A stretch of DNA of 62,527 nt, counting the filler. It is 15 parts of 15 records of this genome, joined end to end, with 100 filler letters (N's around TTAATTAATTAA, not from the genome) between each part and the next. Parts side by side here need not be neighbours in the genome. Positions count along the whole stretch, not along the records: positions 1 to 4,821 come from SRR11831585_1079; 14 more parts are not named here. One strand, written 5' to 3'. How positions within the stretch are numbered: position 1 is the stretch's first letter; each line of letters opens with the position of its first letter. Below are positions 1 through 62,527 of the stretch, piece by piece. The notes below the pieces were generated by a model, which was not told the origin of the DNA, made no database searches, and saw only the letters and a program-made list of their open reading frames with translations. The position numbers and the translations under genes were made by a program.

Positions 1-1128
1 CTCTCGCCACAATTTGTTGACCGCGTAATTGCCCTCCTACCACCCACACTCCCTCTCCAAGTTGCTGCCCCGCTAATCGATGATGAGAGTTTCTGGGAGC
101 GCAGTAGTGTAGCGCGGTGGCGGAACTGCCAGCCGCAGGAGCACGGCAACTCATGGAAGCGGCTGTACCTGGAGAAGCATCTTGCGGAGGCCCTGGAGCA
201 GTACGACTACGCGGGGACAGATGCACAGAACTTTGATACGTTGCTGCGTGTGTGCGCGCCGCACGTGGTGCACCTGAACGTGGGCCAGGTTCTCTCCCGC
301 GTGGACGCACGACGTCTTCTGTCTCTACTGCCGCGGTTGGCCACGCTGCGCATCTGCTACACGGCGCGCAAGGTCGGGATGGACTTTGACTGGTCCATGT
401 TTGGGATGCATGCGGACGATGCGGCACAGCTGGCGGCGGGGTTGAAGGAGACGCGGTCGCTGAGTACGCTGGTGCTGGAGCGGTGCATGCTGGATGATGA
501 GTGTGTGAAGAAGATCAGCGAGGGCATCGCACAGAACAACACACTCACCGTACTGGGTACGTCATGAGCGGTCTCACTTGGTGTTGATGATTTGCGTTGT
601 GCTTACTTGTACGACTGTGTAGATCTCTCACACAACAAGATCACGGACGAAGGTGCCCGTGCCCTCGCCAAAGCCCTCCGCTCCGAGCGCTGTGTGATGC
701 GCCATGTGGACCTCTCAGACAACCAGATCCGCGCCCACGGTGCCAAGGCCCTCGGCATGGCGCTGCGGTCCTCCCCCTCCCTGCGCTGGCTCTTCCTGCG
801 TCTCAACCGGCTCGGTGATGACGGGGCGCACCAGCTGTGTCAGGCCGCAGCACGCAGCCCGGCCCTGGTGGAGCTGTCGATCGCAGCGAACGGCATGACG
901 GGGGCCAGCGTGCCGGATATTGCGTCGCTGATGCAGCGTGTGTCGACACTGACTGCGCTGGACATTTCGTGCAACCCGCTGGGGACGGACAGTGCGCGGG
1001 GGCTGCGGGAGGCGGTGGATGCTTCGCCGCATGTGCGCACGATTGATGTGCGGCAGACCAACATTGCCGTGGATGCAGCTGTGGCGATCACTAGTGCGGT
1101 GCGGCACAGGGGAGTTGCGGCTGAGTAA
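1..1128 (+). CDS. DRC5: Dynein regulatory complex subunit 5 (TCTE1-like LRR protein), 5'-partial; exons <1-556 and 623-1128
   Basis: Frame 1 reads LPLQVAAPLIDDESFWERSSVARW...HGNSWKRLYLEKHL and VGMDFDWSMFG, followed by RI-type LRRs (LDLSHNKITDEGARALA, LRLNRLGDDGA), matching TCTE1/DRC5. GT-AG intron 557-622 restores the frame. Indicates a flagellated eukaryote. Confidence 0.9.
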
Positions 1129-1343
1129 CCTGTTCTTGCTTATGTGACTTGCTCAATTGTATGAAAATGTGCTTTCGATAACCTCGAGTGCTAGTTGATG
1201 TATTCGCTGATAAGAAAAATATATATATACGCGGACTGCAGCCACTGTACCCGTTACTACGGGTCGTGGTGGCGTGCTCGCTTTGACGACATTTGATGTT
1301 ACTAGCGCACCTCTGATGAGCAGATTCGTGATCGCCTTGCATA

Positions 1344-2099
1344 CTACGGTAACCCTGCACAACTCAGCTCCGTAGAATGTCCTTGATTGCCGGGCTTGCA
1401 TCGAATGCGCCTGTTTCCGAACCACGTGCTGATTTGCGAGACTGTGAGCCCACATACAGCGGCAAGCTCCTCTTTCTGCGTGTCGCTCGGATACTACACA
1501 TGCTATTGTGAGGGTTGTCGCGAAAGGAAGTACGAAGACCATCACCGTCTAATCAGCGTATGGTACTCATTTTTCACGCAGAACAACCGTACCATGTTGG
1601 CTTCAAAAAATCGGTTGAGGATCCCGGTTACATGCTTTGAAAATACGCGACGACGACCTGCCAAAGATGACGCTGGTTTGAATCGTAGCGAAGCCTCCAC
1701 ACGCTTCAGAATAGTCAGCTGTAACAGCAATAGTCCTTTGAGCACCGGCTGATCACATTGTTCGTGCGCGAGAGTAAGTCTGGTTACAGCCTCTGTTGCA
1801 CGATGCAGAATTTGGCTTGATCGATTTTTCACGTCGGGTCTATCCAGTATTCTCGGATCTAACGCGGGGATTGGAAACGCAGTCGCACTTTGCTGTGTTG
1901 CTTCCATAAACATGAAATGCAAAGATTCCAGAGATAGCGAATAGTCTGAGTCAGTATGTGGGTGTGGTGTATCGCTCCACAACGTAAAAGTATCCTCAAG
2001 ATTGACGCTGTGAGGAACAATGCATGCTTGTCCATCATCGACAGATTGACAGCGATTTTTCAACATAACGGTGTACCCTTTCAGCTTTGGATACGTCAT
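1344..2099 (-). CDS. Homeodomain protein with PBX-like recognition helix, about 218 aa; exons 2099-1593 and 1493-1344
   Basis: Splicing the phase-0 intron GTACGG...TGTAG (1592-1494) gives [55 protein letters not shown]. Compare PBX RRNFNKQATEILNEYF...[33 protein letters not shown]. First in-frame ATG is at 2099 and the TAG stop is at 1346-1344. Confidence 0.88.
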
Positions 2100-2302
2100 T
2101 GTCCGCTCCAGCACGCAAATTATTCGCCGAATACGACGATGTATAATCGAATTCCTGAACAGAAAAATCAATCTGTCTAACAACTTTTCATGTCTATATA
2201 AGGATGCGTACAGCTTTACAAAAGTGACGTCCGTAGAAGACCACCGTAAGACTTCTGGCCAAGCATTCGAGCCAAGCAGTTAGCAATCGGAAACTGATCA
2301 GT
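2100..2302. promoter_or_regulatory. Putative bidirectional promoter between the two homeobox genes
   Basis: 203 bp separate the divergent ATGs. CTATATAAG at about 2193-2201 lies almost centrally and is TATA-like on both strands. Confidence 0.5.
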
Positions 2303-2986
2303 ATGACCTATCCGAACCGAATATCATACAGAGTTACACGCCCCACCACTGTACAACCAAGCACAACTTCAGGACGCTCCTTTCCGCTGGTATTGCAAAC
2401 TAGTACATCGCTGCGGGATCAGTGTTCAGGGGGCTTCAAGGATGACGTGCTTCAGCAGGTTCTCAAATCCCCACTCGATGCAAAAGCAGTAGAGGATATC
2501 CTGCGCCAGCTGCAACATGAGGTTTTAAGCTCCAGCGGAGACAAAAGGTTAGGTTTAATTATCACTGTCGTTCGCGAATGGCTCGATGCGTTGCGTGACC
2601 CGATCTGTCAGTATACGGATGCAGTCCTCAAAGCGGTCATGGAACAAGTCAAGGAGATAAATGCATTTTCTCCCTGCGAGAAGCGATCGACCGAAGATTC
2701 TGATGAATCGCCGAAGCGTCGTGGCAAGCTCCCCGCTAAGGGCACTCGAGTCCTGCGCGAGTGGGTGGATGCACATCTGTCCGATCCGTACCCCAACGAG
2801 GAGGAGAAGCTGCAGCTAGCGGCGCAGTCGGGCCTCACGCTGCACCAGCTCTCGCACTGGTTCATCAACATCCGGCGCCGCTACGTGCACCCGCTGCTCA
2901 ACCGGCAGCAGACGGCGCTTGGGGACGCACAGGCGCATGATGGGTCGTCGCAAGAGCTGCAGGCGGCCGATGGGATGGGGGCATGA
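2303..2986 (+). CDS. TALE-class homeodomain protein (MEIS/KNOX/TGIF-type helix 3), 227 aa
   Basis: KRRGKLPAKGTRVLREWVDAHLSDPYPNEEEKLQLAAQSGLTLHQLSHWFINIRRRY has the three-residue loop extension, PYP and WFIN (I50). An apparently amphipathic helical region lies upstream. Start codon is predicted. Confidence 0.93.
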   Translation: MTYPNRISYRVTRPTTVQPSTTSGRSFPLVLQTSTSLRDQCSGGFKDDVLQQVLKSPLDAKAVEDILRQLQHEVLSSSGDKRLGLIITVVREWLDALRDPICQYTDAVLKAVMEQVKEINAFSPCEKRSTEDSDESPKRRGKLPAKGTRVLREWVDAHLSDPYPNEEEKLQLAAQSGLTLHQLSHWFINIRRRYVHPLLNRQQTALGDAQAHDGSSQELQAADGMGA

Positions 2987-3171
2987 TGGCCGACCCGCTC
3001 AGTGACGGCTTCTCGCCCGGGTGCGCAGACGTGTAAAGACTGCATGGGTGAGGGGAATGTGTGCACATAATAGTTGTTACAAGCAGGGAAGCTTGTTGTG
3101 GATGATATGGTGCAACGATGCAGTGAATGTTCTGATGACACACACGAGGCCGAGCTGCACATGTTTATTGC

Positions 3172-4001
3172 TTATGCGACGAGCTCGTAGGGGATGGCGT
3201 GCAGGTCCTCAGGGGCGTACTTCTTGGCGCGCACAAAGTGGGCGAGCTTGGGCTGCGTGGGCACCCGTTGGATGACTGTACAACCGCGTTACATTGCAGT
3301 TCACACAGAATGATGGCACAAAGCATGCACAAACATTTACAGTTCCCCACTCCAAACACATATATGTGCAACTCACTACAGTTACAGAGAGAGCATATAT
3401 GCAGAACGGATCCCCTCAATCACACAAAGCACACACGCACAAACAACGCCACTGATTTGCCCAAGCAAAATAGCAGCCTGCATACACACAGCCCTATATG
3501 AAGAATGCTACCCAACGAATTCAGTGACACAAACGCATACAACGCTTCTCACACAAAGTACGTACAGTCAGCCTTGACACCCGCCTTGCCGGCAACCGCG
3601 GCGCGGGCCTCTGTGTTGTGCTTTACGCGCTTGAGGAAATCCTCGCGGCAGCGTGAGGGGTGGACGTGCTCCAAGCGGACGTAGATGCGCTTGTTGAGCA
3701 TGCGCTGGCGAACGCGCTTAGCAACCTCAACACCGACACCGCGGCGAGTAACTGTGAACACGCGACCAGTGCGGCCGTGGTAGTACCGGAAAGGCATACC
3801 CTGAAGAAAAATTAAGCACATGTTCTAGACACAAAGTGAAATTACGACGCACAGCCTGAACGTTGGCGCTGGCCTTGATGTCAACGAAGTCGCGACCCTG
3901 AAGTTGGTCAGGTAAGTCGACAGATGCAGGGGACCGTGGTTCTTGAACCCGCGGCTGAACTTGTGCCGCGTGTTGTTGCGGAGACCTCCAGAGCGACCCA
4001 T
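3172..4001 (-). CDS. RPL21: 60S ribosomal protein L21 (eL21); exons 4001-3853, 3800-3566 and 3275-3172; apparent 1-nt deletion near 3893
   Basis: MGRSGGLRNNTRHKFSRGF...YLTNFRV(G)DFVDIK...QA|GMPFRYYHGRTGRV...KRIYVRLEHVHPSRCREDFLKRVK...IPYELVA*. GT-AG introns at 3852-3801 and 3565-3276, with a probable 5'-UTR intron at 4112-4004. Confidence 0.95.
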
Positions 4002-4312
4002 ATCTAAGACACACAAAAACTTAGAAGACGCAAAATCGAAGTGAATGTCGTCAAGCACTGGGCAACAGTGACAATTTTAACAATCCTACACGAAGTACAG
4101 ATCGCTGCTTACCTTATATCACGTTCACAGCAAAAAGGGAGAGACGATCGAAAGCGGATGCCTTCATTGCGAAACAGCTGGGCTACTACACTGGGACGAA
4201 GTTGCCACGCAGCAACTTCCTCATTTCTCCTCTACACGGCCTGCTATTTTTTCGGGGTCCACTCCACTGCACTAAAAGCTGTGTCTCGAGCCGCGCGTCT
4301 ATTGCGCGTAGA

Positions 4313-4821
4313 ATGACGGAAACGTACGAACCGCGCAAGCCGCAATCACAAGTTCCGTTGGTGTTTTCCAATGATGGCATGTCTTGCTTCATCCCGGCAG
4401 GAAACGAAGTGTTGTGCCTAAGTACCACCACTGGAGAATTGATCTATGCACTGAGCGGTCATACGGATGCTGTAACTGCGATCACCTTGTGCGCATCAGG
4501 TTCACAAATTGCAACCGGCTCCGAGGACACGACTATCAAAATATGGGATGTGCGTGATGGACATCTTTTGAAGGTACTGGATATCGCATTGGTTTGTGTT
4601 CTATGATTTGCTCATTAGGATGACAGTCACATACCGTGGATTACGGCATCTCCCGCATGACGTATGTAACCATGCACAACAATCTTGTGGTCGCGTACAA
4701 CAAGCCGCGCAAAGAAAACGTGAAGCCGCGGTCCTTCATCTCACAAGTATCAGTCAAGACGGGGCGTGTGCAGCTTTTGTTCAAGTGCCGTGGCATTCCT
4801 ACGGGCCTGGTTACCGTAGTC
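4313..4821 (+). CDS. WD40 protein, WDR75/UTP17-like, 3'-partial
   Basis: PLVFSNDG...AGNEVLCLSTTTGELIYALSGHTDAVTAI...IATGSEDTTIKIWDVRDGHLLK resembles the WDR75 N-terminus. An intron follows, and the gene is cut by the spacer. Confidence 0.6.
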
Positions 4822-4921
4822 NNNNNNNNNNNNNNNNNNNNNNNNNNNNNNNNNNNNNNNNNNNNTTAATTAATTAANNNNNNNNNNNNNNNNNNNNNNN
4901 NNNNNNNNNNNNNNNNNNNNN
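4822..4921. other. Artificial contig spacer (first of 14)
   Basis: 44 N + TTAATTAATTAA (stops in all six frames) + 44 N. The same spacer recurs at 9657-9756, 12348-12447, 14466-14565, 16714-16813, 24876-24975, 30740-30839, 35067-35166, 38604-38703, 41168-41267, 43315-43414, 48671-48770, 50882-50981 and 54755-54854. Confidence 0.99.
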
Positions 4922-5280
<359 letters not shown>

Positions 5281-6525
5281 TTAACACAAGCGTTTTTCGA
5301 TCCAGTCGGTGATTTCCTGAAGACCTTTGTCAAAATTCCGATACACCGGGTTAAATGGGATCTCTAATAATTTACCGTCAGCAGATGATGAGGTGATTAA
5401 GCGTGAGTCCTCTTCCGGGCTGAACGGATCGTTCTTCCAGTAGCCTGATAACATTGGCGTTGGGCAGCGACGTCCCAGCAATCCTTGCACTTTTAATGAA
5501 TAGCGATTCAGCTCCACGCGCAACGCTTCATCGGAAGCATCATGCATCCCCAAACGACTGGCCAGAACGTCAAGATACATTTCCGGCACCTGTTGCTGGC
5601 ACTTAAAATCACTCAACAGGGTATGAACTACCGGACCAAGACAGGCAACCGCTTTCAGACGCGGCGATTCAAGGTATGCCAGACGCACGGCAACGTTAGC
5701 GCCGAAACGGAAACCAAAGGCCGCGACGCGAGTGTGATCCACCCACGGTACGTTAGGCAGCGCCTTTAAGACGTGCTGATGCAACAGGCTGGAGTCCTGG
5801 GTGAGCTTCCATTTTGAAGAAAAGCCCACCGACGGCATATCAATAGTCAGCATCGCAATGCCGCGCGGCGCAAAATAACGTTCATACAGGCTGTAATAGT
5901 CCGTCTGCATCGCATCCAGACCACCACACATTAATACCGTCGGGAACGGGCCATCGCCTTTCGGCATATGCAAAAAGCCGGTGATGGGCGCACCGCCGGG
6001 TACGGTAAACTCCATCTGCCGCATCGTGCCCGGTAGACGCTGAGCGGCCTCTTCATAGGCGCGGTTTGACAAAGCCTGCGCTTGCTCGGCCAGGTCATCT
6101 CCTTTCAGATGAGGATAGGCGGCAATGTTGTACAACGTAGCCGCATGCAGCCAGTGACGACCACTGAGTTGCGGATCGTCTTCCGCACAGGCTTTTTGTT
6201 GCCACACCATCGCCTGGGTGGCCCACTCATAAATCCAGTTGCCGCCACGGTAGCCAATCACCGTATCGTATAAATCATCGTCGGTACGTTCGGCATCGCT
6301 CATCACAATACGTGCCTGGACGTCGAGGATTTCGCGTGGGTCAATGCCGCGCCAGATCCACATCAGACGGTTAATCATGCGATACCAGTGAGGGATGGTT
6401 TTACCATCAAGGGCCGACTGCACAGGCGGTTGTGCGCCGTGATTAAAGCGGCGGACTAGCGTCGAGGTTTCAGGATGTTTAAAGCGGGGTTTGAACAGGG
6501 TTTCGCTCAGGTTTGCCTGTGTCAT
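5281..6525 (-). CDS. frsA: Esterase FrsA (fermentation/respiration switch)
   Basis: 414 aa [21 protein letters not shown]; alpha/beta hydrolase with GFRFG; gpt-frsA-crl synteny. Confidence 0.98.
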
Positions 6526-6577
6526 GGATGCAGCCTCCAGAATACTTACTGGAAACTATTGTAACCCGCCTGAAGTT

Positions 6578-6610
6578 AAAAAGAACAACGCCCGGCAGTG
6601 CCAGGCGTTG
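6578..6610 (-). terminator. Intrinsic terminator-like hairpin after gpt
   Basis: CAACGCCTGGCACTGCCGGGCGTTG followed by TTCTTTTT on the minus strand. Confidence 0.65.
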
Positions 6611-6616
6611 AAAAGA

Positions 6617-7075
6617 TTAGCGACCGGAGATTGGCGGGACGAATACGACGCCCATATCCCACGGCTGTTCAATCCAGGTATCTTGCGGGATATCAACAAC
6701 ATAGTCATCAACCAGCGGACGACCAGCCGGTTTTGCGAAGATGGTGACAAAGTGCGCTTTTGGATACATTTCACGAATCGCAACCGCAGTACCACCGGTA
6801 TCCACCAGGTCATCAATAACGATGAAGCCTTCGCCATCGCCTTCTGCGCGTTTCAGCACTTTAAGCTCGCGCTGGTTGTCGTGATCGTAGCTGGAAATAC
6901 AAACGGTATCGACATGACGAATACCCAGTTCACGCGCCAGTAACGCACCCGGTACCAGACCGCCACGGCTTACGGCAATAATGCCTTTCCATTGTTCAGA
7001 AGGCATCAGTCGGCTTGCGAGTTTACGTGCATGGATCTGCAACATGTCCCAGGTGACGATGTATTTTTCGCTCAT
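6617..7075 (-). CDS. gpt: Xanthine-guanine phosphoribosyltransferase
   Basis: 152 aa [20 protein letters not shown] with PRPP motif [11 protein letters not shown]. Confidence 0.99.
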
Positions 7076-7335
7076 GTGAAGTGTCCCAGCCTGTTTATCT
7101 ACGGCTTAAAAAGTGTTCGAGGGGAAAATAGGTTGCGCGAGATTATAGAGATCTGGCGCACTAAAAACCAGTATTTCACATGAGTCCGCGTCTTTTTACG
7201 CACTGCCTCTCCCTGACGCGGGATAAAGTGGTATTCTCAAACATATCTCGCAAGCCTGTCTTGTGTTGACAACATTTTCTGCTAACCCTGTGACCTGCAA
7301 TACTGTTTTGCGGGTGATCGACAAGGAGACTTAAC

Positions 7336-8793
7336 GTGTCTGAACTGTCTCAATTATCTCCACAGCCGCTGTGGGATATTTTTGCCAAAATCTGTTCTAT
7401 TCCTCACCCGTCCTATCATGAAGAGCAACTCGCTGAATACATTGTTGGTTGGGCAAAAGAGAAAGGTTTCCATGTCGAACGCGATCAGGTAGGTAATATC
7501 CTGATTCGTAAACCTGCTACCGCAGGTATGGAAAATCGTAAACCGGTCGTCTTACAGGCCCACCTCGATATGGTGCCGCAGAAAAATAACGACACCGTGC
7601 ATGACTTCACGAAAGATCCTATCCAGCCTTATATTGATGGCGAATGGGTTAAAGCGCGCGGCACCACGCTGGGTGCGGATAACGGCATTGGTATGGCCTC
7701 TGCGCTGGCGGTTCTGGCTGACGAAAACGTGGTTCACGGCCCGCTGGAAGTGCTGCTGACCATGACCGAAGAAGCCGGTATGGACGGTGCGTTCGGCTTA
7801 CAGGGCAACTGGTTGCAGGCTGATATTCTGATTAACACCGACTCCGAAGAAGAAGGTGAAATCTACATGGGTTGTGCGGGGGGTATCGACTTCACCTCCA
7901 ACCTGCATTTAGATCGTGAAGCGGTTCCAGCTGGTTTTGAAACCTTCAAGTTAACCTTAAAAGGTCTGAAAGGCGGTCACTCCGGCGGGGAAATCCACGT
8001 TGGGCTGGGTAATGCCAACAAACTGCTGGTGCGCTTCCTGGCGGGTCATGCGGAAGAACTGGATCTGCGCCTTATCGATTTCAACGGCGGCACACTGCGT
8101 AACGCCATCCCGCGTGAAGCCTTTGCGACCATTGCTGTCGCAGCTGATAAAGTCGACGTCCTGAAATCTCTGGTGAATACCTATCAGGAGATCCTGAAAA
8201 ACGAGCTGGCAGAAAAAGAGAAAAATCTGGCCTTGTTGCTGGACTCTGTAGCGAACGATAAAGCTGCCCTGATTGCGAAATCTCGCGATACCTTTATTCG
8301 TCTGCTGAACGCCACCCCGAACGGTGTGATTCGTAACTCCGATGTAGCCAAAGGTGTGGTTGAAACCTCCCTGAACGTCGGTGTGGTGACCATGACTGAC
8401 AATAACGTAGAAATTCACTGCCTGATCCGTTCACTGATCGACAGCGGTAAAGACTACGTGGTGAGCATGCTGGATTCGCTGGGTAAACTGGCTGGCGCGA
8501 AAACCGAAGCGAAAGGCGCATATCCTGGCTGGCAGCCGGACGCTAATTCTCCGGTGATGCATCTGGTACGTGAAACCTATCAGCGCCTGTTCAACAAGAC
8601 GCCGAACATCCAGATTATCCACGCGGGCCTGGAATGTGGTCTGTTCAAAAAACCGTATCCGGAAATGGACATGGTTTCTATCGGGCCAACTATCACCGGT
8701 CCACACTCTCCGGATGAGCAAGTTCACATCGAAAGCGTAGGTCATTACTGGACACTGCTGACTGAACTGCTGAAAGAAATTCCGGCGAAGTAA
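7336..8793 (+). CDS. pepD: Peptidase D (aminoacyl-histidine dipeptidase, M20 family)
   Basis: 485 aa with QAHLDMV, LGADNG and TEEAG motifs; GTG start with AAGGAG RBS. Confidence 0.99.
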   Translation: MSELSQLSPQPLWDIFAKICSIPHPSYHEEQLAEYIVGWAKEKGFHVERDQVGNILIRKPATAGMENRKPVVLQAHLDMVPQKNNDTVHDFTKDPIQPYIDGEWVKARGTTLGADNGIGMASALAVLADENVVHGPLEVLLTMTEEAGMDGAFGLQGNWLQADILINTDSEEEGEIYMGCAGGIDFTSNLHLDREAVPAGFETFKLTLKGLKGGHSGGEIHVGLGNANKLLVRFLAGHAEELDLRLIDFNGGTLRNAIPREAFATIAVAADKVDVLKSLVNTYQEILKNELAEKEKNLALLLDSVANDKAALIAKSRDTFIRLLNATPNGVIRNSDVAKGVVETSLNVGVVTMTDNNVEIHCLIRSLIDSGKDYVVSMLDSLGKLAGAKTEAKGAYPGWQPDANSPVMHLVRETYQRLFNKTPNIQIIHAGLECGLFKKPYPEMDMVSIGPTITGPHSPDEQVHIESVGHYWTLLTELLKEIPAK

Positions 8794-8805
8794 TTATTTG
8801 ATTTG

Positions 8806-8837
8806 CTGCCGGATGGCGTTTAATCGCCTTCCGGCAG
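8806..8837. repeat. REP-like palindrome between convergent pepD and prfH
   Basis: CTGCCGGATGGCG-TTTAAT-CGCCTTCCGGCAG hairpin. Confidence 0.6.
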
Positions 8838-8849
8838 TTTCATCCTTCA

Positions 8850-9350
8850 TTATCCTTCGATAAAAGCCATCCCTGTAAATGTCCGTCGCGGGTTGCCACG
8901 TTCAATCTGGTGATGGAACATTCGCCGCTGCGATTTCAGCGCCGCGCTATTTTCCTGTTGCTGTTGCTCCAGCTTCCAGGCAATCAGCAATCGTGCCAGC
9001 CGCTTGTTAGCATGCTGACTACGCTCTGACTGAACCTTCACGCTAATACCGGATGCCAAATGCGTGGCGCGTACCGCCGAGTCGGTTTTATTGACATGTT
9101 GACCGCCCGGCCCCGACGAACGCAGCGTCTCATAACGGATTGCATCCGATTGTTCCTGCTCATCAGCGGTAAAACGCCCAATGCCCAGAAACCAGTTTTT
9201 GCGCCCATGATGAGGCCGATACGGACTCGGACAAATCCACTGAATAGTGCCACACCAGCTTTCGCTTAATGCCCATGCGTTATCGCCATCGAGAGAAACC
9301 AGCGCCGAACGCAGTGTGTCAGAGTAGCGGCCCGTTTCTGTTTCCAGCAC
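8850..9350 (-). pseudogene. prfH: Peptide release factor homologue PrfH, N-terminally truncated
   Basis: [24 protein letters not shown] motif and SERSQHANK. The normal N-terminus is absent and the frame overlaps the ykfJ fragment. Confidence 0.9.
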
Positions 9351-9585
9351 CGTTACCGCGACGTCTTGCCGGGTAAAAACGACCAACAGAGAAGAACGCT
9401 GCGCCAATCGGGTAGCCGCGTCCGGGGTGTAAATCTGGCATCCCCACTACGCGCTGCATGTTGGGTAAATTTGCCGTGGTGTGTAATTGTTGGATCGCTA
9501 AACTCTCGATCCACAGGTCATCAGATGCGATGGTAAATACCGCATCGGATAAGGGACGAATATATTTGCCCATGTACCATTCCAT
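9319..9585 (-). pseudogene. ykfJ: RtcB-family RNA ligase (RtcB2) N-terminal fragment
   Basis: [18 protein letters not shown] RtcB motif; similarity ends after GRFYPA, at 88 aa. Confidence 0.9.
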
Positions 9586-9586
9586 T

Positions 9587-9656
9587 TATACTCGTCATAC
9601 TTCAAGTTGCATGTACTGCGACTGCGTTCGTTCACCCCAGTCACTTACTTATGTAA
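9587..9656. repeat. ERIC/IRU element, partial (cut by contig end)
   Basis: TATACTCGTCATACTTCAAGTTGCA...TTCACCCCAGTCACTTACTTATGTAA matches the ERIC terminal and core inverted repeat. Confidence 0.85.
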
Positions 9657-10372
9657 NNNNNNNNNNNNNNNNNNNNNNNNNNNNNNNNNNNNNNNNNNNN
9701 TTAATTAATTAANNNNNNNNNNNNNNNNNNNNNNNNNNNNNNNNNNNNNNNNNNNNAACTAGGGTGTTTTTGTTTTGGAGTTGGGGGTGGGGGGAGTGTG
9801 TGATCTTGGTAGATCAGCTGGTAGACGGGCGGAGTATGATGCAGATGCGCCTAGTGTTTTATACACTGTACAACGTTTAGCAACAGACACCCCACCCCGT
9901 TCGTGCTCGCGCTGACTGCCATAGCACGCATCGCAACGCGATTCTGCTTCCACGCAGTCGTTCTCGGAACACCCCCACCCCACCCACCCCAAAACTATCA
10001 AAAATATTGCACCTTACACATTTCGCACGTAACTCCTTTGCTGCTGCTGCAAAAATTAAGCTGGTGTGTGACACGACGGCAAAATAGGAATACGAGACAG
10101 CTTCTGCCCACTGCTCCTCATTCCACTAGTCTCACACCCTTTCTCAAAAACAAAGCCACCGACCCATCTCACAGAATCTCACGCAAAACGCAACACACTC
10201 GCACATCCAACACAGCAAGCCGTACGGGTCACGACTGTGTTGCACTACAGCCCGTACAAGTGAGTAACACAGAAAAAGGAGCATCACGATCGAGCCGCTA
10301 CCGCAGTACCACGCCCGTTCGCAACGCAACCCCCACAACAAAAACCTGACCCACTCCAACCCAGCACCCCCG

Positions 10373-11496
10373 CTACTGCGGCAGGGACGGGTCGCGCACA
10401 ATGCGGCTGCCAAAGTCCCAGAACGTCTGGATGAGCCGCGTCATGTGCGCGTCCTGCGGCTCCGTGGCTGGGGACCGCCGCCCCGACGCGCCGTGCGGGG
10501 TCGCACCCTCGCTGGCAGGCAGCGGCCGCATGTAGGGCACGCTGAGCGGGCTGCCGGCCACCGTGAGCAGCGACGGGGCCGAGCTCCACCGGATCATGGG
10601 CAGCGTGGCGTCGCGCCCGTGCGCCTGCGCCGACGGCTGCATCATGGCGCGGTCGTCCCAGGGCGCGTGTCCCCGCATATGCGGCGAGGTGTCCGCTGTG
10701 AGTGCAGGTGCATATGCGCGAGGGGGCGGTCTCCCACGCACATCGGGAGGCGGGCGCGGTGGGTGGGCCACAGGGTCGTACGGCTCGATCTCGGCGTAGT
10801 GATCGCGCGACTGAGGGGCGAGCAGCGGTGTGCGGTCTGCGAAGAACATGGACTCACTTCCTGCACGGCGCGGGGCGGTGCTGTGCGTGAGGCTCTGTGT
10901 GAAACGCGGCCGACCGACGGGCTCCGACGGGTAGGTGAACGGCTGAGGTAGTGATGTGCTGCTCATCCGCGACACTGGCCCATCATCGTAAAAGGAACCG
11001 TGCGCTGGCGCGTACATGCTCATGCCCGGATGAGATTCCGAGTACAGAACAGAGAAATTTTCGAGTTGATGCTGAGAGGATGGTGCGAGTGGTGGAGGTC
11101 CAGAGCGAGAACTCGGCTCGAGAGAGGGCTCGTCGTTCAGAAGTAGATCTCGAGTTGTTTCGATGCGAGCATGGTAGGTCGAGGCGCTTTTGTCCAACGA
11201 TTGAAGGGCCCTATATGGCCACCGTTTGATACCTAGTACGTGCGTGAGCCACGATTAACATTTTGGCGAACTTTTCAAATGAACAACGCTTCGCTTTGTT
11301 TCGATACATCATAAAATGCAAAGTCCTGAAGCTCACAACCATGATACTAAAGCAGTGATAACACACCGTAATGCCGGCATAATCGTTTCAGCATGGAAAC
11401 GGAAACTCCCAATTTTTCTGCGGCATCCACAAGAGGCACACGATAGAACTGAGAGATTTGTTCCAGCGATAGGGCGGGTTGGCGTTTTACCGGCAT
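10373..11496 (-). CDS. RWP-RK domain transcription factor, about 329 aa; exons 11496-11367 and 11232-10373
   Basis: Splicing GTGTGT...ACTAG (11366-11233, phase 1) yields MPVKRQPALSLEQISQFYRVPLVDAAEKLGVSVSMLKRLCRHYG|IKRWPYRALQSLDK, in frame with ORF 10373..11197 (Pro/Ser-rich tail). Confidence 0.9.
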
Positions 11497-12447
11497 TCAG
11501 ACATGCACCGTCCCGTACCGCACACCCCCAGACCCAACGTTCACACAGGTAACACAGACCCTGTGACCTGCGCCCCAAGCTTGCTTCCGCAAACCCGGCA
11601 CAACGCGTACGAAAGCGAAGCGAGAATGCGTAAGAAGTGAGCTGCAGTCCGTGCGTGCGCGATTCGTTCGGCAGGGCTCTCCTTCCCAATCCGCATTTAC
11701 TGTGCACCGGATACGGACCCAACCAGCGCTGCGATGCAGGGGAGTGCAGCGTCCGCACACGATGTGGGACACCCAACGGGCCCGTTTGCGCTTGCTCGCG
11801 CTCATCGCGGACACATACGATGGTCTCGCCAGCAGGGATCGAGCCAAAGCGGCACTCACACACGACATCCGACATGGCATGTGGGTCCATTCATTGCAGA
11901 TTCGCTAGAGATGAACGACTTCTTCCCAGGTATTCATGAGTGTCATGCGGGGGGCACCCAAAGATTCGAAAAGTAACAAGGCTTGAGTTAGCTTTCAGAT
12001 CTAGCGTCAGATCCGCCCGTTGACGAGCTGATTCTGCACTGCACAGAAAAAAAGCACTGCACGGCGTTCTTAATTCGCGGGTTCATCTAGCTAGCTAGCT
12101 GCGCGAAGGATCACAATCGTAACGTACGTTCCCTCGTCCGTCCCACACACTGAGCAATCATACAAAGTGGAGGAGCACCCACGCCACCACCATTCCGTGT
12201 GCATCGCCTTGCGCACACAATAAATACTCAACCCACACCGCTACACACACACAGCCGCGCAGTCTGTATCACGATTTGTGCTGCTTCGAGGGCGGTCCGG
12301 CCGTGCTGTACGCTTTCGAGCCCACTGTCCCTAGCGCCCCGCGGCCCNNNNNNNNNNNNNNNNNNNNNNNNNNNNNNNNNNNNNNNNNNNNTTAATTAAT
12401 TAANNNNNNNNNNNNNNNNNNNNNNNNNNNNNNNNNNNNNNNNNNNN

Positions 12448-13439
12448 TACGTTGCCAAAGTCGTCTAATCATCTGCGCAAGCCGAGTTCAGGCCTGGTGC
12501 AGCGCTTGTTGTCCTCTCGTAAGCGCCCCGCAACCAGTGATCACGTATCAGAGGTACAGTTCCGTGTTTTCAAGTCTCGGTATTCAACTTATACGTCGTC
12601 GTCCACGCTCGTAGAAGGAAAGCCCGGTCGTGGTCGCCTCCCCTGCGTGTATGTCCTCGCCGCCTGTCATCACGCCGCTGCGCAAACTGCATCCCCGCAA
12701 ACGTCTTCCCTTTCATGCGCCTGTCTCTACAAGCACTGTTTCTGACGAGCTTCACTCGGACGCTGCGACCCCGTCTCCCTCCCTTTTTGTATCCACGCGG
12801 TCCACTCACGGCACGCAACGCGAGCGCCCGTTCTCGGCAGAGGAGCTGGTATGAGTGTGCGTGGTTGATGTTGATGGGATGTGTGGTCGGGTAAGAGTAC
12901 GTGTGCGGTCATTGTGTGTATGTGCGGGGGTACGTATATCTCCGTGTCTCTGTCGGGATTCTGTCTGTCACTTCGTAGGCGTTTGTGGGGATGTTCTGTG
13001 TGTTGATACCGAGTATGGTGCTGGTGGTACAGCGCGGTCAGATCGAGAAGTGGACAAGGGCCGCACAGCAGGCTGCTGCGGAGTTGCACGCGCGCCTTCC
13101 TCTGTCGGTACGTACTATGCAGTGAGGAGTTTGTAGTGACAACATAGGTTTGTTTCTTGTTCGTGCTCCTTGGCGTTCTGTGTGTTTGGATGATGATGAT
13201 GTGAGCAGCAGTGTGCTGCCTGTGAGAGCGCGGTGCGCGAGTGGTTCTTCATGGCTGTGCCCCATTCTTCTAACGTTCGCTCGTCTTGTGTGGTGGGTCT
13301 GAATGTGCATACGTGTTGTGCTTTCTGCTATCATCTCCAGGATACGCAGACGCCACCGACCATGAGCGAGCTTCTTCACAACCTCGGTGTCGACTGCACG
13401 CTCATCCGCTACAACGCCGCCACAGAGGAGTTCGAATGA
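12448..13439 (+). CDS. SFR1: Sfr1/Mei5-family recombination mediator; 3' exons ...-12848, 13033-13107 and 13341-13439; 5' end uncertain
   Basis: Spliced C-terminus EEL|RGQIEKWTRAAQQAAAELHARLPLS|DTQTPPTMSELLHNLGVDCTLIRYNAATEEFE* parallels SFR1 LIKKWRSCSQLLLYEL...SLTQLIDHYGLDDKLLHYNRSEEEF. The N-terminal part is basic and low-complexity. Confidence 0.75.
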
Positions 13440-14565
13440 AGTGCGCAGCATCCGTGTGTTTGTGCGTGTGACACGGGCCTGCTAGGACGTGCTGCGTTTA
13501 CGTTGTGCTGTGTGCGGACTGCGAGCCCTCTCTCTGAGGCCAACTCGTACCACGGGTTGTCCGCTGTGCTGCAACGTTCATCGCGCGTGTGTGTATCCGT
13601 GTGAGTGGGTGGGTGCGATGTTCTAGTCCACCATCATCGCGAATCGCGTTTCGTGACGTTCGGGGGCGCGCAAACGTGTGCCGCCGCCAGGCAAAAGGAC
13701 GCGTGTTACTGGTGTTTTGGGGTTTGCGGCGGTGTTGTTATCCGTACAAGGCCCAACTACCGCCAGCTCACTTGTGTGAGAAGTTCGTTGTCTGCTGCTT
13801 CGGAGAGCGCCCAGCATCGTGGTGGCAGGGGAAGATCTGATCTTCATATGTGTGTGCGTGCGATGCACTAATGCTGGGTGAGAGTGTATTTGTAATGAGC
13901 GACGATGCGTTTATCGGGTGCGACGCTGTCCCCTGTGTGGGCCTTCCATTAAGTTTGTTGGTGGGGATCGGGGCTGAGCGCTATATGCGTGAGTAGGGAG
14001 TGATTTGCTGCTGCCCCATCTCTCTCGCTGGATTGGTCCCCGACATTGAATGTGTGGTGGTGTAGTGGCCGAAACGGAGCGAAGACGCTCACAGATCGTT
14101 ATCTATCGACGTGTGTATCGTGGCACTATAGGCTCAGTAATGTACATTACTCTGATATCTAGGGTCGTCTCCCATAACATTCTTGTTGTAGTACGGTCTG
14201 TATGGTAGCGATTACGCTGCGCGGCTCTGTATTGATATGTGAACTGCATTGAACTACACGACGGCATGTATGCGAGGATGTTTCTCTGTCAGGGTTTTCC
14301 TTGCTTGTGTGACTTTTTGAGTTCTTTGCAGACTTCTTGGTCCTGAGAATCATTTTGCTCGTGATACACACATATGTAACACGTACGTAGGAACTGACGC
14401 AAATGTCCACGGTGCGCACGAGTGCACCTCCGTCGCCATCGTCTCGCATCTCGGCGGTTTCAGGCNNNNNNNNNNNNNNNNNNNNNNNNNNNNNNNNNNN
14501 NNNNNNNNNTTAATTAATTAANNNNNNNNNNNNNNNNNNNNNNNNNNNNNNNNNNNNNNNNNNNN

Positions 14566-14593
14566 GCGGGTTCGAGTCCCGTCCGTTCCGCCA
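14566..14593 (+). tRNA. aspV: tRNA-Asp 3' end (T arm, acceptor stem, CCA), partial
   Basis: GCGGGTTCGAGTCCCGTCCGTTCCGCCA directly upstream of yafT. Confidence 0.9.
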
Positions 14594-14621
14594 CTATTCA
14601 CTCATGAAAATGAGTTCAGAG

Positions 14622-14653
14622 AGCCGCAAGATTTTTAATTTTGCGGTTTTTTT
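14622..14653 (+). terminator. Intrinsic terminator after aspV
   Basis: AGCCGCAAGA...TTTTGCGGTT followed by a T run. Confidence 0.7.
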
Positions 14654-14920
14654 GTATTTGAATTCCACCATTTCTCTGTTCAATGATTTTACTCTGGCGT
14701 AGGTGCGTGATTCTCGCTTGTTGTCTCATTCATTAAAATTCAATAATGATATCGAACCATTCAGCTTAAATATATTTCTAGAGAATAAATTTATATTGAT
14801 TAAATGAATGTATATTTCAAATTGATTTTGTTTGTTATTATTTAAGTGAGGTATATAATTAGAGTCCGTTATCAATGCTAAATATTCTAATCATTATGAC
14901 AGGCGAGGGAGTGTCCAATT

Positions 14921-15706
14921 ATGAATTCAAAAAAGCTTTGTTGCATATGTGTGTTATTCTCGCTGCTTGCAGGATGTGCCTCTGAATCTTCTATTGATGA
15001 AAAGAAGAAAAAAGCTCAAGTCACACAAAGTAATATTAATAAAAACACTCCCCAGCAACTGACAGACAAAGATTTATTCGGTAATGAAACCACTCTGGCC
15101 GTATCCGAAGAGGATATTCAAGCTGCGCTTGATGGAGATGAGTTCCGCGTTCCCCTTAATTCTCCTGTAATACTTGTTCAATCCGGCAACCGCGCACCGG
15201 AAACCATTATGCAGGAGGAGATGCGAAAATATTATACTGTTTCCACATTCTCTGGTATCCCGGACAGGCAAAAGCCTCTGACTTGTAACAAAAACAAAGA
15301 TAAAAATGAGAACGAGGATGTTGCCAGTGCTGAGAATATGAACTGGATGCAGGCACTGCGTTTTGTGGCTGCAAAAGGACATCAGAAAGCGATTATTGTT
15401 TACCAGGATATGTTGCAGACAGGAAAATATGACTCTGCGCTGAAATCAACAGTATGGTCCGACTATAAAAATGACAAACTCACTGACGCTATCTCCCTGC
15501 GCTACCTGGTACGTTTCACGCTGGTGGATGTGGCAACAGGTGAGTGGGCTACCTGGTCGCCGGTGAATTATGAATATAAAGTGCTTCCACCATTGCCCGA
15601 CAAGAATGAAGCCAGTACGACTGATATGACAGAGCAGCAAATCATGCAACTTAAGCAAAAGACCTATAAAGCGATGGTAAAAGATTTGGTTAACCGCTAT
15701 CAATAA
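14921..15706 (+). CDS. yafT: Lipoprotein YafT
   Basis: 261 aa with lipobox LLAGC; follows aspV; hairpin at about 15718-15741 downstream. Confidence 0.93.
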
Positions 15707-15842
15707 TAAATTATATCTGCCGCCAGGAATTTCTGGCGGCAATAATACAAAATTCTTTGCATAAGAAATTTTTCTTGACAAAGACAGTGCAAGAAAGGAC
15801 ATGGAATCCGGAGTTAAAAACTGTTTGTTTTAGAATATTTAA

Positions 15843-16322
15843 TTATTTAACTGCTGAATCTTCCTTGCGAGAAATATATCCATTATTACATTTCATGCCA
15901 TTTTTAATATAGATTGCTCCTGGGAAAATTCCCGTATTATTACCGCAGGGGTGATAATTAGTATTGACATATCCTGTGACAAAAGGAGCTATTAAAGGTG
16001 CTATTACGATAGCTATTAGTAAAAATATAAGAGTTAGCTGTATTGTTATGTCTGTGGCGAAATTGACTACCTTCGTTTTTTTGATTAAGAATGATTTTAT
16101 TATCGTAAGTAAAATTACATGAATATTTAAAAAGGAAAACGACATGAAACCGAAGCACAGAATCAACATTCTCCAATCATAAAATATTTCCGTGGAGCAT
16201 TTTATTATTGAATATAGAGGTTTAACTCCGGTAAAAAACAAAGAAGCATTGAATGCAGGGAAAAATAATATGGCCATAAAAAACATCGAAAGAAACTCTT
16301 TTAATTTAACATGTAAACGCAT
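15843..16322 (-). CDS. ykfM: Uncharacterised inner-membrane protein YkfM
   Basis: 159 aa with several hydrophobic segments; AT-rich; lies between yafT and yafU. Confidence 0.75.
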   Translation of the reverse strand: MRLHVKLKEFLSMFFMAILFFPAFNASLFFTGVKPLYSIIKCSTEIFYDWRMLILCFGFMSFSFLNIHVILLTIIKSFLIKKTKVVNFATDITIQLTLIFLLIAIVIAPLIAPFVTGYVNTNYHPCGNNTGIFPGAIYIKNGMKCNNGYISRKEDSAVK

Positions 16323-16331
16323 GGTTAATCC

Positions 16332-16670
16332 TCATATCACGGGTGGAGTGTTAAGAACATACATAAATGGAGTCATGTTTTCCCTTTTCCATTTATCAAG
16401 TTCCTGTTGCCGTTTTAGTCCATCTCTAATTGCATATTTTAATTTTTCTGATAAATGGCATTGAGCATCGATTTCATTTAAAACAACTGTACACACTATC
16501 CCTGTCAGTAAAATTGCTCCTCCGACAAGAATTACTGGAAAGCCAAAGCTAACACAGGCAAAAGAAGCCAGACTTCCAATAGCGGTTGCAACACCACCGG
16601 CTATAACTGCTTTGGCCACATCCATTGAAAAATCGCCAAGAAAATTAACCAGATCTCGCTCTGAACTCAT
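16332..16670 (-). pseudogene. yafU: YafU, C-terminal remnant of a membrane protein
   Basis: 112 aa MSSERDLVNFLGDFSMDVAKAVIAGG with a Gly/Ala-rich hydrophobic hairpin; K-12 synteny. Confidence 0.75.
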
Positions 16671-17132
16671 AATAAATTCTATGGTTCTGCTGATTTAACC
16701 GCAGAGAAGTTCGNNNNNNNNNNNNNNNNNNNNNNNNNNNNNNNNNNNNNNNNNNNNTTAATTAATTAANNNNNNNNNNNNNNNNNNNNNNNNNNNNNNN
16801 NNNNNNNNNNNNNACCCAGCGATCTCTCATTTAAGTAGGAGAAAATGCACACCCACACTTCGTCCGGAATATCTACAACTACAGTCATAAAAATTACTAC
16901 CGTAGCCCTTCGCGCATCGTAGTCATCGTCAACGCTGGTCAGTTCTGGGGCAAAGACAAAAGAAGTCCAGAAGAAGAACGCGTGTGAGTTGATATTGACC
17001 GTTCTCGGGGGTATGCTTGTGATGAGATGTGCATCCTGTGCGATTTAGCTAATGCGAAGTCTCGTGCCTTTCGTCTGATGTATAACACGTAGAACGCTGC
17101 ACCCATAGCTGCGTGTTGCCACAGGCTTTTCC

Positions 17133-18591
17133 ATGCCCAGCATTTTCGATATTCCCGATGATGTGCTTGTGTGCATCTTCTCCTACCTGAGTGAGCAGTG
17201 GCTGGGTCGGTGCGCGCGAGTCTGTCGCGGCTTTTCCACCATCCTTGAGGATGACTTGCCTTGGAAGAATGTGGCGCTCAAGTTCTACCCGTGGATGGAG
17301 CAGGTTGACAATGACCACATCTCATGGAAGCTGCGTGTGCAGACTTATGAGAACAATGTGGATCTCAAAGGGCTTGCCTCAGGTCAATTCACGATGGAGA
17401 CCCTACCTTTGAAGCACGAACATAAAAGGCATTGTAGTTTGGCTTTCACACCGGGTACTGTGTATGTTCCTTGGTATCGCACACTGCAGGTGTACAAGAA
17501 GACCGACAGAGACGCGAAGGGTGTCAGCCGTTTCTCTTGTGTGAGCGAGCACCACTGTTGTTCTCGCATAGACAACGCGTGTTCGTCTCCCGCTGCTCCT
17601 GGTACGTACACAGGACGAGAGACTGCATGGTGTTCGGTCTCGCGCGAGGTTAATTTCCGTATATCTCGTTGATCGAATGTGGGCCTTTATTTCCTCTTGG
17701 GTCCTCGCCGAAATTTATCTTTGTCGTTATTCTCCCGTCGCATCGAACGTAGTCGGTCTCGAAACGTCCTCTATCGTATGATAACACATGTACCTGCGTA
17801 GGACGTGTGTTTGCGGTTACCGATGGCGGGGATGCCCTTCTGTTCAACCGCGACGGGGAGCGAACGCGAGTGAACGCTGTGCAAAATCCGTATCCGTTTT
17901 CAGCCGCGCACATGGACAGCAAAAATTTGTATTGCGGCGGATACGACGGGGAGGACCAAAAGGTTAACGTGTATGACTATGTATCTGAGGCGCGGGTGTT
18001 TCAGACGCTAATTGATTACCATCCAACATGCATCAAGTCCCTGGAGGAACATGTGTTTTTGTGTGGGTCATCACATTCCATTCGGGTGTGTGATCTGCGA
18101 CAGCGGGAATGGACGCAGGGGATTAGTTATATGGGCACGAAGAAGGGAATCTCGAGGCTATACGGAGACGAGCAGGAGATCGTCTGTGCATTCTCGAACG
18201 GTACCTTGTCGGTATGTTTCTGTCATGTGTGTTGTCACATGGCAAAGTTCCAGTCTCTCGCGGAACGTTTCGACTGCCTTTCTGACGCCTTGTTTACGTG
18301 TGCTGTTTGTTGTGTATTTGGCAGGTGTATGATCGACGCAATCTCTACCGTGCGCTCAACACGGCGACTGTATCGAAAAACGACAGCTTCAGTGGTCTTC
18401 TCGTCACACCCTCCTGCATTCTCGTGGGATCGCAGCGTGGCCAAGTCAGTTGCTATGATCGTATCTCCCTGGAACGTAAGTGGATACGGACAGATTGGGC
18501 TCCCGCGTTTCATGCGACGCTCAACATCTTTGAGGGCTGCGTGGTCATTGCAGGCTTTTGTCCGGAGATTTATTTCGCCACGCCCTTTTGA
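17133..18591 (+). CDS. F-box/WD40-repeat protein, multi-exon
   Basis: N-terminal F-box IFDIPDDVLVCIFSYLSEQWLGRCARVCRGF...W, then WD-like strands (LYCGGYDG...VNVYD, FLCGSSHSIRVCDLR, IVCAFSNGTLS|VYDRR). Last exon is about 18325-18591. Confidence 0.8.
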
Positions 18592-20658
18592 ACGCGCTCG
18601 ATTCGACGTGAGTGATTTGAAGCAGCAACAGTAGTTCCTGTCAAGTTGCTGTCTATATGTGCACATGCACTGCGTAGGTGCAGAAGAAGCATGCGGAGAG
18701 GCCGATTTGTCAGTTCGTTCGACTAGACGGGCCATATTGTGTCGAGAATCTCTCCTAAAATTATGATATCAGTGGGCGCTTTGTTTCTCTTTTCCTTGTA
18801 GCGGCAATAGATAAGAAGGGTCCTAGTCTATCTACCGCCATCTGTGAACGGGGATGATTATTTCAAGTCAGCCAGAGCTAACGTTTCTAATACGATGTTA
18901 TGGAGGCAGTTCTGTGACGTGCAATCCATCGCTTACATTTCTTTTAAGTTATATTGTACTTTGGTTGTCTTTGGCAAGCAGTATATGACGTGTACCGATA
19001 AAGTGCGTACATGCAGTATCACTTTCTCACAGACCTACCACTCTAGATGGTGGCGTTCCTGTTGCAGCTAGGCATGACAACTATTCATACAAAAACAAAC
19101 GGAAGAGAGAGAATGACAGGGCAGAGTATATACAGCAACAGCTGTCACCCTTGCGCAAGCCGTTCTTAAATTCGCAAGGGAAACTAACATATACAAATAG
19201 GCACAAATGTGACAACATCTACATACGAACTCGCTCACTAATCGTTTCAGCGATGTCAAAGAATAAGCCACATTGTGCACCGCCCAGCCACCGGACACGT
19301 GTTTGATCCTGGATTGACTAGCTGGGTGCTTAGGTCAGGGGTTGCGGTACGAGCCAGGGTCATAGTGGAGGCACCCTCATTCACCAATGCATCAACCTAC
19401 ATATGGATATGTGAGTGTAGAACAGCTGTGGTGCACACAATCATTTCAGAGTGGCTCCGCTGAAAATCGTTTACTGGTCCTTTATCGATTGTTGATATCC
19501 GTATCTTGAGAACAACGACCCAACAATAACCGATATACCATGCAGAGAGATATACTTCGGGATGGGAAGCAACCGCAGTTTTCAAGTAACCAGCAGTTGC
19601 GATGATAGAGATCTATTGAGATGGTGCATCGAGAAACAGGAGAAAATGCCCAAGCCAGACCAGCAACACACTCTTGCCTCTGATTTCTCAAATCTCACAA
19701 CGCGTCAATTAAAACGAGGGTCCCGCAGCACTACACACCTCTATCCGCATTGCACGGCATGGAGACGTCAACGATGTGTCGAGACTACAGTAGCTGCTAT
19801 CTGGAGAGCTAGTTCGTCAAATTGGTGTGTTAATATGAGTTCGTTCAGTCGGCCTCTGCGTATGTATTCGAGTTTTCAAGTTAGGTACTTGCGAGGCGCA
19901 TACCTGTTGCCGTCCATGTATCTTCTGGCAGGGAAGAAACGGAATGAAGTGACATTATCGTGAGTGGAATGCACGTATTGATGTACGACCTACACGCATA
20001 TACAGACCTCCACCCATCGGACGAACACCAGCTCACGTCTGTCGAACAGGAAGCGGTACAAAAAGTCTGACAACGCTTTTGGAAATGCGCAACGGGCAAG
20101 GCGAATTGCCAAGCTTCTTTTCTCGATTTTCAGCACATCAGGCGCACTCGCTGGCCCTTCGTGGAACACTTGGTTTTCTTATCCATCATAACTTTCAGTT
20201 TGTTCACAGCTTTCACAATTTCGTCGAACATGGCCACGATATTCACGCCTCCGGCCTCCGTCCGGTCGAAACAGCTGTTCACTCCGAGTGTTGCGCCACA
20301 GAGCAAGACCCCGGCCACAGCACCGCGCCGAGTGCCGGCAACACCCATTCAGTACGCAGTGAATTCACATTACTTATCATGGAGCCGGTAGTGAGAGCTG
20401 CTGCTCACAATTGCTATGATGTAGACAATATGCGACGCCGTTCGCCACGCCCTTCCTGTCATCTCAATTCGCGGGGGATGCCACTGGCCGTTCGGTGGTC
20501 AGCTCGGTAAAGAAAGTACGCATGAATTTGTATTCCACAGCTTTCATCGTTTATGCGCTCGTGATGTTAATAGTTCCGTCATTCCTGTCACTCATTCTCG
20601 TCCATCCGGCTCTCACTCACGTCTACCTTTCTCTGCCACACAAACACAGATTCCGCGC

Positions 20659-23600
20659 ATGTCCCACCTCGACGAGCGCCATCTCTGTCCCTGTTGCTGC
20701 ATGAACTATACTCGACCGGTCGAACTCTCGTGCTCGCATGTGCTCTGCACGGACTGTGTCACTGGTCGTCTCACCAACCGCGACGCACCTTCATCGATGT
20801 CTGCGCAACTGCTCAATCACAGCATGACGAGTGTGAGTGAGAGTGTGTCGGGGTTGGGGGCGGCAGCAGCAGCAGCAGCAGCAGCTGAATACGAGCGTAG
20901 GGCAGCCGGGAATGGGGGATTTGTACGTTAAGGGAGAGTTTTGTGTCGTTATGTTGTGCGTAGATGTGGAGTAAGCTTGTTCGTTCATTCCGTCTGTACG
21001 TTTGGGGAGAGTTCGTATGTATGTATACTGTGTGTACCTATGTGCGTGTAGGTGTGTTCCCTCACATCCGTCATCTGTACGGTGACACCGCTGTTTTATG
21101 CAGTGTGCGTGTGTGTGTACACATTCCCTCGTGCTTGTATCTATATTCGTGTCCTCTGTACATGTGACTTGTATCATTGCTCCAACACGTTTCTTCATCC
21201 AATTTGATCTGTGCGCCCGTGCATCTCGACCGGTGTGCCGCCTTTTCTTTATGTACTCGTTATCCGCTCACAAGCTGTGTGTGCGTGTGTGTGATGTGTG
21301 TGTTTTTGTGTGTTTGTTCCGTCACACAGAAGCTCAAGCTCTATTCTTCCGTCGGGGGCTGTGTATGAGTGTCCTGTGTGTTTCGCGGTGGCCACCGTGG
21401 TTCGCCGAGTGGATGACGTGGTTCAGAAGACACGAGCCTGTTCTGGTATGTGGCGGTGTAATGACACATATGGGTGGCAATAATCTGACAAAGAAATGTG
21501 TTTGTGCGCTTTGTGTCGCGTATTTTATGTCTATAGAAGTGTATATACCTGTGTGTGTGTGCGCGTAGTGTACATGTTGAGCTGAGCGCTTACTCCCGTT
21601 TTGGTGCTCGTGTACCCGTCGCTGCCCCGTGTGCGTCTATATGCGTGCCCCTCTTACTGTTTCACATATTCTGTATGTTATTTTGTTTCGCTCACCACAC
21701 GTGATCGTGTAGAATGCGCGGATGAATCGAGTGCGATTTTTTGTGTGGATTGTCAGCAAGAGCTGTGTATCGGATGTGACTCGCGCATCCATTCGTTTAA
21801 AACCCTCAACAGTCACCACAGACTCGGGATTAATGTACGTGCCATATTCGGAATATACACGTGAGTTGTGCGTGTGTACGTGCGTGTGCGTGCGTGTGCG
21901 TTCGTGTGTGTGTGCTGATGGTTGCGGACCGGTCCCTGTGCGTGTACGACATCAAACCGACTGTGTATCTGATTTATCCCTACGTATTTGTGTGTTATAT
22001 AGAGACCATCCACAGGCGATGTTGTCTGTGTCAACCATCCTTCGCGTCCCGCCTCATTTTATTGCAATGAGACGCATTCCCCGGTGTGTGTTGATTGCCA
22101 CGTGGGTCCGGCACATGCCTCGCATAATCACTTGAATCCGTCACAGGCCGCGGAGGTGCGTGTGTGTGTCTCGGAATACATATGTGCGTGTGTATGTTTG
22201 TGTGTTGCTTCTCGATTTATGTATAGCCCGTACTTTGTTCCCCTCTTTATGATAACTCCCTCGTCTATGGTTTGTGTGAGAAAATTCACACGCACATCTC
22301 CTCGTCACCGTTTCTATGCGGGCGTCTATTTGCTCTGCACGAACGAGCGCACTGTCGCACGATGTTTATGTCTTGTGTGCTTATGTGTGCTTTATGTGTC
22401 TTGTGTTCTTATATGTGCTTTATGTGTCTTATGTGCTTATCTGTGCTTATGCGTCTTGTAATGCTTATGTGATCTGTTCGTGTTCTTATGTGTACTTTAT
22501 GTGTCTTCCATGCTTTATGTGTCTTGTGTTCTCATGTGTGTGAGTATGCAGGCCCTATCACACGAGCTTCGAGACTCTATCTATCACGCTACGGAGTTTG
22601 TACACAAGGCACGGGACCGCCTTAAGCAGAGCGACAGTGTGTCAGAACAGGTGCAGGTACGCACGCTCACAAACACACACGCACACATATATATAGAATA
22701 GATGCTACTGTGATCATTATTTATTATGATTCTTTGTGGGATGTCTGTGGTGTGGATGGTTGTGTTTGTCTTCGTGTTGTGCGTTGGATTGTGTTGTGTC
22801 CATATGTATTGTGAGCGCTATGGGCATGTGTTTTGTATACGCTGTGTCGCTGTGAATACCGCGGTCCCTCATGCGTTTTCTCTGTATGTGTGTTTATATG
22901 TGTGTTTCGATTTGCATCCACAGACACAACATAGTAAGAGCCTGGAAGAAATTGAGGCTTTCCGGGAACGCGTGCACGTGATGCTAGACAACGCCATCAA
23001 TCGTGTCAGAGATAACATGGGCTACTGCGCCGTTCTTAGAAGTACGCGGCTATTGCAGCTTTGTTGCTTTTTGCTCAAGGAGGTTTAACCTGTGATTTTG
23101 TGTCCGCTTCTTTGCGACCTACGTGTATGATGTGATGCTCCGTTTTTGATTTCTTGTCACGACCTGCATCTTTTGTGTATATGTGCGTCATCATTCAGAT
23201 TATTTTTATGGTACTCAATGGGGTGCGTATGTATCGAAGCGTATGTTTAAATTCACAAGCTTCGCGTGCGTGCATGTGTGTGTTGGTGGAATTCGTCATC
23301 GATTGTTCATATGTACATAGCGGGTCATCGTTGTTCGTTTTTACCATCTCACTCTTGTTGCTGTATCGTGTAGAAAAACGCGTGGAGAAAGCACGTGCCG
23401 GCCTGCAACAACGTATCGCGTCAGCTAACTTGGCCATCGCATCGGCCCGTCAGCAAGGTACGCCAGTTTGTAATTTTGTGAGTGAGTATGTTTGTATATG
23501 CATTCCTTTCGAGTTTCGTTTTGTGTCGTACGGCCGCTCCACCGCTGAATCGCCTACGGGCACCCCTTTATATCCATAACAATACCGCGTCTCCATATTT

Positions 23601-24875
23601 TGACCGTGATGTCATTGCGTAGCGTCTCATCGTGCTGCTTCGGATCTGCTATATCTGCATCATCCGATCTCTGAACGCTTGGTGACTGTGTGTGCTGAGA
23701 TTGAAAAGGTATGCTGTCACAGATCGTTTTTTGGTTTGTATATCGGTGTGTTTGTGTGGGTGTATATGTATGTGCGTGTGCGTGTGTGTGTGCGAATATG
23801 TATGCGCATGGATATATATCTGTCTCGCTCACACCAGTACACACCGCGCACAACCTGAGTAGTGTGCCAAGTTTTCCCTCCTCGTTCAATCTCATCTTGG
23901 TCCCTATATGGGCACTTACTTACTCACACACCACACATAGTACACACAATCCGAATATCAGACGTTGCTGCCCCGTTCCGACACGATGCCCTCGGTCATT
24001 GTGCCGGCTATGCTGGAAGAAGGACTGCAAAGAATTTGCATCGACCCAGATCAGGTACTGTTTTCCGTGTCTCTCTTCTCGCGTTGCTTCGCGTCACACC
24101 ACTGTGCATCTGTTCGTGTGTGCTCATATTTTTACATGTGTGTTGAGTGAGTATACGCAATGTTCATCGGTATGAGTCCTTTTTTTTCTGCTCCAATGCA
24201 AGTGCTGTCTTCTGCTCCCGAATGCATTCGCTGTTTTCCGTAACTTAGTTGTTGTTGTTGATGTTCCGTGTGTGTGCGTGTTCTCATCTCTTGCAGCTGA
24301 GAGAGGAAGGCGAGCCAGTCGCAGACGCCCAGTACGAAAGCATTTTGCAAACAGAACAAACCCTTTACAACGCCGAGCTGAATTTCCGTGAAACTTTGGA
24401 GATTGGTGTGACGACCCGTGCCATGCATGTACGTTTTTGTTTTGACCCAATTCCATTCTCGTGTGTTGCCCTCCAACGCAAACTACTTTGTAGTACCATG
24501 TTTCAATCATTGAGTTACATGTTTGCACACCTCATCTGTCCGTGTATGACCAAAGAACTGCTGCTATACTATCATGCGCTTCATGTACATGACTAACAAA
24601 CCTCGCTTGACAACGCGCCGGTAGATTGATCAAGTTCGTCAAATCCACGAGGCCAAAGACCAAACAGAGAAAGTGGTGTCGGCTCGTTTGCGTGTGGCCA
24701 AAGCACGACAGGCCAAAGCCATGCGACAGATTATCAAAAACACAGAGCGCCTGGAAGCGCACAAACAGGGACTTTTGTTTTGTAAGGTACGAGATGGGGA
24801 AGGTTATGCTATGCCCCAGAAGTAAGATTGTCATACGTCGTGTCTGTGTGCGTATTGTGTGTGTGTGTGTGTGTG
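20659..24875 (+). CDS. TRIM-like RING/B-box1/B-box2/coiled-coil protein, multi-exon, 3'-partial
   Basis: RING CPCC...PVELSCSHVLCTDC...ECPVC; B-box ECADESSAIFCVDCQQELCIGCDSRIHSFKTLNSHHR (about 21713-21834); B-box CVNH...FYCNETHSPVCVDCHVGPAHASHNH (about 22003-22155); several coiled-coil exons to about 24786. Confidence 0.8.
22362..22540. repeat. Degenerate intronic tandem repeat (TTATGTGTC/TGCTTA-like units)
   Basis: Repeated tgtgcttatgtgtctt-type units inside an intron of the TRIM-like gene. Confidence 0.7.
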
Positions 24876-24975
24876 NNNNNNNNNNNNNNNNNNNNNNNNN
24901 NNNNNNNNNNNNNNNNNNNTTAATTAATTAANNNNNNNNNNNNNNNNNNNNNNNNNNNNNNNNNNNNNNNNNNNN

Positions 24976-25139
24976 CGTACGCGCTCAAACAATTTCAGCC
25001 CGATCACCTTCTCAAAGCGCGCAAGTTCGCGGCTGACGGTTGGCTGTGAGGTGTGTAGCAGGTGTGCCGCCTCAGTCAGGCTTCCGGCGGTCATTACCGC
25101 ATGAAAAATTTCAATATGACGTAAGTTAACGGCGGCCAT
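24976..25139 (-). CDS. lysR: LysR transcriptional activator, 3'-partial
   Basis: MAAVNLRHIEIFHAVMTAGSLTEAAHLLHTSQPTVSRE HTH; divergent from lysA. Confidence 0.97.
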
Positions 25140-25260
25140 TAGCGCTCTCTCGCAATCCGGTAATCCATATCATTTTTGCATAGACTCGACATAAATCGAT
25201 ATTTTTTATTCTTTTTATGATGTGGCGTAATCATAAAAAAGCACTTATCTGGAGTTTGTT

Positions 25261-26523
25261 ATGCCACATTCACTGTTCAGCACCGATACCGATCTCACCG
25301 CCGAAAATCTGCTGCGTTTGCCCGCTGAATTTGGCTGCCCGGTGTGGGTCTACGATGCGCAAATTATTCGTCGGCAGATTGCAGCGCTGAAACAGTTTGA
25401 TGTGGTGCGCTTTGCACAGAAAGCCTGTTCCAATATTCATATTTTGCGCTTAATGCGTGAGCAGGGCGTGAAAGTGGATTCCGTCTCGTTAGGCGAAATA
25501 GAGCGTGCGTTGGCGGCGGGTTACAATCCGCAAACGCACCCCGATGATATTGTTTTTACGGCAGATGTTATCGATCAGGCGACGCTTGAACGCGTCAGTG
25601 AATTGCAAATTCCGGTGAATGCGGGTTCTGTTGATATGCTCGACCAACTGGGCCAGGTTTCGCCAGGGCATCGGGTATGGCTGCGCGTTAATCCGGGGTT
25701 TGGTCACGGACATAGCCAAAAAACCAATACCGGTGGCGAAAACAGCAAGCACGGTATCTGGTACACCGATCTGCCCGCCGCACTGGACGTGATACAACGT
25801 CATCATCTGCAGCTGGTCGGCATTCACATGCACATTGGTTCTGGCGTTGATTATGCCCATCTGGAACAGGTGTGTGGTGCTATGGTGCGTCAGGTCATCG
25901 AATTCGGTCAGGATTTACAGGCTATTTCTGCGGGCGGTGGGCTTTCTGTTCCTTATCAACAGGGTGAAGAGGCGGTTGATACCGAACATTATTATGGTCT
26001 GTGGAATGCCGCGCGTGAGCAAATCGCCCGCCATTTGGGCCACCCTGTGAAACTGGAAATTGAACCGGGTCGCTTCCTGGTAGCGCAGTCTGGCGTATTA
26101 ATTACTCAGGTGCGGAGCGTCAAACAAATGGGGAGCCGCCACTTTGTGCTGGTTGATGCCGGGTTCAACGATCTGATGCGCCCGGCAATGTACGGTAGTT
26201 ACCACCATATCAGTGCCCTGGCAGCTGATGGTCGTTCTCTGGAACACGCGCCAACGGTGGAAACCGTCGTCGCCGGACCGTTATGTGAATCGGGCGATGT
26301 CTTTACCCAGCAGGAAGGGGGAAATGTTGAAACCCGCGCCTTGCCGGAAGTGAAGGCAGGTGATTATCTGGTACTGCATGATACAGGGGCATATGGCGCA
26401 TCAATGTCATCCAACTACAATAGCCGTCCGCTGTTACCAGAAGTTCTGTTTGATAATGGTCAGGCGCGGTTGATTCGCCGTCGCCAGACCATCGAAGAAT
26501 TACTGGCGCTGGAATTGCTTTAA
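25261..26523 (+). CDS. lysA: Diaminopimelate decarboxylase
   Basis: 420 aa with FAQKAC (PLP lysine), HMHIGS, EPGR and GPLCESGD motifs. Confidence 0.99.
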   Translation: MPHSLFSTDTDLTAENLLRLPAEFGCPVWVYDAQIIRRQIAALKQFDVVRFAQKACSNIHILRLMREQGVKVDSVSLGEIERALAAGYNPQTHPDDIVFTADVIDQATLERVSELQIPVNAGSVDMLDQLGQVSPGHRVWLRVNPGFGHGHSQKTNTGGENSKHGIWYTDLPAALDVIQRHHLQLVGIHMHIGSGVDYAHLEQVCGAMVRQVIEFGQDLQAISAGGGLSVPYQQGEEAVDTEHYYGLWNAAREQIARHLGHPVKLEIEPGRFLVAQSGVLITQVRSVKQMGSRHFVLVDAGFNDLMRPAMYGSYHHISALAADGRSLEHAPTVETVVAGPLCESGDVFTQQEGGNVETRALPEVKAGDYLVLHDTGAYGASMSSNYNSRPLLPEVLFDNGQARLIRRRQTIEELLALELL

Positions 26524-26529
26524 CTGCGG

Positions 26530-27561
26530 TTAGTCGCTGGTTGCATGATGACTTGCCTCCAGCGACGGAGTTGACACTGAATGACGACGTACCAGCGTCG
26601 GACTAAAGACATTAGTGATTTCCGGGAGAGGGCGATTATCCGCCAGCGCCAAAGCCAGTTCGGCAGCCTGGGTCGCCATCGTCACGATTGGGTAACGCAC
26701 GGTGGTCAGGCGCGGACGCACATAGCGTGACACCAGCACATCATCAAAGCCAATTAACGAAATCTCACCCGGTACATCAATACCATTATCATTGAGAACG
26801 CCCATCGCACCCGCCGCCATTGAATCGTTATAACAGGCTACCGCAGTGAAATTTCTTCCTCGTCCCAAAAGCTCGGTCATTGCCTGTTCGCCGCCGCTTT
26901 CGTCTGGTTCGCCAAATGTCACCAGCCGGTCATTGGCCGCAATACCACTTTCAGCAAGGGCATCGTAATACCCTTGCAGACGATCTTCGGCGTCAGAAAT
27001 AGAGTGGTTAGAGCACAGATAACCAATGCGGGTATGACCTTGCTGAATTAAATGACGCGTTGCCAGCCAGGCACCGTAACGATCGTCCAGAGCAATACAA
27101 CGGTTTTCAAAGCCAGGCAGGATACGGTTGATCAGCACCATACCGGGCATTTGTTTCATTAATGAGGCTAAATCAGCATCCGGGATCATTTTGGCATGGA
27201 CGACCAACGCAGCACAGCGATGGCGGATCAGTTGCTCAATGGCCTGACGCTCTTTTTGTTCGTTGTGGTAACCGTTGCCAATCAATAAAAAATTACCGGT
27301 GTGATAAGCCACCTGTTCGACCGCTTTCACCATTGCACCGAAAAACGGATCGGAAACATCACCAACGACCAGACCGACCGTTTCAGTGGTCTGCTGCGCC
27401 AGCGCACGGGCGTTGGCGTTCGGGTGATAGCTAAGAGACTCCATTGCACTATGCACAGCCAGCCGGGAAGCTTCGCTGGCTTTGGGTGAATTATTAATGA
27501 CGCGGGAAACGGTGGCGACTGAAACGCCTGCCAGTCGGGCTACATCCTTTATGGTCGCCAT
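26530..27561 (-). CDS. galR: Galactose repressor GalR
   Basis: 343 aa MATIKDVARLAGVSVATVSRVIN, LacI family. Confidence 0.99.
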   Translation of the reverse strand: MATIKDVARLAGVSVATVSRVINNSPKASEASRLAVHSAMESLSYHPNANARALAQQTTETVGLVVGDVSDPFFGAMVKAVEQVAYHTGNFLLIGNGYHNEQKERQAIEQLIRHRCAALVVHAKMIPDADLASLMKQMPGMVLINRILPGFENRCIALDDRYGAWLATRHLIQQGHTRIGYLCSNHSISDAEDRLQGYYDALAESGIAANDRLVTFGEPDESGGEQAMTELLGRGRNFTAVACYNDSMAAGAMGVLNDNGIDVPGEISLIGFDDVLVSRYVRPRLTTVRYPIVTMATQAAELALALADNRPLPEITNVFSPTLVRRHSVSTPSLEASHHATSD

Positions 27562-27774
27562 GAAAATACCTTAGTGGGTAAACGCTTACATTCTTTCAGT
27601 GTTACGGAAAACGCCCGTTGGTTCAAGGGGTGGCGTGTTTTCATCGTGGGAATGTGAGCCAAACGCAAATAAGTAAGACAAAAAAAGAGATTGCAAACCT
27701 TTGGTTACACTTTGCGAAACGCTGTTGCGATTGACCGCTGGTGGCGTTTGGCTTCAGGTTGCTAAAGTGGTGAT

Positions 27775-27856
27775 CCCAGAGGTATTGATAGGTGAAGTCA
27801 ACTTCGGGTTGAGCACATGAATTACACCAGCCTGCGCAGATGCGCAGGTTTTTTTT
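27775..27856 (+). ncRNA. omrB: sRNA OmrB
   Basis: CCCAGAGGTATTGATAGGTGAAG...CCTGCGCAGATGCGCAGGTTTTTTTT. Confidence 0.95.
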
Positions 27857-27970
27857 GCCGGTCATCAATCTGTAACAGTAACCGACAATTTACACACCTC
27901 GTTGCATTTCCCTTCATTCCTTTGCGTTTTCTCGCTGGCGAAGAGTCGTCGTGCAGACCACAATCAAGAT

Positions 27971-28058
27971 CCCAGAGGTATTGATTGGTGAGATTATTCG
28001 GTACGCTCTTCGTACCCTGTCTCTTGCACCAACCTGCGCGGATGCGCAGGTTTTTTTT
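27971..28058 (+). ncRNA. omrA: sRNA OmrA
   Basis: CCCAGAGGTATTGATTGGTGAG...CCTGCGCGGATGCGCAGGTTTTTTTT; paralogue of omrB. Confidence 0.95.
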
Positions 28059-28124
28059 CGCACCTAATTTACTGTCGCTCGCGTTCTTTATCTCGTGTAA
28101 TCTCCCTCCATTCGCTTTTACTGA

Positions 28125-30739
<2,615 letters not shown>

Positions 30740-30943
30740 NNNNNNNNNNNNNNNNNNNNNNNNNNNNNNNNNNNNNNNNNNNNTTAATTAATTAANNNNN
30801 NNNNNNNNNNNNNNNNNNNNNNNNNNNNNNNNNNNNNNNGTGTGTGTGTGTGTGTTTGTGTGTGTGTGCCCACTGCTGCTATCGTATTGCTCTGCGCCAC
30901 GATGGTGTACATGACGTTGTTCGTTGCTTTTGCTTGTGTATAG

Positions 30944-32245
30944 GCGAGGTCGTGGCACAGGTGCTGTCTGCGAGTGGGCGTGCGGCGGAGGACGAGGAAG
31001 AGACACTGCACATGAGCGCAGAACAACTGCGGAAAATGCGCGAAGACCTTGATCTGTATTTGATGCAATGGCGGCGATCGTCCGACAATGTTGCGGTGGT
31101 ATGATTGTCGGCTGCTGGTAGCTGAGCTCCTGCCTGACTGTGCTGTCTGCTTCTGCGTAGGGTTTGGAACTGTGGCGCAAGTTCGAAGCGGTCACCCGTG
31201 AGCTGTCGCAAGAGCTCTGTGAGCAGCTACGGCTCATCCTGGAGCCCACGCTGGCCAGCAAACTGCGAGGCGACTACAGAACGGGCAAGCGCATCAACAT
31301 GAAGAAGGTAACACTAGTGCACCACCTCCCCTCTTAAACACTGTGTGGCAACGTTGCCCCCTTCTTGGTCTTTTCTTCGCACTATGCTCACGTTATTCGT
31401 TGTTTTCAAGGTGATCCCCTACATCGCGAGCAACTTCAAGAAGGACCAGATCTGGCTGCGCCGCACACAGCCCACCAAGCGCGAGTATCAGGTCATGATC
31501 GCAATTGACGACTCCGAGTCTATGCGCCACAACTCTGCGGGCTATATGGCGTGCGAGGCAATGGTTCTGATTGCGCGCGCCCTCTCGCAGTTGGAGGTGG
31601 GAGAGCTCGCCATTGTTAAGTTTGGTGAGACGGTGTCGTTGCTGCATCCGTTCGGGCAGCCGTTCACTGATGAGGCCGGCGCGGTGGTACGCGGGGGTGC
31701 TCGTCTTGTGCTTCATGATATGTTGTGTACTATACGTAATTGCATAGCGGGTATGTAATGCTGCCGTACGTGTAGATCCTACCGCAGTTCGACTTTGGTC
31801 AGCAGAGCACCAACATGGCCAACTTCCTCGAGTCTACTGTCAACATCCTGGAGTTGGCGCGCGCACAGAAACCGCCGCAGGAAACGCTGCAGCTGGTGTT
31901 TGTGATATCGGACGGAATCCTCAGCAGCCGCGAGAAAGTTGCCAAGTGGGCGCGAGAAGCTGCCTCCCGCAACCAGTTGCTTGTGTTTTTGATCATCGAT
32001 AACCCAGGCAAGCAGGACTCCATCTTGCAGCATCAGACTGTCACTTTCCCGGGCGGCAAATTGACACGCACGGCGTATTTGAGTGAATTCCCCTTCCCGT
32101 ACGTGTTCTGTTGCGACTTGTACTCTGTCTTATGCGTCGTGTGCTGTGCTGCAGATATTATGTTGTGCTGCGGAATGTGAACCGACTGCCCGAGGTCCTT
32201 GCGGATGCTCTTCGTCAGTGGTTTGAGTTGCTGCAGCGCTCGTAA
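30944..32245 (+). CDS. MDN1: Midasin (Rea1) C-terminal VWA/MIDAS region, 5'-partial, multi-exon
   Basis: LSQELCEQLRLILEPTLASKLRGDYRTGKRINMKK|VIPYIASNFKKDQIWLRRTQPTKREYQVMIAIDDSESM...LVFVISDG...LPEVLADALRQWFELL. Confidence 0.95.
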
Positions 32246-32504
32246 GCACACGGGTCCGCGCGGCGCGGCGCCTGCGTCCTCGCCAGGTGTTCAGTCAATT
32301 TTGTGATGAATGATGATGTAATTAATGTATATAGTGTTGCCTATTTATTCGCTGTAGTTCGCATGCATAAAGACTATCGTGTTTGCGGTTCAAGATTCTG
32401 TTTGATTCATTTATTCACTCCGTCTATTCGCACGGATATAGCTTATCAGACAGAACAAAAGGCACCGACCCACCAGTACGACAAAATACCATCGCAGGAG
32501 CCTG

Positions 32505-35066
<2,562 letters not shown>

Positions 35067-35166
35067 NNNNNNNNNNNNNNNNNNNNNNNNNNNNNNNNNN
35101 NNNNNNNNNNTTAATTAATTAANNNNNNNNNNNNNNNNNNNNNNNNNNNNNNNNNNNNNNNNNNNN

Positions 35167-35790
35167 GCCCGATGTCGATACACCGCCAACTTGTGCCGCC
35201 TCAATAAACTCTTTGCGCTTCAGACTCAGGGTTTGCCCACGCACAATACGAGCCATATCCAGCCAGGAAACCATGCCTATCGCCACGAAAATCAGCAGGA
35301 TGTTTTGACCGAAAAAGGTCACCAGCAAAATGACGAAGAACATGAATGGGAAGGAGTTGAGGATTTCCAGCAGACGCATCATTACCGAATCCACTTTACC
35401 GCCCAGATAACCGGAAAGCGAACCATAAAGTGTCCCGACGACCACAGCCACCAGTGCCGCAGCAACACCGACCATGAGTGAGATACGCCCGCCAATCGCA
35501 ACGCGCACAAGCAGGTCGCGACCGGATGAGTCAGTACCAAAGTAGTGACCGGACTCCATATCCGGGGCGCTGGACATCATCGCCCAGTCAGTATCGTCAT
35601 AGGCAAACTGGGAAAGCATCGGTGCCAGGATTACAAATAACGCGATCAGCACCAGCACTATCAGACTGGCAACCGCCGCACGGTTATGCATAAAACGTCG
35701 ACGTGCGTCCTGCCACAAGCTGCGCCCTTCGACCTCCAGCTTTTCACTGAAATTTTCCAGCGTCTCGCTGTTTTTCTTACTTAACATCAT
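35167..35790 (-). CDS. oppC: Oligopeptide ABC transporter permease OppC, 3'-partial
   Basis: MMLSKKNSETLENFSEKLEVEGRSLWQDARRRF with HYFGTDSSGRD. Confidence 0.98.
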
Positions 35791-35804
35791 CGCGAGCTCC
35801 AGTA

Positions 35805-36725
35805 TCAGTAACGGATTTTCGGGTCGATAACCGCATATAGCACATCGACAATGGCATTAAACAAAATGGTTAAAGCACCAACCAGGATGGTCAGGCTTAA
35901 CACTAAGGAATAGTCACGGTTCAATGCGCCATTAACGAACAGTTGTCCAATCCCCGGCAAACCATAAATGGTTTCGATAACCATAGAACCGGTAATAATG
36001 CCGACAAATGCGGGGCCCATATAAGAGAGCACGGGTAACAGAGCAGGTTTTAATGCGTGACGTAAAATGATCCGCCGCATAGGTAACCCTTTCGCCCGGG
36101 CAGTACGAATAAAATTGGAGTGTAATACTTCAATCATAGAGCCACGGGTAATACGCGCAATACTGGCGATATAAGCGAGTGACAACGCCACCATCGGCAA
36201 TATCATGAATTTAAGCGCCCCACCATTCCAGCCACCGCCCGGCAGCCAATGCAAAATGATCGCAAATATCATGACTAATAATGGTGCAACCACAAAACTG
36301 GGGATAACAACCCCGGTCATTGCCAGCCCCATCACGGTATAGTCCCATTTGGTGTTTTGTTTTAATGCGGCAATAACGCCAGCACTAACACCCAGTATTA
36401 CCGCAAGGAAAAATGCTGCGGCTCCCAGTTTGGCAGAAACGGGAAAACTGGATGCAACCAAGTCATTGACCGAATAATCTTTATATTTAAACGATGGACC
36501 GAAATCACCGTGCGCCAGTTGTTTCAGGTAGCTGAAATACTGTGTCATGATCGGATCATTAAGATGATATTTCGCTTCGATATTGGCCATCACTTCTGGC
36601 GGTAAAGTACGTTCGCCGGTAAAAGGGCTTCCCGGCGCGAGGCGCATCATAAAGAACGAAATAGTAATAAGAATAAATAGCGTCGGAATCGCTTCCAGAC
36701 AGCGACGTAGAATAAATTTTAACAT
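35805..36725 (-). CDS. oppB: Oligopeptide ABC transporter permease OppB
   Basis: 306 aa MLKFILRRCLEAIPTL with the EAA-like loop FIRTARAKGL. Confidence 0.99.
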   Translation of the reverse strand: MLKFILRRCLEAIPTLFILITISFFMMRLAPGSPFTGERTLPPEVMANIEAKYHLNDPIMTQYFSYLKQLAHGDFGPSFKYKDYSVNDLVASSFPVSAKLGAAAFFLAVILGVSAGVIAALKQNTKWDYTVMGLAMTGVVIPSFVVAPLLVMIFAIILHWLPGGGWNGGALKFMILPMVALSLAYIASIARITRGSMIEVLHSNFIRTARAKGLPMRRIILRHALKPALLPVLSYMGPAFVGIITGSMVIETIYGLPGIGQLFVNGALNRDYSLVLSLTILVGALTILFNAIVDVLYAVIDPKIRY

Positions 36726-36810
36726 TGCCCTACCTTCTGGCCTGTGCCTTCTGTAATGCGATAAAAATCAGACACCGTGGAGCAGGACACTCCTGCCCCA
36801 CGTATTGCCA

Positions 36811-38442
36811 TTAGTGCTTCACAATGTACATATTCCGGGTATAGGTATTATCCAGCGGATCTTTGCCGGTATAGCCACCAACCCACGGTTTCACCAGACG
36901 CGCATTCACGTAGTAATAAACAGGAACAATGGCCGAATCCTTATCCAGCTGTTGTTCTGCTTTAGTGTACAGAGCTGTGCGCTGCGCCTCGTCAGTCACT
37001 TTCAGCGTTTCCGCCATAATGCTGTCAAAGGCCGGGCTCTTATAATGCGCGGTATTCATCGAGCTGTTCGAAAGCATGGTGTTCAGGAAGGAAGTTGGTT
37101 CGTTGTAGTCAGCACACCAGCCTGCACGGGCCACATCAAAAGTACCCTGGTGACGGGTGTCGAGGAACGTTTTCCACTCCTGGTTAACCAGTTTGACGTT
37201 TACACCAATGTTTTTCTTCCACAATGAAGAGGCAGCAATCGCCAGCTTTTTATGCAGATCGGAGGTGTTATACAACAGGTTGATGGTCAACGGTTTGTCT
37301 GCGGTATAACCCGCTTCAGCCAGCAGTTTTTTCGCTTCTTCGTTACGTTTTTCCTGGCTCCAGCCAAACCATTCTGGCTGAGTCAATTTTGCGCCATCAG
37401 TATACGGTGGAGTGTAACCATAGGCGGGCATGTTGCCCTGCGCTTTCACTTTATTAACAATGATATCGCGGTCCATACCTAGTTTCAGTGCGGTACGCAC
37501 ACGCACATCGTTGAATGGCGGTTTCTGGTTGTTAATTTCGTAATAGTAAGTGCACAGGTATGGATCAACGTGAACTTCGTCCGGGATCTCTTTTTTCAGC
37601 TTCTGGAACAATTCGATCGGCATGCTGTTATACGTCATGTCGATTTCACCACTACGGTAGCGGTTGACATCGGTAACTTCAGAAGCAATAGGCAAATAGG
37701 TTACCTGGTTAATAACGGTTTTCGCGTTGTTCCAGTAGGTCGGGCTGCGTTCAAGAACGATTCGTTCGTTTACGACCCAATCTTTTAAGGTATAGGCACC
37801 GTTGGTGACGATATTACCAGGCTGGGTCCATTTTTCGCCGAATTTCTCGATAGCGGCTTTTGGCACCGGTGAAGTTGATGGGTGAACAAGTAATTTATAG
37901 AAGTACGGAACGGGTTCACTTAAGGTGACTTCTAATGTGTGATCATCAATAGCTTTCACGCCGAGATCGGTAATCGGTTTTTTCCCTTCAAGAATTTCAT
38001 CAATACCGGCGATATGCCCATATTGCAGATAACTGGCATACGGAGAAGCAGTGTTCGGATCAACAGAACGTTGCCAGCTATACACAAAGTCTTGTGCTGT
38101 GACTGGCGTGCCATCAGACCATTTCGCATCTTTACGCAAATGGAAGGTCCAGACTTTCGCGTCTTTATTATCCCAGGATTCAGCGACGCCAGGTGCTGGA
38201 TGACCGTCAAGATCGCTGACCAGTAAGCCTTCAAACAGGTCTCGGCTGATATTAGACTCCGGAACACCTTCAATTTTGTGCGGATCTAATGACTGAACTT
38301 CTGAACCATTGTTACGTACCAGTGTTTGTTTTTCCGCCAGTGTGACGCCTGCGGGTACATCAGCTGCCAGCGCGACATTCCCTGCCATTAGCGCAGCCAG
38401 AACGCCAGCTGCTACTAAACTTCTCTTGGTGATGTTGGTCAT
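36811..38442 (-). CDS. oppA: Oligopeptide ABC transporter periplasmic binding protein OppA
   Basis: MTNITKRSLVAAGVLAALMAGNVALAADVPAG, 543 aa from ATG 38442 with GAGG RBS. An intergenic hairpin lies at about 36776-36803. Confidence 0.99.
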   Translation of the reverse strand: MTNITKRSLVAAGVLAALMAGNVALAADVPAGVTLAEKQTLVRNNGSEVQSLDPHKIEGVPESNISRDLFEGLLVSDLDGHPAPGVAESWDNKDAKVWTFHLRKDAKWSDGTPVTAQDFVYSWQRSVDPNTASPYASYLQYGHIAGIDEILEGKKPITDLGVKAIDDHTLEVTLSEPVPYFYKLLVHPSTSPVPKAAIEKFGEKWTQPGNIVTNGAYTLKDWVVNERIVLERSPTYWNNAKTVINQVTYLPIASEVTDVNRYRSGEIDMTYNSMPIELFQKLKKEIPDEVHVDPYLCTYYYEINNQKPPFNDVRVRTALKLGMDRDIIVNKVKAQGNMPAYGYTPPYTDGAKLTQPEWFGWSQEKRNEEAKKLLAEAGYTADKPLTINLLYNTSDLHKKLAIAASSLWKKNIGVNVKLVNQEWKTFLDTRHQGTFDVARAGWCADYNEPTSFLNTMLSNSSMNTAHYKSPAFDSIMAETLKVTDEAQRTALYTKAEQQLDKDSAIVPVYYYVNARLVKPWVGGYTGKDPLDNTYTRNMYIVKH

Positions 38443-38574
38443 TGTTTTTTGGACTCCCTCATTATAATTACTGGTATTAACCAGCATGTGTAATCCCGGA
38501 TTGGGACCCTGCACAGGCTCGGAGACTTTCTGCTGTCAGGTTACTTTATCGTTACGTATTACTATCACCGACTT

Positions 38575-38603
38575 GGTAATGACTCCAACTTATTGATAGT
38601 GTT
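38575..38603. mobile_element. IS1 terminal inverted repeat at contig end, about 130 bp upstream of oppA
   Basis: GGTAATGACTCCAACTTATTGATAGTGTT is an IS1 end; the contig breaks inside it. Confidence 0.9.
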
Positions 38604-39080
38604 NNNNNNNNNNNNNNNNNNNNNNNNNNNNNNNNNNNNNNNNNNNNTTAATTAATTAANNNNNNNNNNNNNNNNNNNNNNNNNNNNNNNNNNNNNNNNN
38701 NNNGAAAGTAAGAGCACAAGAATCATACACATATACAGAATATCTACACCTACACACACACACACCGTTCTCAGAGACAGACAACTTCCTGCGCACACAT
38801 ACAATTACACCTCATTCACCACGTCCTATCCAATACAAACACTACATACATTTGCATATGCATATACATTACATCAAGCAAACCCTCTACATATCGCTAC
38901 ACACGTAAAAGGACGGCACCACATTACACCATCATTGAACACAGGGGGAGAAGAGAAAGGGGTTGGATCTCATGCCGTCCCCACACAACTACACAAACAA
39001 TCCTCCGCATACTAACAAACACGCATACTATACGCATGCATGTACACACACACACGAAGACCCCACGTATAACACTCGCA

Positions 39081-39800
39081 TCACGCGCCCACCCCCACCC
39101 CACCATCCCCCTCTAACGGGACCGAATCCGCACAGACGCCCACATAGCCACACACATTCGCAGCCCGCGACCGCACATCCGCAATCAACGATCGAATGGC
39201 GTAGTTCGGGATCAGATCTCGATGAGGGAGCACTTGGTTGGTTAGCGGCGAACGGTTGTGGGTCTGTAGCCAGGTGGAGATAGAGGGGCGGTCGTAGGTG
39301 TGTCCGTCGGAGGCGACGACGGGGTCGCTCATGATGTCGAGCGAGATCGGGCACACACACTATCATTCACAGAAAGCACAGAAGGTTGGAAATTTGTTGG
39401 TGTTTGTTGTTGTTTCAAACGCGAAATTACCACTGTACGATGAGGTACATCCCACATTCACAGAAACATTACACCGACAAATCACACACGCATGAGCAGC
39501 AGCCACGCATCGACCCACACGGACGAACGGGGAAAAACACACACACACAAACATTCATGTACATGCATACCTGCGGTGGAAACTGCGACAAAGCGCTACG
39601 CAGCTGCTCTGTCTCCCGTTTGAGTGCGTTTATCTCCTCCGTCAGCAAAGCAACTGCGACGGACTCACGAGCAGGGAGAGCACGCGAACGTGAGATAGGC
39701 AGACCCGCTTGATTCAGAGCACGCGCAGTGGAAGAACCTAGGGGGAGTGCACGTTCACGTGAGCGATAGCGCACAGTACACACAGCGCACGCACACACAC
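39081..39800 (-). CDS. U-box E3 ligase-like protein with a short coiled coil; boundaries uncertain
   Basis: LLTEEINALKRETEQLRSALSQFPPQ|CVCPISLDIMSDPVVASDGHTYDRPSISTWLQTHNRSPLTNQVLPHRDLIPNYAIRSLI. Confidence 0.88.
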
Positions 39801-40385
39801 ACACGCACGCACACATATGAACACATAGCGACACAGAGAGAACGAACGGCGCAAGAAAGAAGAGGACCCGAAGCAGCGCTACACAATACAAAAATCAACC
39901 CTCAACCGAGGAAAACACCGTAATCTGTTGTACGCACCTGCGACTCGGAGGGACGTTACATCCAGTATGGCACCAAGACCAACACGCTTTCCCTGCGAAG
40001 GAGAGTCCACTAGCCCGCATGCACACGGATAAGAACCACGGCAGTGAACGACGAGGCAGAGAGAAACGTACCTCGCAGAAAGGGAACAGTAGAGCACTGA
40101 ATCGAGTCCGGCCAAGGTGAACGGGAGGCACAGTGAGAATTGGCAGCCGAGTGGTGGTCGCCAAAGCCCGCGTCTAATCAACACAGTCAGTTTTCCCTTA
40201 AACACCCTGCGTGGGAGTGATTACAACATACCACCTTGCTGAACCACTGACGCGGCCTTCGGGACGGTTTCGGAGAAGGCTCGACCTACGGCACCATCAT
40301 CGATTAACAACTGAGGAAATGACAGATCAAAGAACAAAACACACCGAGGACGGATGTTGGGATCCGGTTAACTTGCAGAGTACGT

Positions 40386-41167
40386 GTGACAGCGCGCACG
40401 AGGCGCGACGACGCCGATGCGAAAATCCGTCCCCACATGGATACGTCGCAACGCTACCTGGATGGTACTAAGGTTGAAGAAACGTTGGTTCGTCACTCAG
40501 AGGTCGATCACGAAGCACACAAACTTGAGAAATCGCAGGAAAACTGCGATATATGGTGCGATTCGTGCGAATAGACCAAGCGGATTAAAACCCGCGCCAT
40601 TCCTGTCAGGAAATATCTGACATTGCGATTTTGGACACCAGTTGGCGCTGAACATTTTGAGGATTCAAAATCTGTATATTCTCAAGGACATCCTGTGTGC
40701 CAACTCGTGCTGAAACAATCGCAAAATGATTCCGTGTTGATGTAGATTGCAACAATGCAACAAGCATTCGCTGCCATTGAAAGCGTGCTGAATGCTCAGG
40801 TTTGTCTCAAAATGAATGTTTGCGTTGCACGCTAATAAGGACGGATACAGATTTCGGAGGAGAAAGCACGCTTTCAAAAACTGCATGAAGATTTTGTGTA
40901 CAACTTGCAGTTGTTGGATGAGCGAGACGCCGAGCTACAGCGCGACGCGGATATCATCAATCACTTGGAGAATATCATCCGCGATCGGTATGACACGCAT
41001 TCTTGGCACTCGTTTCCTCATCATCTTGCAGGGACCGAATCATCAGCGAGCAGAAGCTGGAGATTACCGATCTTCTCTTAGAAAGAGACAGAGAGCGTGA
41101 CAAATCTACCGAATCGGAGGCGCGCTTTCAATCCAAGCTGCAGATGCTGCGTGAGCGGCTCGCCGCT
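40386..41167 (+). CDS. Hypothetical coiled-coil protein, multi-exon, 3'-partial
   Basis: Short exons with heptad character, for example LLDERDAELQRDADIINHLENIIRDR and EQKLEITDLLLERDRERDK...LQMLRERLAA. Confidence 0.5.
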
Positions 41168-41267
41168 NNNNNNNNNNNNNNNNNNNNNNNNNNNNNNNNN
41201 NNNNNNNNNNNTTAATTAATTAANNNNNNNNNNNNNNNNNNNNNNNNNNNNNNNNNNNNNNNNNNNN

Positions 41268-43314
41268 TGCTTGAGGTCGCTCTTCATGGAGGCGGGCACC
41301 AGCGACAGCAGCGCACGGACAATGTACAGACACAGCAGCTGCGACTCCGGGTCGGACACGTGTCTGGGTGCAGACACAATGCGTTCGATGAAGGAAGAGG
41401 CGAGCGAGGGCAGAACAGACCCCACAAACACCTGTACGGCACTGCGGTCGTCATCGTTCACCAGGGACGATGCACGCAGGGCCAGGTCCGGGTGCAGGAG
41501 CGGGTACGAGTCTGCTGTCAGAGAGGACGGCAGCGTGGTGGTCACGATCTGACGCAGAAAGTACGCCACCGTTTCCAGCCACCCTACGGTCGCGGATGAT
41601 TGCAGGTCGGCGTGTTCCCAGTCCTCTGGTATGCGGGCCTGCACCAGGGTCGCGTAGAGAGACTGATAGAACACGCTGCCGCTCATCAGCAACGACACAA
41701 TCCGTCCACGGGTGGCGGTCATCTGTGACATGCAAAAGTCAAAATAATGACTGTCACAGACACCGAAAAGGTCTCCCCGTGCGCCCCCGGCTGCGGTGCG
41801 CTCTGCGAACGCGTTGGAGAGGAGGGCCAGCACGAGAGAGTCCAGGGCTTCCGACGGTTGTGTGCGGGAGAGTGTGAGCAAGTGTACAAACGCCTGCCGC
41901 CGGGTCTCCGCCACTGTGGCCTCTGCGGGGACATGCTCGAACGGTGTGTTGTTGTGCGCAGACACGAGGTCCTCCCGCGCAACCCACTGCTCCGTCTCCA
42001 CCGCGACCAGCGGGGGTACTTGTGTGAACAGCCGCCCGCCTGCTGCAAGCCGGATCACAAGCGGATGCGAAAGAATGTCTGACAGTGCCGGGTGCGCTCG
42101 AGACGGACCGGCGCTGGTGTGTGCGTCGGCGAGAGCCGCTGTGGCTGATCGTTTGCGTTTCTTGAGAAACACGGCCAGCTCTGCTTGTTCGGTGGAGGCC
42201 GAGGGAGGTTGTTTGAGGGCCAGGGCATGGGCAGCGATGGCGGAGAGGACGACAGCCGCGAGACGGGCCTGTCGTGCGGGTGTCATGTGCGGGTGCAGCA
42301 GCCACGCGAAGCGGATGATCTGGAACACAACAGCAGCCATACCGATCAATCAGCACGAGCGGAGGGGCGCGCATTACCAGATGAAGTACGAACAGCCAAC
42401 ACAGGACCGCACACAAATGTTCCGAATACCCAAAAACAAGGCAACAAAGGTCCGTACCTCGGAAGCGAACGGATGGCGATCGACCGATAGAGCTTCCTGC
42501 AGAGCCACGTCCAGCTGCTCATAAAAGTGTTGAAGGCGCAGAGGATGGACGACGTGCGCCAACTGCAGCAACATGTGCAAAGTATCTGCACACACACAGG
42601 GTCAAACGCGACGGAGTGAGTCGCACATCAAAACAAACAAGCGAAGCAGTCTATAACTTAATCACGCTGTCAGGATCGGACTTCATGTGAGTGGTGGGAG
42701 ATAGGATACTGTTATATCGAACGTACTAAACAGAAGGAGCTCACGCGATGCGGCATGGCTCAGAGGGGACGCCGACGACAGCGCGGTCATGAGCACGGGA
42801 TGGTTGAGAAGCGGGTCTGTGACTTGCACATCGCCGTGGTGTTGCAATGCGATGGCAGTGAGCGCGTCAAACACAAACACCAGTGCGATCGCGAGCTCCT
42901 GCTCCGTCTACGGGCCCACAGTGAGATTCGTACAGCACCAGAACGTTTTCATTGCACAGAGAGATACAGCGAGAGAGATACAGCGATACTCAGTACGAGA
43001 ACAACAAACACATAAACCGGAGAAGTAAAGTAATGCGTCATTACACCATGCACGCAGAGCAGCAGCGACAGTGAGACGCACCATGTGCTCGCACACAGAC
43101 AGTAACCGAGCCAGGAGGAAGAGCAACCGTTGAACAGTGCGGGTAGCAGCATCAACAGTCGTGCCCCGTGACAGAACAGTTCGCACAACATCTTGCACAG
43201 CAGCGCATGCCAGCCATGACGGCTGCAGCACGGAGAGAAGCGTATCGACCGTGATGTCGTCCGTTGCTAGGGCGGGTGCGGTTTTGGAGGGGTGCGCTGC
43301 TTGACGACTGAGGG
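41268..43314 (-). CDS. Hypothetical Leu/Ala-rich helical protein, multi-exon, partial at both ends
   Basis: Long open exon 41268-42349 plus upstream exons with GT-AG boundaries. Contains a KKRKR possible NLS. No family recognised. Confidence 0.55.
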
Positions 43315-43414
43315 NNNNNNNNNNNNNNNNNNNNNNNNNNNNNNNNNNNNNNNNNNNNTTAATTAATTAANNNNNNNNNNNNNNNNNNNNNNNNNNNNNN
43401 NNNNNNNNNNNNNN

Positions 43415-44183
43415 CTAGATCGCCCGCTTCCGGCAATTGTTCATACAACTCTGAAAGCATCCACAGCAGGCTGGCGGCGTACAGTTTCGGCATCTGATAA
43501 AGTTTCTCGGCGCTGAGGATATTGATAACGCCTTTACCGTTGGCATCGGTGCGCATCCAGTCTTTGATATCCAGCATCGGCTCACCAAAGAAGTGTGCTG
43601 CGCCTTGCTGTTCCAGCGACAACAGCCCGCGCTGGATGGCACCAACCGATGCGCTACTGATATTACCGTACTGATTCTGGAAGGATTTGGCGTTATCGCC
43701 GATGTACTGGGTAATTGCCCGCAGATCTTTAAAGTCGAGCAGTAACAGCCCCTGATCGTCAGCAATGCGGAAGATGATATTCAGCACGCCAGATTGCACA
43801 TCGTTGAGATTCAACAGTCGTGCCAGCAACAGCGGCCCCAGATCCGAAACCGTCGCCCGCACCGGATGGCCTTTCTCGCCAAAGATATCCCACATCACCA
43901 CCGGATTGGCATGCGGTTGCCAGTCATTGACGCCGATATTTTTAAGCCTTGCGAGCAGTTTTTCCGACACCGTTCCTGCCTGCGCGACGCCGGTCAGATC
44001 GCCTTTCACATCAGCCATAAACACCGGCACGCCGATTTCCGACAATGACTCCGCCAGTTTTTGCAGCGTAACGGTTTTACCCGTCCCCGTTGCGCCGGTA
44101 ATCAGCCCATGACGGTTAGCCATTCCCGGCAGTAAAAACAGTTCTGTGTCCGGCGTGCGGGCAATTAACAGGGGTTCACTCAT
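43415..44183 (-). CDS. yjgR: HerA-like ATPase YjgR (DUF853), 3'-partial
   Basis: [15 protein letters not shown] Walker A and ADVKGDL; downstream of idnR. Confidence 0.96.
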
Positions 44184-44260
44184 GAGATATCCTCCAGTTT
44201 CCTGCCTGGAGTATAGGCAACGTCCGGCAAAGAGAATACGTGTAATGAAGAGAAAATAAC

Positions 44261-45259
44261 CTAAAGCGTGTTGCCGTGATAAATCTGATACCCGAGGTCA
44301 ACAGTGTTGTGGTTGTGATCGTTATTTTTAATTTTGCTCAGCAACATTTGGGCGGCCATCCGACCAATATCAAAACGGGGAGTAATTACGCTGGCGAGGC
44401 TTGGGATCATTTGCCTGCCAATCTCCAGCCCATGAAAACCCGCAATGGAAATTTGTTCTGGCACGGCGAGGTTTCGCTCGCGGCACAGCAGAAGCGCACC
44501 CATCGCAATATCGTCATTGGTGCAAAATACACCGTCTAAATCCGGGTTTGCGCTAAGGGCATCACGCATTAACTGCATTCCTAAATGAATGGATGAGATG
44601 GCGCGTGGATTCATGCGTAATGGGGAAAGATTATGCAGCATCATCGCATCGCAATACCCCTGATAACGCTGTTCATCGCGGGTGTCATCTTTGGAACCGA
44701 GATACAGAATTTTGTGCCTGACTCGCTTCTCCAGCATGGTACACACCATGTCAAAAGCGGCCTGCCGATTATCAAAACCGACCTCCATATCCAGCCGTTC
44801 TCCCTGTACATCCATCAATTCCACGACCGGAATGGTGGCTGAACGCAGAAATTTCACCGTCCTGATGGTGTGATATTTTTCCGAAAGTATAATCCCGTCA
44901 ATGTTATAAGAGAGCAGGTTAATCACCGACTCTTCTTCGGAATCGCGATCGTAATTGTAATTAGCAATAAGGGTCTGATAATTATGCTCAGAGGTGACGG
45001 ATTCTATTCCCGCGAGAATGTCAGCGAAGAGTTGATTTTGAAATGACGGAATCAAGATACCGAGGGTATAACTTTGTGCATTCAACAACATGCCGGGAGC
45101 GCGATTAGGGATATAATTGATCTCTTCCATAATTTTGGCGATGCGCTCGCCTGTTTCCTTTGCCACCTTTTTCGGCGAGCGGATATAACGACTCACGGTC
45201 ATTTTTGTTACGCCAGCCAGCGTAGCGATATCCTGTAAAGAAATTCTGTGATTGCGCAT
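44261..45259 (-). CDS. idnR: L-idonate regulator IdnR
   Basis: [25 protein letters not shown], LacI family, 332 aa. Confidence 0.97.
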
Positions 45260-45325
45260 AACTTCTCCCAACGTCGGGGGAATCTTCAATCTTCCCCCGA
45301 AACTACATCACAATATTTTATTCTT

Positions 45326-46645
45326 TCAGTGCAATACGGCGTTAATGGCTAACACGCCCAGCAAACCCATAATAGAAATAAGGGTTTCCATCACCGTCCA
45401 GGTACGCAACGTTTCACCAACCGTCAGATTAAAATACCCTTTAAATAGCCAGAAGCCAGGGTCGTTTACGTGTGACGCGATCACGCTGCCCGCACCGGTT
45501 GCCAGTACCATTAAAGCGGGATCGGCATGGGTAACGTTGATAATCGGCAACACCACACCCGCGGTGGTAATGGCCGCGACGGTGGCAGAGCCCAGAGCGA
45601 TACGCAACAGCGCCGCAACAGTCCAGCACATCAATAACGGCGAAAGTGTAGTTCCGGTCATTAAGTGTGAAATATAGTGCCCGACACCGCTATCTACTAA
45701 TACCTGCTTAAACGCGCCGCCGCCAGCGATAATAAACACAATCATCGCGATAGCGCCTATAGAATCCCCAATGATATCCATGATTTGCTCGATGGTGCGT
45801 CCATTACGTCGGCCCAGTGTGAAAATCGCAATAACAATGGCAATAAACAGCGCAACGGCAGGGTTACCGACAAATTCAAAGAAGAGGCGCACGGTGTTAG
45901 TTTTCGGTAACGTAATTTCACAAACGGCGGCGATAGCCATCAGGATGACCGGGATCACGGCAGCGAAAATACTGTTCCAGAAGGAGGGCATCTCCTCTTC
46001 GCTAAACAGATGAGGATTAAATAAGCCTTCCGGTGGTGCTTTCTCAAAGCGAGTTAGCAGTTTAGAAAACAGCGGTCCTGCGACAATAACTGTCGGAATG
46101 GTAATGATAAATCCATACAGTAAAGTCGTTCCGAGATTAGCCTCAAAGATAGTCGCGATGGCAGTAGGCCCTGGATGTGGCGGCAGAAAACAGTGGGTTA
46201 CAGAGAGCGCTGCTACCATTGGTACGCCAACATACAACAGGGGTAATCCTGATGATGCTACGATGGTAAATACCAACGGCAACAGCAGGACAAAACCCAC
46301 TTCAAAAAACATGGCGAGGCCCACAACCAGACCGGTGATCACTAGCGCCCATTGCACGCGTTTTTTACCAAAAGTAGCAATCAGCGTAGTGGCGATACGT
46401 TGTGCCGCACCCGTATCAGAAATCAGCTTGCCTAACATGGCCCCGAAACCGAGGATCATTGCCAGCCCGCCGAGCGTGCTGCCGATACCATTTTGTATAG
46501 AGTGCAGGACGGCCTGTGCATCCATCCCTTCGGCAAATCCGACGACGGCAGCTACCAGAACGAGGGCAATAAAGCCGTTAACTTTAAAGCCGATCATCAG
46601 GATAAGAAGCAGCGCGACGCCTGCCGCAATAATGATTAATGGCAT
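45326..46645 (-). CDS. idnT: L-idonate/gluconate transporter IdnT
   Basis: 439 aa GntP family with PPHPGP and SHVNDPGFW. Confidence 0.98.
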   Translation of the reverse strand: MPLIIIAAGVALLLILMIGFKVNGFIALVLVAAVVGFAEGMDAQAVLHSIQNGIGSTLGGLAMILGFGAMLGKLISDTGAAQRIATTLIATFGKKRVQWALVITGLVVGLAMFFEVGFVLLLPLVFTIVASSGLPLLYVGVPMVAALSVTHCFLPPHPGPTAIATIFEANLGTTLLYGFIITIPTVIVAGPLFSKLLTRFEKAPPEGLFNPHLFSEEEMPSFWNSIFAAVIPVILMAIAAVCEITLPKTNTVRLFFEFVGNPAVALFIAIVIAIFTLGRRNGRTIEQIMDIIGDSIGAIAMIVFIIAGGGAFKQVLVDSGVGHYISHLMTGTTLSPLLMCWTVAALLRIALGSATVAAITTAGVVLPIINVTHADPALMVLATGAGSVIASHVNDPGFWLFKGYFNLTVGETLRTWTVMETLISIMGLLGVLAINAVLH

Positions 46646-46706
46646 AGTCTTTATCTCTTATTAGTGCCAGAAAAGCAGCGCTTTCGCGCTGCACGTAGGG
46701 GGGCTG

Positions 46707-47471
46707 TTAAACAGCCACTAACATGCCGCCATCAACAAACAACAGGTGGCCGTTTACGAAATCAGAGGCTTTTGAAGAAAGGAACACCGCAGCACCAATC
46801 AGTTCCTGCGGATCTCCCCAGCGTGCGGCGGGGGTCCGTTTGCACAACCAGGCGGTGAAGGCTTCGTCCTCAACCAGTGCTTTAGTCATTTCTGTTTTGA
46901 AATAGCCCGGCGCAATACCGTTGACCTGAATATTGTGGCGCGCCAGCTCGACGCACATGCCGCGGGTGAGCATTTTTACCGCCCCTTTCGATGCGGCATA
47001 AGGGGTGATGGTGTCACGTCCCAGTTCGCTTTGCATCGAGCAAATATTAATAACTTTACCTGCCTTGCGTTCAACCATGTGACGAGTTACCGCTTGCGAT
47101 ACCAGGAACACGGCGGTCTGGTTTACTGCGATCACATCATTCCACTCTTGTTCAGGGAACTCAGTAAAAGGATGACGGCGCTGGATACCGGCGTTATTCA
47201 CCAGCACATCAATGGGGCCGATGTCCTTTTCGATATGTTCAACGGCGGCATCAATTTCATGTTTATGAGTAACATTAAAAGGTGCGGCAACGGCCTGAAT
47301 ACCCTCCTGGTGGAGTTTTTCTACAGCAAGTTCTGCGCGTTCGGCAGTAATATCATTAATAATTATTTGTGCGCCATATTTACCCAGGCCGGTTGCCAGT
47401 AAAAAGCCAATGCCCTGTGCTGAACCGGTAATCAAGATATTTTTTCCTGCCAGTGAAAATAGATCGTTCAT
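46707..47471 (-). CDS. idnO: 5-keto-D-gluconate 5-reductase IdnO
   Basis: 254 aa SDR with TGSAQGIG, NNAG and YAASK. Confidence 0.98.
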   Translation of the reverse strand: MNDLFSLAGKNILITGSAQGIGFLLATGLGKYGAQIIINDITAERAELAVEKLHQEGIQAVAAPFNVTHKHEIDAAVEHIEKDIGPIDVLVNNAGIQRRHPFTEFPEQEWNDVIAVNQTAVFLVSQAVTRHMVERKAGKVINICSMQSELGRDTITPYAASKGAVKMLTRGMCVELARHNIQVNGIAPGYFKTEMTKALVEDEAFTAWLCKRTPAARWGDPQELIGAAVFLSSKASDFVNGHLLFVDGGMLVAV

Positions 47472-47494
47472 TGTATTATTCCTTTATTTATCTC

Positions 47495-48526
47495 TTAGAA
47501 AACAAGCTGGACTTTTGCTGCCTGGGTTTTATCACCGGCGAAACGTAGCGCCTCTTCCAGGTCAGTGAAGGGATATTCAGCACTCAGTAAAGGCAGTGGA
47601 TTGATAACGCCATTCGCCAGCCATGACACTGCGGTATTAAATTCGCTGGTAAAACGGAAAGAGCCTCTGAGTGAAATCTCCTTACCAATCAACGTCATCA
47701 TTGGGAATTCTGCCATCGCGCCTCCCATACCTACCTGCACCATTACGCCGCGTGCACGAGTGACCTCCAGACAGGTATTCACTGATGAAGGATGACCGGA
47801 CACTTCAAAGCTGACATCGAAATAGCCTTTTTCCGCTTTCCAGTGATCCATGTCGTCGTTTTGTGGGTTTACGAGCACATCCGCCCCCATCTCTTTGCCC
47901 AGCGAAAGGGAACGGGGACTCACATCAGCACAGACAATTTCCGCGGCCCCCAGTGTTTTCACTGCACTGACAATCAGGCAGCCAATGGGTCCAACACCGG
48001 AAATAAATACTCGCTTGCCCTGTAACTCGCCGGCCTGATGTGCGGCATGAATCGCGACGGCTAAAGGTTCGGCAAAAGCCATAACCTTTTCGTCAGCTTT
48101 GGCCGGATAAGGGACACATTGCGACGTTTCGACCATTTTATAACGGGTAAAACCACCATCAACATGAGGGAAATACATGGCACTGCCAAAAAAACGCATA
48201 TCTGTACACTGATTCTCGTTATGTTCAATGCAGTATTTGCAGTGACCGCACGGTTTAGACGGATTAATGGCTACCGTTTGCCCTTCATGTAATTCTGATG
48301 AGTCGCTATGAATAACTTTACCGATAACTTCATGACCTAACACCATCGGTGCCTTTATCATGAAATTACCTACTTTTCCTTCCTGATAATAATGTAAATC
48401 GGAACCGCAAATTCCACCTCGGGTTATTTGTACTAATGTTCCATTATTATTCCAATCTATCGTCTGCTCGGTAACGGCAACAGTTTTCTTGCCCGCAACA
48501 ACGCAGGACTGTGTTTTCACTTGCAT
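47495..48526 (-). CDS. idnD: L-idonate 5-dehydrogenase IdnD
   Basis: 343 aa Zn-dependent dehydrogenase with GICGSD, GHE and GVGPIG. Confidence 0.98.
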   Translation of the reverse strand: MQVKTQSCVVAGKKTVAVTEQTIDWNNNGTLVQITRGGICGSDLHYYQEGKVGNFMIKAPMVLGHEVIGKVIHSDSSELHEGQTVAINPSKPCGHCKYCIEHNENQCTDMRFFGSAMYFPHVDGGFTRYKMVETSQCVPYPAKADEKVMAFAEPLAVAIHAAHQAGELQGKRVFISGVGPIGCLIVSAVKTLGAAEIVCADVSPRSLSLGKEMGADVLVNPQNDDMDHWKAEKGYFDVSFEVSGHPSSVNTCLEVTRARGVMVQVGMGGAMAEFPMMTLIGKEISLRGSFRFTSEFNTAVSWLANGVINPLPLLSAEYPFTDLEEALRFAGDKTQAAKVQLVF

Positions 48527-48585
48527 AAATTCCTCACTGGTCAGGTAGACACCTCGGAAGCATTTAAGCGGTTTTAACTGTCATT

Positions 48586-48641
48586 ATTTGTGATGAAGAT
48601 CACGTCAGAAAATTGTTATATTACTATGTTACGCATAACGT
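48586..48641. promoter_or_regulatory. CRP site and GntR/IdnR-type operator upstream of idnD
   Basis: TGTGA-N6-TCACG at 48589-48604 and ATGTTA-CGCA-TAACGT at 48626-48641. Confidence 0.7.
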
Positions 48642-48770
48642 GATGTGCCTTGTAATTCTTATCAGTAGAANNNNNNNNNNNNNNNNNNNNNNNNNNNNNN
48701 NNNNNNNNNNNNNNTTAATTAATTAANNNNNNNNNNNNNNNNNNNNNNNNNNNNNNNNNNNNNNNNNNNN

Positions 48771-48958
48771 CCCTGTTGGACCGGATGGTGTTTTTCACGT
48801 CGGAACTCATGCATGAGGTGCGGCCCGCTTACAAGCCGCGCATGGCAGTGACGGGATGGTACTACGGACCCGACGCACTGCAGTTTGCGCGCACGGAGGA
48901 GACACACGATGCAGGTGCTGCTGGTGGTGGCGATGATTCTGCCGCTGCCGCACAGTAG
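48771..48958 (+). CDS. 2OG-Fe(II) oxygenase (prolyl-4-hydroxylase-like) C-terminus, 5'-partial
   Basis: PLLDRMVFFTSELMHEVRPAYKPRMAVTGWY contains the distal His and the R-x-A-x-T-x-W motif. Confidence 0.8.
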
Positions 48959-49075
48959 GGAGAAAGAACGCTACGACAGTAGGTGTGATGGGGATATCGG
49001 ACGGGGTACGGGTGAACTGCGAGCCGACGTCACACATCCACACACATACACACAGCAGTTTACAGCACGTGGTTT

Positions 49076-49941
49076 TTATCTGGGCTTTGGCTTGCGCGAC
49101 TTGCTCTTGGCGCTCACTGGCGCGACCGTGGCATCGCCGGATGGTCTGGTAAAGAAGGCGGTAGGGCCGCTGCGCCGCTTCTTCCCGCTTCCGATCGCGC
49201 GTGCAGACGACACACGCACACCGGTTTTGGTGAGAAGATTCGCCTCGAAATCGGTGGCGGACTGTGACGGTTTGGGAGCGACAGAGGCGTCCTCTTGTAC
49301 CACCGTGGAAAAGTTCATGCTGTGGTGAGATGGACATGTGAGGTCAGAGTGCATAAATGAATGAGACAATCAGATACTCGGGGCTGCGCCCCACTCTATG
49401 AATGAGCAAGCAGCAAGGAGAAAGATGACCGTATCTACACCGGAGAGTACACGCACATAACGCACACAAGCAACATACGCTCGCTTCCGCTTGCCCAGCT
49501 GAGGCTTCTGAGTCGCAGACACTGTGGGAACCTCTTCTGCTTGCGGAAACGTGGTTTTCCGTCCTTTAGGAACAGTTTGCGCTCGCTCTGCGCGCGCCTT
49601 CGCTGCTGCCTCAATCACATCGAGTGGAAGCGGCTCAGGGATGACAGGTGCACTATCGAGCATTTCACTCTTCGCTTCCTGTTTCCTCTTTCTCTTTTCT
49701 TCGTTCTTTGCCTTTTTCTGTTTCCTCTTCTCAGCAGCGCTCTCCGCTTCCTACAAGTACATTGTTGACAATTGGAACCAAAGTACCAAATGCAACATAC
49801 CAATGCAGCCTCTCGCCGCTTTATCTTTTTCTCCTCCGCCTGCTTTTGTGAAGCTTTCCGTTCCACATCGCGTTGCTTTGATGCCCTGACGCGGGCAGTG
49901 GATGCGCTCACTTCCTCTGGTGCGCTATCCGACTCCGACAT
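49076..49941 (-). CDS. Charged nucleolar protein, Bud21/Utp16/NOL7-like, about 3 exons
   Basis: MSESDSAPEEVS, a Lys/Arg/Glu-rich coil, PEPLPLDVI and a basic tail. Confidence 0.55.
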
Positions 49942-50981
49942 TCTCGCGCTATACTAACTATCGAACAGTAAACAGCGACGTTCCTATTACACTGCACCAC
50001 AGCCCAACAAACTTCGCAGACCGGAGCTATGGAGTTGTCCCACAATAAGGGCCTCACTTTTCACCTACAAGCAGGTCCTTGCTCGCATGGTTCAAGTTTC
50101 ACGCCTAACGTACTGGGAACAGTGTTTTGCCTTGCGCGTGCTGTGCTGTCGCTGCTTTCGAGTGACGATGGTGCAGTGCGGGCGGTGGTCCTTGTCCTAA
50201 TTAAGTTAGGTTATATCCGAGGAGTAACTTCGCTTTCCCCGCGCTGCCGCATCCACGAGCGTAGGGGACGTGTTCCTCCAACATTCTTTCTTTACTCTTC
50301 TTCTCTTCAGGCTGAAAGCAAGCATCTTGCCAAAGAAAAAAAACACAGCAACGCTCTCACAATGTCTGTCAAGTTACGCTCACTCGGATTTTCAGTCTGC
50401 TTACACGGACGAAACAGATTCTCTGAAGCATTATCATGCTCATATTGTTCGAGTCGACGGACTCGTATTGTTATCTGTGGCCAGCTGTAAAGTCACATAT
50501 CAAACTGGCTTGTTAGCTTATTATTAGCGCGTAGCGTCGCTGGCAAGTGGAAAGTACGCCGAGTCAGACAGACCGCGCTGAGGTGAATCAGATTGAATCG
50601 CTCACGACACGATAATGTCACTGAGAGCGAATTGTTTTGTGAGATGCGAATAGATCATGACCGAAAGACGGGGTAAACCCCCGCGTTCTGAATCGCGCAA
50701 CGTCATCCGGACCAGCGATGTCCATCGCGGTGCATCTTTGCGGTCTTCATCGCTCGATCATGGAAGAAAGCTTGATATGCTTAAGAAACAGATGGATTCT
50801 GTTCACCGGTTGATATTTTCGGTTTTACTCTCTCCGATGTCTCACACCAACTGCACTGCTAGAGCGGAAGAACGAGTGTTTNNNNNNNNNNNNNNNNNNN
50901 NNNNNNNNNNNNNNNNNNNNNNNNNTTAATTAATTAANNNNNNNNNNNNNNNNNNNNNNNNNNNNNNNNNNNNNNNNNNNN

Positions 50982-53900
50982 AGAAGAAAAAAAACATTGT
51001 CTGGCGTTATGAGAATTTTTCACTGGAGTGGCAGTCCGCCATCACGCAGGCCATCAACTTGATCGGCGAACACAAACCCTCAATCCCGGCCCGGACAATG
51101 GCGGCGCTAGCCTGTATCGCGCAAAATGACAGCCAACAGTTGCTCGACGAAATCGTCCAACAAGAGGGGCTGGAATATGCGACTGAGGTGGTGATTGCAC
51201 GCCAGTTTATTGCGCGGTGTTATGAGAGTGATCCTCTGGTAGTGACATTGCAGTATCAGGACGAGGATTATGGCTATGGTTATCGCTCAGAAACCTATAA
51301 CGAATTCGATCTCCGACTGCGTAAGCATCTCTCTCTGGCAGAGGAAAGCTGCTGGCAGCGTTGCGCCGACAAACTCATTGCCGCACTACCAGGAATAAAC
51401 AAAGTTCGCCGCCCTTTTATTGCGCTGATCCTCCCGGAAAAACCAGAAATAGCCAATGAGTTGGTAGGCCTTGAATGCCCGCGAACTCATTTTCATTCTA
51501 AGGAGTGGTTAAAAGTTGTTGCTAATGACCCCACAGCGGTGAGAAAACTCGAACACTACTGGAGCCAGGATATATTTAGCGATCGAGAAGCCAGCTACAT
51601 GTCGCATGAAAACCACTTCGGCTACGCGGCCTGCGCCGCCCTTTTGCGCGAACAAGGACTGGCAGCCATTCCGCGCCTCGCGATGTATGCCCATAAAGAA
51701 GATTGCGGCAGTCTGCTGGTACAAATTAACCATCCGCAAGTCATCCGCACCTTGCTACTGGTGGCTGATAAAAACAAACCCAGCCTGCAACGTGTAGCTA
51801 AATACCATAAAAACTTCCCCCATGCGACGCTCGCCGCACTGGCAGAACTGCTGGCGTTAACAGAACCACCAGCCCGCCCTGGTTATCCAATCATCGAAGA
51901 CAAAAAGCTGCCTGCACAGCAAAAAGCACGCGATGAATACTGGCGTACGCTGTTACAAACGCTGATGGCATCGCAGCCACAACTGGCAGCAGAAGTGATG
52001 CCGTGGTTAAGTACTCAACCCCAGTCAGTGCTGAAGAGTTATTTATCGGCACCGCCCAAACCGGTTATTGATGGCACCGATAACAGCAATCTGCCAGAAA
52101 TCCTCGTTTCACCACCGTGGCGTAGTAAGAAAAAAATGACAGCTCCACGTCTTGATTTGGCACCGCTCGAATTAACTCCGCAAGTTTACTGGCAACCAGG
52201 CGAACAAGAGAGGCTTGCCGCCACTGAGCCTGCCCGTTATTTCAGCACGGAATCTCTTGCGCAACGCATGGAACAAAAAAGTGGACGAGTTGTATTACAG
52301 GAACTGGGTTTTGGGGATGATGTATGGCTGTTTCTGAATTATATACTCCCCGGAAAACTGGATGCTGCACGCAATTCACTCTTTGTTCAGTGGCATTACT
52401 ACCAGGGGCGGGTTGAAGAGATCCTGAATGGCTGGAACTCCCCGGAAGCACAATTAGCAGAACAGGCGCTCCGCAGCGGTCACATAGAAGCGTTAATTAA
52501 CATATGGGAAAATGACAACTACTCACATTATCGTCCGGAAAAGAGTGTCTGGAACCTGTATTTATTGGCACAGTTGCCGCGTGAGATGGCTTTGACCTTC
52601 TGGCTGCGTATCAATGAGAAAAAGCATCTGTTCGCGGGTGAGGACTATTTTCTCAGTATCCTCGGATTGGATGCGCTACCAGGTCTGCTGTTGGCTTTTT
52701 CACATCGTCCAAAAGAAACATTTCCGTTAATTTTAAATTTTGGCGCAACAGAACTGGCGCTGCCTGTTGCCCACGTCTGGCGACGTTTCGCGGCGCAGCG
52801 TGATCTGGCTCGCCAGTGGATTTTACAATGGCCGGAACATACGGCTAGTGCACTTATCCCTCTTGTCTTTACCAAACCCAGCGATAATAGCGAAGCCGCA
52901 TTACTTGCCCTGCGTTTACTGTACGAACAGGGACATGGCGAATTGCTACAAACCGTGGCAAACCGCTGGCAGCGTACAGATGTATGGTCTGCCCTGGAGC
53001 AGTTGCTTAAACAGGGTCCAATGGACATTTACCCGGCACGCATTCCAAAAGCCCCTGATTTCTGGCATCCGCAAATGTGGTCCAGGCCGCGCCTTATCAC
53101 TAATAATCAAACTGTTACCAATGACGCTCTGGAAATTATCGGCGAAATGCTGCGCTTTACCCAGGGGGGACGTTTTTATAGCGGGCTGGAACAACTGAAA
53201 ACGTTCTGCCAGCCACAAACGCTGGCAGCTTTTGCCTGGGATCTCTTCACTGCGTGGCAACAAGCTGGTGCCCCCGCAAAAGACAACTGGGCATTTCTGG
53301 CGTTAAGTCTCTTTGGTGACGAAAGCACGGCACGGGATCTGACGACACAGATCCTCGCCTGGCCACAAGAAGGCAAATCTGCCCGTGCTGTCAGCGGCCT
53401 GAACATCCTTACCCTGATGAATAATGATATGGCGCTGATACAGCTGCATCATATATCGCAACGGGCTAAATCCCGCCCTTACGTGATAACGCGGCGGAAT
53501 TTCTTCAGGTGGTCGCAGAAAATCGCGGGCTAAGCCAGGAAGAGCTAGCGGACAGATTAGTCCCAACCCTGGGCCTTGATGATCCGCAGGCGTTGAGTTT
53601 TGATTTTGGTCCCCGGCAGTTTACCGTTCGCTTCGATGAAAATCTCAACCCGGTTATCTTTGATCAGCAAAACGTTCGCCAGAAAAGCGTTCCCCGTTTG
53701 CGCGCCGATGACGATCAACTGAAAGCGCCCGAGGCACTGGCCCGACTAAAAGGGCTAAAAAAAGATGCTACTCAGGTGAGCAAAAACCTGCTCCCGCGTC
53801 TTGAAACGGCCCTACGTACCACCCGACGCTGGTCGCTGGCAGATTTTCATTCTCTGTTTGTTAATCATCCCTTTACCCGTCTGGTTACCCAGCGATTAAT

Positions 53901-54450
53901 ATGGGGGGTTTATCCGGCAAATGAACCGCGTTGTTTACTCAAAGCCTTTCGTGTGGCCGCAGAGGGGGAGTTCTGCAATGCGCAAGATGAGCCAATTGAC
54001 CTGCCTGCGGACGCTCTGATTGGCATTGCCCACCCGTTAGAAATGACAGCAGAAATGCGCAGTGAATTTGCACAGCTTTTTGCCGATTACGAAATTATGC
54101 CGCCTTTTCGCCAGTTGTCGCGCCGCACGGTGCTGCTCACACCTGACGAGTCAACCAGTAACAGCCTGACTCGCTGGGAAGGTAAATCCGCTACCGTTGG
54201 GCAACTTATGGGAATGCGATACAAAGGCTGGGAGTCAGGCTATGAGGACGCATTTGTCTATAACCTGGGTGAGTACCGGCTGGTCCTTAAGTTTTCACCC
54301 GGTTTTAACCACTACAATGTTGATAGCAAAGCGCTAATGAGCTTCCGTTCTCTTCGAGTGTACCGTGACAATAAATCCGTCACTTTTGCCGAACTTGATG
54401 TGTTTGATTTGAGTGAGGCGTTAAGCGCACCTGACGTCATTTTCCATTAA
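50982..54450 (+). CDS. yehI: YehI (DUF4132 protein), 5'-partial, with a 1-nt frameshift at about 53476-53478
   Basis: ORFs 51059..53533 and 53509..54450 join into a continuous AKSRPLRDNAAEFLQVVAENRGLSQEELADRLVP if one C is added to CCC at 53476-53478. Confidence 0.9.
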
Positions 54451-54510
54451 AACACAGCGGGCAGTGATGCAACTGCCCGTTATCAACACGACTTACCAGC
54501 GGGGAAAGCG

Positions 54511-54754
54511 ATGATCGTGCAAAAAGAGCTGGTTGCTATTTACGATTATGAGGTCCCTGTACCTGAAGATCCGTTTTCCTTCAGACTTGAGATCCATAAA
54601 TGCTCTGAATTATTTACAGGTTCCGTCTATCGACTGGAGCGATTCCGGCTACGTCCAACATTTCATCAACGTGATCGAGAAGATGCTGACCCGCTAATAA
54701 ATGATGCGTTGATTTATATAAGAGATGAGTGTATTGATGAGCGGAAATTACGAG
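54511..54754 (+). CDS. yehK: Uncharacterised protein YehK, 3'-partial
   Basis: MIVQKELVAIYDYEVPVPEDPF directly after yehI. Confidence 0.85.
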
Positions 54755-54854
54755 NNNNNNNNNNNNNNNNNNNNNNNNNNNNNNNNNNNNNNNNNNNNTT
54801 AATTAATTAANNNNNNNNNNNNNNNNNNNNNNNNNNNNNNNNNNNNNNNNNNNN

Positions 54855-57800
54855 CGGTCGGAGGCGCAGTCGACACCGCGGATGCTGTGGTGGCTGCACC
54901 AGCCGTTAGCATGACTCCCGTTTGCAAGTGCTGCTGAGAGGTGGACAACGTGTGTGTGCGTGGGAGCGGGCTTGCATGGTGCTGTGGGTGAAGCAGGTCC
55001 CGGGCCGAGTTGGTTGGTGTCAGGTTCTCACGGCTCATGACCGTGGGCAGCAGCATATCAAACGTACTGCCCGCACTCAGAAACGGCTCCCGGCTGTTAT
55101 GCAGCATCTGCGCGTCCTGCGGTGGAACGGGTAGGTTGGTCCCAGTGGGGGGCCGCGATCGGCTGTGTGTGTGCATCATGAGAGAGGAGGTCCGAAGACG
55201 GGGGGAGGGGAGTGGTGTGTGTAGCGGCGTATGCCCCATAAGAGGTGTCAGATTCCCCGGAGTGATGCTTGGGCTGGGGCGAACGCTTCCGTGGCGCAGC
55301 ATCGGGGTCGATTCGAGGCTGTGTGCGTGGTCGCTGGAGTGCGTGGGGTGGGTGCTGGTGGTGGTGGTGGAGCTATCGCCGTGTCCGCCGTATTTGATCA
55401 TGAGATAGAGGAGGAAGAAGGGATGGATGAAGCAGGCCAGGAGTCCGGCCATGGACATGAAAAGTACGATGATGTGTTGTCCTGCAGTGAGAGACAGAGA
55501 GAGAGAGGGAGGATGTCAGAGAGAAGGAAAAGGCAGTAATGCGGGATAAGGGAGATGTAGCAAGTAGACCAAACTACCCACAAACACGTATGAGACTGCG
55601 CACACATGCATGAGCATAGACGGATCTGGACATATACGGTGGGAGAAAGTAGAACAGAGCTTACTCATTACACACCACACGAGCTACAGAAGACGGTCAC
55701 ACGAACACACACGAGAAACGCAACACGCTCTCGTCCCTGCTCATCTCCGTTGATATCACATTAATCCACCAGCCACCACGTTTGACACAATCGACGCACT
55801 CATAACAAAGACACGTATCGCACCTCCGTAGCAGGCAATTCCTTGATCCTCAACTAGCAAGGTTTCTGTGCCAAAATTCATGCACAGAATACCGCGCAGG
55901 CACATCTCTACCACGAAGGGGTACAAAAGGGCAATCTAATCAAATACGCACACATGCACGGGCGTCCATGCCACGCACATGCGTTAGATCCAGTGTGTAA
56001 GGAAAAACAACAACAACAACTAGACAGGATTCACTGTGCAATCTGGCCGTGCATACAGAGAGACCCACATTTCTTCAAATACACCACATGCGGACGCCCA
56101 CATACGCCATACATCTGCACAGTTACGAAAGCAAACTAGATGAGTACGAGTTTTGAGTACCTGCATCAGAACAATGCGGTACATGCGCTGCTCGTAAAAC
56201 GTAGCCAGAGCCGAAGGTGTCATGCCCCGTTTGCCCTTCTTCCGTTGGCGATACGAATCAACCTGCACATCACGTTTGCAGATTAGCTGGAGGAAATACT
56301 TCACTCGCATAGCCACAGCCACCCCCAAAAGGAGCGAAACAAGACATTGGAGAGGTTCTATTGCCAGCAAATCGAAGGAGAGAAATTGTTCACAGCCGTG
56401 ACTTATAGCATCAGACTGCACACACACATACATCAATATATCAAGATCTGAGTATATATAAGAGCGAAAACACATACCCGCCAGACGGTTACCGTCACCA
56501 AGGGCGTCATCAGCAAGAACAGCGCCGCAAAGATGAAAAACGTGTAGAACGTCGTATCGAAAGCGATGTGTCGCGCGTCCTGCAGCCAGCACGACAGATA
56601 TGCGAATTCCGAACTCAAACCCGCCATGTATGCCAACCACTGCACCGGGGGATCCAGCCACGCAGGTACGTCTGTTTGTGTGGGGATTTTGAGGTAACCC
56701 GGCAGTGCGACGGTGTACAGGCCCCCAACGAGGGCGATGCTGGAGAAGATGAACTCCTGCGCAATTTTTTTTAACGAAGATCATGAGACAACGAGAGGAA
56801 CAGAGCTTGAAAACCGCGTAACATGAGCAATACCAGCCGTGTAAGCTTGCACCAACACAACACGAACGCACACACATAGTCGGGCGCGTACCAAGTGAAT
56901 CAGGTTCACATCGGAAGCTATCAGCACAAAAATCATGCAGCCGATCAGAATGGCGAGGAAGATGGAGCGACTGACAAACGTATCATCACACAGTTTGCAT
57001 GTGCCATGCTCGCGGTATCTACGGACGATGCAAAAAAACAATTACACACATGCGCATCTTTGGCTACTACGAATAGATATGCAATCCCGAGTGCAAAAAA
57101 ACACGTATTATACATTGTTTCACGACACGTAACAAAACGCGGTGCTCCAAATACACGCAATACAAACAAACAAAGAAAACATACAGCTTCAGCAGCGCAT
57201 ATCTACTTCCACCCACTTCCAAAACAGCACACAACGCCCACGCCCCCTCCTCACGCGCACACATACGTCATGGGAGCAGCAATACACTGGCTACAGTAGG
57301 GCCCCGTTTGATACGAATAACAAGCTGAATGTCGACCGCCCAGACATCGTTTGGCAGGGACACATGCCACCACCGCAGGACTCGCTACACAGACGCAAAA
57401 ATGATTCGAAGAAGATGAGTTAAACAGCGAAGACCGAGAGAAGGGAAAAGATGTGAAAGGTCACGCAGAGCCATGGTCACCTGTAGCGCACAAACGCTCA
57501 CAACAGCACTTATGCATCGACAAAGAAACACCGGTTTGTGATCAAAAGATGATTTTTAAACATAGTGCACGTACTTTCGTTCACATTCCAGTAGCCAGGC
57601 ATAGGCCACACACGATCCCCACCGGGGCAGTACGCTCCCTCAATGAGAGAACACAACACACACGTGTTGGTTGCTGCCACGTAACGTACTCCCTCAAACG
57701 CGCATTGGTCTGCGTAAAAGACAATGGAGTCGTTCTTTAGGTACGCCCCGCTGGATCCGTGGTAGATGGTCAGATTGCGATAGCCCATGACGGATGTCGC

Positions 57801-58052
57801 TGGTATTCGCACAGTAACATTACAGTGTTTGCTATATAGGCATGTATATGCATAGGTGGCAGATGTTGAGCCAATTTTGACAGAGGTGATGTTGGTGATG
57901 TAATCGAGGACCAGAGTCAAGTTACCCCCCGACGGTGGGTAAACCAGTGGATGTGCTGACTGAAACCCGCTGGAGGCAGCGGACGGCCCACATGCGCACA
58001 ATCCCACGCAGATCAACCAGACAGCGATCAGCACCCCGTCCCTAGGTTTCAT
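54855..58052 (-). CDS. Secretory multi-pass membrane protein: signal peptide, IPT/TIG-like domain, Cys-rich module, several TM helices and a Ser/Thr/Pro-rich tail; 3'-partial
   Basis: MKPRDGVLIAVWLICVGLCACG; PLVYPPSGGNLTLV...VKIG...VTVRIPA; CVLCSLIEGAYCPGGDRVWPMPGYW; hydrophobic exons at about 56.9, 56.5 and 55.4 kb. Confidence 0.7.
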
Positions 58053-58296
58053 ATCAAATGCATGTCATTGCGGTTCTCAGCCCTGTCTTCTTGTGCGCAG
58101 TCTCGTAAACATAGAAAGGTTGCCGCGGGATTGTGAGTGAGGATTTTCCACATCTCTCTGCCGACCGCTGTCAGATAAAAAACCGCGCTGTCAGGCACGC
58201 GTTTAAAACCCGACTGGGTCCATTCCTTTCAGCTTGGGCATCGCGGCCCATTTGCGCAAGTTATAATAATCTGGAGTGTGTTTGGTAAGTGTCGCC

Positions 58297-60280
58297 ATGG
58301 CCGCGGTCGCCGGTGTAGAGTATGATGATCTCATTTTTCAAGATCAACCAATGTGCCTGGAGTTCCACCCTCACAACGATGTTATCGCAACTGGATTGAT
58401 CACCGGCAGAATCAGCGTGTGCGTATTTGATTGCACTGTGCGTTCATCCACGTTGTGTACTCAACTTCTGCTCCAGTTCGTTGTATACGCCACAAGGCCA
58501 TCAAAGTGTGCACCAGCTTGATATACTGCAAGATTCCTGCCGCGATATCAAATTTGATGCCAGTGGTCAATGTATGTTCATTCCCTGATTGCGTCGTATT
58601 CTCATTCGTGACTGTAGTTTTATATGCGGCTTCAACGGACAAGAGTCTCACGGCCATTGATCTGAACACGGGTCAAGTTGTTGCACGACAAGAATCAGCG
58701 CATGAGTATGTGTGCTGTGTTGTGCCCGTGTGTCGTTCTATTATGATGTTATGCAGCAGCAGCGCTTGATGCGTTGATTTTCTGGCACCTTGCTGTTGGT
58801 GGTTGTGGAATGGCCTGCTGTGATCTTTGGTTCGCCGGTTTCTTTGTGTTGTTTTGTTGATGAAATGTGCAGTGCCGCTCTGAACTGCCTCAAACGATTG
58901 GATGCCACCACATTAGTTACCGGCGACGATGATGGCGTGATTAAGGTAACAGACACCGCGGTGGATGTATTTCTCAGCCTCTGTGTATCTCTCTCTCCCT
59001 CTGCTTGTCTTATTGTCACGCTTGTGTGTATCTTTTCCTTTGTGCTTTGGACATGTCTCGCGTGGTGGCGGCATCCACTGATTTCCTTTGTCATCTCGCT
59101 TCTTTGGTTTGCATGCGCCATCGTTTGTATGTACGTTCTCTGTGACTCACTATGTGCACGCACACAGCTGTGGGACGTTCGTCGCAAGGGTTGCACGATG
59201 ACGTTCCGCGAAAACGAGGATTACATCTCAGACATGGCCCCCGGAAAGGACGGCCGCTTGTTGCTTGTCACCAGTGGCGACGGTACATTGGTGGTACTTG
59301 ATCTGGTAAAAGGCAAGCTAGAAGCGGCCAGCGACAATCAGGAAGACGAGCTGTTGTCCATCGTGATCTTGAAGGTATTGTCATGCGTTGGATGTGTGGT
59401 TTGTGTTGCACTGGATGCAAGTGGTTGTATGGTAGCGTTCTGCCCGTGTTCTGTTTGTGAGGGGGAGGCCCATGTTGTTCATAGTCCTATTGTGTCTTAT
59501 ATTCTTCGCCCCCGTTCGCTTTTGCATGCGTGTGCTTCTCTCTCCCTCGCACACTGTACTTACTCACTCACTCACTCGCTCGCTCACTCACCCTCTACGC
59601 TGCAACAACAGAACGGCAAGAAAGTGCTGATCGGCACACAGGAAGGCGTGTTGGAAATATTCAACTGGGACTGGTGGGGCGACATGAAAGACCGCATTGT
59701 CGGACACCCGTCCTCGATCGATGCCATGGTGTTACTCGACCAAGACACGGTGCTCACGGGATCCAGCGACGGCCTCATTCGCATCGTGCAGGTGCTGCCG
59801 AATAAATTACTAGGGGTGGTGGGGGACCACGAAGAGTTCCCCATTGAGCGCCTGGCCTTGGATCGCACGGGTAACGTGCTTGGATCGTGCTCGCATGACA
59901 ACTGCGTCAAGTTTTGGGATATCGCGTTTCTGCGCGACACCGCGGAGGGCGACGATGATGATGATGAGGACGAGAACGAACAAGATGAAGCAGGCAGTGA
60001 ATCGATGTCCACCGCGTTCACTGCCACCACGGGCAGTGTGTTACCGGAGCCGCCGCGTCCGCGCAAGCAACGGGACAGTCGCATGAAGGGGTCGGCGGAC
60101 CAGCCGAGCACTGCGGCTGATACGGACTCTGACTCGTTCACGGATACTTCCGATGATGATGATGATGACGATGATGACGATGAGGACAGTGGGAGTGCGC
60201 GACCGCGGGGCAGGAGACAACCGCCGCCGTCGCAACCGCAGCGCAAGGGGAAGAAAGCCAGCTTTTTCGATGATTTGTAG
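58297..60280 (+). CDS. WDR55: WD repeat protein 55 / Jip5 (ribosome biogenesis), multi-exon
   Basis: LEFHPHNDVIATGLITG, LVTGDDDGVIK|LWDVR, ENEDYISDM, TSGDGTL, SDNQEDELLS, LLGVVGDHEEFPIE, acidic tail ending SFFDDL. Confidence 0.92.
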
Positions 60281-60781
60281 AGGTCGTGTGTGTGTGCATG
60301 TTTTTTCTTGTGTGGGTATATGTGTGTATGGGGTCGCGTGTACGTGCGTGCGTGGATGCACTACGTGAGGATGGGTATCAGTTTTGGATGGGGGACGGTT
60401 TGTATGAAGCATCCACCATATATCATATCCTCTATAGTAGTTACGTGCAGACTCCGCCTTTGTGTGGGCTTCCGTTGTATGTGTACACGGGTTAATGACT
60501 GCTACCAATACAACACAGGATGCGCGCGCCAACACTGATACTATCGTTCAAGCTATGAAATGGTGGTTTAAGATGCTCATATGCCTGCACCTGCACGTAT
60601 GTACGTAGTTCATACCTGCTTTCGAGCGTCTGATTGGTCGACGCTGGCTGTTTGGAAAGTTTCGCGTGGCGCTACTCTGTGGGGTCTTGCGGCGCTGAAG
60701 CCATTTTCACGCACTTTCAAACACACGTGTGCGTCCTTCCCGCCACCGCGGTTCAGTTTTGATTTAGGCGACACTGAATGC

Positions 60782-62527
60782 ATGGACGCTGAGATCGGCA
60801 TTTCGCCGGAAGCCATATCCAATGCGTGGTTTCCTTCGACGTCGCGGGCGGCGCGCTTTGGTGGGTTTGGGACGACAGACGGGGTTGCGCATCTTGCCTA
60901 TTTCCTTGATGCCAATCTCGTAACAGTGGTTGATACTACGTCGAATCAAGTCGTGACCACGTATCGGGCCGTGTCTGAGCATGGTGCTGTACGCATACGT
61001 TGCTCATAATCTTGCTATGCTCCTCGTTCTCATTTCTCTCTTCCGCAGGTGGACATTCAATTCGTCCGCATCATGGAATTTCGGAGTGAACGATTGTTGC
61101 TGGTCAGCTGCGACATGCCCGACAGATCCGGTGAACTGCGCATTCTTCGTCTGGGTGCAAATGAGCCACTGCACACAGTCAGGGCTCCATCGCACATCAC
61201 AGCTTTTGCGTTCCTGGGTCAAGTGGTATGTGCCTATGTGTTTTGTGCCCGTACGATGTGTGTACCCTTGGCGTTCATTCTCGTTCATTCTGTGGTTTGC
61301 GAGGGAGGCTTGATATGTGTATCGATGTGTGCGCGGGGATAGTGCATACGTGTGTGTGTGTGTTAACATGCTGTTCGTGTGTGCGCGTGCGTGTCTGTGT
61401 GTTTGTAGGAGATGAGCCGCAGAAGACACACATGGATGCATCAGAAGCACGTGGCTGCCATCGGATGCGAGAACGCGCTGGTCTACCTGTTCGACTTTGC
61501 TTTTGAGGTGCGTAAAGTTTATGTATGTGTTTCTGTTTCTGTATCTTTTCTGTGCGTATTTAGTGCCCAACACATTTTCATGCTTGTATGTATCTGCCCT
61601 TCGTGCATTGCTGTCACGAACCATGGGTGCCTCTGGTTCGGGGTCCCTTCTATCAGACAATAACATCCCGCGACGAGGTCCGCTCTCATGAACCTGAAAA
61701 CTCATCCACTCATTCTGCAAAACTAACACACAACACACAGGGCGCGCTGCTGGATGTTTCGCGGTCCATGGAGCTCGTGATGTGCCTCAACGCGGAGGCA
61801 CACCCCCACCCCCGCCTCTTCATCTACAACAACAGTGACCCGCCCGCCAGTGCGCCCGTTCGATTGGCCGTCATCCCCTCACAACACAGCCATCGTGATA
61901 GCTCCGTGTATCCGCCCGTGCTCAGCAACACCACACCGTCCGATTGTTTTGTGGCAGTGACGGCGCTGGCGTTTGTGGCGCCCGCTGCGATGGAGGGCGA
62001 GGCGTGGTTGGCGGTGGGGTTTGGGTTCGGGTCGTTTCAGTTGTTTTCGTGTTCGCTGCTGCAACGCGTGTACGGGTCGCCGATGGGTACGTGTCATTGT
62101 TCGTTTGTGTGTTGGTGTGAGTGTTTGTGTGTATGTGTGGTTGTGCGTCTGTGTTTGTGTGTGTATGTAATGAAAGGATGTTCGGTCGCAAAGGTACTCA
62201 TGTTTCTGCTCGTGAGTATGCATCAAGTCTCGTTTCTAGTATCGGTCGTCCGAACAATTTTCTCTCTCTGTGTCTGTGTGTGCATTTACATGTCTGTGCG
62301 TGCGTGTAGAGCCGAGCTGTGCAGCTGTCTCGCACTTTGCGTTTCATGAGATGGAGGAGGACACACACAGAGGGTGTCTGTGGGTCGCACGCGCAGACGT
62401 CGGCCCCGTCGCAGGGTGCGTTGTGTGTTTGGTGGGTTTGCGTGCGTGCGTATTTATATATATGTGTGTGTTGTGTGTGTGTTACTGATGAGCGTATGCC
62501 CCGCACGTGTGAGCCAGTGCTCCTGTT
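60782..62527 (+). CDS. Beta-propeller protein resembling the N-terminal domain of nucleoporin ELYS/AHCTF1, multi-exon, 3'-partial
   Basis: VAAIGCENALVYLFDF; AVTALAFV...LAVGFGFGSFQLFSCSLLQRVY...AVSHFAFHEMEEDTHRGCLWVAR parallels ELYS AVSTLSYI...[22 protein letters not shown]...[22 protein letters not shown]. Confidence 0.6.

Follow-up and report, generated by a model that had tools for sequence, protein, structure and literature searches.

To our knowledge, the most widespread trigger known for the passage from haploid to diploid is a pair of unlike homeodomain proteins. In basidiomycete HD1/HD2 loci (Ustilago bE/bW, Coprinopsis A locus), a TALE and a typical homeodomain gene are transcribed divergently from a short spacer, as in the locus described here, and a long N-terminal region ahead of the homeodomain mediates dimerisation of the fungal proteins (PMC2866331 and PMC8476127, both in excerpt). 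A microsporidian homeobox pair has been proposed as a mating-type locus (Burglin 2003, as cited in an excerpt of PMC2866331), and three isolates of E. cuniculi are described in the same excerpt as having no idiomorphs at this pair (PMC2866331). Dyads of MEIS/KNOX-like and PBC-like TALE proteins have been reported from Naegleria, Apusozoa, Ichthyosporea and choanoflagellates (excerpt of PMC6219170), and the passages cited here describe no head-to-head arrangement of the partner genes in animals or algae. Which pair is ancestral, TALE with TALE or TALE with typical, is a question for which unicellular flagellates need to be sampled (excerpt of PMC8476127).

A divergent homeobox gene pair between DRC5 and RPL21

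The locus, from a flagellated eukaryote, is a compact cassette in which two genes for homeodomain transcription factors are transcribed divergently. It lies on a eukaryotic contig of 4,821 bases (positions 1-4821) within the window, that is, the whole 62.5-kb stretch of DNA analysed, in which 15 contigs are separated by N spacers. The genes, the intron, the gene sizes, the 203-bp spacer and the flanks given in an earlier, sequence-only reading of this DNA are all present in the sequence, as follows.

1..1128, plus strand: DRC5 (dynein regulatory complex subunit 5), left flank; the contig end cuts its 5' end, and the stop is at 1126-1128
557-622, plus strand: DRC5 intron, 66 nt, GTACGT...TGTGTAG
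1344..1493, minus strand: exon 2 of the minus-strand gene, 49 codons (1493-1347) and stop TAG (1346-1344), coding for helices 2 and 3 of the homeodomain (positions 25-60; WFGNRRIR), followed by a short tail
1494..1592, minus strand: predicted intron of the minus-strand gene, 99 nt, GTACGG...TGTGTAG, phase 0
1593..2099, minus strand: exon 1 of the minus-strand gene, 169 codons, ATG at 2099-2097, with an orphan N-terminal region of some 146 residues, then positions 1-24 of the homeodomain (about 1664-1593)
2303..2986, plus strand: plus-strand homeobox gene, single exon, ATG at 2303, stop at 2984-2986, 227 aa, with an orphan N-terminal region of about 136 residues, a TALE homeodomain of 63 residues (about 2717-2905; WFINIRRR) and a tail of 26 residues
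3172..4001, minus strand: ribosomal protein L21e gene (RPL21), with introns, right flank

The left flanking gene matches the PDB chain 8glv_Ez, 'DRC5', in two colinear pieces (2.8e-38, query 3-183 on chain residues 33-214, and 2.3e-32, query 1-162 on chain residues 218-378) and carries an LRR_6 match (6.7e-19); the DRC5 fragment returned one match in the word-index homologue search. Since a DRC5 gene is present, the host is expected to build motile cilia, which agrees with its previous description as flagellated. The epithet 'bacterivorous' in the same description was based solely on the E. coli contigs of the window; the one Rfam finding is enterobacterial OmrA/B, which lies on a different contig. 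The nearest genome matched the window at a bacterial contig alone (4922-5000), and long open frames of the GC-rich contigs, scanned against Pfam, held no taxonomic indication. RPL21 is recognised by two Ribosomal_L21e matches (5.8e-19 at 3821-3552 and 1.3e-06 at 4001-3903) and has an intron with the donor GTACGT. Near position 3893 its frame is broken by an apparent single nucleotide, the missing middle piece lying in another frame, which is probably a 1-nt assembly indel. The contig is gene-dense, with intergenic distances of about 200 bp.

Homeodomain classes and orphan N-terminal regions

The homeodomain of the plus-strand protein matches Homeobox_KN over the whole profile (E 1.2e-15, positions 1-40 of 40). 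In the PDB it matches PKNOX1 (5.6e-16, 62.4 bits) and MEIS2 (6.6e-16, 62.2 bits), with TGIF2LX close behind MEIS2 (59.8 bits) and PBX1 weaker (47.8 bits). The alignments with PKNOX1 and MEIS2 run without gaps through the loop, where the three extra residues of the TALE class between helices 1 and 2 are present, and helix 3 is of the MEIS/PKNOX type (I50, R53-R55). The plus gene, which had been taken for a TALE gene, indeed encodes a true TALE homeodomain nearest to PKNOX/MEIS (62 bits vs. 48 for PBX1). With TGIF2LX close behind and no plant KNOX or BELL structure among the matches, this class assignment refers to the homeodomain only. A search of the full library with HMMER recovered 7058 proteins at E 1e-3 or better; in all 150 of these matches that were listed the best stretch is the homeodomain, and the ten closest homeodomains among the matches listed come from organisms as scattered as a mucoromycote fungus, moths and a myxomycete.

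The minus-strand gene is predicted from its sequence to encode, once spliced, a protein of 218 aa whose homeodomain is split by one GT-AG intron. This intron falls between homeodomain positions 24 and 25, the exact site of the three extra TALE residues, and carries stops in frame, the open reading frame ending at 1542 if it is left unspliced. A TALE profile was built on 318 stretches of homeodomain sequence taken from the 150 listed library matches; against it the spliced form reaches 49.8 bits, compared with 3.8 bits for the reading without splicing, and the homeodomain arm and helix 1 encoded in exon 1 align to the profile. Donor and acceptor resemble those of the DRC5 and RPL21 introns of the same contig. 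There is a single canonical GT-AG solution, since an in-frame TAG directly precedes exon 2 and no GT occurs 3, 6 or 9 nt past the donor. Alternative splice forms restoring the TALE loop were considered; none is possible with GT-AG borders.

Taken by itself, exon 2 matches Homeobox_KN (1.1e-11) and Homeodomain (2.1e-09). Among named PDB entries it matches Extradenticle best (2.8e-11, 45.9 bits), then PBX1 (3.8e-11, 45.5 bits), followed lower down by DUX4 (32.4 bits), MEIS (8e-05, 25.9 bits) and MAT a1 (2.2e-04, 24.5 bits). Helix 2 and the recognition helix are likewise PBX/Extradenticle-like, the latter of the type WFGN[KR]RIR with G50, N51, R53, I54 and R55. The PBX-like character attributed to this homeodomain is in agreement with these scores (46 bits for Extradenticle/PBX1 vs. 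26 for MEIS), whereas its attribution to the TALE class is not borne out: exactly three loop residues are absent, appearing as a three-column deletion relative to the TALE profile and likewise relative to the neighbouring plus-strand protein. Ordinary homeodomains are 60 residues long. Because the minus-strand protein is devoid of the TALE loop, the pair consists of a TALE and a 60-residue homeodomain protein, and not of two TALE proteins.

The class likeness does not extend to the regions ahead of the homeodomains. The PBC, Meis_PKNOX_N or KNOX1/2 domains envisaged for such a module are found in neither N-terminus by Pfam, even at E 10, and the same holds for ELK, POX and Mating_N; exon 1 matches no Pfam family and no PDB sequence at E 10. 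An alignment of MEINOX domains was assembled with 20 stretches taken from 17 of the 150 listed library matches; the plus N-terminus, compared with it by hhalign, scored 12.5, a value reached by 8 of 30 shuffles. By eye only, a colinear resemblance to MEINOX can be seen in FPL...C and L.DP.C.Y...LK of the plus N-terminus. The word-index search found no relatives of the plus protein (351 candidates) or of minus exon 1 (54 candidates), comparison of the N-termini with the 150 listed library matches gave nothing (best E 0.3 and 1.8), and metagenome scans gave 387 pattern matches for the plus protein and 598 for exon 2, none of them confirmed. The upstream open frames nevertheless extend over about 136 and 146 codons in DNA of about 48% GC, and with an estimated chance of about 1e-3 each they are unlikely to be fortuitous. 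AlphaFold2 models from single sequences have mean pLDDT values of 50.9 and 42.6 for the two proteins and are poor outside the homeodomain.

Compared with each other, the two homeodomains are 51.6% identical over 31 residues and the N-termini are dissimilar (local score 31 vs. 28.4 +/- 4.9 for shuffles, 140 of 500 shuffles reaching 31); both proteins begin with MTYP....Y.V. A recent inverted duplication is ruled out by the dissimilar N-termini together with the absence of an inverted repeat joining the two genes. The GC3 is low in minus exon 1 (0.43) and in the N-terminal coding part of the plus gene (0.50) and rises to 0.81 where the plus homeodomain starts; it is 0.71-0.79 in DRC5 and RPL21 and 0.52 in a nearby WD40 exon. 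In a protein atlas, where scores below 0.9 are leads only, the cluster nearest to exon 1 is auto-named 'Homeodomain transcription factor HD1 (Fragment)' (score 0.86, 172 of 256 features shared), and the plus N-terminus points to the same cluster (0.79). The cluster is mostly made up of Basidiomycota, with Mating_N on 19% of its members.

Predicted pairing, the shared spacer and alternative readings

Complex prediction was applied to the two N-termini. The three runs gave ipSAE values of 0.53, 0.60 and 0.63 (median 0.60) against 0.00 for the best of three controls, with a contact agreement of at least 53% and a partner pLDDT of at least 56. Of 78 solved complexes 51 came up to the mark for a complex, as did 2 of 108 mismatched pairs and 7 of 44 blind neighbour pairs. 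Those that came up to the mark with a score of 0.60 or less were only 5 of the 78 solved complexes and all four passing mismatches (of 180), and the value observed here is in a band where errors outnumber correct calls, unless the pairing is likely beforehand. Heterodimerisation through the N-termini, as put forward in the sequence-only reading, finds weak backing: the mark is reached (0.60 vs. 0.00), but in an error-prone score band. The models lend weak support to the idea that N-termini from the same haplotype may bind each other.

The region between the two start codons, and the adjoining part of minus exon 1, contain the following candidate elements.

2100..2302, no strand: spacer of 203 bp from ATG to ATG, presumed bidirectional promoter
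2195-2202, no strand: TATATAAG, central TATA element near the spacer centre
1999..2177, no strand: PBX-PREP/MEIS-like site cluster, by motif likeness
1999-2006 and 2043-2050: AGATTGAC, candidate PBX-PREP/MEIS-like site
2040-2049 (plus) and 2168-2177 (minus): GACAGATTGA, inverted pair flanking the minus ATG
2167-2174, minus strand: AGATTGAT, candidate PBX-PREP/MEIS-like site
within 1999-2177: AGATTGACAG and AGATTGAT candidate sites

The distance from TATATAAG to each ATG is about 100 bp. The spacer halves together with the gene starts display a weak two-fold symmetry (score -15 vs. -36.7 +/- 5.8 for shuffles, the best of 300 also reaching -15). The locus sites resemble in sequence the consensus of animal PREP1-PBX1, TGATTGACAG / TGATTGAT (excerpt of PMC5240567). 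GACAGATTGA occurs twice in the 62.5-kb window, both times at the start of the minus gene, against 0.14 expected (two or more in 0 of 100 shuffles), a post hoc figure because the motif was picked after inspecting the sequence. The same reservation applies to WGATTGAY, with 8 occurrences vs. 9.2 expected in the window and 3 of the 8 lying inside a 176-bp stretch at the cluster. TGACAG alone is not enriched (42 found vs. 38.4 expected in the window), and two sites of the chosen motif fall in coding sequence.

We consider, with a probability of roughly 0.45, that the pair is a co-regulated heterodimeric homeodomain switch. Both genes would be driven jointly from the 203-bp spacer with its central TATA, and their helical, lineage-specific N-terminal halves would pair with each other. 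The resulting heterodimer would recognise composite TGAT-TGACAG-like sites, including the cluster at its own 5' end, which would amount to autoregulation. The output would be a cell-state switch, most plausibly a haploid-to-diploid or zygote programme, by analogy with such pairs in fungi, green and brown algae and Dictyostelium. Counted in support of this proposal are the splice model, the upstream open frames, the weakly predicted complex, the clustered sites, the symmetry about TATATAAG and the complementary homeodomain classes, with helix-3 residues that in the alignments are MEIS-like in the plus and PBX-like in the minus protein. Counted against it are the N-termini devoid of known dimerisation domains, the error-prone score band, the poor single-sequence models and the post hoc choice of the DNA motif. 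Since the predicted binders are encoded on the same DNA, the models incline us to an obligate pair expressed together more than to a pair of self-incompatible alleles.

The same observations can be read without any partnership. Two independent factors, neighbours by chance or as remnants of an old inverted duplication, might each have other partners elsewhere. On a gene-dense contig with gaps of about 200 bp head-to-head neighbours are common, neither protein has a recognisable dimerisation domain, the MTYP start of both proteins and the equal TATA spacing fit an inverted duplication that would leave linkage without partnership, and 7 of 44 blind neighbour pairs also pass the complex mark. Against this, the two homeodomains belong to classes that partner in animals, the three controls stayed at 0.00 vs. 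0.60, motifs resembling composite sites are clustered at the locus, and the divergence is too great for a recent duplicate; we regard independence as doubtful, while leaving it considerable weight. Far less credible is a decaying or mis-modelled minus gene next to a plus TALE gene that alone is functional. Such a gene would account for a three-residue deletion located exactly at the intron, for the GC3 of 0.43 in exon 1 and, in an assembly with at least one probable indel error (in RPL21), for a faulty model; however, 218 codons are open, the canonical GT-AG intron is in the right phase, the conserved homeodomain residues are all present in the alignments, a length of 60 residues is normal for typical homeodomains, and exon 2 still matches Homeobox_KN at 1.1e-11.

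A self/non-self mating locus of the basidiomycete type would make the locus one of several haplotypes that differ in the N-terminal halves. Proteins of the same haplotype would then not bind each other, and a TALE + typical dimer formed across haplotypes after cell fusion would start the diploid programme. The HD1/HD2 architecture is matched in its TALE and typical members, divergent orientation and long N-termini (excerpt of PMC2866331), the atlas leads (0.86 and 0.79) point to an 'HD1 (Fragment)' cluster, the low GC3 of the N-terminal coding halves could reflect suppressed recombination, and N-termini devoid of detectable relatives are expected of fast-evolving recognition domains. On the other hand, a second haplotype of the gene pair was not found within the 62.5-kb window, Mating_N was not detected by Pfam, the low GC3 is shared by the WD40 exon (0.52), and the similar adjacent pair of microsporidia lacks idiomorphs in three isolates (PMC2866331, in excerpt). 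Moreover, the weakly predicted binding within one haplotype runs contrary to the requirement of self-incompatibility, and we judge such a locus improbable. Only a small likelihood is also given to a broader proposal, namely a fungal HD1/HD2-type switch of sexual identity or zygote formation in a non-fungal flagellate, made of a TALE and a loop-less PBX-like protein of inverted-duplication origin and with fast-evolving N-termini that discriminate self from non-self; the promoter, the start motif and the autoregulatory sites would, as part of this low-probability proposal, still be common to both genes.

Comparison with known systems

The novelty claimed for such a pair in a protist holds in part. 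MEIS/KNOX-like and PBC-like dyads had already been reported in protists (excerpt of PMC6219170), but the linkage is possibly new, and in the literature searched no protist was found to be described with a TALE and a PBX-like gene placed head to head; the features that may be new are this linkage and the PBX-like partner without the loop. The locus is a good lead and not a demonstrated system. Its two genes form a compact pair in physical linkage in a unicellular flagellate, with one partner that looks to be of PBX type but has a loop of ordinary length. If the two proteins bind each other and have a role in sex or in the zygote, the locus would be a bridge between MEIS-PBX of animals, KNOX-BELL of algae and HD1-HD2 of fungi, would suggest a route from TALE to 'typical' by deletion at an intron boundary, and could be put to the test as a candidate mating or life-cycle locus; in the absence of binding it would be just two adjoining transcription-factor genes.

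The microsporidian EcHD-1/EcHD-2 genes are similar, by description only, as adjacent typical and TALE genes outside Dikarya. In Chlamydomonas GSP1/GSM1 (BELL/KNOX) and Ectocarpus ORO/SAM, unlike homeodomain proteins also heterodimerise to start the diploid programme (excerpts of PMC8476127 and PMC6368402). There, each partner is a TALE protein and carries domains of KNOX or PBL/BELL type, whereas the pair described here has one non-TALE partner, and KNOX1/2 and ELK were not found in it. Yeast MATalpha2/a1 and Cryptococcus Sxi1alpha/Sxi2a are comparable as heterodimers of a TALE and a typical protein that mark the diploid or zygote state (PMC8476127, in excerpt), but their two genes reside in separate idiomorphs, one per mating type, and not on one DNA molecule as here; the match of exon 2 to yeast a1 is also far weaker than that to PBX (24.5 vs. 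46 bits).

With the animal MEIS/PREP-PBX system the locus has in common the homeodomain classes (PKNOX1/MEIS for the plus and Exd/PBX1 for the minus protein) and sites near TGATTGACAG / TGATTGAT. It differs from it by the absence of a detectable MEINOX or PBC domain and by a PBX-like member without the TALE loop. The intron, at 24/25, is also placed differently from positions 44/45 or 48(2/3), which are taken as ancestral in PMC6219170 (in excerpt).

As for the basidiomycete HD1/HD2 loci, the likeness in architecture comes with several differences. The host here has DRC5, and hence motile cilia. Dikarya are without motile cilia. The proteins are far shorter (218 and 227 aa), and the member of typical length has a PBX-like recognition helix, with no Mating_N match. 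Were an HD1/HD2-type switch nevertheless confirmed, the locus would be a candidate mating-type locus for a protist lineage without known sexual genetics, and the divergent layout of a TALE and a typical gene would be either ancestral to much of the eukaryotes or a striking convergence.

Gene models and homeodomain classes

Fifteen separate contigs of 2.0–8.1 kb make up the 62,527-base window, which is not a single chromosome stretch; the joints are N runs around TTAATTAATTAA (e.g. the spacers 4822–4921 and 9657–9756), so that features on different contigs are without physical linkage. All results on the homeobox pair rest on 4.8 kb (contig 1–4821) of one eukaryote, representing a single haplotype of a single isolate. 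Elsewhere, positions 26000–29000 (contig 24976–30739), covering galR-aas-lysA, match E. coli chromosomes at 100% identity, the same contig carries two enterobacterial OmrA/B small RNAs at 27775–28058, and 4922–5000 matches a bacterial genome at 88%; these bacterial contigs could stem from a food bacterium or from assembly contamination. The last contig, which is probably from the same organism as the homeobox contig, carries a 500-residue open frame (58778–60277, plus strand) matching the WDR55 beta-propeller family (6.1e-70), an ordinary eukaryotic gene.

Five genes were identified on contig 1–4821, in the order DRC5 (+), homeobox (−), homeobox (+), RPL21 (−) and WD40 (+). The left neighbour of the pair is colinear with the axonemal protein 8glv_Ez, deposited as 'DRC5' (2.8e-38 and 2.3e-32), indicating that the organism builds motile cilia, and on the right lies the gene for ribosomal protein L21e (RPL21). 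The L21e frame in RPL21 exon 1 (minus strand) breaks after ...LTNFRV, at about 3886–3900, and the expected continuation DFVDIKASANVQ is found in a different frame, as would follow from the loss of a single base near 3893. This break is probably an assembly indel and warns that similar errors could affect other frames of the contig. The two homeobox genes, referred to as plus and minus after their strands, are modelled as follows.

Gene models of the homeobox pair
2303–2986, plus strand: plus homeobox gene, single open frame, 227 residues
2099 (ATG) to 1593, minus strand: minus homeobox exon 1, 169 codons
Donor GTACGG after 1593, acceptor TGTGTAG at 1494, minus strand: minus intron, 99 nt
49 codons, then TAG at 1346–1344, minus strand: minus homeobox exon 2, protein total 218 residues

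The coordinates, the protein sizes and the 203 bp between the two ATGs proposed in the sequence-only reading all proved exact. The evidence for the minus intron is drawn from the sequence. Exon 2 alone matches Homeobox_KN (1.1e-11) and Homeodomain (2.1e-09), and the end of exon 1 has the pattern of a basic arm and helix 1. Scored against a TALE profile made from 318 homeodomain stretches among the best 150 library matches listed, the spliced minus protein reaches 49.8 bits (profile positions 1–55) versus 3.8 bits for the unspliced reading. Donor and acceptor resemble those of the other introns of the contig (DRC5 GTACGT...TGTGTAG, RPL21 GTACGT); exon 2 has an in-frame TAG immediately before it, and GT is absent at 3, 6 and 9 nt past the donor, which leaves a single canonical splice solution.

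The plus homeodomain is a full TALE homeodomain of 63 residues, matched by Homeobox_KN across the whole profile. Its nearest solved structures are PKNOX1 and MEIS2 (62 bits, gap-free), followed by TGIF (50–60 bits), then PBX1 and Extradenticle (44–48 bits). For minus exon 2, Extradenticle and PBX1 score best with 46 bits, well above DUX4 at 32, MEIS at 26 and yeast a1 at 24.5; a designed repeat protein that nominally ranks first has no stretch passing alone. Helix 3 agrees with these assignments: WFGNRRIR in the minus protein has G50, N51, R53, I54 and R55 as in PBX, and WFINIRRR in the plus protein has I50, N51 and R53–R55 as in MEIS. Three residues are the defining mark of TALE proteins, and the minus homeodomain is without exactly these three, a three-column gap appearing in the loop between helices 1 and 2 both in the TALE-profile alignment and in the alignment to the plus protein. 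The intron lies at this loop point itself, between homeodomain positions 24 and 25. The pair thus combines a TALE with a typical-length homeodomain, not two TALE homeodomains, and we read the minus gene as encoding a PBX-like homeodomain whose loop was either lost at the intron boundary or never present. At the level of sequence, it is confirmed that a MEIS-type TALE gene and a PBX-like gene are linked and divergently arranged; the best structure matches bear out the two classes previously proposed, and the loop gap removes the minus protein from TALE.

N-terminal halves and their predicted binding

About 140 residues precede the homeodomain in each protein, and both N-terminal frames are open in DNA of ~48% GC, which we estimate would happen by chance about once in a thousand. 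A Pfam search of both N-termini returned no family even at E 10, which leaves neither protein with a detectable PBC, Meis_PKNOX_N, KNOX1/2, ELK, POX or Mating_N domain; the classical dimerisation domains are missing from both. Minus exon 1 had no match among PDB sequences, and a word-index search found no relatives of the plus protein or of minus exon 1. A full HMMER scan with the plus protein covered 1.84 billion representatives; its best 150 listed matches included no relatives of the N-termini, and 17 of them carry a MEINOX-type N-terminus. Against a profile of those 17 the plus N-terminus scored 12.5, a value equalled by 8 of 30 shuffles. Two of the closest homeodomains (library matches P0140 and P0057) come from Calcarisporiella thermophila, a mucoromycote fungus, in proteins of 218 and 229 aa that have the same long N-terminus and near C-terminal TALE homeodomain and lie on different contigs.

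The plus and minus N-termini do not resemble each other (the observed score was reached by 140 of 500 shuffles). Their first eleven residues are alike, MTYP....Y.V (2303–2335 on the plus strand, 2099–2067 on the minus strand), and both ATGs stand in an A..ATGAC context; this common start may represent an N-terminal signal of both proteins or what is left of an inverted duplication. In alignment-free AlphaFold2 models, four helices are predicted ahead of the plus homeodomain and several ahead of its minus counterpart, at pLDDT under 55. In the protein atlas, both N-termini are nearest to a mostly basidiomycete cluster, auto-named 'HD1 (Fragment)', with scores of 0.86 (172 of 256 features) and 0.79 that by the calibration of the tool are leads only.

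One complex prediction, of plus residues 1–140 with minus residues 1–150, was run with three controls. It gave scores of 0.53, 0.60 and 0.63 (best of the three controls 0.00), the runs sharing at least 53% of contacts with a partner pLDDT of at least 56. Of 78 solved complexes, 51 attain the mark used, as do 2 of 108 mismatched pairs and 7 of 44 neighbour pairs drawn blind. The band up to 0.60 holds only 5 of those 78 complexes but all four passing mismatches (of 180). The model lends weak support to binding of the two N-termini, the route of heterodimerisation suggested earlier, and amounts to a modest push, the complementary homeodomain classes having made binding more likely beforehand.

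Shared 5' region, codon composition and alternative readings

The sequence TATATAAG is located at 2195–2202, about 100 bp from each ATG, and the spacer halves are weakly two-fold symmetric (−15 versus −36.7 ± 5.8 for shuffles, the best of 300 also giving −15). The window contains the ten-mer GACAGATTGA exactly twice, in inverted copies at 2040–2049 and 2168–2177 that flank the minus ATG (0.14 expected; 0 of 100 shuffles with two). The first copy extends into AGATTGACAG, a 9/10 match to the PREP1-PBX1 decamer TGATTGACAG, and the second contains AGATTGAT, a 7/8 match to the octamer TGATTGAT, both given as consensus sequences in PMC5240567. WGATTGAY is found 8 times in the window (9.2 expected), three of the eight lying within 176 bp at the 5' region of the pair, and all these site statistics overstate the case because the sites were picked after inspection. 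TGACAG alone is not enriched in the window, and two of the sites fall inside coding sequence. The candidate sites are as would be expected if the PBX-like/MEIS-like pair regulated its own locus.

Third-position GC content (GC3) is 0.74–0.78 in DRC5 and 0.71–0.79 in RPL21. In the minus gene it is 0.43 for the N-terminal coding part and 0.59 for exon 2; in the plus gene it is 0.50 for the N-terminal part and rises abruptly to 0.81 from the homeodomain start onward. The low values (0.43–0.50) thus occupy window positions of about 1500–2710, both N-terminal coding halves, in a stretch that takes in the spacer. They could stem from fast evolution under weak codon selection or, as in the variable centre of HD loci in fungi, from reduced recombination; we do not lean on them, as the nearby WD40 exon is also low (0.52).

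The interpretation put forward in the sequence-only reading is, as a whole, partly supported. We give a probability of about 0.45 to a co-regulated heterodimeric homeodomain switch, in which the MEIS-type TALE and PBX-like proteins would heterodimerise and the heterodimer may act on its own locus; the complementary classes, the complex score and the candidate sites point this way. A somewhat less probable explanation is that of two independent neighbouring factors, for which the passing blind neighbour pairs and the absence of Pfam dimerisation domains are to be set beside that same complex score. By analogy, a basidiomycete-type self/non-self mating-type locus would accord with the divergent arrangement and the atlas cluster; we consider it unlikely. 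That the minus gene is decaying or mis-modelled appears very improbable, the RPL21 frame break speaking for such errors and the open 218-codon frame with canonical GT-AG sites against. The pair is a worthwhile lead for holders of the organism.

Comparison with known homeodomain pairs

Basidiomycete HD mating loci are defined by divergently transcribed HD1/HD2 pairs, and the clustered homeobox pairs of Encephalitozoon were once proposed to be mating-type loci, with no idiomorphs in three isolates (PMC2866331). Our literature search, which covered a limited library and set of terms, returned no head-to-head pair like this in a protist. PMC6219170 describes dyads that join a MEIS/KNOX-like to a PBC-like TALE protein well outside animals and plants, among others in Naegleria, Apusozoa, Ichthyosporea and choanoflagellates, though not in Fungi. 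It also regards intron positions 44/45 and 48(2/3) as ancestral; the minus intron is at neither position. According to PMC8476127, heterodimers of unlike homeodomain proteins begin the diploid programme in ascomycetes, basidiomycetes, Dictyostelium and brown, red and green algae. Its authors treat as an open question if TALE with TALE or TALE with typical was the ancestral combination, and they ask for sampling of excavates and unicellular animal relatives. In its combination of a TALE and a typical-length homeodomain, the present pair is like fungal HD1/HD2 and yeast alpha2/a1 and unlike MEIS-PBX and KNOX-BELL, in both of which the two partners are TALE proteins.
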